From contig OZ220691.1 of NCBI GenBank assembly GCA_965116475.1, forward strand, positions 288,001 through 352,000: a stretch of DNA of 64,000 nt, in the 5' to 3' direction. The translations under genes were made by a program, and so were the position numbers. Shown in pieces: positions 1-64,000 of this stretch (its first letter is position 1; each line of letters begins with the position of its first letter). A model generated the notes under the pieces. It worked only from the letters and a program-made list of their open reading frames with translations, made no database searches and had not been told where the DNA came from. Source of the DNA: Gemmatimonadota bacterium (GTDB taxonomy: Bacteria > Gemmatimonadota > Gemmatimonadetes > Palauibacterales > Palauibacteraceae).

Positions 1-2
1 GC

Positions 3-617
3 GGCTACGGCGTGCCCGTCCTCGTTGACGGCGCGCACTCGCTCGCGCACCACGACTTCACCCTCTCCGAACTGAACTGCGACAACTACGCCGTGAGCCT
101 GCACAAGTGGCTCCACGCCCCGGTCGGGACCGGCCTCCTCTACGTGAGGCGGGAGAAGATCCCCGAGATCTGGCCGCTGCAGGCCGCGCCCGAGAGCAGC
201 AATGACGACATCCGCAAGTTCGAGGCGATCGGCACGCACCCCGAGGCCAACTTCCTCGCCATCGGCGAAGCGCTCACCTTCCACCAGCTCGTCGGCGGCG
301 AGCGCAAGGAGGCGCGCCTCGTCCACCTGCGGAACTACTGGGCCGAGCAGCTCCTCGAGCACGACCGCTTGCGGCTCAACACGAGCCTCAAACCGGGCCT
401 CGCGTGCGGGATCGCCAACGTCCAGGTCGAGGGCATCGACACGAGCGCGCTCCGCAACTGGCTGTGGAACCGGCACCGCATCTTCACGGTCGGCATCAAC
501 CACGCCGAGTTCACGGGCCTGCGCATCTCGCCGTCCACCTACACGACGATCGAGGAACTCGACCGCTTCGTGGACGCGATGACCCGCGCGGTGAAGCACG
601 GCATCCCCGCCTCATGA
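3..617 (+). CDS. PLP-dependent aminotransferase class V (isopenicillin N epimerase/cysteine desulfurase-like), 5'-truncated by window edge
   Basis: Motifs VLVDGAHS and SLHKWL.AP.GTG (PLP lysine); C-terminal LRISP..YTT.EELD; frame open to window start. Confidence 0.85.
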   Translation, partial: GYGVPVLVDGAHSLAHHDFTLSELNCDNYAVSLHKWLHAPVGTGLLYVRREKIPEIWPLQAAPESSNDDIRKFEAIGTHPEANFLAIGEALTFHQLVGGERKEARLVHLRNYWAEQLLEHDRLRLNTSLKPGLACGIANVQVEGIDTSALRNWLWNRHRIFTVGINHAEFTGLRISPSTYTTIEELDRFVDAMTRAVKHGIPAS

Positions 618-1780
618 CCGAGACCTTTGACATGGCCTTGATTCAGCGTGGGGCGCGGCTCCGCCGTTCGCCGTACTTCGAGGCCACGCTCCGGGACGGG
701 TGCCGGAGCTATACGGTCTACAATCACATGTTTCTCCCGACGCGCTACGACGACCTCCACGCGGAGTACGAGAAGCTCCTGAACGGGGTCACGGTGTGGG
801 ACGTGAGCGTCGAGCGGCAGGTGGAGATCACCGGGCCGGACGCCTTCGAGTTCACGAACCTGCTCACGCCCCGGGACCTCTCGAAGTGCGCCGTCGGGCA
901 GGGCAAGTACGTCCTCATCGGGGCCGACGACGGGGGCATCGTGAACGACCCGGTGCTGCTGCGCCTGGGCGAGAACCACTTCTGGCTCGCGCTGGCGGAC
1001 AGCGACGTGCTGCTGTACGCGAAGGGGATCGCGCTCAACGCCGGCCTCGATGTCGAGATCCGCGAGCCGGACGTCTCTCCCATGCAGGTGCAGGGCCCGA
1101 AGTCGAAGGAAGTCGTGCGCCGGCTGTTCGGGGACGACGTCGTCGAGCTGCGCTACTACTGGTTTCTGGAGACGGACCTGGATGGCATCCCCGTGGTCGT
1201 GACCCGCACGGGGTGGAGCGGCGAGGTCGGCTACGAGATCTACCTGCGGGACGGAAGCCGGGGCGTCGAACTCTGGGACCGCGTGATGGAGGCGGGCCGC
1301 GACCTGGGCATCTCTCCCACCGGCCCGTCCGACATCCGCCGCATCGAAGCCGGTATCCTCAACTACGGCATCGACATGACGCTGGACACGAACCCGTACG
1401 AGGTCGGGCTCGGCTGGCAGGTCGACTTCGACCAGGAGGGCGACTTCATCGGCCGCGAGGCACTGGCCCGGATCGCCGAGGCGGGGCCCCGCCGGCTCCT
1501 CGCCGGCGTTGAAATCTCGGGCGCGCCGCTCGACCTGAACATGGACCGCTGGCCCGTACACGGCGGCGGCGGCGCGAACGGGGACACCGGCGTGATCGGA
1601 TTCGTCACGTCCGCCGTGTATTCGCCGCGTCTCGGGAAGAACATCGGCTACACCCTCGTCCCGGCCGCGGCCGGGGAGCTTGGCACGCGCCTGGCCGTGA
1701 CGACGCCGCACGGGGAGCGGGACGCCGTCGTGGTGCCCCGGCCCTTCGTGGATCCCCGCAAGGAGATCCCGAAGTCCTAG
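614..1780 (+). CDS. GcvT-family folate-dependent aminomethyltransferase, DmdA (DMSP demethylase)-like
   Basis: ATG at 614 overlaps upstream stop (ATGA); YTVYNHM.LP, WDVSVERQVEITGPDA, NDPVLLRL, ADSDVL, QGPKS, RTGWSGEVGYEI motifs. Confidence 0.85.
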   Translation: MTETFDMALIQRGARLRRSPYFEATLRDGCRSYTVYNHMFLPTRYDDLHAEYEKLLNGVTVWDVSVERQVEITGPDAFEFTNLLTPRDLSKCAVGQGKYVLIGADDGGIVNDPVLLRLGENHFWLALADSDVLLYAKGIALNAGLDVEIREPDVSPMQVQGPKSKEVVRRLFGDDVVELRYYWFLETDLDGIPVVVTRTGWSGEVGYEIYLRDGSRGVELWDRVMEAGRDLGISPTGPSDIRRIEAGILNYGIDMTLDTNPYEVGLGWQVDFDQEGDFIGREALARIAEAGPRRLLAGVEISGAPLDLNMDRWPVHGGGGANGDTGVIGFVTSAVYSPRLGKNIGYTLVPAAAGELGTRLAVTTPHGERDAVVVPRPFVDPRKEIPKS

Positions 1781-1824
1781 TGTAGCGACACGACGTTAGC
1801 GCGCGCCGCGACCCACCGGGGCCG

Positions 1825-2391
1825 TCAGTGCCGCAGGCCCAGGAAGGACGGTATCGCGCGCCCGAACCAGCGTCCGATCGCGCTCACCGGTACCGAAACG
1901 CCTACTGCCCTGGAGTTCTGCGGCGGGTCCGTGCTCGGCGCGTCGCCGGCGTCGCCGCCCCCAACCCCTGCCGCGGCGGCAGCGAGCGCCACAGTTCCCG
2001 CGAGGATCCCGGCACCGAGCAGCACGCTCTTCGTCGTCGAGAATTCGCGCACTTCGATGCTTGCGACGCCATCCCGGGCCACGCGCAGGGTGTCGTACTG
2101 CACGACGTCCTGGAACAGGCCGAGAGTATGCCGCGTGCTCGCTTCGAACTCGATCGTATCTCCCACGCTGATGACCTTCCCCTCGACGGCGACCGTCCCG
2201 GATGGCGAGCTGGGATTGACGATCGCGGACTGGACCGGCACGCGCAGTCTGGCCACGGAGCCCACGGGCGCGTCGTCGACGATCCGGTAGGAGTAGCAAC
2301 CCGACACCGTGAGCCCGACCGCCAGGAAGGCGAGGGTCCGGTGTCCCCATCGCCGCGCTCCGCCGCGCGGCGGAGAGTCAGAACTCAACAT
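1825..2391 (-). CDS. Hypothetical lipoprotein with C-terminal hydrophobic segment
   Basis: Lipobox LTVSGC; last gene of the susC/susD run, overlapping the upstream gene. Confidence 0.6.
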   Translation of the reverse strand: MLSSDSPPRGGARRWGHRTLAFLAVGLTVSGCYSYRIVDDAPVGSVARLRVPVQSAIVNPSSPSGTVAVEGKVISVGDTIEFEASTRHTLGLFQDVVQYDTLRVARDGVASIEVREFSTTKSVLLGAGILAGTVALAAAAAGVGGGDAGDAPSTDPPQNSRAVGVSVPVSAIGRWFGRAIPSFLGLRH

Positions 2392-2854
2392 CGAGGTCTC
2401 GCGTCAGGAGTTGGTTGAACGAATAGACGAAGTGCCAGGGATCGTCCGGGAATATCCCGCCGGTTTCGTTGAGAAGACCGCGGTCGTCCACGTTCACGAT
2501 GACCTGGACCGCAAGCGTATCCCCTTCCAGGGACTCCGCCTGGACGAACCACCGTCGGTCGATGGAGATATCCATCGCTCTCTGGAAGGGGATCTCGTGA
2601 ATGACCGTGTCCGACCGGACGACCTGCACCCGCGTCACGCCGAACTCGTTGAGGCCGGCCACGAACTGGGTGGAGTAGATGGCCCTGACGCGGTCGCCCG
2701 CCTCGCCCCGCATCTCGAAATAGATGTTCTCGGGCGTCGGGTCATCGAAAACCTCCGAGCACCCGCCGAGGGCGATCGCGGCCAGCAGGAGCGGCAGTCC
2801 CACAAAGGGGGTGGCAGAGGCGGCGGGTGCGGCCCGCCGCCTCCCCCCTGACAT
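2378..2854 (-). CDS. Hypothetical lipoprotein in SusC/SusD operon
   Basis: ATG at 2854 overlaps susD stop; lipobox IALGGC; beta-rich mature region. Confidence 0.7.
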   Translation of the reverse strand: MSGGRRRAAPAASATPFVGLPLLLAAIALGGCSEVFDDPTPENIYFEMRGEAGDRVRAIYSTQFVAGLNEFGVTRVQVVRSDTVIHEIPFQRAMDISIDRRWFVQAESLEGDTLAVQVIVNVDDRGLLNETGGIFPDDPWHFVYSFNQLLTRDLDVEF

Positions 2855-4185
2855 CAACCTCCGCAACCCAGTCCGTTCAGATGGCAGTTCGCCCGCAGTT
2901 CGATGATCGAAATCGGGAGCATCGTGCCCGGCGCGGCGGACGCGGCGGCGGCGCCCTGCCACTTGGGATCCGTGAGGCCCCACCTGTACATGTCCGCCAG
3001 GCGCAGACCCTGCAGCATCACGTTCACCCGGCGCGTGTGCTGGAGCATCTCCATCTCGGAGATCTGGCCGGAGTACGGCGTCAGGCCGTCCAGCGCGCGG
3101 ATGTGATTGATGTGCATGGCGAAGCCGTTGGAATCCCCGCCTGCCAACGCGTTCTCGGCCAGAATCAGGTGCATCATCCGGGCGGAGGCCAGCGTCAAGG
3201 GCGGATAGATCCCGCCCTTGTCGAGATAGTTGCCGCCCTTCCACTGATTCAGCCACTTGATGACGGCCGGATCGTCGACGTTATCGATGGGATCCTGGAG
3301 TGCGATACCGTTGATGTCGTTCTGGTCGTCGACCGTGGCGATCGAGAGGTCGATCTGGTTCTCCTTGCGGTCGTTGACCCAGGACGCCATCGAGTTGGAC
3401 CTGCTGGCACTCGAGAAAGTCAGGTTGGACGTCCAGTCCGGCTGGACGCTCGCCAGAACCGCACTGGCGTCCATTCCGGCCTCGGCCGAGGCCGCCAGCC
3501 CGTTCCCGGATGGCGACGGGTTGATCGCGTCCCATATCGCGCGGGACTGTCGGGCGCGGGCGCGGAGCGCCCTGGCCTGCGTCGCCATGTCCGTGGCCCC
3601 CACCTCGTTGAAGCCGGCGATGGCCGAGGAGAACTTGTCGATCGCGCCGTCCAGGACCTGGTACATGTTGGCCGGTCCGATCGGAGGTCCGCTCTCCGTC
3701 TTGTCGGAGAACGCGAAGTCCTCCTGGATCTCCCCGATCACCATGTAGATGATGCCGGAGTACAGGTAGGCGCGCGCCAGATCGGTCTTGATCTGGGTGG
3801 ATGGGTTGTTGCCGTGGTGCTCCTGGACGATTTCGATGGCTTCGTCGCTCATCCACCGAGCCTGTCCCATGGCCGGGAATGGGCCATCGATGAACTCGTT
3901 CAGCGGATCATCCACGAATCCGAGATCGAGCGAGAGCCAGGCATCCCTGGAGCCGATCCAGCGCATCTCGTCGGACGCCACCAGGTACGGCTGCCAGGAC
4001 TGGGACACGGAAGAGGCCACGAGCGTGAGCGTTCCGTTCACGACGGCGGCGGCCGCCGCCTCCTGGCGGATGTCCTCCTCGACCAGGTCGTTGGGATTGT
4101 TGACGTCCAGCAGGTCGCCGCACCCAAGCGTGAAAGCGGCCAGAAGAGGCGCGGCCAACCAGGCCCTGATATTTCGATTCCTCAT
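2854..4185 (-). CDS. SusD/RagB-like outer-membrane substrate-binding lipoprotein
   Basis: Lipobox FTLGC followed by D.L.V.NP; C-terminal RR..(M)LQGLRLADMYRW and LPI...E...N typical of SusD; directly downstream of SusC-like gene. Confidence 0.85.
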   Translation of the reverse strand: MRNRNIRAWLAAPLLAAFTLGCGDLLDVNNPNDLVEEDIRQEAAAAAVVNGTLTLVASSVSQSWQPYLVASDEMRWIGSRDAWLSLDLGFVDDPLNEFIDGPFPAMGQARWMSDEAIEIVQEHHGNNPSTQIKTDLARAYLYSGIIYMVIGEIQEDFAFSDKTESGPPIGPANMYQVLDGAIDKFSSAIAGFNEVGATDMATQARALRARARQSRAIWDAINPSPSGNGLAASAEAGMDASAVLASVQPDWTSNLTFSSASRSNSMASWVNDRKENQIDLSIATVDDQNDINGIALQDPIDNVDDPAVIKWLNQWKGGNYLDKGGIYPPLTLASARMMHLILAENALAGGDSNGFAMHINHIRALDGLTPYSGQISEMEMLQHTRRVNVMLQGLRLADMYRWGLTDPKWQGAAAASAAPGTMLPISIIELRANCHLNGLGCGG

Positions 4186-4207
4186 GGTATGGTTCCCCCG
4201 CTTGGAT

Positions 4208-7200
4208 CTAGAAAGTGACGCGCACGGACATCGTGAAGCGCCGCGGCACCGGAATGCCCCAGCCTTCCGTCGAATTCAGGAAGTTGCAGCTGAGGCCTCC
4301 GTTGCAGCGCCCGAGGACGTTGCCCTCCGGGTCCATGCCGGGGTAGTCGCCCAGCATGAAGAGCAGCAGGTTGCGCACGCCCATGTTCACCGTAGCGGCC
4401 GAGAAGCCCCAGCGCTGGACGAACGTGGCCGGCACCCGGTAGCTGAGCGACAGCTCGCGCCACTGAATCCAGTCGGCGTCGTAGATCCCGTTCATGCCGC
4501 TCATCGGGGAGAGCCCCTCGACTTCGTGGGCCCAGGCGACCGCCGCATCGAGCCGCTCCTCGGCCGACGAGCCGGGGTTCAGCATCGTGGCGTACAGCTC
4601 GGCCGAGCGCGGCGTGTTGCGCCCGATGAAGTTGTTGGCGCGCCGGAACATGCCCGACAGATCCTGCACCTGGTGACCGAACTTGTACTCCATGAGCGTC
4701 GTCAACTGGAAGTTGCCCAGGAACGCGAGGTCGAAGCCGAAGGAGCCCGCGTAGTCCGGGGTCGGGTTGCCGAGGTGCGTATCGAGCAATCCGGCCCCGC
4801 AGTTGTGCGACGCCAGCCCGCCGTTGGGCACTCCGAAGTCCTCGTTGCCGATCGCAAGCGGCTTGAAGCTGTTGGGATTGCGCGGCTGACTGAAGTACGC
4901 GAGCGCCTGATCGCGCGTCGGCACCACGCACTGGCCGTCGACCGGGTCGAGGATGTTCAGCGGGATCGCCACATCGGCGACCCTTGCGCCGAAGAAGGCG
5001 CCCGGCGTGAAGCCCTCGACCAGGTAGTTGCGGTAGCGCGGGTAGCTGCCACCGGTCTTCAGAGGCGGCGCGCCGCCCATGTCGGTGATCTGCTCCGACA
5101 GGAAGGCCGTGTTCGCGAAGACGTTGAGCGAGATGTCCCGCGCCTGGATCAGGTTGCCGCGGATGCCGAGCTCGACGCCGTGGGCCGTGACTTCGCCGAT
5201 GTTGTCGAGCTGGGTCTGCGTGAACCCGCCCGTGACCGGGAACTGGCGCGCGACCATGGCATCGGTGACGACCCGGTCCCAATAGGTCGCCTCGATGGAC
5301 CACCGGTCGTTGAAGAGTCCGAGGTCGATCCCGAACTCCAACTCCGTGGACACCTCGGGCTTCAACTGCTCGTTGCCGAGATTCGACGGCTGGACGCCGG
5401 GACCCACCTCGGTGCCCAGCGACGAGAACGTCGTGAACTTGTCGAAGGCGCCCGGCTGCAATCCGGACGTGCCGTAGGCTCCCTTGATCCGCATCGACGA
5501 GAAGAGCTCGCTGTCCCAGCGTTCGCTCGGGACGATGGCGAAGTTGGCCTTGGGATAGAGGGCGGTGTTGAACGCCTCGCCGAACGCCGAGTTGGCATCC
5601 AGGCGCGCGCCCACGGTGAGGAAGAGCCAGTTGTCCCACCCGACCTGGTCCTGCACGTATCCGCCGATCTGCGTCACCCGGAGCCAGTTCTCGAACGAGG
5701 ACTCGGAGCCAAGCGCCGACAGGGTCTCCAGCCCGGGACCGGGGAAGTCGCGTCCGCTGCCGCCCGCCGACTGCGACTGGCGCAGGAAGCCCTGGCCGCC
5801 GAACAGCAGCGTGTTCTCGAGGCGGCTGGTGCTGAAGACGTACGATCCCTTGATGTCGGCCGTAAGCTCGCGGCTGCGGTTCTCCTGGACGTTCCGGCTC
5901 CCGTCCGGGGTCGAGCCCGAGAAGCCGTCCACGTTCCACCGGTAGGGGCGGAAGCTGACCGCGTCGTCGGACGTGAAGTCGATCCCGAAGGTTCCGTTGA
6001 TGTTGAACGCTTCCGAGGGCGAGAAGTCGATGTTCGTGGATCCCGCGAAGTGCTGCGAGTTCACGAAGTTCAGCTGATATGCGTTCTCGCGCAGAGTGGC
6101 GAACGCCGGCTGGCCGTAGAAGTTGATCTGCCCGAGTTCCGGGTTGTCGTTGGCGAGCCGCAGCTGGGACATGAGCGCCGACGAGAACACGCCGTAAATG
6201 TTGTTCGAGTTGTCGGGCGTGTGGTGCTCCATGTCCGAATAGAGCGTCGTGACGCCGATGCGCAGATCACTGCTCGGGATCAGCGTGAAGTTGGTGTGGA
6301 TCGACGCGCGGCGGTTGGTGTCGTTCTCGGGGTCCAGCCCCTCCACCGCTTCGAAGTTCCTCGACGCGTCGTACGGCCCGTCCTCGCTGGCGAGGCGCGC
6401 GGAGGCGAAGTACTGGAACACGCTCGATCCACCCTGCAGGGATCCGGAGTAGGTCTGGCCGAACCCGGTGGTAAGCAGATCGGGAATCAGATCGCGCTCG
6501 ATCGGCTCCCAGGGCGACACGGGCTGTCCCCAGCGCGACGACATAAGGTTCACGGCGTCCGACAGCCGTTCGGCGTCGCCGTCTCCCGTGCATCCGGGAC
6601 TGGAGCAGACCCGGCCGGCGAAGTCGGCGACCGGCAGGATGCGGTTGGTCGGCACGGAGATCCCGGTCAGGTCGCCCCGGAACGTGAAGCGCGGGGTTCC
6701 GATGGTGCCGCGCTTCGTGAAGATCTGGATCACGCCGTTCGAGGCTTCCGTCCCGTACAGCGTCGCGGCCGCTGCGCCCTTCAGAATCTCGACACGCTCG
6801 ATGGACTCGGGCGGAATGTCGTCGAGACGGGAGGGGTTCCCCTGCCCGTTGAAGTTCTGCACGGCGGAGCGGTCCACGCGGATGCCGTCAACGTAGACGA
6901 TGGGCTCGTTCAACTGCGACAGCGACGCGGATCCGCGGATGCGGATGCGGGCGCCTTCGCCCGTGTAGCCCGACGACGGCAGCGCCACCACTCCGGGCTC
7001 GCGGCCCGCGATGAGCTGGCTGAAGTCGGAGATGGGCGCGTTCTCGAGCTCCGCAGCGTCGAGGGTCGCGATCGTGTGGCCGAGCCTGCGCTTCTCGGTC
7101 GCGACGCCGGTGCCCGTCACGACGATCTCGTCCATCTGGACCGCGGTGACGTTCAGAGCGAAGTCGAGCGTCGCGGTCGAGCCGGCGGTGACGGTCACGG

Positions 7201-7480
7201 CCTCGGAGGCCTCGCGGTAGCCGACCAGGCGGACGGTCACCGTCTGCTCGCCGGCGGGTACGTTGAGTAACACGAAGTCTCCGCTGGCGTTGGAAAAGGT
7301 CCCGATGCCGGTGCCCTCGATGAACACCTGCGCGGAGGATAAGGGTCGGAGGGAGCCCTCTTCGGTCACTCGGCCCGCGATGCTGCCCGCATCCTGGCCA
7401 CTCAAGCCCGGTGCGAGGCAGGCGAGGGCAACCAGGGCCACTCCCCATGCACCTATGGTGCGACAGGTGAATCGTTTCAT
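4208..7480 (-). CDS. SusC/RagA-family TonB-dependent receptor
   Basis: GGAG RBS before ATG 7480; signal peptide, carboxypeptidase-regulatory-like domain, EIVVTG TonB box, plug motif IERVEILKGAAAATLYGTEASNGVIQIFTKRG; terminal Phe. Confidence 0.95.
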   Translation of the reverse strand: MKRFTCRTIGAWGVALVALACLAPGLSGQDAGSIAGRVTEEGSLRPLSSAQVFIEGTGIGTFSNASGDFVLLNVPAGEQTVTVRLVGYREASEAVTVTAGSTATLDFALNVTAVQMDEIVVTGTGVATEKRRLGHTIATLDAAELENAPISDFSQLIAGREPGVVALPSSGYTGEGARIRIRGSASLSQLNEPIVYVDGIRVDRSAVQNFNGQGNPSRLDDIPPESIERVEILKGAAAATLYGTEASNGVIQIFTKRGTIGTPRFTFRGDLTGISVPTNRILPVADFAGRVCSSPGCTGDGDAERLSDAVNLMSSRWGQPVSPWEPIERDLIPDLLTTGFGQTYSGSLQGGSSVFQYFASARLASEDGPYDASRNFEAVEGLDPENDTNRRASIHTNFTLIPSSDLRIGVTTLYSDMEHHTPDNSNNIYGVFSSALMSQLRLANDNPELGQINFYGQPAFATLRENAYQLNFVNSQHFAGSTNIDFSPSEAFNINGTFGIDFTSDDAVSFRPYRWNVDGFSGSTPDGSRNVQENRSRELTADIKGSYVFSTSRLENTLLFGGQGFLRQSQSAGGSGRDFPGPGLETLSALGSESSFENWLRVTQIGGYVQDQVGWDNWLFLTVGARLDANSAFGEAFNTALYPKANFAIVPSERWDSELFSSMRIKGAYGTSGLQPGAFDKFTTFSSLGTEVGPGVQPSNLGNEQLKPEVSTELEFGIDLGLFNDRWSIEATYWDRVVTDAMVARQFPVTGGFTQTQLDNIGEVTAHGVELGIRGNLIQARDISLNVFANTAFLSEQITDMGGAPPLKTGGSYPRYRNYLVEGFTPGAFFGARVADVAIPLNILDPVDGQCVVPTRDQALAYFSQPRNPNSFKPLAIGNEDFGVPNGGLASHNCGAGLLDTHLGNPTPDYAGSFGFDLAFLGNFQLTTLMEYKFGHQVQDLSGMFRRANNFIGRNTPRSAELYATMLNPGSSAEERLDAAVAWAHEVEGLSPMSGMNGIYDADWIQWRELSLSYRVPATFVQRWGFSAATVNMGVRNLLLFMLGDYPGMDPEGNVLGRCNGGLSCNFLNSTEGWGIPVPRRFTMSVRVTF

Positions 7481-7559
7481 TCGGCGCTCCTTGCGCTGGA
7501 GGGGACGGAAACGGCCGAACGACCCGCTCCCGATTTCCGCCAACTCGTTCCACAATCCG

Positions 7560-8558
7560 TTATTGATAATGAGATTCCGGCGCTCCCGCCAGCCAGTCCT
7601 CGATGAGGCGGCGGGAGATCGAGACGCGGCCCGGGAGCCGGAGACCGATCTCGCGGCGGCGCGCGAAGTCGGCGCGCTCGAACCAGCGGGCATCGACGAG
7701 TTCCTGCCCTGCGACGGTCAGTTCGCCGCCCACGCGTTCGGCGCGAAAACCGAGCATCAGGGACGCCGGGAAGGGCCAGGGCTGGGACGAGCGGTAGCGG
7801 ACCGAACCCACCTCGATTCCCGACTCCTCGCGAACCTCGCGGACGACCGCCTCCGACAGGCTCTCGCCCGGCTCCACGAAACCGGCCAGGGTGGAGTAGA
7901 CGCCCTCCGGCCAGATGTCCTTCCGCCCGAGGAGGCAGCGGTCTCCGTCGGTCACGAGGACGATGATGGCCGGGTCCGTGCGCGGGAAATGGTCGACGCC
8001 GCACGTCCTGTCGCCGCAGCGCCGGACGTGTCCGCCCTGCTTCGGCCGGGTGGGAGCGCCGCACGTTCCGCAGAAGCGGTGCCGGCGACTCCAGGTGACG
8101 ATCGCGCGGGCGTAGGCCAGCAGCGAGCCGTCGCCCTGCCCCAGCATCGCCCCGACGCCGCGGAGATCGAGGAACTCCCCCGCCCCGTCGAGGGGGCTGT
8201 CGGAGGGCGGCTTTTCTCCGGGCACGTCGGCGGCGAACAGCGCGAGTCCCCCTTCGAGGCCGAGAAAGATCCACTCCTCCGAGGGTCCGGAGACGGAGGC
8301 CGCCGCGTCGGGGGGAAGGAGTACCGGCTCGTAAGCCAGGCCGTCCGCCATCGCCGCGACGTCCCGCGCCGTTTGAGAGACGAGGCTGCGCTCGCGCCAC
8401 ACGGGGACGACGCGCGAGGTGGGATCGGACAACCGCTCGGAGAGCCACCGGGGATCGGCCCGCAGATGGGTGGCGCGATCGAGGCCGCCGCCCGCGAAGG
8501 GGTTCGGTCTCCGGTGGCCCTCCCCCACCACGCCCGATAAGATCTCGCCGGCCGACAT
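7560..8558 (-). CDS. nudC: NAD(+)/NADH diphosphatase (Nudix)
   Basis: Zn ribbon HRFCGTCG...C; FPRTDPAII; Nudix box GFVEPGESLSEAVVREVREESG; NudC signature SQPWPFPAS. Confidence 0.93.
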   Translation of the reverse strand: MSAGEILSGVVGEGHRRPNPFAGGGLDRATHLRADPRWLSERLSDPTSRVVPVWRERSLVSQTARDVAAMADGLAYEPVLLPPDAAASVSGPSEEWIFLGLEGGLALFAADVPGEKPPSDSPLDGAGEFLDLRGVGAMLGQGDGSLLAYARAIVTWSRRHRFCGTCGAPTRPKQGGHVRRCGDRTCGVDHFPRTDPAIIVLVTDGDRCLLGRKDIWPEGVYSTLAGFVEPGESLSEAVVREVREESGIEVGSVRYRSSQPWPFPASLMLGFRAERVGGELTVAGQELVDARWFERADFARRREIGLRLPGRVSISRRLIEDWLAGAPESHYQ

Positions 8559-8588
8559 GGGGGGAACGTAGCGGTTGCGAGGGAGAAC

Positions 8589-9275
8589 ATGCACAGCTTC
8601 GAGGGAACGGCGGGACGGGGCACGCTCCTCACGTTCGATTGCTACGGCACGCTGATCGACTGGGAGGGCGGAATTCTCGCGGCGCTCCGGACCGCGTACC
8701 CGGAGGCGGCCGCGGTGGAGGACGAGCGGCTCCTCGGCGAGTTCCACGCGGCCCAGAACCGGCTCAAGACGAGCGAGTACCGTCCCTACCGGCAGTTGCT
8801 CACCGAGACCTCGGTGGAAGTCGCGCGCGCGAACGGATGGAACACGGCGGACGAGCTGGCGGCCGGCGTCACCGCGAGCATTCCCTCCTGGCAGCCCTTC
8901 CGCGACACGAACCCGGCGCTCTTCCGCCTCGCCGCGGCGGGGGTCACGCTCGGCATCCTCTCGAACATCGATGACGACCTCCTCAGCGGTACGCTGAAGC
9001 GCTTCGAGGTCGAGTTCGGTCTCCTCGGCACGGCCCAGCGGCTGCGCAGCTACAAGCCGGCCGCGCCGCACTTCGAGCGCGGGCGGGAGTGGGCCGCGGG
9101 CTTCGACCGGTGGCTGCACGTGGCGCAGAGCCTCTTCCACGATGTTATACCCGCGACCTCACTCGGGGTCCCTGTGCTGTGGGTCAACCGCAAGAGCGAA
9201 CCCCACCCCGACGACGCCGCCCCCGTCCATGTCGCCTCCGACCTGGCCGACGCCGCAGGATGGCTCCTGCCGTGA
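8589..9275 (+). CDS. HAD-family hydrolase (haloacid dehalogenase type II-like)
   Basis: FDCYGTLIDW motif I, ILSNID, SYKP, LHVAQSLFHD. Confidence 0.88.
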   Translation: MHSFEGTAGRGTLLTFDCYGTLIDWEGGILAALRTAYPEAAAVEDERLLGEFHAAQNRLKTSEYRPYRQLLTETSVEVARANGWNTADELAAGVTASIPSWQPFRDTNPALFRLAAAGVTLGILSNIDDDLLSGTLKRFEVEFGLLGTAQRLRSYKPAAPHFERGREWAAGFDRWLHVAQSLFHDVIPATSLGVPVLWVNRKSEPHPDDAAPVHVASDLADAAGWLLP

Positions 9276-9278
9276 GGG

Positions 9279-10141
9279 TCAGGGCGATACGGCGTCGTCG
9301 TTGGATCCGCCCTCCAGGACATCGCGGGTGAAGTGGTGGAGTTCTCGCCATAGCACTTCGTGCGAAAAGATGTCGTTGTGCCCCGCCCCGGGGATCTCGA
9401 GCCAGCGGCGGGGCCCGCGCAGCGCCTCGAAGACCTCCCGGCTCTGGCCGGGCGGGATGACCCGGTCCTCCTCGCCGGCGGCAACAAGCGTCGGCACATC
9501 GATGCGCGGCGCCCGCTCCAGCGTGTCGAAGCGGTTGTGCAGCCAGTCCAGGTACCAGTCCGGGAGCCACGACAGCCGGTGCCGGCCGATCGCCGGGGTA
9601 TCCGTGAACGGCCCGAGGAGGACGACGCCGGCCACCGGGCGGCTCACCGCCAGTTCCGCCGCGACGGAGCTTCCGAGGGAGTTCCCCACCGGAAGGATCC
9701 GCCCGGGGTCGACGCCCCGCTCGTCCACCAGCCAGCGGTAGGCCGCCCGCGCGTCCGCGTAGAGACCCTCCTCCGATGGCTTTCCCTCGCTCGCTCCATA
9801 GCCCCGGTAGTCGGGCAGGAGGACGTCGAGTCCGAGGTTCGAGAGCGCGGCCGCCACCGTCCCTCGGTCTCCCAGGTGCCCGGCGTTGCCATGGAAGTAG
9901 ATGGCGGTCCCGCGCCCGGACGCCGGCGGGTCCGCGGGGAACCACACGCGTGCAGTTCGACGCCATCTTCGGTCCGGATGCGGACTTCGGTGGCCTGCGG
10001 GAACCCCCAGTATCGCGGGTGGGTCTCGTGCGGCTGCAGCGTCTCCGGATAGAAGACGAAGAAGGGGACGATCCGGGGCATGAGGAGACGGACGACGGCC
10101 AACAGGCCGACGAGGGCGACCACGACGATGAGGAGTTCCAC
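9279..10141 (-). pseudogene. Membrane-anchored alpha/beta hydrolase (ABHD/BEM46-like) split by an apparent 1-nt deletion near 9946
   Basis: Upstream frame encodes TM segment + FYP...EVRIRTEDGVELHA; downstream frame continues WFP...YFHGNAG...DYRGYG...GNSLG...GHND; junction reads GCG TG TGG TTC instead of GCG TGG TGG TTC. Start approximate (GTG 10141). Confidence 0.75.
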
Positions 10142-10173
10142 GAGCGGGAGCCGGCGGCGGGGGGCGGCCGGAG

Positions 10174-11028
10174 TCAGCGGCCGGGCACAGACGACGCCGC
10201 GGCGAGGCGCCCGATCCAGCGCGCGTACACGTCGGGGCGGCGGTCGCGCCAGAACAGGCGGCGGGCGGTGGAGACCGCGCACCGCGACAGGTCCACGTCG
10301 GCGTAGAGGATCGCCTCTTTCCCTGCAGGCGCGCGCGCGAGGACGACGCCCTCGGGATCGACGACGAAGGACTCTCCGGCGAAGGTGAGGCGGGGCTCCT
10401 CGCCGACGCGGTTGGCCAGCGCGGCGAAGTAGCCGTTCTGGAAGGCCGCCACGCGCAACTCGGCCTCGAACAACCCCTCGGGCCACTCGCCGACGGCGCC
10501 CGCCTGCGGGATGACGACGAGTTGCGCCCCGCGTTCTCCGAGGCGCCGCATGTACTCGGGATAGTGGCGGTCGTAGCAGATCGCGACGCCCACGCGTCCC
10601 ACGGCCGTGTCGTAGACGAGCGCGTCTGTGTCGCCCTTGGCGTAGTAGTGCTGTTCGTGGAAGCAGGCGTACTCGGTGATGTGCATCATCCGCGTCACCC
10701 CGAGCAGCGAGCCGTCCGCGTCGAACACGGGCGTGCTGTCGTAGCACCGGCCGTCGGGGCCGAGTTCGTACTGGTTGAACACGGTGACGAGGCCGAGTTC
10801 GGCGGCGCGCGCGGCGATGCGGTCGCAGGTGGGACCGGGGATCGGCTCCGCGATCTCCGCGGCGGCGGCGTCGTCCGGCCGCTGCGGGAAGAAGCGGTCG
10901 ATCGCGAGTTCGGGGAACGCGACGAGATCGGCGCCCTCCGCCGCGGCGCGCCCCATCGCGCCGAGCGCGCGTTCGAGGTTGCGAGTGCGGTCGGGCCCCG
11001 CGGACTGCTGTACAAGTGCGATCTTCAT
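10174..11028 (-). CDS. Carbon-nitrogen hydrolase (nitrilase superfamily; N-carbamoylputrescine amidase/beta-ureidopropionase-like)
   Basis: MKIALVQ start, FPEL, ICYDRHYPE catalytic Cys motif, NRVG, F.RDRRP..Y; the expected catalytic Lys position reads TRMMH. Confidence 0.88.
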   Translation of the reverse strand: MKIALVQQSAGPDRTRNLERALGAMGRAAAEGADLVAFPELAIDRFFPQRPDDAAAAEIAEPIPGPTCDRIAARAAELGLVTVFNQYELGPDGRCYDSTPVFDADGSLLGVTRMMHITEYACFHEQHYYAKGDTDALVYDTAVGRVGVAICYDRHYPEYMRRLGERGAQLVVIPQAGAVGEWPEGLFEAELRVAAFQNGYFAALANRVGEEPRLTFAGESFVVDPEGVVLARAPAGKEAILYADVDLSRCAVSTARRLFWRDRRPDVYARWIGRLAAASSVPGR

Positions 11029-11103
11029 CGGAGGATTGTCGGCGCGCGCGCCGGGACCCGCAACGGGGTCCGCGTATGCACCGGTGCTCGTTAGTTTGCT
11101 TTC

Positions 11104-11844
11104 ATGTGCGGACGCTTCAGCCTTCAGACCCCGGTGCCCGATCTGGCCGAACTCTTCGAGGCCGATCCGTCGCGGCTCGAGGCATGGTCCGCCCGCTACA
11201 ACGTGGCGCCCACGGACGAGGTCGTCGCGCTGCGGCGGGGCGGCGGCGGCCGCGAGCTCGTTCCGCTTCGCTGGGGGCTGATCCCGAGCTGGGCGGAGGA
11301 TCGCGCGTCGCTCCCGCCGATGATCAACGCCCGCGCCGAGTCGCTCGAAACCCGGCGCGCGTTCAGGGATCTCGTCATCGACCGGCGCTGCGCCGTCCTC
11401 GCCGACGGCTTCTACGAATGGCGGAAGGAGGGCGGCCTGAAGCAGCCGTACTTCGTGCGGCGCCGGGACCGGCGGCCGATGGCGCTCGCGGGCCTGTGGG
11501 ACGTGTGGCGGGGGCCGGACGGCCGCATCCCCTCCTGCACGATCGTCACGACGGACGCGAACGACCTGCTCGAACCGCTGCACGACCGCATGCCGGTGAT
11601 CCTCGCGGGCGAGGGGGCGCAGATGTGGCTCGACCTCGACATCTCCGAGCGCACCATGGAGCCGCTCCAGCCGTTCGACCCGAGAGCGCTGGAGGTGTTC
11701 GCGGTCAGCCGGCGGGTCAACCGCGTCGCCGACGACGATGCGGCGTGCGCGGAGCCGCGGAGCGCCCCGATCCGCGAACCGTCGGGCTGGCGCGACCGCC
11801 CCCCGGTGGGCGACGCGCCCCCCGACCAGCTCGGGCTCTTCTGA
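11104..11844 (+). CDS. SOS response-associated peptidase (SRAP/YedK/HMCES abasic-site crosslinking protein)
   Basis: N-terminal MCGRF, YNVAPT, INARAE, GFYEW, HDRMPVIL. Confidence 0.93.
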   Translation: MCGRFSLQTPVPDLAELFEADPSRLEAWSARYNVAPTDEVVALRRGGGGRELVPLRWGLIPSWAEDRASLPPMINARAESLETRRAFRDLVIDRRCAVLADGFYEWRKEGGLKQPYFVRRRDRRPMALAGLWDVWRGPDGRIPSCTIVTTDANDLLEPLHDRMPVILAGEGAQMWLDLDISERTMEPLQPFDPRALEVFAVSRRVNRVADDDAACAEPRSAPIREPSGWRDRPPVGDAPPDQLGLF

Positions 11845-11860
11845 CACCGGCTGCGTCGCC

Positions 11861-12775
11861 CTAGAAGTTGGCGACCAGCGCGATCGTCAGCGTGGAGTCC
11901 AGCTTGTGGCGCGGGACGAGGACCGTCTCCCCGGTCGGCGTCCCGGCGGGCTGCTCGAGGGGAGCGCGGGTGAGCGCGGGCGCGTTGTCCCACACGAGCC
12001 GGAGACCCGTCTTCACGGCCAGCGAACTGTTGATGTCGACCGCGAGGGCGTTGGCGAGGTCGGCGCGGAGGTCCGCCGTATCCGAGAGGTTCTCGTCGAG
12101 CGTGAGCGTGCTCTCGAGGTTGGCCGTCTCCGTCAGCTGGCGCCGGAAGTTGGTGGAAACGCGGATGCCTCCGAAGCTCGAACTCCTGCCGGGGTCGTCG
12201 ACGACATCGTCCTGCATCGTGAACGTGACCCCGTAGTCGCTCTTGAGCCGAGTCGTCTCGGTGTCGATCCACATGTTCCCGATGCCGCCCACCAGGGAGA
12301 GCTTGCTGTCGTAGCCGGCGAACGTGTTCCGCTCCCACGCGGCGCCGGTCGCGAGGTGGACGTGATCCGAGAACGAACGCTCGAATTCGCCCCGCGCGAA
12401 GTAGTTCTCGGCCGTCGGCTCGGGATCGGCGTCGCTCGTCACGTCGAAGTGGTCCGGTGTCCCCACGGCGATGCGCCGGGTCGTGCCGGACTCGGTGCGG
12501 AGGCCGCCCGCGCTCAGCGACAGTTCTCCCCCGCCCCATTCGCGCCGGGCGCCCCCGCCGAGACCGAAGGTGCGCACGGTGGAGTTCCCCGACGTGAACA
12601 GCAGGCTCAGTTCCGCATTGTACGACCAGCGGATCTCCGGCTCTTCTTCTCCCTGGGGAGCTTCCTGCAGGGACGCGACCGGAGCGGCGGCCAGTACGGC
12701 GAGCGCCGCGGCCAGCACGGGAATCACCCCGCAGGTGGCGCCGGATCCCACCTCCATCCTTGCGAACGACTTCAT
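11861..12775 (-). CDS. DUF481/YdiY-like outer-membrane beta-barrel protein
   Basis: Signal peptide; W...AELS....SGNS; alternating beta-strand pattern; terminal Phe. Start could be GTG 12784. Confidence 0.75.
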   Translation of the reverse strand: MKSFARMEVGSGATCGVIPVLAAALAVLAAAPVASLQEAPQGEEEPEIRWSYNAELSLLFTSGNSTVRTFGLGGGARREWGGGELSLSAGGLRTESGTTRRIAVGTPDHFDVTSDADPEPTAENYFARGEFERSFSDHVHLATGAAWERNTFAGYDSKLSLVGGIGNMWIDTETTRLKSDYGVTFTMQDDVVDDPGRSSSFGGIRVSTNFRRQLTETANLESTLTLDENLSDTADLRADLANALAVDINSSLAVKTGLRLVWDNAPALTRAPLEQPAGTPTGETVLVPRHKLDSTLTIALVANF

Positions 12776-12924
12776 CTTCCTCACCCCTCGGGTATGTGGG
12801 TCGACACGGGAAACACACTGGAAACTCCGCGCCGGACACGGCGGCGAAGGCTGGCCGGACGCGCTTCGGTGGGCCAGCTTTATTCGACCGTATTATCCGT
12901 TCCCCTTCGAGGAGTTCCAAACGC

Positions 12925-14394
12925 ATGTCCATGTCAGCCAGGTATCGCGCCGCGAACAGGACTCTCCCCGGCCATCTGCTCCTCGCAGCCACCCTCATCG
13001 CCGTATCCCCGCCCCCGGCAGTCGCGGCTCAGGACGCGCAGATCGCGGCGATCGAGGCGCGGCGCAACCACTACGGGAGCGTGGCGCGCCAGATCTGGGA
13101 ATGGGCCGAGGTCGGCTACCAGGAGGAGAAGAGTTCCGAGCTGCTCAAGGGCGAGCTCGAGGCTGCGGGGTTCTCGATTGAATCGGGGGTCGCCGACATG
13201 CCCACGGCGTTCGTGGCGAGCTACGGCTCGGGAGGGCCGGTCATCGGGATCCTGGCCGAGTACGACGCGCTGCCGGGCATCTCGCAGGACGCCGTGCCCC
13301 AGCGCTCGCCCATCATCATTGGAGGCGCGGGTCACGCGTGCGGACACCACCTGTTCGGGGCGGGCTCCGTGGCGGCGGCGATCGCGGTGAAGGAATGGCT
13401 GGAGGAGACGGGACACGAGGGGACGATCCGGCTCTACGGCACGCCCGCCGAGGAGGGGGGCGCGGGGAAGGTGTACATGGTGCGCGAGGGGCTGTTCGAC
13501 GACGTGGATGTGGCGCTGCACTGGCATCCCGGCGCGCGGAACAGCGCGAGGGTGGGGCGGTCGCTGGCCAACAAGTCCGCCAAGTTCCGCTTCCGCGGCT
13601 ATTCCGCGCACGCGGCGGGCGCGCCGGAGCGGGGACGGAGCGCGCTCGACGGGGTCGAGGCGATGAACCACATGGTGAACCTCATGCGCGAGCACGTGCC
13701 GCAGGAGACGCGCATCCACTACGTGATCACGCAGGGCGGGTTCGCGCCCAACGTCGTGCCGGATTTTGCGGAGGTCTACTACTACGTGCGGCACCCGGAC
13801 GCCCCCACCGTGCTCAGGCTGTTCGAGCGCGTGGCGCGCGCGGCCGAGGGCGCGGCGATGGGGACCGGGACCGGGATGGAATACGAGGTGATCCACGGGC
13901 TGTACGACCTCGTGCCCAACGTCGCTCTCGGGCGCGTAATGGACGCGAACCTGCGCAAGGTCGGGGGCGTGGAGTACACGGAGGCGGAGCGGGCCTTCGC
14001 CCAGCAGATCCAGGACTCCTTCGTGGGCGGTTCCGGTCGGCCTCTGGGCTCCGAGGCCGAGATCGAGGAGTTCGGAGTCGACCCGGCGGGCGGCGGATCG
14101 ACCGATGTCGGCGACGTCAGTTGGGTCGTGCCGACGACGGGGCTGTCGACGGCCACCTGGGTGCCGGGCACGTCCGCGCACAGCTGGCAGGCCGTGGCGG
14201 CCGGGGGCACCGATATCGGGACGAAGGGGATGATCGTCGCGGCAAAGACGCTCGCCCTGACGACGATCGAACTCTTCCAGAGCCCGGACGTGATCGCCGC
14301 CGCGTGGGAGGAACTGCGGGCGCACCGCGGCGCGGACTTCGAATATTCCGCGCTGCTCGGCGACCGCCCACCGCCGCTGGACTACCGCCGCTAG
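12925..14394 (+). CDS. Exported M20-family amidohydrolase (AbgB-like)
   Basis: Signal peptide ending AVAAQ; EYDALPG, GHACGHHL, GTPAEE, WHP, GSTDVGDVSW motifs; GGAG RBS. Confidence 0.9.
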   Translation: MSMSARYRAANRTLPGHLLLAATLIAVSPPPAVAAQDAQIAAIEARRNHYGSVARQIWEWAEVGYQEEKSSELLKGELEAAGFSIESGVADMPTAFVASYGSGGPVIGILAEYDALPGISQDAVPQRSPIIIGGAGHACGHHLFGAGSVAAAIAVKEWLEETGHEGTIRLYGTPAEEGGAGKVYMVREGLFDDVDVALHWHPGARNSARVGRSLANKSAKFRFRGYSAHAAGAPERGRSALDGVEAMNHMVNLMREHVPQETRIHYVITQGGFAPNVVPDFAEVYYYVRHPDAPTVLRLFERVARAAEGAAMGTGTGMEYEVIHGLYDLVPNVALGRVMDANLRKVGGVEYTEAERAFAQQIQDSFVGGSGRPLGSEAEIEEFGVDPAGGGSTDVGDVSWVVPTTGLSTATWVPGTSAHSWQAVAAGGTDIGTKGMIVAAKTLALTTIELFQSPDVIAAAWEELRAHRGADFEYSALLGDRPPPLDYRR

Positions 14395-14396
14395 AC

Positions 14397-15077
14397 TTAG
14401 TCCTTTCGCGGCGAGAGGCGGTCGATGAGGTCGCTCATCCAGCGGCCCGCCAGGTCCTTGCAGCCGAGCCCGAAGGCGAGGGCCAGCGCGAAGCTGATCG
14501 CCGCGAGGATGATCAGGAAGGCGTCGCCCACGAACTGGACCTGAACCTGCTGCAGGGCCACGACCACGGCGAAGATGATGACCACGACCTGCGCGAACTG
14601 CCCCAGCACCTGGGCCTGCACGATGCCCGCGTTGCTGGCCACGGCGCGGACCGTGGCCCCCAGAAACCCGGCAGCCAGGATCCCCAGAATCAACACGACG
14701 ATGGCCGTCACGATCGTGGGCAGGAAGCCGACGAGCCGCTGGAGCAACTCTGCGGTGGCGGTGAGCTGCAGCGCGTTCAGCGCCGCCACCAGCACGACGA
14801 GCATGACGACCCAGTAGACCAGGGCTGCGACCAACTGGGAGAACGTGCGTTCGATGCCTCCCTTGGCCAACATCTCCGCCAACTGGATCCTCTCCGCCAG
14901 ACGATCCGCCTTCACGGCGCGGAGAAGCCGGGTGAGCGCCGTCTTGACCAGCCTGGCGACGATCCAGCCACCGACCAGAATCGCCACCACGGCCACCAGG
15001 TTGGGCAGAAACCCGACCAGTTGATCGAGGAAGGCGCGGATCGGCTCAAGCAGTATCGCGTCCCAATCCATGTCCAT
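14397..15077 (-). CDS. MscS-associated TM-helix repeat membrane protein (CmpX-like)
   Basis: Two repeats of (F)LP.LV.A..IL..G; ALAFGLG.K C-terminal motif; hydrophobic throughout. Confidence 0.8.
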   Translation of the reverse strand: MDMDWDAILLEPIRAFLDQLVGFLPNLVAVVAILVGGWIVARLVKTALTRLLRAVKADRLAERIQLAEMLAKGGIERTFSQLVAALVYWVVMLVVLVAALNALQLTATAELLQRLVGFLPTIVTAIVVLILGILAAGFLGATVRAVASNAGIVQAQVLGQFAQVVVIIFAVVVALQQVQVQFVGDAFLIILAAISFALALAFGLGCKDLAGRWMSDLIDRLSPRKD

Positions 15078-15233
15078 CGTGGTTCCCTCCAGCGCAAAAA
15101 ACGGTTGCTTGTCGGGGGGCGCCTCCGCCCGGGCCGATAGAGGACTTAGAATGATGAGCGGGAGTCCAGGTCACCAGCCTCACACCGCGTCCGGCAACGG
15201 TCCGGAGCGACGGCAGGCGGCTTCCGGGGGCCG

Positions 15234-15674
15234 TCAGCGGGCCCGCACTGTGCCCGTGGGCCCGACGCTGGCGCGGCGGAGTTGCCGACAGGCGTCGAAG
15301 TCGTCGGGGGTTAGCGCGATGACGGGCGGGGCGCGGTCGTAGAGCTGAGCGGCGACGATGGCGGCGAGCGCGAGGAAGGTGTCGGGGCCGCGGGTCAGGA
15401 AGGCAGCGGGGGCGGTGCCGCGGCGGATGGCCTCGAGGAGGACGGCGGTCGTGGTGCTGGAGCCGCGGGTCGCCGGGATGGCCATGATGCGGCCGGTGCC
15501 GACCTGGCCGGACAGCGGATGGCGCCGGTCGATGATCTCGCCGGTCTCCGCGTCGTAGCCGCCCCAGAAGCTGAGCGGCTCGGAGGAGTAGAGGACGGCG
15601 CCTTCCGCGGCGCCCGCGACGAGCGCTCGACCGGTCAGCGGACCGGAGCCCGACGCGGCCGACCGATCGCTCAC
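15234..15674 (-). CDS. Aconitase X small (swivel, DUF126) subunit
   Basis: GTG overlaps upstream stop (GTGA); LSFWGG.D..TG.IID..HPL.G and RGSS motifs. Confidence 0.88.
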   Translation of the reverse strand: MSDRSAASGSGPLTGRALVAGAAEGAVLYSSEPLSFWGGYDAETGEIIDRRHPLSGQVGTGRIMAIPATRGSSTTTAVLLEAIRRGTAPAAFLTRGPDTFLALAAIVAAQLYDRAPPVIALTPDDFDACRQLRRASVGPTGTVRAR

Positions 15675-16951
15675 GGCTCGGCGGCCCACGCGCGGTCGTC
15701 GCGCGTGACGCGACCGGCGACGACGGATTCCACGCAGTCCGCCAGGCTCCCGAAGGCGACGGCGCGTTCGAGCAGGCCGGGCGTGTACCACGCGTACTTG
15801 GCGGAGTTGGTCATGAGTCGCCGGATGCTCTCCGGCAGCATCGGCGTGGTCAGGATGCAGGTGTCGACCGTCAGCTCTCCGCCGAACGATTCGATCGCGT
15901 CGAGGTAGCCGGCCTCCCGCGCCAGCGCGCGCACCGCGCGGCCCGTCGTGATCAGCAGCCGCACCCCGGGGTGGCGCCGCCGGCCATCGACGAGCCGCGC
16001 CAGGGCGGCGAATTCCGACAGCGAGAAGTGGGGACTCCCCAGCACGACGAGGTCGAGCCCGTCCGCGTCCGACAGCCCCGAGCCGAGTTCGTCCCGCGCC
16101 GCCCGCAGTGCGACGGGCCCCGGACGCAGCCGCGCCGCCGGTTCCCTCCCCTGAAACGCCGCATCGAGGTCCGGCGCCTCGGGCGTGAGGCCGACCCAGT
16201 GGTACAGGCCCACGGCGCCCGAGGAGGCCATGGCGGCTCCCAGCGCCTTCAGGTCGTCCTCCCCCGGCCGGGCCGGGAGCCCGTCGAGCACCGGGATCCG
16301 CCCCTCTACGCGCAGACCGATCCAGTGTCCCAGCACCGGATACAGCGCGGACTCCTCGGCGAGCCGCGTCGGGACGCGGGAGAGATCGACGAGCACCTCC
16401 CCGGCCCGATTTCCGGTCAGATGGAGCCCGGCGGCCGGAGCCCGGCCCGTGACCGCACAGCAGATGTCCAGCAGGTCGGGATAGCGCTCGGTGCGCGCCC
16501 CCAGCACCGAGTTCGCGAACACGATCGCGCTCGACTCGCCCCAGGCGACCTGCTCCCCGACACCCGGCCGCGGCTGCGTCTGGTAGGGCGCGCACGTCCA
16601 CGTGGGCTCGCACCCCATCGTCTCGTACGCCTGCATCTGGCGCCGGGCCGGCTCCGCCCAGGATTCGGGCACGTCCCACTCGCGCCAGCCGTGCTGGTCG
16701 ACCCCGGAGACGTTGAGCGTCGTGGGCACCCTCACCCGCGCCCCGCCATCCGCCAGGCGCTCCGCGAACTCGAGCGTCGCGGGGCCCTGATAGAGCGACG
16801 AATCGATATGCGCCGCCGTGATGTCGAGCAGTTCCCGCGCCCCGACCACATCGGCCATGCGCGCCAGGATCGACATCGCGAGCCGCGCGCCCTCCCCCTC
16901 ATCTCCCCGCAGGAGGGCGAGATCTCCGGGATCGAGGCGGACGCCCGTCAT
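15671..16951 (-). CDS. Aconitase X large (catalytic, DUF521) subunit
   Basis: AHID, PTTLN, PTWTCAPY, AWGESSA..FANSVLGART, G.PH, DTC, TNSAK.A.Y motifs. Start ambiguous (in-frame ATGs at 16951/16966/16981/16996). Confidence 0.9.
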   Translation of the reverse strand: MTGVRLDPGDLALLRGDEGEGARLAMSILARMADVVGARELLDITAAHIDSSLYQGPATLEFAERLADGGARVRVPTTLNVSGVDQHGWREWDVPESWAEPARRQMQAYETMGCEPTWTCAPYQTQPRPGVGEQVAWGESSAIVFANSVLGARTERYPDLLDICCAVTGRAPAAGLHLTGNRAGEVLVDLSRVPTRLAEESALYPVLGHWIGLRVEGRIPVLDGLPARPGEDDLKALGAAMASSGAVGLYHWVGLTPEAPDLDAAFQGREPAARLRPGPVALRAARDELGSGLSDADGLDLVVLGSPHFSLSEFAALARLVDGRRRHPGVRLLITTGRAVRALAREAGYLDAIESFGGELTVDTCILTTPMLPESIRRLMTNSAKYAWYTPGLLERAVAFGSLADCVESVVAGRVTRDDRAWAAEP

Positions 16952-17008
16952 CCGGCCGTGTTGCATCCGGCGTCGTTCCATCCGGCGTTGTTCCATCCGG
17001 CGCTGTTC
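16949..17008. repeat. 4 x 15-bp degenerate tandem repeat (CATCCGGCGYYGTTC)
   Basis: Units catccggccgtgttg, catccggcgtcgttc, catccggcgttgttc, catccggcgctgttc read directly. Confidence 0.9.
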
Positions 17009-17061
17009 GGTCCCATGTTCCGTTCAACACACCTGTGAGTCCGAAGCCCACGGATCCGACC

Positions 17062-17799
17062 ATGCGCATCGTCTACTTCCTTCCCGGACCGATGTCCCGC
17101 GGCCCTCTCGGGCCCGAGGAACTCGTCCGGCGCCAGGCTTTCCTCAACGAGCATGCCTTCCACGGGACGGAAGCCGTCGTTCGCGAGACGGAGAACGGTC
17201 CGGCCTCGGTCGAGTCGTCCGCCGAGGAGTACCTCTCGGTGCCCGGCATCCTCGAAGCCGCGCCGCGTCTCGAGGCGGAGGGGTTCGACGCGATGATCAT
17301 CGGGTGTTTCGGCGACCCCGGCCTCGCGCCGGCGCGTGAACTCGTCGACTTCCCGATCATCGGCCCGGGCCAGGCCGGCGCGCTCGCCGCGGCGCAGATG
17401 GGGCAGCGCTTCGCGATCATCACGGTCGTGGACGAAGTCGTGCCCGCGATTCGCCGCCAGATGCGGGGCTACGGCCTCGAAGGGCTGGTGGCGGACATCC
17501 GGGCGGTGGACGTCCCGGTGCTCGAACTGCGGCAGCGCGCGGATCAGGTGCTCGAGACGCTCGAGACGGAAGCTCACGCGGCGCTGCGCGCCGGCGCGGA
17601 CACGCTCGTGCTGGGCTGCATGACGATGGGTTTCCTCGACGTGGCGCGGAAGCTCGGCGAGCGCCTCGGCGTGCCGGTCATCAACCCCGTGCTCGCCGCG
17701 CTCAAGGCGGCGGAATCGTTCGCCGCCACCGGCGTGCGACCGTCCCCGCGCGCCTATCCCCCGCCCCGCAAGGAGATCGCCCCCGTCACGGTCGGATAA
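17062..17799 (+). CDS. Asp/Glu/hydantoin racemase family protein (AroM/HyuE-like)
   Basis: GPASVES, IIGCFGDPG and VLGCMTM two-Cys catalytic motifs, GVPVINP. Confidence 0.88.
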   Translation: MRIVYFLPGPMSRGPLGPEELVRRQAFLNEHAFHGTEAVVRETENGPASVESSAEEYLSVPGILEAAPRLEAEGFDAMIIGCFGDPGLAPARELVDFPIIGPGQAGALAAAQMGQRFAIITVVDEVVPAIRRQMRGYGLEGLVADIRAVDVPVLELRQRADQVLETLETEAHAALRAGADTLVLGCMTMGFLDVARKLGERLGVPVINPVLAALKAAESFAATGVRPSPRAYPPPRKEIAPVTVG

Positions 17800-19195
17800 T
17801 GCCGACGCCGTCCTCGATCGTCATCGTCGTGCCGAAGTCGGCGGAGAGTCTCGCCAGACCCTCGAGGATCTCCTGTCCGAGCGCGGCGTCCGCCATCATC
17901 GGGCGGCCGCGCACGGGGCGCGGCAACTGCCAGCCCATGGTGATGGGGTGGAGCTGGATCTCCTTCAGCGTCCCGCCCTCGTACTCCACGACGGGGACGA
18001 CGCTCTCCCAGAACCCCTTCCCCGCGGGGAAAGAGGAGGCGCCGGCCCGCTCGATCCGCACGTCCTGGAACCGGCCCGGGAGGTCCTCGTACCCGAGCCC
18101 CTGGGCCTCGTAGTTGTCCTGCGGCTGGAACTCGATCGTCTCGTTCTGCATGGCGAAGTTCGCCAGCGAGTAGAAGATCGGCTTGCCCCGGTACATCTCG
18201 ACCGCGCGCAGGATGTGGGGGCCGTGGCCCACGAACATGTCCGCGCCCGCATCGACGGCCGCGCGGGCGACGTCCACGAGGAAGTCGGCGGGCACCTCGC
18301 GGCGATCCGCGCCTTCGTGCGAGTGGCTGGTGACGATGACCCACTCGGCCTGTCGCTGCGCTTCCTTCACGACTTCGATGATCTCCGCCAGGTCCCCGGC
18401 GTGCGGCACCGTCTTCACGCCCGGCTTGTCGCCCTCCATGAACGTCATCCCGCCGAAGTTCAGCCTCGGGCCGGAGCCGCCTCCCCGCCCCGCCACGGCG
18501 AGGGCGTCGCGGAGCCCGGCCAGCTGCCCGGCGGTCACCGTCACCTGCCGCTCGTAGCGGATCGGGCTCAGCCCCGGCCGCCCCCGTACATCCGGCCGCT
18601 GGTGACCGGCGCGCATCGCGTCGGCGAAGGTCGAGGCGATCGAGATCAGCGCGACCCTTCCGCCGGGCGTGTCGACGTAGGCCGGGGCCCGCGCCCGCGC
18701 GAGGTTCTCGCCAAAGCCCGCGACGGCGAGTCCCGCCGCCTCTGCCGCCGCCACGGTGCGCCGCGCCCCGCCGGCACCGAAGTCCATCGTGTGGTTGTTG
18801 GCCAGGCTCACCATGTCGAAGCCGAACCAGGCGAGTTCGTGTGCGATCTCCGGCTCCGCCCGCATGTAGGTGCCGCCGCTGGCCGCCGCCGGGATCACGT
18901 CATCCTCGTAGTCGTGGAACAGGATCTCGAGGTTCACGAACGCGGTGGTCGCGTTCCGGATGATATCCCGGAGGGCGAGGAATTCGGGCTCCCGGTACGG
19001 AGACATCTTCCGGGAGATGATCGCGTCCCCCGCGAGGGCGATGGACATGTTCCCGCGCGCGTCCTCGAACGCCTGCGCCTCGAGCGTGGTCGGCGCGGCA
19101 AGGGCGGCCCCGGCGGCAAGCGAGAGGCCGACCGCAAACCCGACCGTGATCCCGGCGAACGTGAGAGATGACAGCGGAAGTCGATTCCGGCGCAT
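17786..19195 (-). CDS. CapA/PgsA-family metallophosphoesterase-fold protein, exported
   Basis: Signal peptide; GD, NLE, SLANNH.MDFG, SHSHE, GHGPH..., FYSL.NF motifs; GGAGG RBS. Confidence 0.9.
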   Translation of the reverse strand: MRRNRLPLSSLTFAGITVGFAVGLSLAAGAALAAPTTLEAQAFEDARGNMSIALAGDAIISRKMSPYREPEFLALRDIIRNATTAFVNLEILFHDYEDDVIPAAASGGTYMRAEPEIAHELAWFGFDMVSLANNHTMDFGAGGARRTVAAAEAAGLAVAGFGENLARARAPAYVDTPGGRVALISIASTFADAMRAGHQRPDVRGRPGLSPIRYERQVTVTAGQLAGLRDALAVAGRGGGSGPRLNFGGMTFMEGDKPGVKTVPHAGDLAEIIEVVKEAQRQAEWVIVTSHSHEGADRREVPADFLVDVARAAVDAGADMFVGHGPHILRAVEMYRGKPIFYSLANFAMQNETIEFQPQDNYEAQGLGYEDLPGRFQDVRIERAGASSFPAGKGFWESVVPVVEYEGGTLKEIQLHPITMGWQLPRPVRGRPMMADAALGQEILEGLARLSADFGTTMTIEDGVGIIRP

Positions 19196-19280
19196 GAGTG
19201 CCTCCGATGAGCTTTCCTGCTGGGCTTTTGCTTGTGCGGTTCGCATCCGGGCCGACAGATTCGACCGTATGAAGTACAAC

Positions 19281-20900
19281 ATGCTTTTTCCGACAGCACC
19301 CCGCCACGGCGGACGGACGCTTTCTACGCTCGTCGCCGCGGCCGGCCTCCTTGCCGGGACGGTTGCCGCCGCCCGGCCCGTCGTGGCGCAGAGCTACGAT
19401 GTGATCATCCGCGGCGGCACGCTTGTCGACGGGTCCGGGGGTCCGGCCCGGGCGGGGGCTGTGGCGATCGACGGCGGGCGGATCGCCGCCGTCGGAGACC
19501 TGGGCGCGGCGACGGCCGACCGGACGATCGACGCGAACGGCCTGCACGTCTTCCCGGGCTTCATCGACACGCATTCGCACGCCATGCCGGCGCTGCTGCG
19601 CGACGAGCTTCGCACCGCGCGGCCGCTCCTCGCGCAGGGGATCACGACGATCTTCGCCAACCCCGATGGCGGCGGCACGGTGGACCTCGCCGACCAGCGG
19701 GCGCGGATCCGGGACCCCGGCGTCGGGGTCAACGTGGGCGCCTTCGTGCCGCACGGAAGCGTGCGGCGCGCCGTGCTGGGGATGCAGGCCCGCGAGGCGA
19801 CGCCGGAGGAACTCGACCGCATGCGGACGATGGTCCGCGAGGGAATGGACGGGGGCGCCTTCGGGCTCTCCTCCGGTCTCTACTATTCGCCGGGTTCGTA
19901 CGCCCCCACCGGCGAGGTCGTCGAACTCGCGAGGATCGCCGCCGGGTACGGAGGCGTGTACCAGAGTCACATCCGCGACGAGTCGGACTATTCGATCGGC
20001 CTCATCGGGGCCGTGGAAGAGGTCATCGAGATCTCGCGGGGCTCCGGCATCACGGGCGTCGTCACGCACATCAAGGCGCTCGGCCCCCGGGTCTGGGGCG
20101 AGTCGGCCGAAGTCGTCCGCCGCATCGAGGCGGCCCGGGCTGAAGGTCTCCGGATTTACGCGGACCAGTATCCCTACGAGGCCTCGGGGACGAGCATCGT
20201 GGGCGCGCTCGTCCCGCGCTGGGCTCTCGCGGGCGAGGGCGGCAACCTGTACGAGCGCATGGAGGATCCCGCCGAGCGGCCCCGGCTCGTGGCGGAGATG
20301 TGGGAGAACCTCGACCGCCGGGGCGGGGCCGACCGGCTCATGCTGCAGGGCGGCCCCCATGGCGGCCGCACCCTGCAGGACGTGGCGGACGATCGCGGGA
20401 TGGACGCGATCGAGACGGCGCTCGCCCTCCTCGTGGAGGCGCTCGACGGAGGCGGCGGGACCGGACTCACGTCGTTCAACATGAACGACGAGGACATCGC
20501 GCGCTTCATGGCGCAGCCCTGGATGATGACCTCCTCCGACGGCTCGCTGTGGGTGCCGGGCGAGGGACATCCCCATCCGCGTGGCTTCGGCGCCTTCCCG
20601 CGCCGGATCCGCAAGTACGTGCTGGAGGAAGGCGTCACCACGCTCGAGCAGGCGATTCACGCCATGACGGCGCTCCCGGCCCGCGTGTACGGGATCGAAG
20701 GCCGCGGCGTGCTCGAACCGGGCGCGGTCGCCGATGTCATCGTCGTGGACCTCGAGCGGTTCCGCGACACCGCCGAGTACGACGATCCGCACGGTCTCGC
20801 CGAGGGGATCGAGTACTCCCTCGTCAATGGTACGCTCGCGATCGACGAGGGCCGCTTTACGGACGCACTCGCCGGCCAGGCGATCGTCAAGACGCGATAA
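19281..20900 (+). CDS. N-acyl-D-amino-acid deacylase (D-aminoacylase), exported
   Basis: Signal peptide; PGFIDTHSH, GLSSGL.Y.PG, SHIRDE, DQYPY, SSDG, PHPR.FG.FPR motifs. Start 19269 or 19281. Confidence 0.9.
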   Translation: MLFPTAPRHGGRTLSTLVAAAGLLAGTVAAARPVVAQSYDVIIRGGTLVDGSGGPARAGAVAIDGGRIAAVGDLGAATADRTIDANGLHVFPGFIDTHSHAMPALLRDELRTARPLLAQGITTIFANPDGGGTVDLADQRARIRDPGVGVNVGAFVPHGSVRRAVLGMQAREATPEELDRMRTMVREGMDGGAFGLSSGLYYSPGSYAPTGEVVELARIAAGYGGVYQSHIRDESDYSIGLIGAVEEVIEISRGSGITGVVTHIKALGPRVWGESAEVVRRIEAARAEGLRIYADQYPYEASGTSIVGALVPRWALAGEGGNLYERMEDPAERPRLVAEMWENLDRRGGADRLMLQGGPHGGRTLQDVADDRGMDAIETALALLVEALDGGGGTGLTSFNMNDEDIARFMAQPWMMTSSDGSLWVPGEGHPHPRGFGAFPRRIRKYVLEEGVTTLEQAIHAMTALPARVYGIEGRGVLEPGAVADVIVVDLERFRDTAEYDDPHGLAEGIEYSLVNGTLAIDEGRFTDALAGQAIVKTR

Positions 20901-20913
20901 CTCAGGAGCAGAC

Positions 20914-23900
20914 ATGCGATTCCCCGCCCCGATTCCCGAAACGCGAACCTTCCTCGCGCGTCTGGCCACCGCGGCCACCGTGTCCGCCGTGGCCGCCTTC
21001 GCGTGGCCCCTCGCCGCGCAGGACGGCGCGAGCGTCGGCGAACTTCCCGCCGGAGTGCGGAACCCGGCCCCGGCCGCGGAGACCGTCGACCCGAGTCTCT
21101 TCGGCGGCCTCTCCTTCCGCTTCGTCGGCCCCTCGCGCGGCGGCCGCGTCACGGCGGTCGAGGGCCACCGCTCCCACCCCCACACCTTCTACCAGGGGGC
21201 GACCGGCGGCGGCGTGTGGAAGACGACGAACTACGGGATGACGTGGGAGAATATCTCCGATGGATATTTCCGGTCTCCGTCCATCGGCCATATCGAAGTG
21301 GCCGACTCGGATCCGAACGTCATCTATGTGGGCACGGGATCGGACGGGATCCGCTCGAATATCATCATCGGAAAGGGCATCCATAAGTCGACGGACGCCG
21401 GAGAGACGTGGGACCACGTCGGGCTCGAGGACGCGGGCCAGATCCCGTCCGTGAAGGCGCACCCGGACAGTCCCGACCTCGTCTATGCGGCCGCGATGGG
21501 GAACCCGTTCATCAACAACGAGACGCGGGGCGTCTATCGCTCGTCGAACGGAGGTCTCGACTGGGAGCGCATCCTCTTCACCTCGGACTCCGTCGGAGCG
21601 GTCGATCTCGAGTTTCACCCGGTGAATCCCGACGTCATCTACGCCGCGATGTGGCGGGCGCAGCGGTATCCGTGGTCGATCGTCTCCGGGGCGAGCGACG
21701 AGGACGGGATCTGGAAGACGACGGACGGGGGCGACACGTGGCGGCGGATCACGGCCGGGCTTCCGGACGGGCTCATCGGCAAGGTGGACTTCTCCGTTTC
21801 GGCGGACATGCCGGACCGCGTCTACGCGCTCGTCGAGGCGCCGGAACCGATCGAGGGCCTGTACCGCTCGGACGACGCGGGGGAGACGTGGGAGCTGATC
21901 AACGACGACCCGCGCAACCAGCTCATGCACCGGCCCTTCTACTTCACGAACGTGATCGCGGACCCGACGGACGGGGACGTACTCTATGTCCTCAACCTGT
22001 CCACCTGGAAGTCGACGGACGGAGGGGAGACCTTCAGTACGATCCCTAACGTGCACGGGGATGACCACGATCTGTGGATCAATCCGGACGACTCGCGGAT
22101 CATGGTGCACGGGAGCGACGGGGGCGGGGTCGTGACGCTGGACGGCGGGCAGACGTGGTCGCCGGTCAACAACCAGCCCACCGCCGAACTCTACCAGGTC
22201 GATGTGGACGACCGCTTCCCCTACTGGCTCTACGCGGGGCAGCAGGACGATGCGTTCACGGTCGCCGTGCCGAGCCGGCAGCCCTCGGTCTCCGCGCCGG
22301 GCGGTCCGGACGCGTACTGGCGTTCGCCGGGCGGGTGCGAGACGGGCCCCGCCGTGCCGAAGCCGGGCGACCCCGACGTCGTGTACGCGAACTGCAAGGG
22401 GCGCTTCGGAGTCTACAACCAGCGCACCGGGCAGGAGCAGCAGTACTACGTGGGCGCGGTGAACATGTACGGTACGAACCCCGCCAACCTTCCCTACCGC
22501 TTCCAGCGCGTCGTGCCCATCGAGGTCTCGCCGCACGACCCGAACCTCGTCTATCACGGCTCGCAGTACGTGCACCGGACGATGGACGGGGGCCGGACAT
22601 GGGAGCGGATCTCTCCCGACCTCACGGCGTTCCCGCCGGAGCGGCAGATGGTGTCGGGCGGGCCGATCACGCGCGACGCGACCGGGGAGGAGCACTATTC
22701 CACGCTCTATGTGATCGAGGCCTCGCCGCACGACCCGGACGTGATCTGGACGGGGGCGAACGATGGCCCGGTGTACGTGACGCTGGATGGCGCGGAGACG
22801 TGGGAGAACGTGACGCCGGCGGATATGCCGCCCGAGGGCCGCATCAACTCGATCGACATCTCCCGGCACGATCCGGACAAGGTGTACGTGGCCGGATACC
22901 GCTTCCTGCTGGGTGACTTCCGGCCCTACGTCTACCGGACGGAGGACGCGGGGGAGACGTGGACGCTCCTCACCGATGGGACGAGCGGCATCCCGGCGGA
23001 CGTGCCCGTGCGGGTCGTGCGCGAGGATCCGGACCGCGCGGGGCTCCTGTACGCGGGGACGGAGTTCGGGCTCTTCATCTCCTTCGACGACGGGGCGACG
23101 TGGCAGTCGTTCCAGCTCGACCTGCCGCTCACGCCCGTAACGGACATCGAGGTGTACCGGCAGGACCTGGCGCTCTCGACGATGGGCCGCGGGTTCTGGG
23201 TGCTGGACGATGTTACGCCGTTGCACGAGATCGGCGCGGACGGATCGGTCGCGGCGGAGGGCGGGGCGCACCTGTTCGAGGGACGGCCGCAGTACCGCAC
23301 GCGGCCGGGACGTAACTCGGGCTTCGAGTGGGCCTCGAACACGGCGCGGCCGGACTACCGCGGGGCGGGCGCGGACATCAGCTACTGGATCTCGCCGGAG
23401 CTGGGGCCCGACGAGACCGTGCGGATCGACATCGTCGACGCGGGCGGCGAGGTCATCCGCTCTTACGCCAGCGGCGGGGGCGGCGGCGCGGCCCGGGCGG
23501 GGGGACCGGCGATGCAGCGCATGGCGCCGCGCGGCGGCGCCGCGCGGGGGGTCTCGTCGGCGCCGGGCGTACACCGGCTGCGCTGGGACATGCGCTCGCA
23601 GGGCGAGGGCCGCGGCGGGCCGGTCGTGCCACCGGGCGAGTACACGGTGCGCCTCTCGGCGGGCGACGTGACGACCGAGACGGGGCTCGAACTGCGGATC
23701 GACCCGCGGGTGGCGGCGGAGGGGGTGACCGTCGCCGACCTCGAGGAGCAGTACCGGTTCAACCTCGCCATGCGGGAGACGATGGCGGAGGCGCGTGGGG
23801 TCGCGGACGGCATCGACGACCTGCGCGAGCGCGTCGCCGAGGCGCGCGCGGACGCCGGCGGCGGCCGCAACGAGACGCTCGACGAACTGGCCGCGGAGCT

Positions 23901-24114
23901 GGACGAACTCGATGCCCGCGTGAACGACGCGGGGGGCAGCTATCCGCGCCCCATGCTCCTCAGCCAGCTCAACTACCTCGCCGGCATGACCGGGCGGGCC
24001 GACCAGGCGCCGGGCGCCGACGCCTACGAGCGGCACGAGGAACTCAGGGAGCAGGTCCTGGAGGTGAGCGAATGGCTGCAGGCGCTGGTGCGACGACTGA
24101 CCGCCACCGACTGA
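20914..24114 (+). CDS. Vps10/sortilin-like BNR (Asp-box) repeat protein, exported
   Basis: AGGAG RBS; signal peptide; GP.RGGRV; many S/T-x-D-x-G-x-T-W Asp-boxes; C-terminal coiled-coil. Confidence 0.88.
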   Translation: MRFPAPIPETRTFLARLATAATVSAVAAFAWPLAAQDGASVGELPAGVRNPAPAAETVDPSLFGGLSFRFVGPSRGGRVTAVEGHRSHPHTFYQGATGGGVWKTTNYGMTWENISDGYFRSPSIGHIEVADSDPNVIYVGTGSDGIRSNIIIGKGIHKSTDAGETWDHVGLEDAGQIPSVKAHPDSPDLVYAAAMGNPFINNETRGVYRSSNGGLDWERILFTSDSVGAVDLEFHPVNPDVIYAAMWRAQRYPWSIVSGASDEDGIWKTTDGGDTWRRITAGLPDGLIGKVDFSVSADMPDRVYALVEAPEPIEGLYRSDDAGETWELINDDPRNQLMHRPFYFTNVIADPTDGDVLYVLNLSTWKSTDGGETFSTIPNVHGDDHDLWINPDDSRIMVHGSDGGGVVTLDGGQTWSPVNNQPTAELYQVDVDDRFPYWLYAGQQDDAFTVAVPSRQPSVSAPGGPDAYWRSPGGCETGPAVPKPGDPDVVYANCKGRFGVYNQRTGQEQQYYVGAVNMYGTNPANLPYRFQRVVPIEVSPHDPNLVYHGSQYVHRTMDGGRTWERISPDLTAFPPERQMVSGGPITRDATGEEHYSTLYVIEASPHDPDVIWTGANDGPVYVTLDGAETWENVTPADMPPEGRINSIDISRHDPDKVYVAGYRFLLGDFRPYVYRTEDAGETWTLLTDGTSGIPADVPVRVVREDPDRAGLLYAGTEFGLFISFDDGATWQSFQLDLPLTPVTDIEVYRQDLALSTMGRGFWVLDDVTPLHEIGADGSVAAEGGAHLFEGRPQYRTRPGRNSGFEWASNTARPDYRGAGADISYWISPELGPDETVRIDIVDAGGEVIRSYASGGGGGAARAGGPAMQRMAPRGGAARGVSSAPGVHRLRWDMRSQGEGRGGPVVPPGEYTVRLSAGDVTTETGLELRIDPRVAAEGVTVADLEEQYRFNLAMRETMAEARGVADGIDDLRERVAEARADAGGGRNETLDELAAELDELDARVNDAGGSYPRPMLLSQLNYLAGMTGRADQAPGADAYERHEELREQVLEVSEWLQALVRRLTATD

Positions 24115-24152
24115 CCGCCACCGGCTGAGCGCAACCGGCTGAGCGCAACCCG
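24097..24152. repeat. 4 x 14-bp degenerate tandem repeat spanning a stop codon
   Basis: ctgaccgccaccga, ctgaccgccaccgg, ctgagcgcaaccgg, ctgagcgcaacccg. Confidence 0.85.
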
Positions 24153-24161
24153 AGGTAGCGC

Positions 24162-25022
24162 ATGTTCGACCTCAGTCTCATCGCGCACCCGCTGAGGGGT
24201 ACGCCCTTCGGCGCGGCGCTCGACCTGTGCCTGATCCTCGCCGCCCTGGTCTGGCTCCTGGGCGTCGTCACCCGCGAGTTCTCGTGGATCGACCGCCTGT
24301 GGTCGATATGCCCTGCCGTGTACTGTCTCATCGTGGCCTTCGGGACGGGCTTCGCCTCGCCCCGCGTGAACCTCATGACGGCCCTCGTCGTCCTCTGGGG
24401 AGCGCGCCTGACCTTCAACTTCGCGCGCAAGGGGGGATACGGGCCGGGCGGCGAGGACTACCGCTGGGCCACCGTGCGGGAGAAGATGGGGCCCGTCGGG
24501 ATGCAGGTGCTCAACCTCACCTTCATCAGCTTCGGACAGATGGTGCTCATCTGGTGGTTCACCTCGCCCGTGCACCAGGCCGCGGTGTGGAGCGAGACGC
24601 CGCTCGGCTGGCTGGATTTCCTGACCGCCGCGCTGTTCCTCGCGCTCTTCGCCGGCGAGGCGGTGGCCGACAAGCAGATGTGGCGCTTCCAACAGGACAA
24701 GAAGCGGCGGATCGCGGCGGGGGAAGAGGTGCCGCAACCCTTCATGACAGCGGGCCTGTTCCGCTATTGCCGCCATCCCAACTTCTTCTGCGAGCTGGGG
24801 ATGTGGTGGGTGTTCTACCTGTTCGCCGTCTCCGCATCCGGGGAGTGGCTCCACTGGACGGGCCTCGGCTTCATCCTGCTCACGGCGCTGATCATTCCGT
24901 CCATGCGCCTCACCGAATCAATCTCGGCGTCGAAGTACCCCGCCTACCGCGACTACCAGGCGAGCACCCCGGCGCTCATCCCCGGACTGCGCCTCGGAAG
25001 GACGCACCCCTCTCCCGAGTAG
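24162..25022 (+). CDS. DUF1295 / steroid 5-alpha-reductase-like membrane protein
   Basis: S.IDRLWS, WG.RL, GEDYRW, E..AD.Q, GLFRYCRHPNFF.E motifs. Confidence 0.88.
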   Translation: MFDLSLIAHPLRGTPFGAALDLCLILAALVWLLGVVTREFSWIDRLWSICPAVYCLIVAFGTGFASPRVNLMTALVVLWGARLTFNFARKGGYGPGGEDYRWATVREKMGPVGMQVLNLTFISFGQMVLIWWFTSPVHQAAVWSETPLGWLDFLTAALFLALFAGEAVADKQMWRFQQDKKRRIAAGEEVPQPFMTAGLFRYCRHPNFFCELGMWWVFYLFAVSASGEWLHWTGLGFILLTALIIPSMRLTESISASKYPAYRDYQASTPALIPGLRLGRTHPSPE

Positions 25023-25130
25023 CGGGCCGCGGACAACGCTCCGGTGGCGTCAACTGTCCCAGTGATGCCCGAGCGGTGAGGGAGATCCTCCCCCCGCGTC
25101 GAGATAGCCTCCGGACAGTGACGTGTCACC

Positions 25131-26420
25131 ATGCCCCGTGCTTGCGGTTCCATCTGCCGCGTGGCCGCCGTCGCACTCTGCCTCGCGGCAGCGGGCCGAG
25201 GCGGCGGGCCCGTCGCTGCTCAGACCGCCGACACTGACATCCCCATCTCTCCCGCTGTTGAAGAAGTCTTCACGGTGGGCGTGGTGGAAGGCGCCGCGTG
25301 GGAGATGTTCGGCTACGTCTCGGACATCGCCTTTGACGCCGACGGCACGCTGTTCATCCTTGACGACCTCGCCGGACACATCGTGGTCATCGATTCGGCG
25401 GGTGATTTCGTCCGAACGATCGCGAACAAGGGCGACGGACCCGGCGAACTCATCCAGCCGATCGCAATTGCCGTCCTGCGCGACGGCCGAATCGCCGTCA
25501 ACGATATCGGAAAACCAGGTGTGCAGCTCTTCCGCCGTGACGGCGAGTTTCTCCATGGCGTTCCGTTCGGCCCCGCCGAGGGCATGCCCGGATCGCCGAT
25601 CTACGCCTTGCCCGACCACAGCCTCCTCTCGCCTGAACTGATCGGCTTTTCGGCCTCCACCATGACTGAAGCGGAGGAGGGTCGGCCGATCACGCGCTTC
25701 CGGCTCGACGGAACCCGTGATGTCTTCTACGCCGCCTGGGACGATCCCGCTCCGCCGGTACTTGAGAGTGGCGAAGAAGCGCAGGGCGCCAGACTCGTGA
25801 CGAGGTCGATCGAGGCCTTCACCTTGCCGTTGAGTCTTGGCGTACTGCACGATGGGCGCATCGCCCTGGTCGATTCGATCGGTTACAGGATCAAGCTCCT
25901 GGATGGGTCGGGTCGCGTGACGGACATCCTCGAGCGGCCTCTGGTTCCGATCACGGTGACCGGCGCGATCCGCGACGCAGAGTCCGAGCGCCGTATCGAG
26001 GCGCTCCGATCCCGCGACGACGGGGCCGTGTCCGTACAGCGAGTCGGCGGACGCCCTGGTGGCGTCAGTCCGGAGGCGAGGCGAAACGCAATGCGGGAGG
26101 CCCTGCGCCGGGCGGAAGACCGCATCCGGGATATGGTCTTTCCCGAAGAGATGCCGGTCATCGCCAACGTTGCCGTGGACTGGAATGATCGCATTTGGAT
26201 CCAGCGATCGGCGCCGCCGGGCGAGACCGGCCCGACAGACGTTCTCGCGGCGGACGGACGGTATCTCGGCACCATCCCTTCCGATGGCCTTCGAATCCCT
26301 ACCGCATTTGGACCGGAGGGACTCCTGGCGTACGTCGAGCGCGACGCCTTTGACATCCAGCGCGTCCGCGTCGTCCGGCTCGTCGGAGATCAGCCGCTGG
26401 AGACTCCTGTCCGGGATTAA
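25131..26420 (+). CDS. Exported 6-bladed beta-propeller (NHL-like) protein, paralog 1
   Basis: Signal peptide; G.GPGEL..P NHL-like motif; clear similarity to the next two genes. Confidence 0.8.
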   Translation: MPRACGSICRVAAVALCLAAAGRGGGPVAAQTADTDIPISPAVEEVFTVGVVEGAAWEMFGYVSDIAFDADGTLFILDDLAGHIVVIDSAGDFVRTIANKGDGPGELIQPIAIAVLRDGRIAVNDIGKPGVQLFRRDGEFLHGVPFGPAEGMPGSPIYALPDHSLLSPELIGFSASTMTEAEEGRPITRFRLDGTRDVFYAAWDDPAPPVLESGEEAQGARLVTRSIEAFTLPLSLGVLHDGRIALVDSIGYRIKLLDGSGRVTDILERPLVPITVTGAIRDAESERRIEALRSRDDGAVSVQRVGGRPGGVSPEARRNAMREALRRAEDRIRDMVFPEEMPVIANVAVDWNDRIWIQRSAPPGETGPTDVLAADGRYLGTIPSDGLRIPTAFGPEGLLAYVERDAFDIQRVRVVRLVGDQPLETPVRD

Positions 26421-26423
26421 CCG

Positions 26424-26447
26424 GGCACGTTCCCGCGGGAACGTGCC
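26424..26447. promoter_or_regulatory. Perfect 24-bp palindrome GGCACGTTCCCGCGGGAACGTGCC (candidate protein-binding site)
   Basis: Self-complementary with no loop; 18-bp core recurs at 29257-29274. Confidence 0.6.
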
Positions 26448-26505
26448 TCAACTATCTTCATAGTCGAAACCCGTCGACTCCCCCCTGCGCAAGGAGCAAC
26501 AGCCG

Positions 26506-27816
26506 ATGCGCCGCTCGCACAGCCGTACCGTCCATGCCGCACTCGCTCCGCTCGTCCTGTCGGCCGCGGCCTGCGGCGGAGGCGGCGAATCCACCGCCCG
26601 CGGGCTCGATAGCCCCGACGTCACGCTCTCGCCCGCGACGGACACGCTATACACCGTGGGCGTGCTGGACGGAGCCGAATGGGAGATGTTCGGCCGCGTC
26701 GCGGACGTCGCTTTCGACGCGGACGGCTCGCTCTTCATCCTCGACAGCGATGCCGGGCACGTGGTCGTGGTCGATCCCGCGGGCGCGTTCGTCCGCACCA
26801 TCGCCAGCAAGGGGGAAGGACCCGGCGAGCTCAGCTTCCCGACCAGCCTCATGGTCTTTCGCGACGGGCGGATCGGAGTGCGCGATGTCCGAAACCGGAA
26901 CATCGCGCTCTTCGACCGCACGGGAGAGTTCCTCGAAAACGTCCGGCTCGATCCGGAGGGCGCCACGCCGTCGGGGCGGCTTCGCGCCTTGCCCGATCAC
27001 AGCCTCATTGCGCCGGCCCGCCAGTTCAGCTTCTCGCCGGAGGGAACCATGGAACGCGAAGAGGGCCGCCCGATCACCCGCTTCCGGCTCGACGGAAACA
27101 CGGAGCTGTTCCATGAGGCCTGGGCGCCGCCGCCGCGCGACACGCGCACCGATGAAGCGGAGGCAGGGAACGTCCGTATTCAGATGGAGGCCGGAGGGGC
27201 CTTTCCGCTGCCGCTGGCGCTGGGCGTGCTCGGTGACGGACGCGTCGCGCTCGCGGACTCGGTGGGCTACCGCATCAAGCTGCTCGATGCGGCGGGGGCC
27301 ATCGTGTCGACCCTCGAGCGGCCGGTGCCGCCCGTGGCCGTGACGCCCGCGATCGAGGAGGCCGAGCGCGAGCGCCGTCTCGAGAGCCTGGAATCCGGCG
27401 GAGGCGGTGGAGGCGGCGGCATCATGACCCTGAGCATCACGGCGGCCTCCAGGGCGGGTGGCGGCGGGAACCCCATGGATTCAGAGGCGATGCAGGAGGC
27501 CCTGCGGAGGATGCGCGAGGACCAGATCCGGGACCTGGCGTTCCCGGAGGAGATGCCGGTGATCACGAACCTGGCCGTGGACGGGAGCGACCGCATCTGG
27601 GTGCAACGCTCCGCCCTCCCCGGGGAGACCGGTCCGATCGACATCCTGAGCGCCGACGGGCGGTACTTCGGCTCGCTCCCCACGGACGGCCTGAGGATCC
27701 CCAGAGCCTTCGGGCCGGACGGCCTGCTCGCCTACGTGGAGCGCGACGACCTCGACATCCAGCGCGTCATCGTCGTCCGGCTCATGGCCGACGAACAACT
27801 GGAGGGCGCTCGCTGA
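26506..27816 (+). CDS. 6-bladed beta-propeller lipoprotein, paralog 2
   Basis: AAGGAG RBS; lipobox [13 protein letters not shown]; shared WEMFG and FPEEMPVI blocks. Confidence 0.82.
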
Positions 27817-27914
27817 GCACGGGCGCGAACCCGGACCGTGGGCAACCGTCGTCCCGGTCTCCATTGTCGCACGCGGTGTCCGGCCTGTCGCCCGCTTCAA
27901 CCGGGGGGAACCTC

Positions 27915-29249
27915 ATGCGCAAGATCCCTTGCCGTACGCGCCGCACGCGTCCTCTCGCCCAACTCGCCGTTCCGCCTGCGGTCGCCGCCTGCGGAGGGGA
28001 CGCAGGACCGGCCGCAGGACTGCCCCCCTCCGGACTCGACAGCCCGGACGTCCCCCTCGCGCCCAGCGTGGAGGAGGTGTACACCGTCGGCGTGATCGAC
28101 GGGGCCGCGTGGGAGATGTTCGGCAGCGTGACGGGCGTCGCCTTCGACCGGGACGGCTCGCTCTTCATCCTCGACAATGACGCCGGTCACGTCGTCGTCG
28201 TCGGCCCGGGCGGCGAGTTCGTGCGGACGATTTCGAACAAGGGCGAGGGACCCGGGGAACTCAACCAGCCGCGGGGACTCGCGGTGCTCGGCGATGGGCG
28301 GATCGCCGTCAACGACATGGGTCGCGGCATACAGGTCTTCAGCCCCGACGGCGCATCGTTCCAGGAGGCCGGTTTCACCTTCCAGACGGGGGCGCCCGGT
28401 CCTGAAATGCACGCCATGCCGGACCACAGCCTCCTCTCGGCGGGACTCATGAGCGGGTCGCTGGCCGCCCTCCTGGGAGGGGAGGAAGAAGAGGCGCCGG
28501 CGGGTCGGCCGATCGGCCGGTTCCGGCTCGACGGGACGCAGGAGGAGTTCCACCTGGCCTGGGCCGGGCCGCCCCTGGAGGAGACGGAGACGGCGGCCGG
28601 CAATATCCGAATGATCACGTCGCGGATGGAAGCGTTCCCGCTTCCCCTGAGCTTCGGCGTGCTCCGGGATGGCCGCGTCGCCCTGGCCGATTCGGTCGGC
28701 TACCGGATCAAGATCCTCGATGCATCGGGGCAGGTGACGGGCACGCTCGAGCGGCTGATCCCCCCCGTCGCGGTCACCGATGAGATCCGGGACGCGGAGC
28801 GCGAGCGCCGGCTCGCCGCCCTGGCGGAAGGCGGGAGTGGAGGCGGCGGGCGCATGGTTTTCATGAGTCCGATTTCGATCAGCGGCACCGCCGGCTCCGG
28901 CGCGCCGAGAGGTCCCGATCCGGAGGCGATGCGCCGCATGATGGAAGGCCGGATCGAGGACATGGTGTTTCCGGAGGAGGTGCCGGTGATCTCGAGACTG
29001 GCCGTGGACCGGAGCGACCGCATCTGGGTCGAACGCTCCGCCCTGCGGGGAGAGCCCGGTCCCACGGACATTCTCACGGCGGAGGGTCAGTACTTCGGCA
29101 CCATCGCCCCGGACGGGGTTCGCATCCCGGCCGCGTTCGGGCCGGACGGCCTGCTCGCCTACATCGACCGCGACGAACTCGACATCCAGCGCGTACGCGT
29201 CGTCCGTCTCGTCGGCGATCGATTGCTGGAAAGCGCGGACGGCGGCTGA
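27915..29249 (+). CDS. 6-bladed beta-propeller lipoprotein, paralog 3
   Basis: Lipobox VAAC; same conserved blocks as paralogs 1 and 2. Confidence 0.82.
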
Positions 29250-29255
29250 CCAACC

Positions 29256-29275
29256 GACGTTCCCGCGGGAACGTC
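29256..29275. promoter_or_regulatory. Perfect 20-bp palindrome GACGTTCCCGCGGGAACGTC (second copy)
   Basis: Same 18-bp core as 26427-26444, again just after a stop codon. Confidence 0.6.
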
Positions 29276-29306
29276 CACGCCGACCCCGAGCGGGCCGTCG
29301 GCCGGC

Positions 29307-29648
29307 TTAGCGCGACTTCTTCGCCACGAAGAGCGCGAGCAGCAGCGCCACCGCAGGAATCGCGGCCTGCGGCGCCGTCCCCGCCCGCACGAGCGTGTAG
29401 ATCGCGCCGGCCATGATCGGAATGACGATGACGGCGGCCAGGAACCGCGTCGGGCGCCTCAGGAATCCCACCCCCGCCAGCGCCTCCACGACACCGATCA
29501 GGTACTGGAACCACGCCGGGTAGCCCCAGACGGCAAACTGGTCGACCATCATCCCGGCGATCTTCATCCCGCCGTTCAGAAGGAAGAGCAGCGCGAGCAG
29601 AATCGACGCCACGTTGACGGCCTTGCCTGCATTCCCGTTGTCCGCCAC
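29307..29648 (-). CDS. DoxX-family membrane protein
   Basis: GAGGAGG RBS before GTG; four TM segments; G.MK, F..WGYP.WF..LIG..E motif. Confidence 0.85.
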   Translation of the reverse strand: MADNGNAGKAVNVASILLALLFLLNGGMKIAGMMVDQFAVWGYPAWFQYLIGVVEALAGVGFLRRPTRFLAAVIVIPIMAGAIYTLVRAGTAPQAAIPAVALLLALFVAKKSR

Positions 29649-29740
29649 TGAACCCTCCTCGCGTTACGAGTCCCTGGTCCGGTTCCCCGTCGATCCCTGA
29701 ACCTTGGTCCAACCCCGACCCGCGGCCAGAGCCCGGGTCG

Positions 29741-30568
29741 CTAGCTTGCGGGGGGCGGGGTCTGGTCCACCGCGCGGCGCGCGATTCCGACGCCGAAGTT
29801 CTGGGCGCAGCGGGTGGAGCGTTCGCAGCGCAGGAAGCGCACCCCATCGTCCGACTCTTCGTCGCTTCGGTCGTCGGCCGTCCCGCGGACCCGGCCGGAA
29901 CCGAGCGAACCGGTCACCGATTCGGCCGCGGCCAGCCGCAGACCCAGCCACCTGAGGAGCAGGTCCGGGTCCTCCGGGGCTCCCGGCGAGTCGCCGGCCA
30001 ACCATTCGTCCCGGATCGCCTCCCATTCCGTCCACAGGGTCTCTCCCCACCCCTCGTTGCAGGCGGCGATGACCGCGCCGCGCAACGCTCCGTGCTCGTG
30101 TTGCCCCGGCGTTCCATCGCGCTGAAGGAGGCCGGCGAGGAAGCCCGCCATGATCCAGTATCGATGCGCATCGCCCGCTTCCCGGGCTCGCCGCGACTCG
30201 TTCAGGACGGCGAGGAACTGCAGGTAGCCCGCGTCCCAGTCGACCGAACCCTCCTCCGAAGCGCCGGCAGCGGTGTCTTCGCCCGACCGCAACCTGGATT
30301 CGACACCGCTTCGGATCTGACGGATCCCGTCCAGGTCCTCCGCCTCGACAGCATCGGAGATCTCGTCGCAGAGGGCCCCGGAGTCGGTCCCCGCCAGATG
30401 GCTGGAGAACGCGATCCCGCCCGCTTCCCCGAGACGGAACGTCCCCTGCTGTTCCGCACCGACATCTTCGGGTGCATCCGGGGACTCCCGCTCCAGGCAG
30501 AAGATGGCCTCGTCCAGCGCCTTCAGGACCTTGCGGTAGGCGGATCGCCGCCTCTCCACACGGTTCAT
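29741..30568 (-). CDS. Hypothetical protein
   Basis: GGAGAGG RBS-like sequence before ATG; follows cyclase gene on same strand; no recognised motif. Confidence 0.55.
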   Translation of the reverse strand: MNRVERRRSAYRKVLKALDEAIFCLERESPDAPEDVGAEQQGTFRLGEAGGIAFSSHLAGTDSGALCDEISDAVEAEDLDGIRQIRSGVESRLRSGEDTAAGASEEGSVDWDAGYLQFLAVLNESRRAREAGDAHRYWIMAGFLAGLLQRDGTPGQHEHGALRGAVIAACNEGWGETLWTEWEAIRDEWLAGDSPGAPEDPDLLLRWLGLRLAAAESVTGSLGSGRVRGTADDRSDEESDDGVRFLRCERSTRCAQNFGVGIARRAVDQTPPPAS

Positions 30569-30588
30569 CCCGCGTCGCCTCTCCGTCG

Positions 30589-31368
30589 CTACGCCGGGGC
30601 CAGCGCGATCACGCGCAGCGGGCTCCCGCTCCCGTCCACGATCTTGAGCGGCGCGGCGATTGCCACGGCGCCCGTCGGGGGCAGCCGGTCGAGGTTACAC
30701 AGGCTCGCGAGCCCGAACCTTCCCGCCCCGTGCATGATCCCGTGATTCGGGAACGGCGGATCGAACCCTCCCGCCTGGCCCGCATCGGTGCCGACCGTCT
30801 CCACGCCTACTCCGAGCACCGCGCGGTCATGCGCCAGCAGGGCCGAAGTTTCCTGGTGGAAGCCCGGCGAGTGCGGGCCGTCTTCCAACACGTTGAGAAA
30901 CGCCTCCTTCCCTTCCCTCCGACTCCACCCGGTGCGCAGAAACACCCAGGCGCCCCCGGGCACGCGTCCGTGCTCCGCCTCCCACGCCTCGAGCCCGGCG
31001 GGCGTGAGCAGGAAGTCGGGATCCGCTTCTACCTCGGCCTCCACGTCGATGACGCACGCCGGGCCGACGAACTTCCGCGCCGGGATCGTGTCCGTCGTCC
31101 CGTTCGGCACATCCTTCCCCGTGACCCAGTGGATCGGGGCGTCGAAGTGCGTCCCCGTGTGCTCGCCGAGCGAGAGGTTGTTCCAGTACCAGGCCGGCCC
31201 GTCGTCGTCATATCTCGAGATCCGCTCGACCGTCACTCCCTTCGATGGCGCGAACATCGGAGGAAGATCGATGACGACGGTATCGGGGCCGAGCGGGATC
31301 GTGAGATCCACCACCCGGACCGTACCCGCGTTCAGTTCCTCCACGAGGCGGCTCAGTACATCCGACAT
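30589..31368 (-). CDS. Cyclase-family metal-dependent hydrolase (kynurenine formamidase/isatin hydrolase-like)
   Basis: EHTGTHFDAPIH motif, LRTGW, PLKI..GSGSPLR. Confidence 0.92.
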   Translation of the reverse strand: MSDVLSRLVEELNAGTVRVVDLTIPLGPDTVVIDLPPMFAPSKGVTVERISRYDDDGPAWYWNNLSLGEHTGTHFDAPIHWVTGKDVPNGTTDTIPARKFVGPACVIDVEAEVEADPDFLLTPAGLEAWEAEHGRVPGGAWVFLRTGWSRREGKEAFLNVLEDGPHSPGFHQETSALLAHDRAVLGVGVETVGTDAGQAGGFDPPFPNHGIMHGAGRFGLASLCNLDRLPPTGAVAIAAPLKIVDGSGSPLRVIALAPA

Positions 31369-31435
31369 TCAAAGTCTCCCTATCGTTGGCGGACCCACGT
31401 GGTTGGCGGATCCGCGGGCGGGTTGCGGTCCACGG

Positions 31436-32884
31436 TCACTTGTCTCCGAAGAACGGCTCGAGCGTCTGGCCGGGGTTCGGTTTCGTCATCAGCGAAACCA
31501 TGATGAAGAGGATGAGGCTCGCGCCGACGCCCAGTTCGACGGAATCGATCCCGTACAGGGGGAAGTAGTGTTCCTGGAACCACAGCGTCCACACAAGACA
31601 GGCGAGGAAGCCTCCGATCATGGAGGCGACCGCGCCCTTCGCCGTCCCCCGCCGCCAGTTGAGGCCGATGACGATGGGGACGAAGAAGAAGGAGGCGATG
31701 AACTTCGCCTGCTCGAGGACGATGCCCTGGACATCCCCCAGCTTCTGGAGCGCGAAAAAGAGGGGGATGATCGCGAGGACGACGATCGCCACCCGGTTCG
31801 CGTTCACGAGGTGCTTCTGGCTTGCGTCGGGCCGGATGAACTTCCCGTACAGGTCGTGGGCGACGCCGGCGCCGGTGACGAGGAGGATCGAGTTTACGGT
31901 CGACATGATCGCCGACAGCATGGCGACCAGCAGCAGCGCGCCGACCACGGGAGGCAGGACGTGCAGCGCCATGGTGGCGGTGGCCTGGTCCTGGGAGGGC
32001 AGGTTCGGGAAGAGCACCCGCATGAGCATGCCGATCGACATGATGCTGGTGGCGATGATCACCTGGAAGCCGATCGCCACGAAGATCGCCTTTCGCACCG
32101 TGCGCTCGTCCCGCATCGAGTAGAAGCGGGTGAGTTCGTACGGCGCCGCCGCGATCGAGAGGCCGAACGCGATCGCGAAGGCGAGCAGTTCGCGCGGCGA
32201 GTAATACCAGCCCACGAGACGGTCGTCGAGCGTGTCGAGGAAGGCGAGCGAGCGCTCGACCGCCGCGGCAGGGCTGCCGCCGCCGACCTGGTTGAGGAGG
32301 ACGGGGACGGCCACGATGAGCGCCGCGACCATGATCAGCGTCTGCAGAAAGTCGATGTAGGAACTGGACCGGACCCCGCCGAGGAGCGTGTAGAGCGCGG
32401 TCGAGGCGACGATGATGAGCATCGCGGTGAGCGGACGGATCCCGAACACGACCTCCGCGATCTCGCCGCCCGCCTGGAACTGCGCCACGAGGTAGATGGT
32501 GTAGGCGACGACGATCAGCACGCCCGCGAGCGCGCCGGCCTTCGCGCTCCCGTAGCGGGCCGAGATGTAGTCGGGGACGGTGAGCGCGCCGAGCCGCCGC
32601 AGCTTCGGGGCGACGAAGAAGGCGCACACGAGCCACCCCGTCCAGAGGCCGAGCCACGGGAACACCCAGGAGACGCCGGCCAGGTAGTGGCGACCGGCGG
32701 TGCCGACGAAGGTGCCGGCGGAGATCTGCGTGGCGGCGAGCACCGCCCCGCCGACGATGGGGCCGATCGAGCGGCCGGCGGCGAGGAAGTCGACTTCGGT
32801 CTCGGTCCGGAAATAGCTCCAGATCGCGATGCCCATGATGATGGCTACGTAGACGCCGAGCACGACGAAAAAGACGTCGCTCAT
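31436..32884 (-). CDS. Sodium:solute symporter (SSS family)
   Basis: DFLAAGRS, AT.ISAGTFVG..G, T.PDY...RY, YT.LGG, SAIMST motifs; about 13 TM segments; ATGA overlap with upstream small gene. Confidence 0.92.
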   Translation of the reverse strand: MSDVFFVVLGVYVAIIMGIAIWSYFRTETEVDFLAAGRSIGPIVGGAVLAATQISAGTFVGTAGRHYLAGVSWVFPWLGLWTGWLVCAFFVAPKLRRLGALTVPDYISARYGSAKAGALAGVLIVVAYTIYLVAQFQAGGEIAEVVFGIRPLTAMLIIVASTALYTLLGGVRSSSYIDFLQTLIMVAALIVAVPVLLNQVGGGSPAAAVERSLAFLDTLDDRLVGWYYSPRELLAFAIAFGLSIAAAPYELTRFYSMRDERTVRKAIFVAIGFQVIIATSIMSIGMLMRVLFPNLPSQDQATATMALHVLPPVVGALLLVAMLSAIMSTVNSILLVTGAGVAHDLYGKFIRPDASQKHLVNANRVAIVVLAIIPLFFALQKLGDVQGIVLEQAKFIASFFFVPIVIGLNWRRGTAKGAVASMIGGFLACLVWTLWFQEHYFPLYGIDSVELGVGASLILFIMVSLMTKPNPGQTLEPFFGDK

Positions 32885-33075
32885 GTCGGCTCGGCGGGTT
32901 CGGGCGTCTGCGTCTCGTCGGGTGCGGCCGCCGGGGCGCCGCGCCTGGAGCGCTGCGCGACGACCTCGGCCCAGCGGCGATCCAGCTCGTCGTCGGCGCG
33001 GATCGTGTTTCGGAAGAGGAGGACCACCGTGAGGCCGAGGGCGAAGAAGCCCGCCGCGATCAGGATGATCGTCAC
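32881..33075 (-). CDS. Small single-pass membrane protein (64 aa), putative symporter accessory subunit
   Basis: GTG start overlaps upstream stop and its own stop overlaps the SSS ATG; N-terminal TM helix. Confidence 0.65.
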   Translation of the reverse strand: MTIILIAAGFFALGLTVVLLFRNTIRADDELDRRWAEVVAQRSRRGAPAAAPDETQTPEPAEPT

Positions 33076-33776
33076 CGCGCGCCCCCCGCGCCCTCGCGGT
33101 GGACCCGCGCGTTGCGCCACGTCCAGATCGCACCGACCAGCAGCAGCGCGAGGACGACGGCGTCGGCGAGGCGCGCGAACGAGAGCGCACCCCCGCGGGA
33201 CAGCCGGAGCAGCCCCGGCACGCTCGACAGGGTGGCCATCACGACGCCATCGCCGGCGGGGACGAAGCGCGGCAGTGTGGTCGACAGGTCAAGCGCGTCG
33301 AGCACGTCCGGATCCCCCTCCAGCCGAATCAGCCACGGCGCCGTGACCTCCTGGACGACGGTCTCCTCGGCCTCGCGGCCGGCGACGAACAGGGGGATCC
33401 GGTCCAGCCGTCCGCGCACCGGATTCCGGACCGTGTAGGAGACGACGACCGGCGCGTCGGAGACGGCGTCGATGCGGTACGCGCCGTCGACCGGGGTCAG
33501 CGCGGCGCCGGGGACCGGCAGGAGGTCGCCGGCCCGCGCCGTCTCGGCCACCGAGAGCGTCTGGTGCTCGATCCGGATGGCGAAGGCCCGCACCTCGCCG
33601 CCCTCCGGCTCGAGACCCTGCCGGACGTGGGCCGCGCCGTCCGCATCCAGCCGGATGAACACGGTGTCGGTCGTCTGCGCCGCCGCGGGCGCGACGGCGG
33701 CCAGCCCCGCCAGCGCCGCCGACAGCGCCAGCGCTGCGGGCGCCGCAGGGCACACCCGTTTTCGCATCTCTCCCAT
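33072..33776 (-). CDS. Hypothetical exported protein with C-terminal TM anchor
   Basis: Signal peptide ending APAAA-Q; C-terminal hydrophobic helix plus basic tail. Start 33767 or 33776. Confidence 0.65.
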   Translation of the reverse strand: MGEMRKRVCPAAPAALALSAALAGLAAVAPAAAQTTDTVFIRLDADGAAHVRQGLEPEGGEVRAFAIRIEHQTLSVAETARAGDLLPVPGAALTPVDGAYRIDAVSDAPVVVSYTVRNPVRGRLDRIPLFVAGREAEETVVQEVTAPWLIRLEGDPDVLDALDLSTTLPRFVPAGDGVVMATLSSVPGLLRLSRGGALSFARLADAVVLALLLVGAIWTWRNARVHREGAGGAR

Positions 33777-33793
33777 CGCGCGCCGCACCGCCG

Positions 33794-35590
33794 TCAGCCG
33801 GCCGCCGCGGGAGCCCTCAGCTGCGCCCGCACGCGTCCCACCGCCCGGGCCGCGTCGTGGAACCCGTTCGCCACGTGGTTCGCCCCGCGGCGCACTTCGT
33901 TCACGAGGAAGGGCAGCATGTCGGAGCCGGCCTCCGCGAGGCCCGGCAACTCCGCCACCCGGGCCAGCCGCGGGATCGGCGTCCGGGGCAGCGCCGGATC
34001 GTGGTCGAACGGGCCTCCCTCCGCGTAGCCGATCGGCACGAGGATGCGGGACAACTCGAGGAACAACTCGTTCACGGCCGCGACCGCCGCCGCATCCAGC
34101 CGGCCCCCGCCGACCACGGCGTACAGGTCGTCCAGCGCGGCTCCCAGCGCTTCGAGTTCGGCACGGACCGGACCGAGGTCGAGCAGATCCCCGGCCGCCT
34201 CGACGTAGCCGTCCACGAACCCCGCCAGCTCCGAGACCGTCTCGCGGAAGTCGTACGGGAGGATGCGCGAGTTGAGCACGCGCGCGATCGATGCGACGTA
34301 GACGCCCAGGTCGCGCTCGAGGTTCTCGCGCTCGGCGACTGCCATGACGTCGTCTTCCGTGTGCCACGCGATGTTGCCCCCGCAACCGCCCGTGGGATAG
34401 AAGCCCAGCGCCTCGCGTTCGTCCGCCGGGATGTTCGAGAGCAGCATGTAGAACGAGGTGAGCCCGATCTGATTGAAGGAATAGTCCCCGGCCCGCAGCG
34501 GCCGCAGCCGCTTCGCGGTCTTCCCGGTGACGTCCTCGATCGCGCCCGCGCACACCGGCCCCGCCTCGGCCATCCACATCACGTCGTCGTACTCCGTCGC
34601 GTGCCAGCAGCCCGGCGAGTCGATGTTGATCGCGCCCACGCAGCGGCGGCGGAGTTCCAGCGCGTGCGTGTCGGCGTACCAGGTGGAGCCGCCGTAGCGC
34701 CCGGTCGAGTGCGCCGGCCACCACGCGATGCGCAGCGAGCGCTGCAGCCGCTCCGCCTCCGAATGGAAGATCCGGGCAAGTTCCAGCAGCGTCGCGTCGC
34801 CGACCGCGTTGTCGCCGATCCCGACATCCCACGAGTCGTAGTGTCCGTGCACGAGCATGAACTCCTCCGACGCCCCGGCGATGTGCGCCACCGGCAGCTT
34901 GCACGGATACCAGCCCTCCTCCAGCCGGACTTGCAGCCGGACGGCCTCGCCCACGGCCGCCTTCAGCCGCTCCCCGTCGGGGTGGTTCACCGCCACCACG
35001 GGCGTCCCGGGCTTCGTGGCGAGGTTTCCGGTCGTCGGCGTGCCCCAGATCGACGTGCAGATCCCCCAGTGGATGTTCCGGCCGGGATTGATGAAGATCT
35101 GGCCGGCCGCCCCGGCCGCCTCGAAGGCGGAGACCATGCCCGGCATCGCGAACCCGTCGCTGAGCACGATCTTGCCGGCCACGTCGGGCAGGTCGTCGCC
35201 GAGACGCCTGGCGAACAGGTCGCGCTGCCCGGTCGCGGCCGCGGCGGGAACGTAGACGAGTTCCCCCTCGATCCCGCCCTCCGACGTCGGGACGGCGAAG
35301 GACGGCGGTTTGGCCCGCATCGACCCGCCGGCCCACTCCACCGAGGATTCGCGGGGGAGGGAGAGGTAGAGGTCGGGCTCGTGCATCTCGAACGGCACGC
35401 CCATCCGGCCCAGTTCGGCGGCGATGTACTCGGCCGCAACGTGTTCGTCGTCGCTCCCGGACTCTCGCACGAGGGTCGAGAAGCGTTCGAGCAGGGACCA
35501 CCCCGCATCGAAGGAGACGGCCCGCAGGAGGTCGGGCTCGAGTGTGTCAGGGTTCCGGTCAGGGTTCTTATCGGGGTTCCTAAGGGACAC
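33794..35590 (-). CDS. M28-family metallopeptidase with PA domain
   Basis: HGHYDSW, G.GDNAVG, WW.AHS.GRY, INIDS, WHT..D motifs. GTG start approximate. Confidence 0.85.
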   Translation of the reverse strand: MSLRNPDKNPDRNPDTLEPDLLRAVSFDAGWSLLERFSTLVRESGSDDEHVAAEYIAAELGRMGVPFEMHEPDLYLSLPRESSVEWAGGSMRAKPPSFAVPTSEGGIEGELVYVPAAAATGQRDLFARRLGDDLPDVAGKIVLSDGFAMPGMVSAFEAAGAAGQIFINPGRNIHWGICTSIWGTPTTGNLATKPGTPVVAVNHPDGERLKAAVGEAVRLQVRLEEGWYPCKLPVAHIAGASEEFMLVHGHYDSWDVGIGDNAVGDATLLELARIFHSEAERLQRSLRIAWWPAHSTGRYGGSTWYADTHALELRRRCVGAINIDSPGCWHATEYDDVMWMAEAGPVCAGAIEDVTGKTAKRLRPLRAGDYSFNQIGLTSFYMLLSNIPADEREALGFYPTGGCGGNIAWHTEDDVMAVAERENLERDLGVYVASIARVLNSRILPYDFRETVSELAGFVDGYVEAAGDLLDLGPVRAELEALGAALDDLYAVVGGGRLDAAAVAAVNELFLELSRILVPIGYAEGGPFDHDPALPRTPIPRLARVAELPGLAEAGSDMLPFLVNEVRRGANHVANGFHDAARAVGRVRAQLRAPAAAG

Positions 35591-35594
35591 GGCG

Positions 35595-36089
35595 CTAGCT
35601 CCGGGGAAGGACGGTGAGCGTGGCCTCGACGGCACGAGGTTCCATCGTCGTGAGTGTGGCGATGACGCGGTAGGCGCCGGCCGGCAGCCCGGCTTCGATG
35701 CTCCCGGTCCAGCGCAGCGAGGCGCCGGGCTCCAGCGTCTCGCGTCCCAGCACCTGGGCGAAGAATCGGCCCGCCGCCCAGCGCCAGACGACGGCCCCAT
35801 CCTCCGAGATCACCTCGAAGTCGAAGCGCTGGCCGTCGGGGAAATCGAGGATGAGCGGGGCCGGGCCGTCGTTGGTGCCGGTCAGTTCCAGGACGACGGG
35901 CGCGGCGGCCATCGGTGCCTCTTCGCCTGTCGAGAGCGACAGCCGCAACTCGCGGACGGATCCTCCATCGGCGGATCCCTCGTCCGCGGATCCCGCCGCC
36001 GGTCCCGCGGCGCAGGCGAAGGCCGCCAGCGCGGGCAGCAGCACCGCCGGAGCCAGCGTGCGCCGGGAGGTGCTCGCCCGGGTGCTCAC
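35595..36089 (-). CDS. Lipoprotein with BsuPI (intracellular proteinase inhibitor) domain
   Basis: Lipobox LAAFAC; F.DGQRFDF.V.....VWRW..GRFF.Q pattern typical of BsuPI. Confidence 0.75.
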   Translation of the reverse strand: MSTRASTSRRTLAPAVLLPALAAFACAAGPAAGSADEGSADGGSVRELRLSLSTGEEAPMAAAPVVLELTGTNDGPAPLILDFPDGQRFDFEVISEDGAVVWRWAAGRFFAQVLGRETLEPGASLRWTGSIEAGLPAGAYRVIATLTTMEPRAVEATLTVLPRS

Positions 36090-36541
36090 AAGAGCAACTC
36101 GTAGTGGTCGGTGCCGTCGAGCGCCCAGCCCAGATCCTCGTACAGTCGCTTCGCGGGCGCGTTGTGGGACTCGGTCTCGAGGATGAGCCCCTTGGCGCCG
36201 GTCTCGACCGCGAGTTCACGCGCGCGGTCCATGAGGACGCGCGCAACCCCGGACCGGCGGGCGTCCGGCGCGACGAACAGGTCGTTGAGGATCCAGAGCC
36301 GTCTCATCGACACGGAGGAGAAGGACGGGAACAGCTGCACGAAGCCCAGGGGCCAGCCGTCCGCGGTCTGCGCCACGAAGACCCGCGACTCGCCGGCTGC
36401 GAGACGTTCGGCCAGAAACCGGCGGGCGCCCTCGAGGTCCGACGGCTGCCGGTAGAACTGGCGGTATCCGTCGAACAGCGGCGCGAGGCGGTCGACGTCC
36501 TCGAGGCCCGCTTCCCTGACGATCACCGTCGCTTCGGACAC
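36086..36541 (-). CDS. GNAT-family N-acetyltransferase
   Basis: LFDGYRQFY, GFVQLFPSFSS, WILNDLFV...RR.GVA, N..A..LYE.LG. Confidence 0.92.
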   Translation of the reverse strand: MSEATVIVREAGLEDVDRLAPLFDGYRQFYRQPSDLEGARRFLAERLAAGESRVFVAQTADGWPLGFVQLFPSFSSVSMRRLWILNDLFVAPDARRSGVARVLMDRARELAVETGAKGLILETESHNAPAKRLYEDLGWALDGTDHYELLL

Positions 36542-36572
36542 GGCGGACTCGGAGTCCGGGTCGGGCGCCTCG

Positions 36573-37736
36573 TCAGTCGGCGACGCTCACCCCCTCGTAC
36601 GTCTGGATCCCGTCCGCGTTCGCCACCGTCATGCGGGGCGGCGTGTCGCGGAACGGCATCCACGCGCAGCCGTAGTCGCCGTCCTTGTTGATCGCGACGA
36701 ACTTCTCGGATGGTATGAAGTCCGGATTCACGTTCCGGTACTTGTGCCGGATCATCGCGACCGCGTCCTCGCAGGCCTGCTGCGGCGTGCGCCCCGCACC
36801 CATCCGCGACACGACGTAGTACCCGGCGCACGACTTGATCACGTCCTCGCCCCGTCCCGTTACGGCGGCGGCGCCGATGTCGTTGTCCACGTACAGGCCG
36901 GCGCCGATGATCGGCGAGTCGCCCACGCGGCCCGGGACCTTCCAGGCGAGTCCGCTCGTCGTCGTAATGCCCGAAACGTTCCCCTGCGCGTCGACCGCGA
37001 GCACGTTCGTCGTGCCGTAGCGGTGGAGGAGCGCTTCGGCGAGGACGTAGTCCCGGTCGGGGCCGTCGCGGCCCGGCAGATCGAGCAGTTCCGCCCACTG
37101 CTCGGCCTCGTCGAGCCCGCCGCCGGAGCCTCCGCGCGGGCGCCGCAGGTGATCCGGCGGGCCCCAGTCGTCCGTGTCGGACAGGCGCTCGCGCCAGCGG
37201 AGCCAGATCTCACGCGATTTCGGCGTCATCAGCTCCTGGACCTCGAAGCCGAAGCCGACCGCAAAGCGCTGCGCGTAGTCGCCGATCAGCATGACGTGGT
37301 CCGTGCGCTCCATCACGAGCCGGGCCACCGAGGCCGGAGTGCGGATCCCCTCGATGCCGGCGACCGAGCCGGCGTTGTACGTCGCCCCGTCCATGACCGA
37401 CGCGTCGAGTTGCACGACCCCGTCTGCGTTCGGGAGGCCGCCCCAGCCGACGCTGGTTTCATCGGGGTCGAGTTCGATGATGTTCGCGCCGCGCTCGACC
37501 GCGTCCATCGCCGTGCCGCCGCCCGACAGGATCTGCCAGGCCGCGCCGGCCGCCCGGCGCCCCGTGTCGTTCGTGTGGCTGGTGATCATCATCGGCGTCG
37601 TCGCCCGTCCGCTCGAAGACAGGGACGGTCTGGATCCGCTCGCCGACGCTCGCGCGGGTACGGCTCCGGCGACGGCGGCCGCCGCGCCCAGGCTCAGGCC
37701 TCGACCGATGAAGCCACGACGATTCATCTCGGACAT
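36573..37736 (-). CDS. Tat-exported glycosylasparaginase / isoaspartyl peptidase (Ntn hydrolase)
   Basis: Tat motif NRRGFI; SVG.GGLPN..G.V.LDA; autoproteolysis site YG/TT; TTSGL..K.PGRVGDSPIIGAG. Confidence 0.9.
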   Translation of the reverse strand: MSEMNRRGFIGRGLSLGAAAAVAGAVPARASASGSRPSLSSSGRATTPMMITSHTNDTGRRAAGAAWQILSGGGTAMDAVERGANIIELDPDETSVGWGGLPNADGVVQLDASVMDGATYNAGSVAGIEGIRTPASVARLVMERTDHVMLIGDYAQRFAVGFGFEVQELMTPKSREIWLRWRERLSDTDDWGPPDHLRRPRGGSGGGLDEAEQWAELLDLPGRDGPDRDYVLAEALLHRYGTTNVLAVDAQGNVSGITTTSGLAWKVPGRVGDSPIIGAGLYVDNDIGAAAVTGRGEDVIKSCAGYYVVSRMGAGRTPQQACEDAVAMIRHKYRNVNPDFIPSEKFVAINKDGDYGCAWMPFRDTPPRMTVANADGIQTYEGVSVAD

Positions 37737-37847
37737 CTCATCCCCCGTTTCCTGGCGTGAGTCTCACGTCGCCCCAAACTGATGCGAGATCGGCTTCCCA
37801 CGCCAGCGTCCGGCGGGTGGCCCGTGCGTTGTCCGACCATGGGTCGC

Positions 37848-38807
37848 CTATGGGTCGCCGCGGCCCCGGGCGAGCGGTTCCCCGTCGAGTCCGGCGTCGG
37901 CGCCGACCGTGATGCCGAGGTGCTCCAGCGCCGTGGCCGGGACATCGACGATGTATTCCGGCGTGGAGCCCGCTGCCGCCCAACTCCGGGTCCCGGGTCC
38001 GCTGGCGAGGATGAAGATCGTCATCTCCTCCGGCGAGTCTCCGCCGTGGCCGCCGTCTTCCCGCCGGCCGTGGTCCGTGCTGATGAGCACGAGCCAGTCC
38101 TCATCCGCGTACGTGGGCCGGGCCCGCAGGGCCTCGAGCAGCCAGCCGACGTGGCGGTCCGAGAGGGCGATCGCGTCGCGGTACTCGACCCCGATCGATC
38201 CGTGCCGGTGGCTCGTCTCGTCCGGATTCCCCAGGTAGATGAACGCGGCGTCCGCGTCCGCCGCGCCAAGGTGTCTCGCCGCTCGGGCGGCGACCACGCT
38301 GTCCGCCTCCGCCCACCCGAGTTCGTAGCCATCCACGGCGACCAGCGAGTCGATCGCACCGGAGAGCGCGGGGCCGCCCCCTTCGAGCGAGGCGAGCGGC
38401 ATCCAGTCGAGGGCCGCGAACGTGGCGAGGGCGGGACGCTCCCGCTCGACGAGCGTGAGAAAATCCGGATATTCCGAGTACCGGCGTCCCTCGAACCCGT
38501 TGTCCAGCACACCGTGCTTCCCGGGCCAGACGCCCGTCAGGATCGAGGACCATGCCGGCCCGCTCACCGAGGGCGTCGTCGTGCGCGCCGACGCGGTGTA
38601 CCAGCCTCCGGCGGCGAGCGAGTCCATGACCGGCGTCGGCACCTCGGCCAGCACGTCCGGCCGGACCCCGTCGATCCCGATCAACAGCACCTTGGGGATC
38701 CCTCGGACCGGGATCGAATCGGTCTGCGGCCCGCACGCACTCGCGGCGAGCGGGACTGAAAGCACCACGGCAAGCATGGCGGCCGTGCGAGGAGTCGCGG
38801 AACGCAT
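37848..38807 (-). CDS. Alkaline phosphatase/nucleotide pyrophosphatase-family lipoprotein
   Basis: Lipobox ASAC; IGIDGVRPD, S.PAWSSILTG, DE.SH, STDHG...GHGG. Start 38807 or 38819. Confidence 0.85.
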   Translation of the reverse strand: MRSATPRTAAMLAVVLSVPLAASACGPQTDSIPVRGIPKVLLIGIDGVRPDVLAEVPTPVMDSLAAGGWYTASARTTTPSVSGPAWSSILTGVWPGKHGVLDNGFEGRRYSEYPDFLTLVERERPALATFAALDWMPLASLEGGGPALSGAIDSLVAVDGYELGWAEADSVVAARAARHLGAADADAAFIYLGNPDETSHRHGSIGVEYRDAIALSDRHVGWLLEALRARPTYADEDWLVLISTDHGRREDGGHGGDSPEEMTIFILASGPGTRSWAAAGSTPEYIVDVPATALEHLGITVGADAGLDGEPLARGRGDP

Positions 38808-38913
38808 TCGGGAACCCATGCCCCCATGGTCGCGCGGAATCCGGACCTTCGGCAACCCGGGTGTGTCATACTCCGCTGGCGCACCGGACGCCCTCCGCGA
38901 AGATTGGGGAACC

Positions 38914-39390
38914 ATGAACCGAGTCACGCGCCGTGTCGTTCCGCTTCTTCCGCTGCTGTTCGCGGGCTGCTCCACCGCGCCGGTCTCCTTCCAGGGCGTG
39001 GCGCCGCCGGGACTGGAAACCGCTTACCGGTGCGCGGTCGCACAGCTGAACCTGATGGACTACACGATCGAGGACGGCAACCTCGAGGCCGGGTTCGTAC
39101 GGGGGCGGCGGCAGACGTCCGGCGTCGTGCAGGAACTCTTCACCGGGGCCGCCCACCACGACGTCCTCACGGCGAGCGTGTTCGACAATCCCGCCACCGG
39201 CAACACGCACATTCGCGTCGTCGCCTCGCGGGTCGCGGACCACGACATCGGGCTCCTGGCCGGGCTTGACGACGACGAGGAACAGGGCGAGAACCGGCTC
39301 GGACCATCCGACTCCGGCAAGGCGGACGCGCAGCGCCTGCTCACCAACTGCGGCGTGGTCGCGGCGACCGGAGGACCGGAGTTTCAGTGA
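38914..39390 (+). CDS. Hypothetical lipoprotein
   Basis: Lipobox LFAGC; stop overlaps next start (GTGA). Confidence 0.7.
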   Translation: MNRVTRRVVPLLPLLFAGCSTAPVSFQGVAPPGLETAYRCAVAQLNLMDYTIEDGNLEAGFVRGRRQTSGVVQELFTGAAHHDVLTASVFDNPATGNTHIRVVASRVADHDIGLLAGLDDDEEQGENRLGPSDSGKADAQRLLTNCGVVAATGGPEFQ

Positions 39391-40091
39391 TCCGGTTCGC
39401 CGGACCTATAACCCTCGCCGTCTGCCTCTCCCTGCTGGCCGCGCCGCCGGCCCGCGCCCAGTCCGAGGTGTTCCTTCGGCTGGCGCCCGAAGCGAGCTGG
39501 CTCTCGGCGGAACACTCGAAGCGCGTGACCGCAGGGGGCGGATCGAGCGAGAGCGCCACAACGGCCTCGGGCGCGACGCTCGCCATCAACCCCTCGCTCG
39601 GACTTCGCACGCGCGTGCTCGACGGCCTGCTCGCGGGCCTGGAGTTCGAGGGGGTGCTCACCGGCCGGGGGAAGATCGAAGGTACGATCGAACCCACCCC
39701 GAACGGCGAGCCGCACGACGTGTGGCCCGGCGAGTGGGACCTCCGCGACCGGTTCGGCGTCGGGGTCAACGTCCTCCTCGGATTGGGCGCCGGGCGCGGC
39801 TCGACGGAGGGCTACGTGTTCGGCGGGATCCGGCGGATGTGGAGCGAATTCGCGACGAGCGGCGTCAACCCGGAGACGGCCGAGGTCGGCGAACGGCGTG
39901 AGCAGCGCGCCCGCTGGCCGGCGACGATTGGCCTCGGGTTACTGTTCGACAGGGGTTGGCTGGTCGATGTGCGCCTCGGCTACTCGCGCTCGGTGACCGA
40001 GTGGACGGTGGAGATCCCCGGCGTTCTGCTCGACTACGGGTACTCGGCCAGCGCCGTCACGCTTTCCGTCGGGGTCGGTCCGCCCCGCTAG
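39387..40091 (+). CDS. Putative small outer-membrane beta-barrel protein
   Basis: Signal peptide ending ARA-Q; amphipathic beta-strand pattern. Confidence 0.6.
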   Translation: MIRFAGPITLAVCLSLLAAPPARAQSEVFLRLAPEASWLSAEHSKRVTAGGGSSESATTASGATLAINPSLGLRTRVLDGLLAGLEFEGVLTGRGKIEGTIEPTPNGEPHDVWPGEWDLRDRFGVGVNVLLGLGAGRGSTEGYVFGGIRRMWSEFATSGVNPETAEVGERREQRARWPATIGLGLLFDRGWLVDVRLGYSRSVTEWTVEIPGVLLDYGYSASAVTLSVGVGPPR

Positions 40092-41749
40092 TTCTTCAAC
40101 AGTCCGAGCGCGACTTCGCGGGCCTCGTCCATGGTGTCGACGATATGGCCCTCCGGCAGCGCTGCAAGGATGTCGAGCGTGCGCAGCGTCTTCTCGACGG
40201 AGCCGGATACCGCCATCACGATCACCTCGGTACGGCTCTTCCCGGCCACGTCCAGCAGTTGACGTATGACCATGGCGGCGCTGTCGTCGAGATACTTGGC
40301 GTCGGAGAAGTCGAAGATGACGATTTCGTGGTCCTTGATGTCCTTCCCGATCACGTTCACCAGCTTGTGGGACGACGCGACGGTGAAGGCGCCTCGGAGC
40401 GCCACGAGGCCGACCCGGGCCGAGTACTCGTCGACCGCGTCCGCGCCCTCGGCGCCCTCGAAGAACACCCGGTCCAGCAGCGGCACCGACAGCACGTTGT
40501 CGAGTTCGAGGCTCTCGATCTGCCGCGCGTGCGCCATGCCCGCGACGATGAGGCCGATGGCCACGGCCGTCACGAGGTCGACGAATACCGTCAGGGCAAG
40601 CGTCAGGACGAGCACGAACAGGTGGTCGCGCCGGATGCGGTGGAGGTGGGCGAGCAGGGGCCAGTCGATGATGTCCCACCCGACCTTGATCAGGATGCCG
40701 GCGAGCACGGCATGGGGGATGGGCTCCAGGTACCGGCCCAGACCGAGCAGGACTCCCAGCAGGAGGATCGCACGCAGGGCGCCGGACATCCGCGTGAGGC
40801 CGCCGGCGCGGATGTTGACGACCGTCCCCATCGTAGCCCCCGCGCCGGGGAGCCCCCCGAACAGGCCCGCGATCGTGTTGCCGATGCCCTGACCGACCAG
40901 TTCGCGGTTCGAGTCGTGCTGCGTGCCGGTCAGCGAGTCCGCCACGAGCGACGTGAGCAGGCTGTCGACGGAACCGAGAAGGGCGAGGACGAGCGCCGGA
41001 TGGAAGGCGCGGGCGAGGAAGCTCGCGGAGGGCAGACTCAACTGCAGTTCCGGCAAGCCGGTAGGGATCGCGCCGATGGTCGGCGCACCGGTCAGCCAGA
41101 AAACGCCCAGAGTGGTTCCCGCGACCAGTGCCACGAGCGGGCCGGGGAGCAGCCGGGACAGCCGCTGCGGCCACAAGATGCTCACCGCGAGGGTCGCCGC
41201 GCCGATGACGAGGGCGTCGCCGTTCAGGTTCGCCACGGCTTCCGGGAGCGTCCGCACCGCGTCCATGGGACCGCCCGCCGCCACGGGCGCCCCGAGGAAG
41301 GGCAGGATCTGGATCAACATGACGATGATGCCGATCCCGGACATGAAGCCGGAGATCACGGCGTATGGCGTGTACACGACGAACCGGCCCGTCCGCAGCA
41401 GGCCCAGCGTGGTCTGCAGCAGCCCGGCCATCACGACCACCGTGAAGGCTTCGCCGAGCGTCGAAGCGTGCGTCGTCACGATGACCGCCATGGCGACGGT
41501 CATGGCCGGCGTGGGGCCGGAGATCTGGAAGCGGTTGCCGCCGAACACGGACGCGAAGAAGCCGACCGCGATGGCCCCGTACAGGCCGGCGGCGGCGCCG
41601 AGCCCCGAGGCGACGCCGAAGGCCAGCGACACCGGCAGGGCGATCACCGCCGACGTGATGCCGCCGAACAGGTCCCCGCGAAGCGTAGGAAGATCGTACT
41701 TCAGGCGCGGCTCCTTTCCGGTAGTCCATCCCACGGTCCGTCCCGGCAT
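40088..41749 (-). CDS. SulP/SLC26 inorganic anion transporter (BicA-like) with STAS domain
   Basis: GDLFGG.T.A..ALP..LAFG..SG, ISGPT, GSVDSLLTS, NREL.GQG.GN motifs. Start approximate. Confidence 0.92.
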   Translation of the reverse strand: MPGRTVGWTTGKEPRLKYDLPTLRGDLFGGITSAVIALPVSLAFGVASGLGAAAGLYGAIAVGFFASVFGGNRFQISGPTPAMTVAMAVIVTTHASTLGEAFTVVVMAGLLQTTLGLLRTGRFVVYTPYAVISGFMSGIGIIVMLIQILPFLGAPVAAGGPMDAVRTLPEAVANLNGDALVIGAATLAVSILWPQRLSRLLPGPLVALVAGTTLGVFWLTGAPTIGAIPTGLPELQLSLPSASFLARAFHPALVLALLGSVDSLLTSLVADSLTGTQHDSNRELVGQGIGNTIAGLFGGLPGAGATMGTVVNIRAGGLTRMSGALRAILLLGVLLGLGRYLEPIPHAVLAGILIKVGWDIIDWPLLAHLHRIRRDHLFVLVLTLALTVFVDLVTAVAIGLIVAGMAHARQIESLELDNVLSVPLLDRVFFEGAEGADAVDEYSARVGLVALRGAFTVASSHKLVNVIGKDIKDHEIVIFDFSDAKYLDDSAAMVIRQLLDVAGKSRTEVIVMAVSGSVEKTLRTLDILAALPEGHIVDTMDEAREVALGLLKN

Positions 41750-41856
41750 CGCACGTTCCCTTCCGGACAGGTTACTCTGGGAACGCCCCGGAGGGCGAGC
41801 CACGCCGCCCGGCTATCGGCCGCGGCGCCACATTTACGGGCCGTCAAGGGTCAGGA

Positions 41857-43206
41857 ATGAACGCAACCCGCGAACGCTGGGGAAGCCCGCTGGGCTTCAT
41901 CCTCGCCACCACCGGATTCTCGGTGGGACTGGGCAATATCTGGAGATTCCCGTACCTGGCGGGCGAGAACGGGGGCGGCGCGTTTCTCCTCATCTACGTC
42001 CTGCTCGCGGTCCTGATCGGGATCCCGCTGTTCACGGCCGAGATCAGCCTCGGGCGGCGGGCGCAGGCGACGCCGCTGGCCGGGATGCGGAAGCTCGTCG
42101 GACGAAGCCCCTTCCGCGCGATCGGCTGGCTCGGCGTGGGCGCCGCTTTCCTCATCATGTCCTACTACCAGCTCATCATGGGCTGGATCGCGGCCTACTT
42201 CGTGCGCGCTTTCCGGGGGGGCTACGACACCGGCAGCGTGCAGGCCGCGGCGGAGTCGTTCGCGGCTTTCACCGCGCGCCCGGGAGAGGTACTCGCCTAT
42301 ACGATCCCCGTCATGCTGCTGGCGGGGTTCATCATCACCCGCGGGTTGCGGCGGGGGATCGAGCGCGCGGCACGACTCCTGATTCCCGTCCTCTTCTTCT
42401 TTCTCGTCGGACTCGGGATCGTCTCGCTCCAGCTCGACGGGGCGTGGGAGGGCGTGCGGTGGTATCTCGCGCCCGACTTCTCGGCCATCGGGCCGGAGAC
42501 GTGGCTCGCGGCCCTCGGCCAGGCCTTCTACTCCATCGGGGTCGGGATGATGGGCGCGTTCGTGTTCGGGAGCTTCCTGCATCCGCGCAGCAGCGACATT
42601 CCGGGAAGCGCCGCTTCCATCGTGGCCTGCGACACGATCGCCGCCGTCCTCGCCGGGTTCGTCATGTTCCCCGCCCTCTTCGCCTTCGGCATGGAACCCG
42701 ACCAGGGCGCGGGGCTCCTCTTCATCACGATGGCGGGTCTCTTCGGGCGCCTGCCGGCGGGCGAAGTGGCCGCCGCCTTTTTCTTCTTCTTCGTGTTCAT
42801 CGCGGGACTCACGTCGTGTCTCGCGCTGCTCGAAGCCCTCACGGCGAGCGCCATGGATTCGCTGGGCTGGAGCCGCCGAAGATCGCTGTGGACCGCGCTC
42901 GCGGCCGTCATCCTCGCGGGGATCCCGCTCGCGCTCGGCGGCGGGCCCTGGGCCGCGGTGCAGCTCGGAGGCCGCGGTCTGTTCGAACTCGCCGACTACG
43001 TGTCGGGGAACATCTTCCTCACGGTGAGCGGGCTCGCGATCTCCCTCTACGTCGCCTTGGCGTGGGGGTTCGAACGGTTCCGTGCGGAGACGAACCAGGG
43101 GGCGGGACGCTTCCGGATCACCGCCGCGTGGGGCCCGGTGATGCGCTTCGTCGTGCCGGTCGCCGTGGCGCTCGTCGTGCTGGCCGGTCTCGGCCTCCTG
43201 GGCTAG
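41857..43206 (+). CDS. Sodium-dependent transporter (NSS/SNF family)
   Basis: RE.WGS..GFILA, VGLGNIWRFPY..GENGGGAF, ALGQAFYS motifs. Confidence 0.93.
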   Translation: MNATRERWGSPLGFILATTGFSVGLGNIWRFPYLAGENGGGAFLLIYVLLAVLIGIPLFTAEISLGRRAQATPLAGMRKLVGRSPFRAIGWLGVGAAFLIMSYYQLIMGWIAAYFVRAFRGGYDTGSVQAAAESFAAFTARPGEVLAYTIPVMLLAGFIITRGLRRGIERAARLLIPVLFFFLVGLGIVSLQLDGAWEGVRWYLAPDFSAIGPETWLAALGQAFYSIGVGMMGAFVFGSFLHPRSSDIPGSAASIVACDTIAAVLAGFVMFPALFAFGMEPDQGAGLLFITMAGLFGRLPAGEVAAAFFFFFVFIAGLTSCLALLEALTASAMDSLGWSRRRSLWTALAAVILAGIPLALGGGPWAAVQLGGRGLFELADYVSGNIFLTVSGLAISLYVALAWGFERFRAETNQGAGRFRITAAWGPVMRFVVPVAVALVVLAGLGLLG

Positions 43207-43237
43207 CCCATCGATCGGCGGCCGGCCGGCCGCGCGC

Positions 43238-43921
43238 TCACGGCTGGAGGCGGGTGATCTCCCATTCGCCGTCCGCCTCGTCGCTCCCTTCGCGCGGCGT
43301 GTATTCGAGACGGTCGTGCAGCCGGTTGGCGCGGCCCTGCCAGAACTCGATCCGGTCGGGAAGGAGGACGTATCCACCCCAGAAGTCGGGGAGCGGCACG
43401 TCCCTCCCCTCGAACCGGGCCTCCGCCTCCACCACCCGGGCTTCGAGCCCGGCGCGGTCGGCGATCGGACGGCTCTGCCAGGAAGCCCACGCGCCGATCC
43501 GGCTCCCGCGATCGCGCGTCGCGAAGTACGCCTCCGAGTCCTCTGCCGAGAGGCGCTCGACGCGCCCTTCAACGCGCACCTGCCGCTCGAGCACCGACCA
43601 GTGGAAGCAGAGCGAGGCCCGCGGATTGTCGTCCAGTTCCGCGGCTTTGCGGCTGTCGTAGTTGGTGAAAAAGCGGAAACCGTCGGGGCCCACGCCCTTC
43701 AGGAGGACCATCCGCACCGATGGCCGCCCGTCGCCGGTCGCCGTGGCGAGCGCCATCGACTCGGGCAGGAGCAACCCCGAGGCCTTGGCATCCCGGAACC
43801 AGTCGCGGAACAGGTCGTACGGATCCGCCGCCGCCTCGAGGACCGGAAGGCCGTGCGTCACTCCCCTGGTGAGCGTGCGGATCGCCCGCAGGTGGGTGCG
43901 AAGGTCGTCGAATTTGCTCAC
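43238..43921 (-). CDS. pdxH: Pyridoxine/pyridoxamine 5'-phosphate oxidase
   Basis: RMVLLKG, FFTNYDSRK, RQVRVEG, GAWAS.QS, P.FWGG, EFWQGR.NRLHDR; GTG overlaps upstream stop. Confidence 0.95.
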   Translation of the reverse strand: MSKFDDLRTHLRAIRTLTRGVTHGLPVLEAAADPYDLFRDWFRDAKASGLLLPESMALATATGDGRPSVRMVLLKGVGPDGFRFFTNYDSRKAAELDDNPRASLCFHWSVLERQVRVEGRVERLSAEDSEAYFATRDRGSRIGAWASWQSRPIADRAGLEARVVEAEARFEGRDVPLPDFWGGYVLLPDRIEFWQGRANRLHDRLEYTPREGSDEADGEWEITRLQP

Positions 43922-45627
43922 GAGCACACTCCTTCGCCCTGGTGGCGGGGAATGCTCCCGAGCCAATCCTGGAAATCGGCGTCGGATGGAGAACACAGGC
44001 CGGTGCGTATCCAGTCGAACGTGATGAGTCGCAGATTCACGAGTTCCCGCGGGAGCGGCCCGCGCAGATCCGCGTTGATGAAGAGATACAGGTGCTGGAG
44101 CGCGGAAAGCCGCCCGAACTCGGAAGGCACGGACCCGGACAACTCGTTCACCTGAAGACCGAGAAACCAGACGGACGAGAGGTTGCCCAACTCGGGCGGA
44201 ATCGGGCCGGTCAAGGCATTACAGCACAGGGATAACCGAGCCAGGAGACGCAGTTTCCCCAGACTGGGCGGGATCGGCCCGGACAGCTGGTTCATGTGGA
44301 GCTTGAGGTCTCGGAGGTTGGAGAGGTCGCCGACCGCCGAAGGAATGGCACCGGTGAGTCGATTGCCGGCGAGCGAGAGCACCTGAAGACCGGAGAGGCC
44401 GGTCAGACCCGGGGGAATGGGGCCGCTCAGGTCATTCTGCTCAATGTCGAGAACCGTCAGGTTCCGCAGGCTTGCGAGTTCCGGCGGAATCGGGCCGGTC
44501 AGGTTGTTGAAGGCGAGGTCCAGCACCTCGAGATGGCCCAGTTGGGCGAGTGCGGGCGGAATCCGCTCCGTGAGCCGGTTCCGACCCTCGAACAGATCGT
44601 TGGAGAGGTCCAGTACCCTCAGGCCGGTGAGGCGCGACAGCTCGACCGGGATGGGGCCCGTGAGCGCGTTCACGGCGAGGCCGAGTTCTTCAAGCTCCGT
44701 GAACTCCGCCAGATATGCCGGGATTTCACCGGTCAGCCGGTTGTATGACAAGTTGAGACGCCGAAGGCTCGTGAGGTGCGCGAATTCCTCGGGCAAGCGG
44801 CCCTCGAGCCCGTTGCTCGAAAGATCCAGCCCGGTGACGCGGCCCTCCGCGTCGGTCGTCACTCCATGCCAGCGGCCGATCGGCGCGTCCGTCAGCCAGT
44901 TGTCCCTTATCGTCCAGCGCGAGCCCCCGGTCGCGTTGTACAGCATCACCAGGGCAAACTTCCCGGACACGTTCACAGCGATGCGCGCCGTCGCGGTGAG
45001 GCCGGCTTCGGGCGCCTGCACGGATATCGTTGCCGAACCCGGCGCTATCGCGGTCACCAGGCCGGCGGCGCTTACCGTAGCCACCGATTCGTCATCGGAG
45101 CGCCACGAGAAGTCCACTCCGGCAACCGGGTTTTCGTTCGCGTCGAGAGCCTGCGCCGTCAGCTGAAGCGTTTCCAGCGCGTCGATCGCGGCCTCACCGG
45201 GTGACACACTCAGCGCGGCGACCGCCTGCGAAACGGTGATGGCGGCGCCTCCGGAGGCGCCGCCGCCCCGGACGGTGGCCGTGACGTTCGTGGCTCCGTT
45301 GCCTACCGCCGTAACCAGCCCGCCGGGATCGACCGTCACGATTCCGCCGTCGCTGCTCGCCCAGTTCACGCCGACGCCCGACATGACCGCGCCGGTCTGA
45401 TCGCGAACGGTTGCCGTCAGCTGCACCGTCTGCCCCAACGCGGCGAGCACCGCAGACGACGGGGTGATCGCCAGGGTCGTGGGTACGGGCGCTCCTGGCG
45501 GTGCGGTTCCGGGTTCGCCGTCTCCGCACCCCGGAGCCACCAGCGCCGCGAGGAGCAGGGCCCGGCAACGGTGAGGATGCAGGGCCCGAGCCCTGGATCG
45601 TATGCGGAGTCTAGGAGGTGCCATCAT
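43918..45627 (-). CDS. Lipoprotein with two Ig-like (Big_2) domains and about 11 plant-type leucine-rich repeats
   Basis: Lipobox VAPGC; W.SSD..V.TV..GLVTA repeats; 24-aa LxxLxLxxNxLxGxIP repeats. Confidence 0.88.
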   Translation of the reverse strand: MMAPPRLRIRSRARALHPHRCRALLLAALVAPGCGDGEPGTAPPGAPVPTTLAITPSSAVLAALGQTVQLTATVRDQTGAVMSGVGVNWASSDGGIVTVDPGGLVTAVGNGATNVTATVRGGGASGGAAITVSQAVAALSVSPGEAAIDALETLQLTAQALDANENPVAGVDFSWRSDDESVATVSAAGLVTAIAPGSATISVQAPEAGLTATARIAVNVSGKFALVMLYNATGGSRWTIRDNWLTDAPIGRWHGVTTDAEGRVTGLDLSSNGLEGRLPEEFAHLTSLRRLNLSYNRLTGEIPAYLAEFTELEELGLAVNALTGPIPVELSRLTGLRVLDLSNDLFEGRNRLTERIPPALAQLGHLEVLDLAFNNLTGPIPPELASLRNLTVLDIEQNDLSGPIPPGLTGLSGLQVLSLAGNRLTGAIPSAVGDLSNLRDLKLHMNQLSGPIPPSLGKLRLLARLSLCCNALTGPIPPELGNLSSVWFLGLQVNELSGSVPSEFGRLSALQHLYLFINADLRGPLPRELVNLRLITFDWIRTGLCSPSDADFQDWLGSIPRHQGEGVCS

Positions 45628-45732
45628 CCATCCAGCCACGGCCTGCCAGTCGACCACCATGGGCGACGCGCCCCACGATGCGGTCGCCGTTGCCCGGCGG
45701 CAACGAATCGGGATACTCCGGGGGGCGCGGCG

Positions 45733-47001
45733 TCAGGCGAAGCGCGCGGGGTCGAAGGGTGCGAGGTCGATGTCCGAGCGTCCGTCGAGCAGGAGTTGCG
45801 CGAGCGCGTGGCCGGTGGAGGGGGCCAGCGTGACGCCGAGCATCTGGTGCCCCGTGGCGACGCACACGTTGGGGAGGCCGGGCAGCCAACCCATGGCGGG
45901 GAGACCGTCCGGCGTCACGGGCCGCATGCCCACCCAGTCGACCCGCTCCGTTCCTTCCAGCGCCCCCGGCAGGTAGCGCCGCGCGGCCCGCTCGAGGATC
46001 GCGATGCGCCGCCGGTCGAGGTGCAGGTTGATCCCGGAAAACTCCATCGTCCCGATCGTGCGCACCGCGCCGCGAAACGGCGTGAAGCCGATCCTCGCCG
46101 GCGTCACGTGCAGGGGCTGCGAGAGCCGGACCCGCGAGTCCCTGACGGTGATGCTGTAGCCCTTCCCCGCTTGCACGGGGAGCTTCCCCCCCAGCGTCGC
46201 AACGAGGGCGGCCGTCTCGGCCCCCGCGGCGAGCACGAAGGCATCCGCGCCCAGCCTCGCCGGTTCCCCGTTCGCTGCGGCGCCCCTTTCCGCTGTCGAA
46301 GTGAGCGCCGTCCGGACGCGGCCTGCTCCGGGCGCGAAGCCGACGACCCGCTCTCCCGTCCTGATTTCGACGCCACGTGCCTCCAGGCTCGAGGCAATCT
46401 CGGCGCACAGGGACTCGGGACGCACATGCGTGTCCCCGCGCATCCGCAGGCCGATCAGATCGCCACCCAGATCCGGCTCCGCCTCCGCGAGAGCCTCGCG
46501 GTCCAGGACGTCCACGGGCCCCACCCGCTCCTCCCCGAGTCTCGCCAGCAACTCCTCCGCCTGTCGGAGTTCGCTTTCGTCATCGTAGGCAAGGATCGTC
46601 CCGCTCGTGGCCCGCTCGAATGCCATGCCCTCGTTCGCGAGACCGCGGTAGAGCCGATCCGTCGCCGCGTTCAGCGCCGCGAGGGCGGCCACCCCCGCCC
46701 GGTAGCTCTCGGCGTTACAGTGACGGCGAAAAGCCCACAGCCAGCCCGCGAGCCGGAGCACGGCGGACGGCTTGATGTAGAGGGGGCTGTCGGAGCGCAG
46801 CATCCAGCGCAGCGACGTCAGCGTCAGCCCCGGAGCCGGCAGCGGGCGCGAGATCGACGGACAGACCCACCCGCCGTTTCCCTTCGAACATCCGTCGCCG
46901 ATCTCATCTCGCTCCACGAGAACGACGTCGGCCCCGCGACGCTCGAGATAGTGCGCGACGCACAGCCCGATGACGCCGCCGCCGATGACCGCCACTCTCA
47001 C
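45733..47001 (-). CDS. FAD-dependent D-amino-acid dehydrogenase (DadA-like)
   Basis: GGGVIG FAD-binding, S.GNGG, GKGYSIT, W.GMRP.TPDGLP, ATGH.MLG.TLAP.TG. Confidence 0.88.
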   Translation of the reverse strand: MRVAVIGGGVIGLCVAHYLERRGADVVLVERDEIGDGCSKGNGGWVCPSISRPLPAPGLTLTSLRWMLRSDSPLYIKPSAVLRLAGWLWAFRRHCNAESYRAGVAALAALNAATDRLYRGLANEGMAFERATSGTILAYDDESELRQAEELLARLGEERVGPVDVLDREALAEAEPDLGGDLIGLRMRGDTHVRPESLCAEIASSLEARGVEIRTGERVVGFAPGAGRVRTALTSTAERGAAANGEPARLGADAFVLAAGAETAALVATLGGKLPVQAGKGYSITVRDSRVRLSQPLHVTPARIGFTPFRGAVRTIGTMEFSGINLHLDRRRIAILERAARRYLPGALEGTERVDWVGMRPVTPDGLPAMGWLPGLPNVCVATGHQMLGVTLAPSTGHALAQLLLDGRSDIDLAPFDPARFA

Positions 47002-47636
47002 CCGGCGGTGCCTCCGGCGGCACTCCCACCGCGACCCCCGCCCCGGCTCGCTTCACGGGCGCGGCCACGGCCCGCTTCGCGGGGCCGCATGTCGATCACC
47101 CCGCCCCGCCGATCCAACTCGAAGTCGCAGCAGTCCATGAGTTGCCGTTTCAGCATCGCCCGCGCCCGCTGCACGCGCGATTTCATGCCGGAGGCGCTGA
47201 GTCCCAGCCGCCGCGCCGCCTCGACCTGGCTCAATCCCCGGAAGTAGGTCAGCAGAAGGGCCTCGGTGTATTTCGGCGGCAGTTCGAGCGCGAAGGGCAG
47301 CAGGCAGGCCTCCAGATCCCTCCGCAGCGCTTCGTGGCCGCCGCCGTTCTGGTCGGGATCCGGGGCCCGTGCTTCGGCGCCCAGTCGCTCGAGGGCCCGA
47401 CGTTCGACGGACCGGCGCCGGTGGTGATCGGCGATCACGTTGGCCGCGACCCGGTAGGTCCAGGCGAGCGGATCCCGCGCCTCCGCGAGACCGTCCTGAC
47501 GCTGCAGCAGCCGCAGGAAGATGTCGCCGGTCACGTCATCGGCCCACGCCGGATCGACGCGGCCACCCACGTAGCGCCGCACGCGCCGCTGGAATTCGGA
47601 CCATGCCGGCAGGGCCCGCGACGTGCGGTCAGGCAC
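46998..47636 (-). CDS. sigZ: ECF sigma-70 factor, SigZ-like
   Basis: Region 2 DD...IFLR...AW.YRVA.N.I.D..R; region 4 LP.KY...L....GLSQ.E.A..LGLS.SG.KSRVQRAR; SigZ-type CC.FE.DRRG tail. Confidence 0.8.
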   Translation of the reverse strand: MPDRTSRALPAWSEFQRRVRRYVGGRVDPAWADDVTGDIFLRLLQRQDGLAEARDPLAWTYRVAANVIADHHRRRSVERRALERLGAEARAPDPDQNGGGHEALRRDLEACLLPFALELPPKYTEALLLTYFRGLSQVEAARRLGLSASGMKSRVQRARAMLKRQLMDCCDFELDRRGGVIDMRPREAGRGRAREASRGGGRGGSAAGGTAG

Positions 47637-48090
47637 AGCAGGTCCCGGACTCGTCGCGACACGCGTCTGCCGACGGCGCTACCGCCGAACGTGCGGCGGC
47701 GGCCGGCGCGATGAGCGCTTCGCCATCCGGTGTCTCGTCCGTGACCTGGTACCACTCCCACCGCAGGCCCTGGGGCTCGTCCGACCAGACCTTCGTCTGC
47801 GTCGCGTGACAGCACACCGTCTCTTCCTCCACCTCGCTGAGGATCCCGGCGGCCTCCAGCCGGTGGCCGGCCTCGCGGACCCGCACGTCGTCGAACACTT
47901 CGACGCCCAGGTGGTTCACGCGTTCCGCCGCGTCCGGATTCTCGAACAGCACGAGCTTCAGAGGCGGCTCGTCGATGGCGAAGTTGGCGTAGCCGGCGCG
48001 GCGCTTGTGCGGGGCCGCGTCGAAGAGCTTGGCGTAGTAGTCCACCGCCTCGTCGATATCCCGCACATTGAGGGCAAGTTGCAGTCGCAT
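47629..48090 (-). CDS. arsI: ArsI/CadI-family VOC protein (C-As lyase-like)
   Basis: R.QLALNV.D, GYANF....PPLKLVL.EN, NHLG.EV, CC.A.Q.K.W, WE.Y and C-terminal CC. Confidence 0.88.
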   Translation of the reverse strand: MRLQLALNVRDIDEAVDYYAKLFDAAPHKRRAGYANFAIDEPPLKLVLFENPDAAERVNHLGVEVFDDVRVREAGHRLEAAGILSEVEEETVCCHATQTKVWSDEPQGLRWEWYQVTDETPDGEALIAPAAAARSAVAPSADACRDESGTCCA

Positions 48091-48151
48091 GAATCGGTCT
48101 CCCGGTTTCGTGGCTCGTCGTCTTTCCTCCACTTCGTCTTCTCACCCCTAA

Positions 48152-48177
48152 GACGAACGAAACGGCGAAAGGACGCA
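48152..48177 (-). promoter_or_regulatory. Putative ECF-sigma promoter TGCGTC-N16-CGTC upstream of arsI-sigZ
   Basis: Minus strand reads tgcgtc ctttcgccgtttcgtt cgtc, about 60 nt before arsI ATG; CGTC -10 with 16-nt spacer is ECF-like. Confidence 0.5.
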
Positions 48178-48210
48178 ATGAGTCGAAGTCTCGCTTCCAC
48201 CCTCCGCCGC

Positions 48211-48269
48211 CGCCAGCCGATGTTCCGGCCGGTGTCCCGGTGGATGTCGCCAGCCGATGTCGCCAGCCG
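48211..48269. repeat. Three copies of a 13-bp unit (CGCCAGCCGATGT) in a divergent intergenic region
   Basis: One copy at 48211-48223 and a tandem pair at 48243-48268. Confidence 0.7.
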
Positions 48270-48369
48270 CTCACCGTTGCCTGTACGGACCCCGCCGGCC
48301 CACGTTCCGTGCCCAGTCGCGACCGCTGCGGCGGCGGTCCTTCGTGCGAATCCGCGACCAGGAAGAAAC

Positions 48370-49674
48370 ATGCGTACGTCCCGAACTCTGTTTGCCCTCT
48401 CGTGGCTCGCGGCAACGCTGGTCACTCCGCTGGCGGGGCAGGATCCCGCGGTGGACGCGGCGGTCGACCGCGTGATCGACCGCATCGTGGAGATGCGCCA
48501 TCAGATCCACCAGTTCCCGGAGCTCGGCAACCGCGAGTTCGAGACCGCCGCCATGGTCGCGGCCCATCTGCGTGAACTGGGCTTCGACGAGGTCATCGAG
48601 GGGGTCGCGCACACCGGGGTCATCGGGATCCTGAAGGGGGGCCTCCCCGGCGATGTGGTCGCGGTGCGGGCGGACATGGACGCGCTCCCCGTCACCGAGA
48701 ACACGGGGTATTCCTTCGCCTCCACGGTCCGCACCGAGTACAGCGGCCAGGAAGTCGGCGTCTCGCACGCCTGCGGCCACGACGTGCACACCGCCGTGCA
48801 ACTCGGCGTGGCCTCGGTCCTCGCGTCGATGCGCGATGAGATCCCGGGCACGATCAAGTTCATCTTCCAGCCCGCGGAGGAGGGCCCACCCCCCGGCGAG
48901 GAAGGCGGGGCGGATCTCATGGTCCGCGAAGGTGCACTGGAAGGCGTCGTCCCCTCCGCCATCTTCGGGCTTCACACCTTTTCCTCGATGGATGTGGGGA
49001 AGCTGGGCTACACACCCGGCCCCGCCTTCGCGGCCGTCGACCACTTCAAGATCCGGGTCATCGGCCGGCAGGCGCACGGCGCGCAGCCGCAGACGAGCAT
49101 CGACCCGGTCGTGATGGCCTCGCAGGCCGTGACCGCCTTCCAGACGATCCGGTCGCGCAACCTCTCGCCACTCGAGCCCAGCGTGATCACCGTCGGCGTC
49201 ATGCGGGGGGGTGAGCGCTTCAACATCATCCCGATGGAGATGTGGCTCGAGGGCACGGTCCGGACGTACAACCCCGACGTGCGGGACGCGGTCGAACGGC
49301 GCATGGACGAGATCCTCGACGGCATCACGACGGCCGGCGGCGGCAGCTACGTCCTCGACTACGACCGGGGCACGCCCGCGACGATCAACGACCGCGACCT
49401 CACCGCGGAGATGGCGCCGACGCTCGCGAAGATCGTCGGCGAGGAGAATGTCCTCGTGATCGATCCCACGATGGGCGGCGAGGATTTTGCCTACTTCGCG
49501 AACGAGGTGCCGGGGTTCTACTATCGGCTGGGTTCGGTGAACCCGGAACTGGGCTCGGGAGGGCACCATACGCCCGACTTTCGGGCGGATGACGCCTCGA
49601 TCCCGATCGGCATGCGGGCGATGTCGAACCTGCTCCTCGACTACCTGAAGTCGCGGCGCCCCTCGACCGACTGA
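48370..49674 (+). CDS. Exported M20D-family amidohydrolase
   Basis: Signal peptide; H..PEL...EFET, RADMDALP, HACGHD.H, FQPAEEG, GEDF, HH.P.F. Confidence 0.92.
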   Translation: MRTSRTLFALSWLAATLVTPLAGQDPAVDAAVDRVIDRIVEMRHQIHQFPELGNREFETAAMVAAHLRELGFDEVIEGVAHTGVIGILKGGLPGDVVAVRADMDALPVTENTGYSFASTVRTEYSGQEVGVSHACGHDVHTAVQLGVASVLASMRDEIPGTIKFIFQPAEEGPPPGEEGGADLMVREGALEGVVPSAIFGLHTFSSMDVGKLGYTPGPAFAAVDHFKIRVIGRQAHGAQPQTSIDPVVMASQAVTAFQTIRSRNLSPLEPSVITVGVMRGGERFNIIPMEMWLEGTVRTYNPDVRDAVERRMDEILDGITTAGGGSYVLDYDRGTPATINDRDLTAEMAPTLAKIVGEENVLVIDPTMGGEDFAYFANEVPGFYYRLGSVNPELGSGGHHTPDFRADDASIPIGMRAMSNLLLDYLKSRRPSTD

Positions 49675-49714
49675 CGTTCGCGGTCGCGGGAGGCCGGGCG
49701 CGGCGGGCGGCCAG

Positions 49715-49897
49715 CAGCCCGTGGCAAAACCCGGCGTCAGCGCCGAGAGCGGTGAAGCGCTCGCCGGGGGCCCCTCTGGGGAGAGGAGCGACGAGGGAGC
49801 ATAGCCAAAGCTACGTGACCGAGGAGCGACGCAGAGCGCAGCGTTTCAGGGGAGATGCAGCGCCGCTTGAACGCAGCCGGGCTTTTGCCGCGGGCTG
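49715..49897. mobile_element. 183-bp MITE-like non-autonomous element with about 21-bp imperfect terminal inverted repeats
   Basis: Left end cagcccgtggcaaaacccggc; right end gccgggcttttgccgcgggctg; flanked by CCAG and CTAG; lies between convergent genes. Confidence 0.75.
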
Positions 49898-51643
49898 CTA
49901 GGGTTCGACGAATACGTCGCGCCACGCGAGGCGCGTCAGGAGTTCGAGTTCCACGCCCTCGTCAACGCCTCGCACTCTCAGCACGGCCGGCTCCCCGAGG
50001 GGGACGCCGCAAACCGCAAACCTGCCCCGCTCATCCGACTCCCCGCCGGCGTACTCGGACTGTTCGGACACGGCGACGGCTCGCGCCGTGCCCTGGAGCC
50101 GGCGCACGCGCCACACGACCTCGACCTCGATGTCCGGCACCGGGAGCCCCGTGTCGGCATCGCGCGCGAACCCGACCACGGCGCCCGCACTTCCGTAGGG
50201 CGACGAACCGGGACAGACGCGCGCGAACAGGGCGTCGCTGGACGGCGTCCACAGCTCCAGCGGATCGCTCGTTCCGTCTTCGACCACTACACGGGCCTCG
50301 TTGAGCCGCACTCCCGCCGCCTGGAGTTTCGGGTGGTCCACGCCCAGCGCGTAGACGCCATCCGGCAGCCCCGCCACCTGGAAGCCGCCCGCCTCGTCCG
50401 TGACCGCGCTGAACGGGACGTCGGCCGCCCTCGGCCGGGGCAGGAAGGCCGCGGCGTCATTCCAGTCGCGGACGACGATTTCCGCGCCCGCGAGCGGCCC
50501 GCCGCTCACGCTGTCCCGCAGCACGCCCGTGACCGCGCCCTCGCCCACCTCGAAGGCGACGCCGCCCGCGAAGGCGTCCGTCACCGTGCCTCCCGCCTGG
50601 CGATAGGCGACGAGAACCGGATCCGGACGTGCGGACAGGCCCGCCCTGAAGCGTGTGCTGCGGCTCCCGATCGGGAACCGCACCCACCAGTCGCGGACGT
50701 AGAAGGGGCCGTCCGGCAGGCGGTCGAACGTGAGATCGGCGCCGATGTGCCGCCGTTGCGCGTTTCGCGGCATTGGGACGTTGCGGTACCGGATCTGCAC
50801 GCGGCGCAGTTCCGCGCTCTGCTCGTCGAGCCAGAGCGTGCCCTCGATGTCGATCACATCGCGCCGCCGTTGCGGGCGGAACGTGATGCCGAGCATCGGT
50901 TCGCCGTCGACCTCGGCGCGTTCCAGCCCGAAACACTGGGTGTCGCGGAACTCCGACGACAGCAGCACCGTCGCGTCCGGTGCGTAGTAGACAGCGGAGT
51001 CCGCGTTCACGACCGCGTAGCCGGAGGTCGTGAGCCGGCGGGCCGGCAGGCTCCGGAACGGAGGCAGTCGAACGTGCCGCCGCGTGCGGCTCTCCGCCTC
51101 CAGCGTCGTGAGATGGCGCGGATCGAGCGTGCGCTGGTATTCCCGGAGCGTGAACGTGAGTTCGCCCCGGCCCTCCGCCCACACCGCGGTCTCGAGCGCC
51201 TTGCGCGCCTCCTCCCAGACCGTGGCGAGGGCGGCCCCCTCGCTCGGATCGTCCAGGCAGGATCCGGTGACCTCGACGCGCAGGTCGCCGAGCCGGACGG
51301 GATCCGGCGGGACTTCCACCGCGATCGTGAGCGGCTGCCCGACCCTCACCTCGTAGGGCTCCGTGACCCAGTTGGCGTATCCGATACGCTCCACGCGGAT
51401 CCGATACCGGCCGGGGCCGGGCGCCCTGAACGAGAAGATCCCATCGGCCGCCGTGAAGTCGGCCTCCACGGCCTCGCCCGCGCTGTTCAGCAGGCTGACG
51501 AAACCGCCCCCGATGGGTCGGCCGCCATCGGTCTCGCGCACGGTGCCGCTGATTTGCTGCGCCGCCGCCGGCGGTGCGATCCCGGCCGAGAGGGCGGCCG
51601 AGAGCGCGGCCACCGCGAGGCCGGCGAGAAGGCGGCGACTCAT
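49898..51643 (-). CDS. Exported protein with multiple carboxypeptidase-regulatory-like domains
   Basis: Signal peptide; repeated G.VRD...G.P..G..V / TD..G.F....P.G.Y modules. Confidence 0.8.
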   Translation of the reverse strand: MSRRLLAGLAVAALSAALSAGIAPPAAAQQISGTVRETDGGRPIGGGFVSLLNSAGEAVEADFTAADGIFSFRAPGPGRYRIRVERIGYANWVTEPYEVRVGQPLTIAVEVPPDPVRLGDLRVEVTGSCLDDPSEGAALATVWEEARKALETAVWAEGRGELTFTLREYQRTLDPRHLTTLEAESRTRRHVRLPPFRSLPARRLTTSGYAVVNADSAVYYAPDATVLLSSEFRDTQCFGLERAEVDGEPMLGITFRPQRRRDVIDIEGTLWLDEQSAELRRVQIRYRNVPMPRNAQRRHIGADLTFDRLPDGPFYVRDWWVRFPIGSRSTRFRAGLSARPDPVLVAYRQAGGTVTDAFAGGVAFEVGEGAVTGVLRDSVSGGPLAGAEIVVRDWNDAAAFLPRPRAADVPFSAVTDEAGGFQVAGLPDGVYALGVDHPKLQAAGVRLNEARVVVEDGTSDPLELWTPSSDALFARVCPGSSPYGSAGAVVGFARDADTGLPVPDIEVEVVWRVRRLQGTARAVAVSEQSEYAGGESDERGRFAVCGVPLGEPAVLRVRGVDEGVELELLTRLAWRDVFVEP

Positions 51644-51650
51644 GGGCGCG

Positions 51651-53669
51651 TCAGTCGGCGAGGCGTAGCGCCATCAGCGTGTTGGGAGCCTGGATCACGA
51701 CGTGCTGCCTGCCTTCGTGCAGGTACGTCATCATCCCGTACCGCGGCTGGGCCGGAAGCTCGACCCGCCCGAGCCGCTCGCCCGTCGTCTTGTCCACCGC
51801 GAACAGGTACGAGGTCCCGTCGCTCCCCTCCCCCGTGTACATGAGCAGAGTGCTCGTGACGATCTGCGCCGCCTGCCGCCCCGTGCCCGTGTTCGGGATG
51901 TCCATGCCCTGGAGCGCGTCGTGCTCGAGCACGCTGTTCGGCGTATCGCCCACCGGAATCCACCACAGGTGCTCGCCCGTGTTCATGTCGATCGCCGTGA
52001 TCCGGCTGTACGGCGGCTTGAAGAGCGGCAGGCCCTGCACCCGCCGCACGCCGGCGAACCCGCCGACCGCGAACTTCGTGATCGTCGTGCCCGTCTGCGC
52101 GGGCTCCCGCGCGTCGCGCTCCTCCCCCGGCACCATGATCCGCGACCCGCACCCCTTCTGCGACGTCACGTACAGGATGCCCGTCTCCGGATCCGCCGCC
52201 GGCGTCCCGTCGATGTTCGTCCCCCCCACATCTCCCGGACACCACATCGAGGCCATCTTGCCGAGGTCGTTGTCCCGGTGCAGCGGCGGCGTGAACAGCG
52301 GTCCGATCACGTAGTCGTCGAGCGCCTCGATCGCGGCCTCCCGCAACTCCGGCGTGAAGTCGATCAGGTCGTCGTGCGTCAGCCCCTGCATGTCGTACGG
52401 CGCCGGCCAGGTGGGGAACGGCTGCGTCGGCGAGAGCGCCTCGCCCGGCATGAGTCCCTCGGGCACCGGCCGCTCCTCGATGGGCCAGATCGGCTCGCCC
52501 GTCTCCCGGTTGAACGCGTACGCGAAGGCCTGCTTCGTGACCTGAACGACCGCCGGAATGTCCTCGCCATCCACCGTCACATCCATCAGCACGGGGATCT
52601 GCGGCGTGTCGTAGTTCCATATGTCGTGGTGCACGAGCTGAAAGTGCCAAACCCGTTCTCCCGTCTGCACATCGAGCGCGATCAGGCTCGTCGAGAACAG
52701 GTTGTCGCCCGGCCGGAACCCGCCCCAGAAGTCCATCGTGGCCCCGTTGGTGGGGATGTAGACGATCCCCCGCTCCTCGTCCGCCGAGAGCGGCGCCCAC
52801 GAGGAGATGTCCCCGGTCCACTCCCAGGCATCGTTCTCCCACGTCTCGTGACCGAACTCGCCCGGCCCCGGGAGAACGTTGAACTTCCACATGAAGTCGC
52901 CCGTGCGGGCGTCGTAGCCGAGAATGTCGCCCGGCACGTTCTCGCGCCGCGACTGGTTGTAACCCTGCTCGGCGGAGTTCCCGACCACGATCACGCCGTT
53001 AACGACGATCGGGGGCGACGAACTCGTGATGTAGCCGGTCTCGAGGGGGATGCCATGGTACGGGTCGAACTCGTGCCCGAGTCCCGCGAGCAGGTCGACG
53101 ACCCCCGACTCCGGGAATCCCGGCACGCCCACGGGCCCGCCGAAACCCTCTACGTGCTCGCCCGTGTCGGCCCACAGCGCATGCAGGAAGAAGGCGGGAC
53201 TCACCATGTAGACGACCGCGCGGCCGTCGATCTCTCCGTACGCGACGCCCTTCCCGTGGTTCTTCCGCATCGAGTACTCCCAGCGGAAGGTCTCGGGCTC
53301 GACGTACTCCCAGGTCTTCTCCCCGGTGCCGGCGTCGATCGCGTAGGTGTGCCGCTTCTCGCCCGCCACGGAAATCAGCATCCCGTCCACGTAGATCGGC
53401 GTGGCGCGCGCGTTCACCGCCGGGTAGTCCGACCCGTCCCAGACCCACGCGACCTCGAGATCCTCGAACGTCTCCGCGTCGATCTGGCCGAGAGATGAAT
53501 AGCGCTGGCCCATGTCGTTGCCGGCGATGTTCTTCCACTCCGTGCCGTTCGGGGCGCTCCCGCCGCCTTCCGCGCAGCCCGCCACGGCGACGACAAGCGC
53601 GAGCAGAGGGGAGATGAGGCGGAGCCTTGGCGGCGGCGCATGGGATGATGTTGAGCGCGCTCTGCTCAT
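51651..53669 (-). CDS. PQQ-dependent (glucose/quinate-type) dehydrogenase-like lipoprotein
   Basis: Lipobox VAGC; RYS.L.QI, SSSPP, G.DARTG, GDNLFS.S..ALD..TG..VWHFQ.VHHDIWNYD, KPPY..ITAIDMNTG. Confidence 0.88.
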   Translation of the reverse strand: MSRARSTSSHAPPPRLRLISPLLALVVAVAGCAEGGGSAPNGTEWKNIAGNDMGQRYSSLGQIDAETFEDLEVAWVWDGSDYPAVNARATPIYVDGMLISVAGEKRHTYAIDAGTGEKTWEYVEPETFRWEYSMRKNHGKGVAYGEIDGRAVVYMVSPAFFLHALWADTGEHVEGFGGPVGVPGFPESGVVDLLAGLGHEFDPYHGIPLETGYITSSSPPIVVNGVIVVGNSAEQGYNQSRRENVPGDILGYDARTGDFMWKFNVLPGPGEFGHETWENDAWEWTGDISSWAPLSADEERGIVYIPTNGATMDFWGGFRPGDNLFSTSLIALDVQTGERVWHFQLVHHDIWNYDTPQIPVLMDVTVDGEDIPAVVQVTKQAFAYAFNRETGEPIWPIEERPVPEGLMPGEALSPTQPFPTWPAPYDMQGLTHDDLIDFTPELREAAIEALDDYVIGPLFTPPLHRDNDLGKMASMWCPGDVGGTNIDGTPAADPETGILYVTSQKGCGSRIMVPGEERDAREPAQTGTTITKFAVGGFAGVRRVQGLPLFKPPYSRITAIDMNTGEHLWWIPVGDTPNSVLEHDALQGMDIPNTGTGRQAAQIVTSTLLMYTGEGSDGTSYLFAVDKTTGERLGRVELPAQPRYGMMTYLHEGRQHVVIQAPNTLMALRLAD

Positions 53670-53684
53670 CGAAAACCTCTCAAT

Positions 53685-53728
53685 CGGAGTTGGATCAACG
53701 ACCGTCCGGAGTTGGATCAACGACCGTC
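53685..53728. repeat. Perfect 22-bp tandem duplication (CGGAGTTGGATCAACGACCGTC x2)
   Basis: Read directly; just upstream of the PQQ dehydrogenase RBS. Confidence 0.92.
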
Positions 53729-53800
53729 GACGCGGCCGGTGCGGGCGGCGGCACACGAGTGGTGAACCTGAGACGCACCTGATCCGGCGGTCAAGCGAGC

Positions 53801-53840
53801 AAGAGACAAGCCCTCCCCGGGCATCGCGCCGGGGAGGGCT
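53801..53840 (-). terminator. Probable intrinsic terminator after the TBDT/His-rich lipoprotein operon
   Basis: 12-bp perfect stem agccctccccgg/ccggggagggct with 8-nt loop, followed on minus strand by TGTCTCTT. Confidence 0.7.
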
Positions 53841-53877
53841 CGCGGTACTGCGGCAAACGGCCGAGTCCGATCAGCCG

Positions 53878-54363
53878 TTAGTGTTCGTGCACGTGCACGT
53901 GGAGGGGTGCGGTGACGAAGTCCGCGTGTCCCGACCCGACGGCGCCGTGCATGAGGCTGAAAGTGAGCTCGGTGTCGCCCTCCGCCACGCCGTGCAGGTG
54001 TCCCCCGAACTCACCCGGAGTATCCTGCTCGAACTCGGCGATGGATTCGTTCGCGACGTCCACCCGCAGATAGAAGTCATCGTCGAGCGTGACCGCGTGC
54101 CCGTCGTGGTCCACGAACTGCACGCCGATATGGGCGGTTTCCTCGCCCGGCTCGACTTCCAGTTCTCCGGTCCAGGCTCCATCGTCTCCATCATAGGAGG
54201 CGACGGTCTGGCCGCTCAGCGACAGGACCACGCCCTCGACTTCTCCGGCGTGATCATCGTGGTCGTCCCCGGGGTCCATGGGATCGTCGCCGCCGCAGGC
54301 GGAAAGGACCAGCAGTCCCGCGGTCGCCAGGGCGAGTGACAGTTTCGGCTGAAAGTGTCTCAT
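53878..54363 (-). CDS. His/Asp-rich putative metal-binding lipoprotein
   Basis: GAGGTG RBS before ATG 54363; lipobox LSAC; DDHDDH, DHDGH, GHLH, terminal HVHVHEH. Confidence 0.8.
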   Translation of the reverse strand: MRHFQPKLSLALATAGLLVLSACGGDDPMDPGDDHDDHAGEVEGVVLSLSGQTVASYDGDDGAWTGELEVEPGEETAHIGVQFVDHDGHAVTLDDDFYLRVDVANESIAEFEQDTPGEFGGHLHGVAEGDTELTFSLMHGAVGSGHADFVTAPLHVHVHEH

Positions 54364-54406
54364 TGTCTTCACCTCGTTGTGTTGATGTTCCGGTCGCCTC
54401 GTACCT

Positions 54407-56623
54407 CTAGAAGACGACGCGATAGGCCACGCTGATGGATCGCCCGGCTTCGGGCATGATCTCCTTCACGCGCGACAAGTGGTTTCTGTACACTGCATTG
54501 CCAAGGTTCTCTCCCCGCACGGTGATCACGTTCAGCCGCCCCATGACCGTGATCCGCAGTCCGGCGGAGAGATCGAACAAGGCATATCCATCGGTGGGGT
54601 CCTCGAAGGGCCCCGTCCGGTCCTGCCGAGCCGCAATCCGCGTTTCGGCTTCGACGAACCAGTCGCGAGGCGCGTAGCCGACGGCGAAGCGCGCCTGCAG
54701 CGGCGGGATGAGCGGAAGCGGTTCGTCCGTCGCTTCGATTCTGGCCTGGACGTACGAAGCGACGGCCTCCACGGTCAGATCCCCGACCGGCGCCCACTCG
54801 AGCGCGCCCTCGAATCCCGTGAGCACCGCGTCTTCTCCCTGGAACTGGAAGATCGGCAGCCGCACGCGGCTCAGCTCTCCCGTCTCGAGCGGGAAGACGT
54901 AGTCCTCGATGGCGTTGTGGAACCACGTCAGCTCGGCGTTCAGCCGGTCTCCCGCAAACCGGGCGAAGAGGTCGATCCCGATCCCGCGCTCCGTCTCGAG
55001 CGACGGGTTCCCCACCTCGAAGGCATAGGCCGCCAGGTGGGGACCTTCGGAGTAGAGCTCGTTGACGCTCGGAGTGCGAAAGGCCCGCGCGACGGAAGCG
55101 CCCACCGTGAAGCTCTGCGTGAGCTGTGCCAGGGCCCCCAGCGATCCCGATGCCGCACCGAACGACCTCTCGCGGATGTGGCCGATGTCGGATGAGGGAT
55201 CCTCCCGGTCGGGCCGCACGCGTACCCAGTCGTATCGGAGGCCCGCTTCCAGTCGTATCGGACTCAGGTCGACCTCTTCCAGCGCGAATACGGCGAAGGA
55301 CGTCTGCGTGGAGTTCGGCGTGAAGAGGCTGCCTCCGAATCCGAAGTCCTCCCAGGAAGCCCGCGTTCCCACGCCTCCCGAAGAGAACGGGCCCCACCCG
55401 CCGTGGCGGGCGAGGATGTCGCCGCTCACGGTCTGGCGCTCGAAGAGCGTGCCCAGGATGTCGGGGGGCTCGATCTCCTTGTGCTCGTACCACGTGTGTC
55501 CCGCATCGACCTCGATGCTCTCGACGACCCCTTGCGGCCGAATCACGCTGCGCAGCCGGGTCGCGGCCCGCTGCATCTCGACGCGAACCCCGGCCGCGTG
55601 CCCCCCGACGAACCCTCCGGGGATGCCGTAGTCGTTGCCGTAGTAGCGGAAGGTCGCGCCGGCGTGTCCCCAGTCGTCCACCCAGGACGTACCGCCGGAA
55701 ATCTCCCGAATATCCGTACTCGTATTCCCCAGGAGCCCGACCGGGGTCTCCAGGTCGCCGCTGCTGCGACCCGTGACCTCCAGCCGCACGGGGATGTGTT
55801 CGGTCAGGCCATACGTGAGATGCAGGCTTCCGCTCGCCGCGTTGCTGACGCTCTGTCCCTGAAGCGTCAACGCGCCCGTGAGGTGGTGCGGGACGGATGA
55901 GGGCACGTCATCGCGGACGACGTTGATGACGCCCCCCAGCGCGTTGCTTCCGTACAGAATCGCACCCGGCCCGCGGATCACCTCGACGCGACGCGCCGAC
56001 GACGGATCGATCGCCGTGGCGTGGTCGGGGCCGCTCGCAAACTCGTCGCCGATCCGTTCCCCGTCCTCGAGCAGCAGGATGCGGTCTCCGCTCAGCCCCC
56101 GGATCACGGGGTGCGCAGAGGCCGGCCCCATGCTGCTCACCGCGAGGCCAGGCTCGGAGGTCAGGGTTTCGGCCAGGGTTCCGGCCAGGCGACGCTGCAG
56201 ATCCTCCCCCGCGAAGACGCTGGTCGGACGCAGCACTTCGTTCGCCGCGCGGGCCACCACGGACCCCGTGACCACGAGATCCGGCAGGGAGATGGGATTG
56301 GCTTCCATCTCCACCACCACGATCTCCTCCCGGGACGCATCGACTTCCAGCGAGACCGTCCGGTAGCCCAGGCGTTCGACCCGCACCGTGTAGACGCGCG
56401 GCCCCGGCACCGGGACATGGAACGTCCCGTCGCCGTGCGAGACGGCCGTCCGACCCGCCGCGGCGATGGAGACCAGGGCGCTGGCGAGCGGCTCATCGGA
56501 GTCGGCATCGCGCACGATGCCCTCGATCTCGCCCGCGTGCTCCACCTGCGCGGACGAGCCGATGGCTCCGAGAGCCATTGCCAGTGCGGCCGTAATGAAA
56601 CCGGCCAGACGCCTTGTCGCCAT
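54407..56623 (-). CDS. TonB-dependent receptor, ZnuD-like (probable metal uptake)
   Basis: Signal peptide; DLVVTG TonB box; P.IRGL.G.R, GPDHA, VEVIRGP.AILYG..A.GGVIN; ELYSEGPH.A...FEVG; NHLS; terminal Phe. Confidence 0.9.
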   Translation of the reverse strand: MATRRLAGFITAALAMALGAIGSSAQVEHAGEIEGIVRDADSDEPLASALVSIAAAGRTAVSHGDGTFHVPVPGPRVYTVRVERLGYRTVSLEVDASREEIVVVEMEANPISLPDLVVTGSVVARAANEVLRPTSVFAGEDLQRRLAGTLAETLTSEPGLAVSSMGPASAHPVIRGLSGDRILLLEDGERIGDEFASGPDHATAIDPSSARRVEVIRGPGAILYGSNALGGVINVVRDDVPSSVPHHLTGALTLQGQSVSNAASGSLHLTYGLTEHIPVRLEVTGRSSGDLETPVGLLGNTSTDIREISGGTSWVDDWGHAGATFRYYGNDYGIPGGFVGGHAAGVRVEMQRAATRLRSVIRPQGVVESIEVDAGHTWYEHKEIEPPDILGTLFERQTVSGDILARHGGWGPFSSGGVGTRASWEDFGFGGSLFTPNSTQTSFAVFALEEVDLSPIRLEAGLRYDWVRVRPDREDPSSDIGHIRERSFGAASGSLGALAQLTQSFTVGASVARAFRTPSVNELYSEGPHLAAYAFEVGNPSLETERGIGIDLFARFAGDRLNAELTWFHNAIEDYVFPLETGELSRVRLPIFQFQGEDAVLTGFEGALEWAPVGDLTVEAVASYVQARIEATDEPLPLIPPLQARFAVGYAPRDWFVEAETRIAARQDRTGPFEDPTDGYALFDLSAGLRITVMGRLNVITVRGENLGNAVYRNHLSRVKEIMPEAGRSISVAYRVVF

Positions 56624-56779
56624 GGACAGCCTGCTTCGAAACGCGCCGGCGACCGCTCCTGCTCGAGGAAGGCCGGGCGCGTCGCTGAAACGCTTCAGCG
56701 GGTAACGTGTGTTCGGGAGACGTGTGATCCGCCTCCCGCGGGAGGTCGGGGGCTTCCGGGACAACGGCCCGGCAGCGGG

Positions 56780-57136
56780 TCAGGCTGGAGGAGGGGCTCT
56801 GGGACCGCTCCCGCCGGGCGGGATCGGGCGGCGTTGCCAGACGTTCGCGGTCGGGGTGTCGAGGCTGGTTTCGGCTACCGGCGACAGCTCGATCGGAATC
56901 AGGGGCGGGAACCCCACCGACACCGTGCGAGCCAGTTGGCACAGCAGGTGGCTGTGCCCGGGGTCTCCGTGCTCGCCGGGTTCCCCTTCGACGTGCACGA
57001 CGGCGTTCGCTGCTCCGGCTTCCAGCACCGCATCCACCGCCGGCAGCAAGGCGAACGCCACTGCCTGCAGGAGAACGATGGCCAGAGTGCCGAACCGGCG
57101 AAGGTCCCGCAGCTGTCGAGGAGGAATGGGCTTCAC
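56780..57136 (-). CDS. DUF2946/CruR-like leader protein with HSHxxC motif and C-terminal RAPP arrest motif
   Basis: Basic N-terminus + hydrophobic segment, H-rich segment ending HSHLLC, Pro-rich linker, ends GPRAPPPA-stop; directly upstream of TBDT. Start uncertain (GTG 57136 or ATG 57193). Confidence 0.72.
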   Translation of the reverse strand: MKPIPPRQLRDLRRFGTLAIVLLQAVAFALLPAVDAVLEAGAANAVVHVEGEPGEHGDPGHSHLLCQLARTVSVGFPPLIPIELSPVAETSLDTPTANVWQRRPIPPGGSGPRAPPPA

Positions 57137-57299
57137 GGCTATGCCGCCAGAGGTATTCCGGGCGCCGCCACAGGGCACTCCAGATGAGCGCATCAAGCTG
57201 CGTTCGGGGGGATAACGAGTCAAGCTTGCCGCGCGTGGCTAAACGGAGAGACCTTACGGGAGAGCACCCGGCATTGAGACGGAATCTGATGGGGATCTG

Positions 57300-57683
57300 A
57301 TGGGTAACCGGATTCGAAACCGGGCGGTCGTCCTGGCGACCGCCGCGTTGACGACGGCGGGCGTCTTCGTCTGCGCCCACCTCGCCCTCGAGAAGTCATC
57401 TCCCAAGGGGAATGAGACGGTGGCGATCAGCCCCCCGACGGTCACGTTGTGGTTCACGGAAGCCCCGCAGATGGCCGGGACGTCGGTTCGTCTCCTGCCG
57501 AAGGGGGGCGAACCCCTCGACCTCGAGCCGGCGACCGCCCAGGAGGATGACTCCAGCGTCGTCGTGCTGGACGTGAGCGAGGAGCTTGCCGACGGGGACT
57601 ACGAGGTCATGTGGCGAGCCATGGCGCAGGACGGCCACACGATCCGGGGCGACTTCGGTTTCACAGTGCAAACCGGCCGCTGA
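57300..57683 (+). CDS. copC: CopC-family periplasmic copper-binding protein
   Basis: Signal peptide with mature N-terminal His (A-HLAL..SSP), P..VTLWFTE, Y.V.WR....DGH...G.F.F.V. Confidence 0.9.
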   Translation: MGNRIRNRAVVLATAALTTAGVFVCAHLALEKSSPKGNETVAISPPTVTLWFTEAPQMAGTSVRLLPKGGEPLDLEPATAQEDDSSVVVLDVSEELADGDYEVMWRAMAQDGHTIRGDFGFTVQTGR

Positions 57684-57731
57684 ATCCCGGCCGCCGGGCT
57701 CTCCCGGCCGCAGCGCGAGCGCCGTGGTTTG

Positions 57732-58055
57732 CTAAAGTTCGGCGAGCGCCTCGGCGTTGAAGCCGACCAGCAGCGTGGTCCCCGCCAGCACGATCGGCGC
57801 GCGGTACTTTCCGGTAGGCCCCTTCAGCGCGTGGAGTTCGGTCTCCCCGGGATCCAGGTCGCGCCGGCTCCTCCCCCGGGCGACGATCACCCGCTCGGCG
57901 GTTGCCAGAAGCGCCCGCACATCGTCATCCGTCAGCGGCGCCTTCGTGGCCGAACGTTCCTCCGCGATCTTCGCCCCTGTCTCATCGAACACCGCACGGG
58001 TGCGTTTGCAGCTCGTTCAGCCGGGGCGCTGGTAGAAGAGCGCAATCTCGGTCAT
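57732..58055 (-). CDS. ArsC/Spx-like thioredoxin-fold protein with in-frame TGA (UxxC); probable selenoprotein
   Basis: GGAG RBS then ATG 58055: MTEIALFYQRPG-TGA-TSCKRT..., in frame with ORF 57732..57992, which has GPTG..RAP and LLVGF motifs. Confidence 0.8.
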
Positions 58056-58082
58056 CCTGATCTCCCGGGTTCGCGGTGGGGG

Positions 58083-58610
58083 TCAGCTCGCGGGGGCGGC
58101 CAGGTATCGTTCCCTGAGCATCTCCCGGTGGTGAAGCTCGTGGCCGGCGATGATATGGACGAGCGCCCGCACCGTGCACTCGGCGCCGCTCGCGACGCCC
58201 CGGCGCGAGAGCGCGGTTTCGTCGAGCGAGGCGAAGAAGACCGCGTTCGCGGTGCGCAGCGCCCGGAATTCACGCAGCAGTTCCGCCATGGGGCGATCGG
58301 CCGCGTTGGAGGCCTCAGCCCATTCCTCCTGGTCCATCCCCGGCAGCTCCGCCGAATCCGCGCGGGCGATGTGGAGCACGCGGTATGAGAAGAGCCGCTC
58401 GGCATCGATCACGTGGCCCAGGACTTCGCGGCACGTCCACTTCCCGGGCTCGTACGCGAAGTTCTCGCGCTCGGCCGGGAGATCCCCGAGAAGCGCGTCG
58501 AGCGCGTCGGGTGCTTCGCCGAAGACGTCGAGGAGGGGCCGGTCGTCCGGCACGCGGTCGATGTAGACGGAGTAGTAGTCGCCGTGTTCGTCGGGTCCGG
58601 GTCGTTTCAT
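58083..58610 (-). CDS. DinB/YfiT-family protein
   Basis: YY..YI, Y.PGKWT..EVLGH.ID.ER.F.YR, IAGHELHH metal ligands. Confidence 0.9.
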   Translation of the reverse strand: MKRPGPDEHGDYYSVYIDRVPDDRPLLDVFGEAPDALDALLGDLPAERENFAYEPGKWTCREVLGHVIDAERLFSYRVLHIARADSAELPGMDQEEWAEASNAADRPMAELLREFRALRTANAVFFASLDETALSRRGVASGAECTVRALVHIIAGHELHHREMLRERYLAAPAS

Positions 58611-58656
58611 GGCGGGCAAACTATCGACCTCGCCGTCCCCGCGACATCTTGTCCGC

Positions 58657-59574
58657 ATGATCGACGCACGACGACCACACCGCAGCGTGTCGGGCTCCGC
58701 GTGGCGCGGCCTCGGGGCGAGCGCCTGTGTGCTGGCCGGCACAGCCACGGCGGCGCTAGCGCAGGAGAGGCCGGCGGAATGCGTGGCGCCGGGCTCCTCG
58801 CTGCGCCTCGACCACGTGCCCGTCGCCGTCGGTGACCTCGAGGCCCTGTCGCGGCGGCTCACCGACGAGTTCGGCTTCCATGTCCGGGACACGCGGCGCG
58901 ACGCGAACGGACTGGAGACGGCGGAGATCAGGTTCGGCGACGGGACCCGGCTCGAACTCCGGACCGTGGGCGGCTCGGATGACCCGGACGCCTCCGCCGC
59001 CACCGCAGTGCGGCGCTACGCGGATCTGATCGCCGATGGCGGCGGCGGGGCCTACCTGGCTCTCGCCGGGACCGATGGGGCCGGCCTGGATGAACTCCTC
59101 GCCGTCGCCCGGGACGCCGAACCCGATCTCACAGTGGACGGCTCCGGCGCGGGCCGACAGGCGGCCTTCCCTCCGGACCATCCCCTGCAAGCCGTGTTCT
59201 TCGTCGACTCCGATCCGGGAGCACGAGAGCTGCCGGCCACGTCCGGCGCGCCCGAACACCCGAACGGAGCCCGGGCTCTGCAGGCGGTCTGGATCATGAT
59301 GGAAGACCCGGAGCGTCTCACGCGGTTCCTGCTCGCCTTCGGGGCCCGCGACTGCGGACCGTCCCGCCACCCCGAGCACCTGTACGGCCGCGCCGTCGGC
59401 CTCCGCGGCGGCACCGTGTACGTGGTCGACGCCCGCCTGTGGATGGCCGACCCCGGCTCGGCGCCGGTCGTGTCGCTGACCGTCCGCGGCGGGCCCGAGT
59501 CCGTCTCCGACAACATCGTGCTCGGAAACGCCGGCGGGCTCTGGATCGAACTGCGACCTTCCGGGAGCGAATGA
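58657..59574 (+). CDS. Exported VOC/glyoxalase-like domain protein
   Basis: Signal peptide; LDHV.VAV.DL, F.DGT.LEL, HPNGA motifs. Confidence 0.75.
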   Translation: MIDARRPHRSVSGSAWRGLGASACVLAGTATAALAQERPAECVAPGSSLRLDHVPVAVGDLEALSRRLTDEFGFHVRDTRRDANGLETAEIRFGDGTRLELRTVGGSDDPDASAATAVRRYADLIADGGGGAYLALAGTDGAGLDELLAVARDAEPDLTVDGSGAGRQAAFPPDHPLQAVFFVDSDPGARELPATSGAPEHPNGARALQAVWIMMEDPERLTRFLLAFGARDCGPSRHPEHLYGRAVGLRGGTVYVVDARLWMADPGSAPVVSLTVRGGPESVSDNIVLGNAGGLWIELRPSGSE

Positions 59575-62500
59575 AGGCAGATCGCCTTCGCTTCCCTCCG
59601 GCCGCGCTCGGGTCGCTCGGACTGGCCGCGGCCATGCTGCTGGCCTGCGGCGGGGAGGAAAGCACCGCACCACCCCCTCCCTCTCGCCCGGATCCGCCGC
59701 GAGCCACATCCATCGCGATCACTCCGGCGAGCGTTTCCGTGGCGGCGCTGGGCGACACGGTTCGTCTCACCGCGCAGGTGCGGGACCAGAACGGACGGGC
59801 GCTGGCCGGGGCGCCCGTCGCGTGGGCCAGCGGCGACCCCTCGGTGGCAACAGTGAATGCCTCCGGGTTGGTGACCGCGGAAGGCAACGGAAGCACAGCG
59901 GTCACCGCGACGTCGGGACGGGCCTCCGGCGCGGCGTCGGTCGCCGTGATGCAGCGGACGCACTCGGTCGCGGTCTCACCCGCGACTGGCGCGCTGGCCC
60001 TGGGCGACACGCTGCGGCTCGTGGCGGTCGCGTTCGATTCGAACGATCGCGCGGTGGCCGGAGCCGGGTTCGCGTGGTCGTCCGACCGGCCGGACATCGT
60101 CGGGGTGGATGCGTCGGGACTCGCGCGGGGGATCCGCGACGGCGTGGCCGCGGTCACGGCCACCTCCGGGGACGCGCGGGGAGGCTCGACGCTCACGGTG
60201 GCGAACCCGGATCTCGCTCCCCTCGGAGCCCTCTACGAGACCACGGGCGGGGCGAAATGGGCCAACAACGAGGGCTGGCTCGGCGATGGCGCCGTCGGCG
60301 AATGGTACGGGATCGGAACCGATTCCACGGGGCGGATCGTCGAACTCGACCTGAGCCGTAACGGACTGGAGGGGTACCTCCCCCCGAACCTCGGCGAACT
60401 GACCCGCCTCACCCACGTGCGGGTCGGGAGTAACGCCCTTGACGGCCCCCTGCCACGGTCGCTGACGGGGCTCGATTTGGTGGAGCTACGCTACTCGGAG
60501 ACCGAGCTGTGCACCCCTCCGGAGGAGGCGTTCCAGGTCTGGCTTGGGGCCATCCCTTCGCACCAGGGCACCGGTATCGAATGCGTGCCCTCGACGGACC
60601 GTGACGCACTCGAGGCGTTGTACCGCGCGACCGGCGGACCGGACTGGGCCAGGGGCGACCAGTGGCTCACCGAAGCGCCGCTGGGGGAATGGCACGGCGT
60701 CGAGGTCGACGGGCTGGACCGCGTCGTGGGCCTGCACCTCGGAGACAATGGTCTGTCGGGTCCGATCCCCGTTGAACTGGAGATGCTGGCTCAACTCAGG
60801 AAGCTGTTCCTCCACGACAACGACCTGAGCGGCCGGATCCCGCCGGAGTTCGGGGAAATGGCGAGGTTGCAGGACGTGACCCTATGGAATAACAGGCTCA
60901 CAGGCCGGATCCCGCCCGAACTCGGCAGCCTCGTCCGCCTCGAGAGACTCGCCCTCCTCGGCAATCGGCTGGACGGCCCGATCCCACCCGAACTCGGGAA
61001 CCTCGCCGCCCTCAGGGAGTTGTTCCTCAACAGCAACAACTTGAGCGGCCCGATCCCGCCCGAACTGGCCGGCCTCGCCAGCCTGGAAATCCTGGAATTC
61101 GGACGAAACGAACTGCATGGCCCGATCCCCCCGGCACTCGGGGATCTCCCCCGGCTGCGATGGCTGTATCTCAACCACAACAGCCTGAGCGGACCGATAC
61201 CGCGGGAACTCGGGAATCTCACGAGCCTCGAGAGGCTGCTTCTCGGGAGCAACGACCTTGCGGATCCCATTCCGGCGGCACTCGGGAGCCTCGCCAGCCT
61301 GGAGGTCCTCGATCTGAACCGGAACGGGCTAAGCGGTCCGATACCGGCGGCGCTGGGCAACCTGACGCGCCTGAAGCGGCTGTCGCTCAACATCAACGAA
61401 CTCAGTGGCGCGATCCCGCCCGAACTCGGCAACCTCGTCGATCTGGAGAAGCTGTTGCTCAATCACAACGAGCTGAGTGGCGAGATCCCCGCCGAACTCG
61501 GGCGCCTCACGAATCTGCAGTGGCTGTTTCTGAACGAGAACGAGTTGAGCGGCGAGATACCGCGGGAACTCGGCAACCTCGCCAGCCTGACCGAGCTTCA
61601 CCTTGACGAGAACGCCCTGTCGGGCCCCATCCCGCGGGAACTCGGCGCCCTCGCCAGCGTGGAGTTGCTGGCGTTCAGCGGCAACGAACTCTCCGGTCCC
61701 CTCCCTCCGTCACTGGGCAATGCGGCCGGCCTGGTGCACCTGGAACTCGATCGGAACACGCTCTCGGGCCCGATTCCGCCTGAACTCGGCAGCCTGTCGG
61801 CCCTCGACGAACTGCTTCTCGACAACAACGACCTCGGGGGCGCCGTGCCCCCGGAACTCGGCGCACTCACGGGCCTCGGCGCGCTGACGCTCTCAAATAA
61901 CGAGGCCCTCGACGGTTCGCTTCCCCAAGATCTCACGGCTCTCGGCGAGCTCGACGTGCTACTGGCCGGCGGCACGGGCCTGTGCGCGCCCCCCGACCCG
62001 AGCTTCTTCGCGTGGCTGGACGGCATCCGCAAGCGCCGCCTCGCCACATGCGCGGATGCTCCGGCGGCGTACCTGACCCAGTCAGTGCAATCGCTGGAGT
62101 TCCCGGTACCGCTGGTCGCGGGCGAAGAGGCGCTGCTGCGTGTGTTTCCGACGGCCGCGCGCACGTCCAACGCGGGGATCCCGCCGGTCCGCGCTCGATT
62201 CTACATGGACGACCAGGAGACTCATGTGGCGGACGTCCGCGGGAAGTCCGGATCGATTCCGACGGAGGTCTTCGAAGGAGATCTCTCCAGATCCGCCAAC
62301 GTCGAGATTCCCGGATCGGTGGTGCGGCCGGGCCTCGAGATCGTGATCGAGGTAGACCCGGAGGGCACCCTCGATCCCGGGCTGGGGGTCGCCGGGCGCA
62401 TCCCCGAGACGGGCCGCCTGGCCGTGCCCGTGGAGGCCATGCCCACGCTCGAGCTTACCGTGACCCCGTTCCTGTGGAACACCAAGCCGGACTCGCTGGT

Positions 62501-63557
62501 CATCGACCTCGTCGAGGCGATGGCGGACGACCCGGACCACCACGAGCTACTCGGAATGACGCGGACCCTGCTACCGGTCGGGGAGTTGGCGCTGACGGCA
62601 CACGAACCCGTGATGACCTCCTACAACAACTCCATGGATCTGCTCCGGGAGACCGAAGCGATTCGGGTCCTGGAGGGCAGATCCGGCTACTACCTGGGGA
62701 CGATGACTGGGGAGTACGAAGGCATCGACGGACTGGCCCTGGCGACTCCGTCTCGTACGAGCGTCGGCAAGATCGACAAGGGGGAGCGATCGGAGTTGGT
62801 CATCGTGCACGAACTGGGGCACAACATGAGCCTTCAGCATCCGGAGGGCTGCGAGGCCGGAGAGCCGGACTATTCCTATCCTCACCCGGGCGGACGGACA
62901 GGCGCATGGGGATACGACTTCGAAGCGGAACGCCTGGTTCCGCCCACTGTGGGCGACATAATGTCCTACTGCATCCACGACTGGATCAGTGACTACCACT
63001 TCACCAATGCGCTGCGCCACAGACTCGAGGACGAAGGGGAGAGGGGAGCGATGGCCGCCTCCACGCCGCGGGAATCGCTTGTCCTCTGGGGCGGCGCGAC
63101 CGCCGATGGCGTACCATTCCTGGAACCGGCGTTCGTGATCGACGCGCCGGCGGCGCTGCCGCGAAGCGGCGGAGAATACCGGCTCACCGGACGCGCGGGC
63201 GACGGCAACGAACTGTTCAAGTTGAGCTTCGACATGACTGCGGTGCCCGATGGAGACGGGAGTTCGAGCTTCGCGTTCGTGCTCCCCACCAAACGCGGGT
63301 GGGAGGGCCAACTGGCGAACATCACGCTCACCGGTCCGGGTGGATCGGCCACCCTCGACGGCGAGAGCGATCTTCCGGCGGCCGTCCTTCGCAACCCGCG
63401 AACCGGCCAGATTCGCGGCATCCTGCGGGAGCTGCCGGGGACCGTCGGAACCCTGGCGGAGGCGGTCGCCGCGCTGTCCCCGGAACCCGGCCTCGACGTG
63501 CTGTTCAGCCGCGGGATCCCGGACGCCGAGGCGTGGAATCGGGAGGAGAGGGAATGA
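59571..63557 (+). CDS. Large lipoprotein: two Big_2 domains, two LRR modules and a C-terminal zinc metallopeptidase domain
   Basis: ATGA overlap at start; lipobox LLAC; about 17 consecutive 24-aa LRRs in second module; HELGHNMSLQH and DIMSYC Met-turn. Confidence 0.9.
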   Translation: MKADRLRFPPAALGSLGLAAAMLLACGGEESTAPPPPSRPDPPRATSIAITPASVSVAALGDTVRLTAQVRDQNGRALAGAPVAWASGDPSVATVNASGLVTAEGNGSTAVTATSGRASGAASVAVMQRTHSVAVSPATGALALGDTLRLVAVAFDSNDRAVAGAGFAWSSDRPDIVGVDASGLARGIRDGVAAVTATSGDARGGSTLTVANPDLAPLGALYETTGGAKWANNEGWLGDGAVGEWYGIGTDSTGRIVELDLSRNGLEGYLPPNLGELTRLTHVRVGSNALDGPLPRSLTGLDLVELRYSETELCTPPEEAFQVWLGAIPSHQGTGIECVPSTDRDALEALYRATGGPDWARGDQWLTEAPLGEWHGVEVDGLDRVVGLHLGDNGLSGPIPVELEMLAQLRKLFLHDNDLSGRIPPEFGEMARLQDVTLWNNRLTGRIPPELGSLVRLERLALLGNRLDGPIPPELGNLAALRELFLNSNNLSGPIPPELAGLASLEILEFGRNELHGPIPPALGDLPRLRWLYLNHNSLSGPIPRELGNLTSLERLLLGSNDLADPIPAALGSLASLEVLDLNRNGLSGPIPAALGNLTRLKRLSLNINELSGAIPPELGNLVDLEKLLLNHNELSGEIPAELGRLTNLQWLFLNENELSGEIPRELGNLASLTELHLDENALSGPIPRELGALASVELLAFSGNELSGPLPPSLGNAAGLVHLELDRNTLSGPIPPELGSLSALDELLLDNNDLGGAVPPELGALTGLGALTLSNNEALDGSLPQDLTALGELDVLLAGGTGLCAPPDPSFFAWLDGIRKRRLATCADAPAAYLTQSVQSLEFPVPLVAGEEALLRVFPTAARTSNAGIPPVRARFYMDDQETHVADVRGKSGSIPTEVFEGDLSRSANVEIPGSVVRPGLEIVIEVDPEGTLDPGLGVAGRIPETGRLAVPVEAMPTLELTVTPFLWNTKPDSLVIDLVEAMADDPDHHELLGMTRTLLPVGELALTAHEPVMTSYNNSMDLLRETEAIRVLEGRSGYYLGTMTGEYEGIDGLALATPSRTSVGKIDKGERSELVIVHELGHNMSLQHPEGCEAGEPDYSYPHPGGRTGAWGYDFEAERLVPPTVGDIMSYCIHDWISDYHFTNALRHRLEDEGERGAMAASTPRESLVLWGGATADGVPFLEPAFVIDAPAALPRSGGEYRLTGRAGDGNELFKLSFDMTAVPDGDGSSSFAFVLPTKRGWEGQLANITLTGPGGSATLDGESDLPAAVLRNPRTGQIRGILRELPGTVGTLAEAVAALSPEPGLDVLFSRGIPDAEAWNREERE

Positions 63558-64000
63558 GGATACATACTCTTGGTCGGCGAACTTCCGTCGTCGACCTGAA
63601 GTTTCAGGACTTCGATCTCGCCATCGGGACCGGCGTGCTGGACACCGGGGAGGGCGTCGCGCTCGTCGACCCCGGGCCCACGACCTGCCTGCCGGCGCTG
63701 GAGGCCGGGCTCGCGGAGGCCGGGTTCGGCCTCGCCGACGTGCGCGCCGTCCTGCTCACGCACATCCACCTCGATCACGCCACGGCCGCCGGGACGATCG
63801 TGCGCCGGGTGCCCGAAGCGCGAGTCTACGTGCACCCCGTGGGGGCGATCCACATGATCCGGCCCGAGCGTCTCCTCGCCTCCGCCGGCCGCATCTACGG
63901 CGACCGGATGGAGACGCTGTGGGGGGAGTTCCTGCCGGTGCCCGCGGAGTCCGTGACGGAGGTGGACGAGGGAGACACGGTGCAACTCGGCGGCCGCACG
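63554..64000 (+). CDS. MBL-fold metallo-hydrolase, 3'-truncated by window edge (absent from ORF track)
   Basis: ATG 63554 overlaps upstream stop; translates MRIHTLG...LVDPGP...LLTHIHLDHA (HxHxDH)...VYVHP.G..H. Confidence 0.88.
   Translation, partial: MRIHTLGRRTSVVDLKFQDFDLAIGTGVLDTGEGVALVDPGPTTCLPALEAGLAEAGFGLADVRAVLLTHIHLDHATAAGTIVRRVPEARVYVHPVGAIHMIRPERLLASAGRIYGDRMETLWGEFLPVPAESVTEVDEGDTVQLGGRT

Follow-up and report, generated by a model that had tools for sequence, protein, structure and literature searches.

The unit described here comprises three genes, all on the minus strand of the window, by which we mean the whole 64,000-nucleotide stretch of Gemmatimonadota DNA that was analysed. 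These are a leader (upstream) ORF of 118 aa plus stop (56780..57136), a ZnuD-like TonB-dependent receptor (54407..56623) and a His-rich lipoprotein (53878..54363). A sequence-only reading of this DNA had placed the leader 156 nt upstream of a co-oriented TonB receptor and His-rich lipoprotein, and the coordinates agree. The ORF is likewise present as it was described there, at about 118 aa with a putative export signal, a His-rich block, a 46-residue spacer and a terminal RAPPPA. The terminator proposed in the same reading is only partly confirmed: an 11-bp GC-rich inverted repeat, read from the sequence, does follow the lipoprotein gene on the minus strand (53811..53840), but it was not called in a terminator scan that returned 0 terminators. 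On the other side of the leader, a divergent gene on the plus strand (57300..57683) encodes a CopC-domain periplasmic copper-binding protein (PF04234, 2.1e-20). This neighbour, whose membership in the unit is only putative, had been missing from the earlier reading.

The leader begins with a GTG at 57136 and ends with a stop codon at 56780-56782. Among 18 loci of the window's genus the start codon is GTG in 17 and TTG in one. A longer, 147-aa version of the ORF was set aside, its TTG start falling within a promoter-like hexamer, TTGACT (57223-57218), that is itself conserved. Residues 1-36 (57029..57136) were recognised by eye as a putative export signal or N-in anchor, with an Arg-rich n-region (RDLRRFG), a hydrophobic stretch of about 20 residues and the junction PAVDA/VLEA. 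PAVDA/V has small residues at -3 and -1 and is conserved in 35 homologues, in which P32, D35 and A36 are invariant. A candidate metal-ligand block of the form H-x-E-x-E-x3-H-G-x3-H-x-H-x2-C occupies residues 48-66 (56939..56995), residues 47-66 reading VHVEGEPGEHGDPGHSHLLC. In a set of 21 sequences, distant genera among them, H48, E50, H61 and C66 never vary, and E52 and H63 show at least 90% conservation. Position 57 is Gly in the window copy and Cys in most relatives. The window leader has a single Cys, many His/Glu ligands and no Met-rich site. The spacer that follows (residues 67-112; 56801..56938) contains 46 residues, 9 of them Pro, and is variable in sequence and fixed in length. Residues 113-118 are RAPPPA, and only two residues separate RAPP (113-116) from the stop. 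Its codons, AGA GCC CCT CCT (56789..56800), are the presumed stall site, at which Pro115 would presumably occupy the P site and Pro116 the A site, an assignment taken from toeprinting of CruR (PMC12992588).

The 118-codon ORF is a real gene, and both its peptide motif and its spacing are under selection. We identified 55 homologues at 54-100% identity and a wider family of 518 representative proteins at E<=0.001, and 146 of the 401 Gemmatimonadota genomes sampled contain a leader match. RxPP is kept in 85 of the 86 family matches in fetched loci, being absent from one (L098), and a receptor or ZnuA-type operon comes next after 82 of 85 leaders. At the RAPP site of the 85 leaders the Arg is invariant although written with 6 codons, both Pro residues are invariant (85/85 each, 4 codons each), and the second position is A, G, P or S in several codons. 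Pairwise differences at the four RAPP codons within the genus are all synonymous (99, 56, 71 and 56, non-synonymous 0), while the two residues following RAPP show 81 and 33 non-synonymous differences. Selection on the leader peptide stops exactly at RAPP. The C-terminal motif is also kept in distant genera with unalignable spacers, as ARAPPISS, ARAPPLS, ARSPPCST, ARGPPILA and ARAPPSFVTLA. Of 146 new representatives, 144 have an RxPP end (RAPP 125, RSPP 11, RGPP 6, RPPP 2); RAPP and RGPP are described as strong arrest motifs and RSPP as partly permissive (PMC12992588). The distance from Cys to Arg is 46-48 in 56 of 56 leader sequences despite the diverged spacer sequence, and 46 in CruR.

The relation to DUF2946-type leaders that had been proposed for this ORF stands at the level of profile homology but not at that of the Pfam model. 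The window leader matches no Pfam family at E<=1, DUF2946 (PF11162, gathering score 23.7 bits) included, and searching the whole genome with PF11162 at E<=10 did not retrieve the leader locus. Within the family, a PF11162 match at E<=0.01 was obtained for 1 of 66 single-Cys members versus 13 of 79 members of the CxxC class. Alignment with hhalign of the leader family to 16 Gemmatimonadota CxxC/RAPP leaders, themselves found with PF11162, gave 97.2% (E 4.7e-11, 111 columns), and that of the single-Cys class to the CxxC class gave 99.8% (E 4.8e-30). Judged by these profile alignments, the leader is a divergent, unannotated homologue of the DUF2946-type CxxC leaders (CruR, CutF). Its Cys site, C66-Q-L-A69, does not form a CXXC motif. 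The sequence-only reading held that the first Cys of that motif had been replaced by His, which is incorrect: the alignment pairs the single Cys with the first of the two in CxxC (HDHlfCQLCR versus HSHLLCQLAR), and it is the second that is lost, its position being T, A, S or V in the single-Cys class. An HxH just upstream of the Cys is common to both classes.

The receptor has CarboxypepD_reg, Plug and barrel domains, and its ATG at 56623 is conserved, an M..RRLAG start being found at 18 of 18 genus loci. Of the receptor family models ZnuD (NF038289) gave the best, though partial, match at 197.9 bits, which does not reach the curated cut-off of 950 bits; TonB-copper gave 100.6 bits. The best solved relative is ZnuD (4rdr), with E 1.8e-33 and 119 bits over residues 114-336, and there is a further resemblance to OprC over residues 501-719 (70.9 bits). 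The lipoprotein has the lipobox LSAC, 14 His in 161 residues and an Ig-like beta-sandwich; its predicted structure (mean pLDDT 86.4) matches only generic Ig/Big-like folds. This lipoprotein is found downstream of the leader in 42 of 85 cases.

Gene neighbourhoods were compared across the 85 leaders. In 68 of them a TonB receptor comes next on the same strand; in 14 the next gene encodes an outer-membrane protein, with ZnuA/ABC-3 genes after it. Homologous leaders stand first in ZnuA/ABC-3 operons that have ZIP genes next to them, and a ZIP, ZnuA, ABC-3 or CDF gene occurs between -3 and +5 genes from 18 of the 85 leaders; one related leader locus adjoins a ZitB-like CDF gene. The best models for these neighbours are AztC for ZnuA and, as the best named metal model, AztB for ABC-3. 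The zinc-type matches are far under the curated cut-offs (AztC 91 of 350, ZitB 267 of 408, and ZnuD as given above), and members of the SBP and ABC-3 families transport Mn and Fe as well. Given the placement of homologous leaders at the start of ZnuA/ABC-3 operons with ZIP genes alongside, and ZnuD as the closest solved relative of the receptor, Zn(II) appears the likeliest sensed metal, at about an even chance or slightly better. CxxC-class leaders head ZnuA operons as well (5 of 23), and therefore loss of the second Cys is by itself no mark of zinc. In the window's genus the only metal gene beside the leader is CopC (12 of 18 loci), apart from a zinc-type transporter at 1 of 18. Sensing of copper by the leader is possible, since the divergent CopC gene adjoins it. 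The ZnuA/ABC-3/ZIP context and the ZnuD-like receptor support the non-copper specificity suggested in the earlier reading, although CopC next to the leader at 12 of the 18 genus loci leaves the metal only probable.

Upstream of the leader, a promoter-like block (57195..57223, minus strand) was assigned by inference from TTGACT, a 17-nt spacer and CAGCTT (57200-57195). It is nearly invariant across the 18 genus loci, and a sister family has the same TTGACA(C)-N16-18-TAGCGT-like layout; a sigma-70 scan gave no call there. Inspection by eye and a palindrome scan revealed no Zur-like operator upstream. Leader and receptor are separated by a conserved intergenic region (56624..56779, minus strand), 156 nt long here and 154-184 nt among the genus loci, which contains several hairpins and a C>G stretch. 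Over the 3' third of the leader and the start of the intergenic region, from about 56900 to 56720, the C/G ratio is 1.3-2.0. In the consensus fold one hairpin encloses the RAPP codons and another the receptor RBS and AUG, and this structure has almost no covariation (term -0.39; compensatory pairs 3/51). An RNA-library contig (56297-56903) runs from the 3' end of the leader through the intergenic region into the 5' end of the receptor; as carried-over DNA may be its source, the evidence is weak.

We consider it probable that the 118-aa ORF serves as a regulatory leader within the CruR/CutF superfamily, stalls at RAPP and works as a CruR-like switch, with Zn(II) as the most likely signal; that stalling occurs, which way the switch works, that a Rho step is involved and which metal is sensed are the parts that we infer. 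The secreted or membrane-targeted nascent leader peptide would stall the ribosome at its C-terminal Arg-Ala-Pro-Pro. At the stall the His/Glu/Cys block would lie 49-67 residues from the peptidyl-transferase centre and so just outside the exit tunnel. As the downstream genes are importers, CruR logic is the likeliest. Without metal the ribosome would remain stalled at the leader end, where it would block premature (Rho-type) termination use of the C-rich leader 3' end and intergenic RNA, or hold that RNA open, and the receptor and lipoprotein would be made. With metal the nascent block would bind it and fold or pull on the chain, relieving the stall; the leader would then be finished and the operon shut off. 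More tentatively, and at somewhat less than an even chance, a Gemmatimonadota-wide branch of the CruR superfamily may be a zinc-sensing nascent chain, in which Zn(II) on the His/Glu/Cys block releases the RAPP stall and turns zinc importers (ZnuD-like receptors, ZnuA/ABC-3 operons) off.

Other explanations differ from this in the metal or in the role of the peptide. The same CruR-type arrest leader could sense copper, in which case the receptor would import copper and share its locus with CopC, an arrangement known from many cruR operons. CopC is divergent from the leader at the 12 genus loci, the window included; cruR homologues typically have CopC, YcnI and PCuAC close by (PMC9426467); Cys/His sites are able to bind Cu, and the receptor does resemble OprC. 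However, CopC is on the opposite strand and is absent at all 67 leaders from outside the genus, the receptor is closer to ZnuD than to OprC (119 versus 71 bits, and likewise by family model), homologous leaders are located in ZIP/ZnuA/ABC-3 loci, and the window leader has one Cys and lacks a Met-rich site. We regard a copper-sensing leader as rather unlikely. It is improbable that the ORF is instead a stable periplasmic or membrane metallochaperone that passes metal to or from the receptor, with RAPP incidental or just slowing translation. The putative export signal, the conserved ligands and the co-location with a metal importer and a second His-rich protein would suit such a protein, but conservation is strongest in the last residues and ends exactly at RAPP, and the Cys stays at a constant distance although the spacer in between varies freely in sequence. 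Furthermore, RAPP-like motifs are strongly avoided in proteomes except for arrest use (PMC12992588), and CruR (PMC9426467) and CutF (preprint 10.1101/2025.02.05.636593) are undetectable and rapidly degraded. RAPP with an export signal is also the combination found in ApdA and ApdP (PMC10951233, PMC7897499), yet a monitor of secretion or membrane insertion of the SecM, ApdA or ApdP type, reporting Sec capacity and no metal, has a very low probability here: what lies downstream is a receptor gene and a lipoprotein gene and not Sec or YidC components (secA, secDF, yidC), and the invariant His, Glu and Cys at fixed distance would be left unexplained.

The stall might also act on translation and not on Rho-dependent termination, the ribosome unfolding a helix that hides the receptor RBS as in SecM or CutF, either through direct pairing of the leader end with the RBS or through an attenuator-like cascade of conserved hairpins. 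We regard this as unlikely, though of some weight. CutF operates by RBS unmasking (preprint 10.1101/2025.02.05.636593), and the consensus-fold hairpins around the RAPP codons and the receptor RBS/AUG would fit. Pairing was scored between the segment from the PP codons to stop+8 and the segment from -28 to +3 of the downstream gene. Outside the genus the cognate pairing beats 95% of non-cognate pairings in 11 of 55 cases (about 3 expected), with paired sequences that vary by locus (L121, L123 in both copies, L116, L105, L129), whereas at the 18 genus loci cognate pairing has no advantage over non-cognate pairing (median rank 0.50; window 0.29); the downstream starts used are heuristic predictions, some of them wrong. 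In the window the last codons and stop read CAGCCUG, the complement of a CAGGCUG in the RBS region, and the two are paired in the unconstrained fold. However, only 5 bp of this 7-bp pairing are kept in most genus members (aligned sequences, by eye), and a modelled stalled ribosome left the RBS closed. By these comparisons direct anti-RBS pairing is not supported at the window locus and appears in a subset of relatives.

To our knowledge, copper is the sole transition metal so far shown to act via a nascent arrest peptide (CruR, CutF), and control of zinc uptake is classically ascribed to Zur. A zinc-responsive leader, if true, would extend nascent arrest-peptide control to zinc, would amount to a post-transcriptional zinc switch replacing or supplementing Zur, and would be a natural counterpart of engineered zinc-finger/SecM force sensors. 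It would also explain how outer-membrane zinc import is tuned in a little-studied phylum, here in a sponge-associated lineage. The ligand block, fixed spacer and RAPP together form a compact natural module suited to cell-free systems. A smaller but real gain is in annotation, as about 500 representative 'hypothetical proteins' missed by Pfam become recognisable as regulatory leaders. Non-copper specificity in the leader family has already been proposed: a survey of the CutF family describes Cys, His or mixed-site clusters and suggests that some sense Ni/Co (PMC9973294).

Comparison with known systems brings out both likenesses and differences. The match of the receptor to ZnuD of Neisseria meningitidis (4rdr) covers the plug and first barrel strands only, and the receptor has an extra N-terminal CarboxypepD_reg domain. 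RAPP/RGPP upstream ORFs before TonB receptors (PMC12992588, EMBO J 2025) share with the window leader a signal sequence (putative in the latter) and RAPP near the C-terminus, and the RGPP and RSPP variants among its relatives match arresting or partly permissive motifs reported there. That study classes the uORFs by motif, its account does not include the window family or its ligand block, and its main text does not contain the words zinc or Gemmatimonad. CutF of Rhodobacter capsulatus has in common with the window leader the DUF2946 superfamily, a Cys/His metal site, a C-terminal Pro-rich arrest motif and a Sec signal, the last three being candidate features in the window leader (the signal as read by eye). 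It differs in its CxxxC, PPP repeat and EF-P dependence (PMC9973294; preprint 10.1101/2025.02.05.636593). Moreover, CutF controls a detoxifying oxidase, with copper inducing stalling and an RBS stem-loop being melted (same sources), whereas the target in the window is an importer and direct RBS masking is unsupported.

CruR (Bp2923, PF11162) of Bordetella pertussis, the leader of cruR-bfrG-bp2921 (Roy et al. 2022, PMC9426467), belongs to Proteobacteria and not Gemmatimonadota, has a CxxC where the window leader has a single Cys (C-Q-L-A) preceded by HxH and H-x-E-x-E with no PF11162 match, and is followed as third gene by a PepSY_TM protein in place of the His-rich Ig-like lipoprotein. Its regulation is copper-specific with just a moderate effect of Zn (PMC9426467), while the comparative context of the window is zinc-type. 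Both, however, are small first-position leaders, exported in CruR and putatively so in the window, with a Cys-containing metal motif (a candidate one in the window), 45-47 intervening residues before RAPP, and RAPP 2-3 residues before the stop. The spacing in CruR is 45 residues, conserved within 1-2, and an increase of 5 breaks regulation (PMC9426467); in the window leader it is 46. In both, a GC-rich intergenic region of about 160 nt (162 bp for cruR-bfrG) with a C>G stretch, comparable to the C>G bubble of CruR (PMC9426467), precedes a TonB-dependent receptor, and the genes downstream are import genes, which call for 'metal = off' logic.

The candidate leader is a 118-aa ORF on the minus strand, running from a GTG at 57136 to a TGA at 56782-56780. 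Of the 18 loci of the window's genus, 17 retain the GTG start and one has TTG. An alternative 147-aa frame has its TTG start inside a conserved TTGACT hexamer (57223-57218) that looks like a -35 box. The N-terminus is Arg-rich and leads into a hydrophobic segment, some 20 residues long, that ends PAVDA/VLEA. Residues 47-66 form the candidate metal-ligand block VHVEGEPGEHGDPGHSHLLC; a spacer of 46 residues, 9 of them Pro, connects it to the terminal RAPPPA. A promoter scan made no call upstream of the leader. Neither inspection by eye nor a palindrome scan found a Zur-type operator upstream of the leaders; because we know of no Gemmatimonadota Zur motif, the absence of such an operator is unproven. 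In a sister family (L043, L044, L046, L047, L086 and L094), the element AAAGATACGCG is conserved about 30 nt 5' of a TTGACAC -35 box, between the leader and a divergent ZIP gene, and may be an operator or the opposite-strand -10 of the ZIP promoter.

A word-index search recovered 55 leader homologues at 54-100% identity, those named coming from Candidatus Palauibacter and other Gemmatimonadota bins, and the leader is single-copy in its own genome. Among 35 aligned homologues the invariant parts are P-A-x-D-A-V-L-E at the signal end, H48, G-H-S-H-L-L-C-Q-L-x-R-T and R-P-x-P-x-G-G-S-G-P-R-A-P-P, and the last two residues are variable. With a profile of 35 homologues, the leader was located in 24 out of 145 genomes from the order; in the genus it is present in 18 of the 35 other genomes, and five weak matches fall in other genera. 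What these five have in common is limited to the signal, H-[VI]-E-x-[EK]-H-x3-C-x3-H-x-[HE]-x-L-C and a C-terminal AR[AGS]PP with 2-6 residues after it, and the spacers otherwise cannot be aligned. The distance from Cys to Arg is nevertheless 46-48 in 56 of 56 sequences. Gly57 of the window copy replaces a Cys found in most relatives, eight residues upstream of Cys66. The sequence-only reading had placed the ORF ahead of a receptor and a lipoprotein, and this arrangement was confirmed, with homologues, the 156-nt gap and the RAPP end all found.

Pfam and NCBIfam gave no match for the leader, and its locus was not returned when the whole genome was searched with PF11162 (DUF2946). The same model weakly matched (16.5 bits) a second, canonical CxxC...RAPP leader outside the window (HSHDDDADSPAACSICE..., minus strand, G000:C1:411457-411654; locus L048:1486-1878). 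It has 45 intervening residues, RAPP six residues from the stop and an ABC-transporter ATPase gene next after it, and the genome therefore holds both the single-Cys and the CxxC class of leader. PF11162 found similar CxxC leaders in 22 of the 301 genomes sampled from the phylum. The profile check against DUF2946 proposed by the sequence-only reading thus gave no match to the Pfam model, yet profile-profile comparison related the leader family to a profile of 16 CxxC leaders (97.2%, E 4.7e-11, 111 columns). A profile search of 1.84 billion representatives returned 518 proteins at E<=0.001, 97 of them at E<=1e-10; of the best 150, 146 were new, and 144 of these 146 carry RxPP no more than 15 residues from the end (CxxC in 79, a single Cys in 65). 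At E<=0.01, PF11162 picked up 13 of the 79 members with CxxC and 1 of the 66 with a single Cys. When the two classes were aligned (99.8%, E 4.8e-30), HDHl.CqlVrs lay over HDH..CQLCR, which makes Cys66 the first Cys of CxxC and the second Cys the one that was lost. The proposal that His had replaced the first Cys is not upheld, HxH being common to both classes. From these comparisons the leader family is best described as a divergent branch of the DUF2946/CruR superfamily, outside the reach of the Pfam model.

Codon analysis covered 85 leaders from 83 fetched loci; a further family match, L098, is without RxPP. The RAPP Arg is invariant (AGG 28, CGC 16, CGG 14, AGA 13, CGA 12, CGT 2), position 2 is A in 68, G in 14, P in 2 and S in 1, and both Pro are invariant, with four codons used for each. 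In 153 pairwise comparisons within the genus, synonymous differences number 99, 56, 71 and 56 over the four RAPP codons, where non-synonymous ones are absent; the two codons that follow show 81 and 33 non-synonymous differences. The constraint is therefore at the level of the peptide and ends precisely with the second Pro, as would be predicted for an arrest motif read in the ribosomal P and A sites.

The RAPP codons, at 56789-56800 in the window and in the 84 related leaders, also show a strong excess of codons rare in these GC-rich genomes. The first Pro is CCT in 37/85 and CCA in 15/85 (backgrounds 6.2% and 5.7%), Ala is GCT in 25/68 (5.8%) and Arg is AGG or AGA in 41/85 (10.5%), counts that are not independent because the leader sequences are related. 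The rare codons may slow decoding at the putative stall site or may have a role in RNA pairing. CCUCC within the RAPP codons resembles the anti-Shine-Dalgarno sequence.

The receptor (54407-56623, minus strand) begins at an ATG at 56623, 156 nt downstream of the leader, and consists of CarboxypepD_reg, Plug and barrel. Among solved structures, ZnuD (4rdr, E 1.8e-33) is its best relative by sequence; the haem receptor PhuR and the copper receptor OprC rank lower. After it on the same strand lies the lipoprotein (53878-54363; 161 aa with 14 His), whose confident model (pLDDT 86.4) is an Ig-like sandwich. A fold search with this model returned generic Ig/Big-like folds only (top an S-layer domain, E 3.6e-4, TM 0.43), and the fold is therefore uninformative on the metal; a PDB sequence-profile search with the lipoprotein gave no match. 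Of the terminator previously read after the lipoprotein, an 11-bp GC-rich inverted repeat is present (53811-53840), but the terminator scan made no call at the locus. Divergent from the leader is a CopC-domain gene (57300-57683, plus strand) that had escaped the sequence-only reading. Signal cleavage is predicted between VCA and HLALEKSSP, which would leave His as the first mature residue, and an N-terminal His is a feature of Cu(II)-binding CopC proteins. Past the lipoprotein (about 50780-53756, minus strand) comes a PQQ-dependent dehydrogenase (PF01011, 1.1e-163), with a second receptor-like gene after it. Both are found in all 16 genus loci whose fetched region extends that far, and the dehydrogenase is present in 17/18.

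For a census of gene context 82 further regions were fetched, with genes called by a GC3 heuristic and labelled using phmmer against seeds annotated by Pfam. The next same-strand gene encodes a TonB receptor for 68 of the 85 leaders and, for 14, an outer-membrane protein of 430-460 aa without a Pfam family, usually with ZnuA and an ABC-3 permease after it. In one case it is the lipoprotein, in one it is unlabelled, and for one leader the next gene is on the opposite strand. A His-rich lipoprotein lies downstream of 39/62 single-Cys leaders and 3/23 CxxC leaders.

QueD-type (PTPS) and GTP cyclohydrolase I genes were seen beside the leader/ZIP genes in nine loci (L043, L045, L046, L047, L086, L094, L104, L112 and L120), and short-chain dehydrogenase genes also occur in some of these. 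Zinc serves as a cofactor in these families. In one species of the genus (L030, G139:C4), a His-rich, ZitB-like CDF transporter (266.9 bits) and a 107-aa His/Cys-rich ORF together occupy the CopC position upstream of the leader. Locus L082 (G271:C1:2231332-2248342) holds two modules in tandem within 4 kb, in the order leader, receptor, lipoprotein, second leader, receptor, and its two leaders have diverged (GHCHLLCELTRT versus GHSHLLCQLTRT). Two different CxxC leaders share one locus in both L116 and L123. The first is ahead of the outer-membrane protein and ZnuA (the ABC-3 permease is found in L116 and is unlabelled in L123), and the second is directly after the ZnuA operon, ahead of a TonB receptor.

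ZnuA, ABC-3, ZIP or CDF genes lie at -3 to +5 genes from 18 of the 85 leaders: 1/18 in the genus, 9/44 among other single-Cys leaders and 8/23 among CxxC leaders. The best family models for the neighbours all score below their cut-offs, and are the zinc-related AztC for the binding protein, an 'anchored repeat-type' ABC permease (85.5 bits) followed by the zinc-related AztB (63.2 bits) for the permease, ZupT for the ZIP protein, ZitB for the single CDF and ZnuD for the receptors. Together the receptor, binding-protein, permease and ZIP contexts favour zinc over copper for the leader family, and we would put zinc as the sensed metal at slightly better than an even chance. Copper has CopC in its favour, the sole adjacent metal gene for the window's genus, which is nearby in 12/18 genus loci and in 0/67 elsewhere; as the sensed metal, copper is rather improbable. 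Other metals or a mixed specificity take up the remaining probability. The sequence-only interpretation was right in kind, the leader being probably a non-copper, CruR-like metal-sensing arrest leader as predicted from its sequence, and wrong as to which Cys is missing.

In one sponge metatranscriptome library, contigs of a close relative, about 96% identical, lie over the receptor and lipoprotein. One contig of 613 nt spans 56297-56903, taking in the 5' part of the receptor, the intergenic region in full and 120 nt at the leader's 3' end, and its differences in the RAPP region read as synonymous (56795 GCC->GCT; 56786 CCA->CCG). As a sign of expression these contigs are open to possible DNA carry-over, and one contig is no proof of a single transcript. 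The contigs leave 57002-57255 uncovered, a gap without bearing on transcription.

The leader-receptor intergenic region is almost invariant within the genus. RNAalifold predicted hairpins there, with a covariation term of -0.39 and 3/51 pairs compensatory, values that are uninformative because the genus sequences are too similar. One hairpin (GGCGGG/CCCGCU) encloses the RAPP codons and stop, another (GUCGCCG/UGGCGAC) the receptor's RBS and AUG. In the window, CAGCCUG (Pro-Ala-stop) is complementary to CAGGCUG before the receptor AUG and pairs with it in the free fold. Across the 18 genus loci, cognate leader-end/RBS pairing did not outrank non-cognate pairing (median rank 0.50; 0.29 for the window), and constraining the fold to mimic a stalled ribosome left the receptor RBS unexposed; direct pairing of this kind is not supported for the window locus. 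Mean pairing energies over all loci differ little (cognate -16.8, non-cognate -15.1, shuffled -14.7). Among 55 other loci the cognate pairing ranked in the best 5% for 11 (about 3 expected) and in the best 10% for 15, the start sites being heuristic predictions of which some are wrong, and L121, L123, L116, L105 and L129 have helices that are clearly different yet complementary. Masking of the RBS by the leader end is thus a predicted feature of part of the family. At the window locus, the long conserved gap and a C/G ratio that is 1.3-2.0 between about 56900 and 56720 fit a CruR-like, Rho-type scheme better. Given a regulatory leader, Rho-type attenuation after the stall would have about an even chance, and translational unmasking seems rather unlikely. 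An attenuator-like hairpin cascade is possible.

The CruR leader is exported, belongs to DUF2946 and carries CXXC; 45 residues separate this motif from RAPP, which lies three residues short of the C-terminus, and a 162-bp intergenic region precedes the receptor gene bfrG (PMC9426467). Without copper the ribosome stalls at RAPP and Rho-dependent termination is blocked; when copper is sensed via CXXC, the stall is released. Regulation fails if five residues are added to the spacer, a C>G bubble begins in the 3' part of cruR and continues into the intergenic region, and regulation is copper-specific with a moderate effect of zinc (PMC9426467). In the main text of PMC12992588, which mentions neither zinc nor Gemmatimonadota, CruR arrest is seen in the PURE system and toeprinting places both RAPP Pro codons in the P and A sites. 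RAPP and RGPP give robust arrest there, RSPP is partly permissive, and small ORFs with RAPP or RGPP show enrichment ahead of genes for TonB-dependent receptors and of copper genes. CutF is described as the opposite of CruR, copper inducing a stall that melts a stem-loop covering the cutO ribosome-binding site (PMC9973294; preprint 10.1101/2025.02.05.636593). Clustering of 2,540 CutF-like proteins by the CutF group gave 29 clusters, in which the sites are Cys, His or mixed; His-only clusters adjoin HupE/UreJ genes, and the group concluded that some members may sense nickel or cobalt, the word 'zinc' being absent from the main text (PMC9973294). A Caulobacter Zur-regulon paper includes DUF2946 genes among those affected by Zur, one being located before czrCBA, and does not discuss arrest. 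A literature search on zinc together with RAPP or CruR gave no relevant match.

The novelty first claimed for this locus was overstated, since the family principle and the idea of non-copper members were already published. Compared with these systems, what is new is a large Gemmatimonadota branch missed by Pfam, which may already stand in the supplements of PMC9426467, PMC9973294 or PMC12992588. Also new are its single-Cys, His/Glu-rich candidate sensor block, its systematic link to ZnuD-like receptors, the Ig-like His-rich lipoprotein and ZnuA/ZIP loci, and the marked use of rare codons at the putative stall motif.
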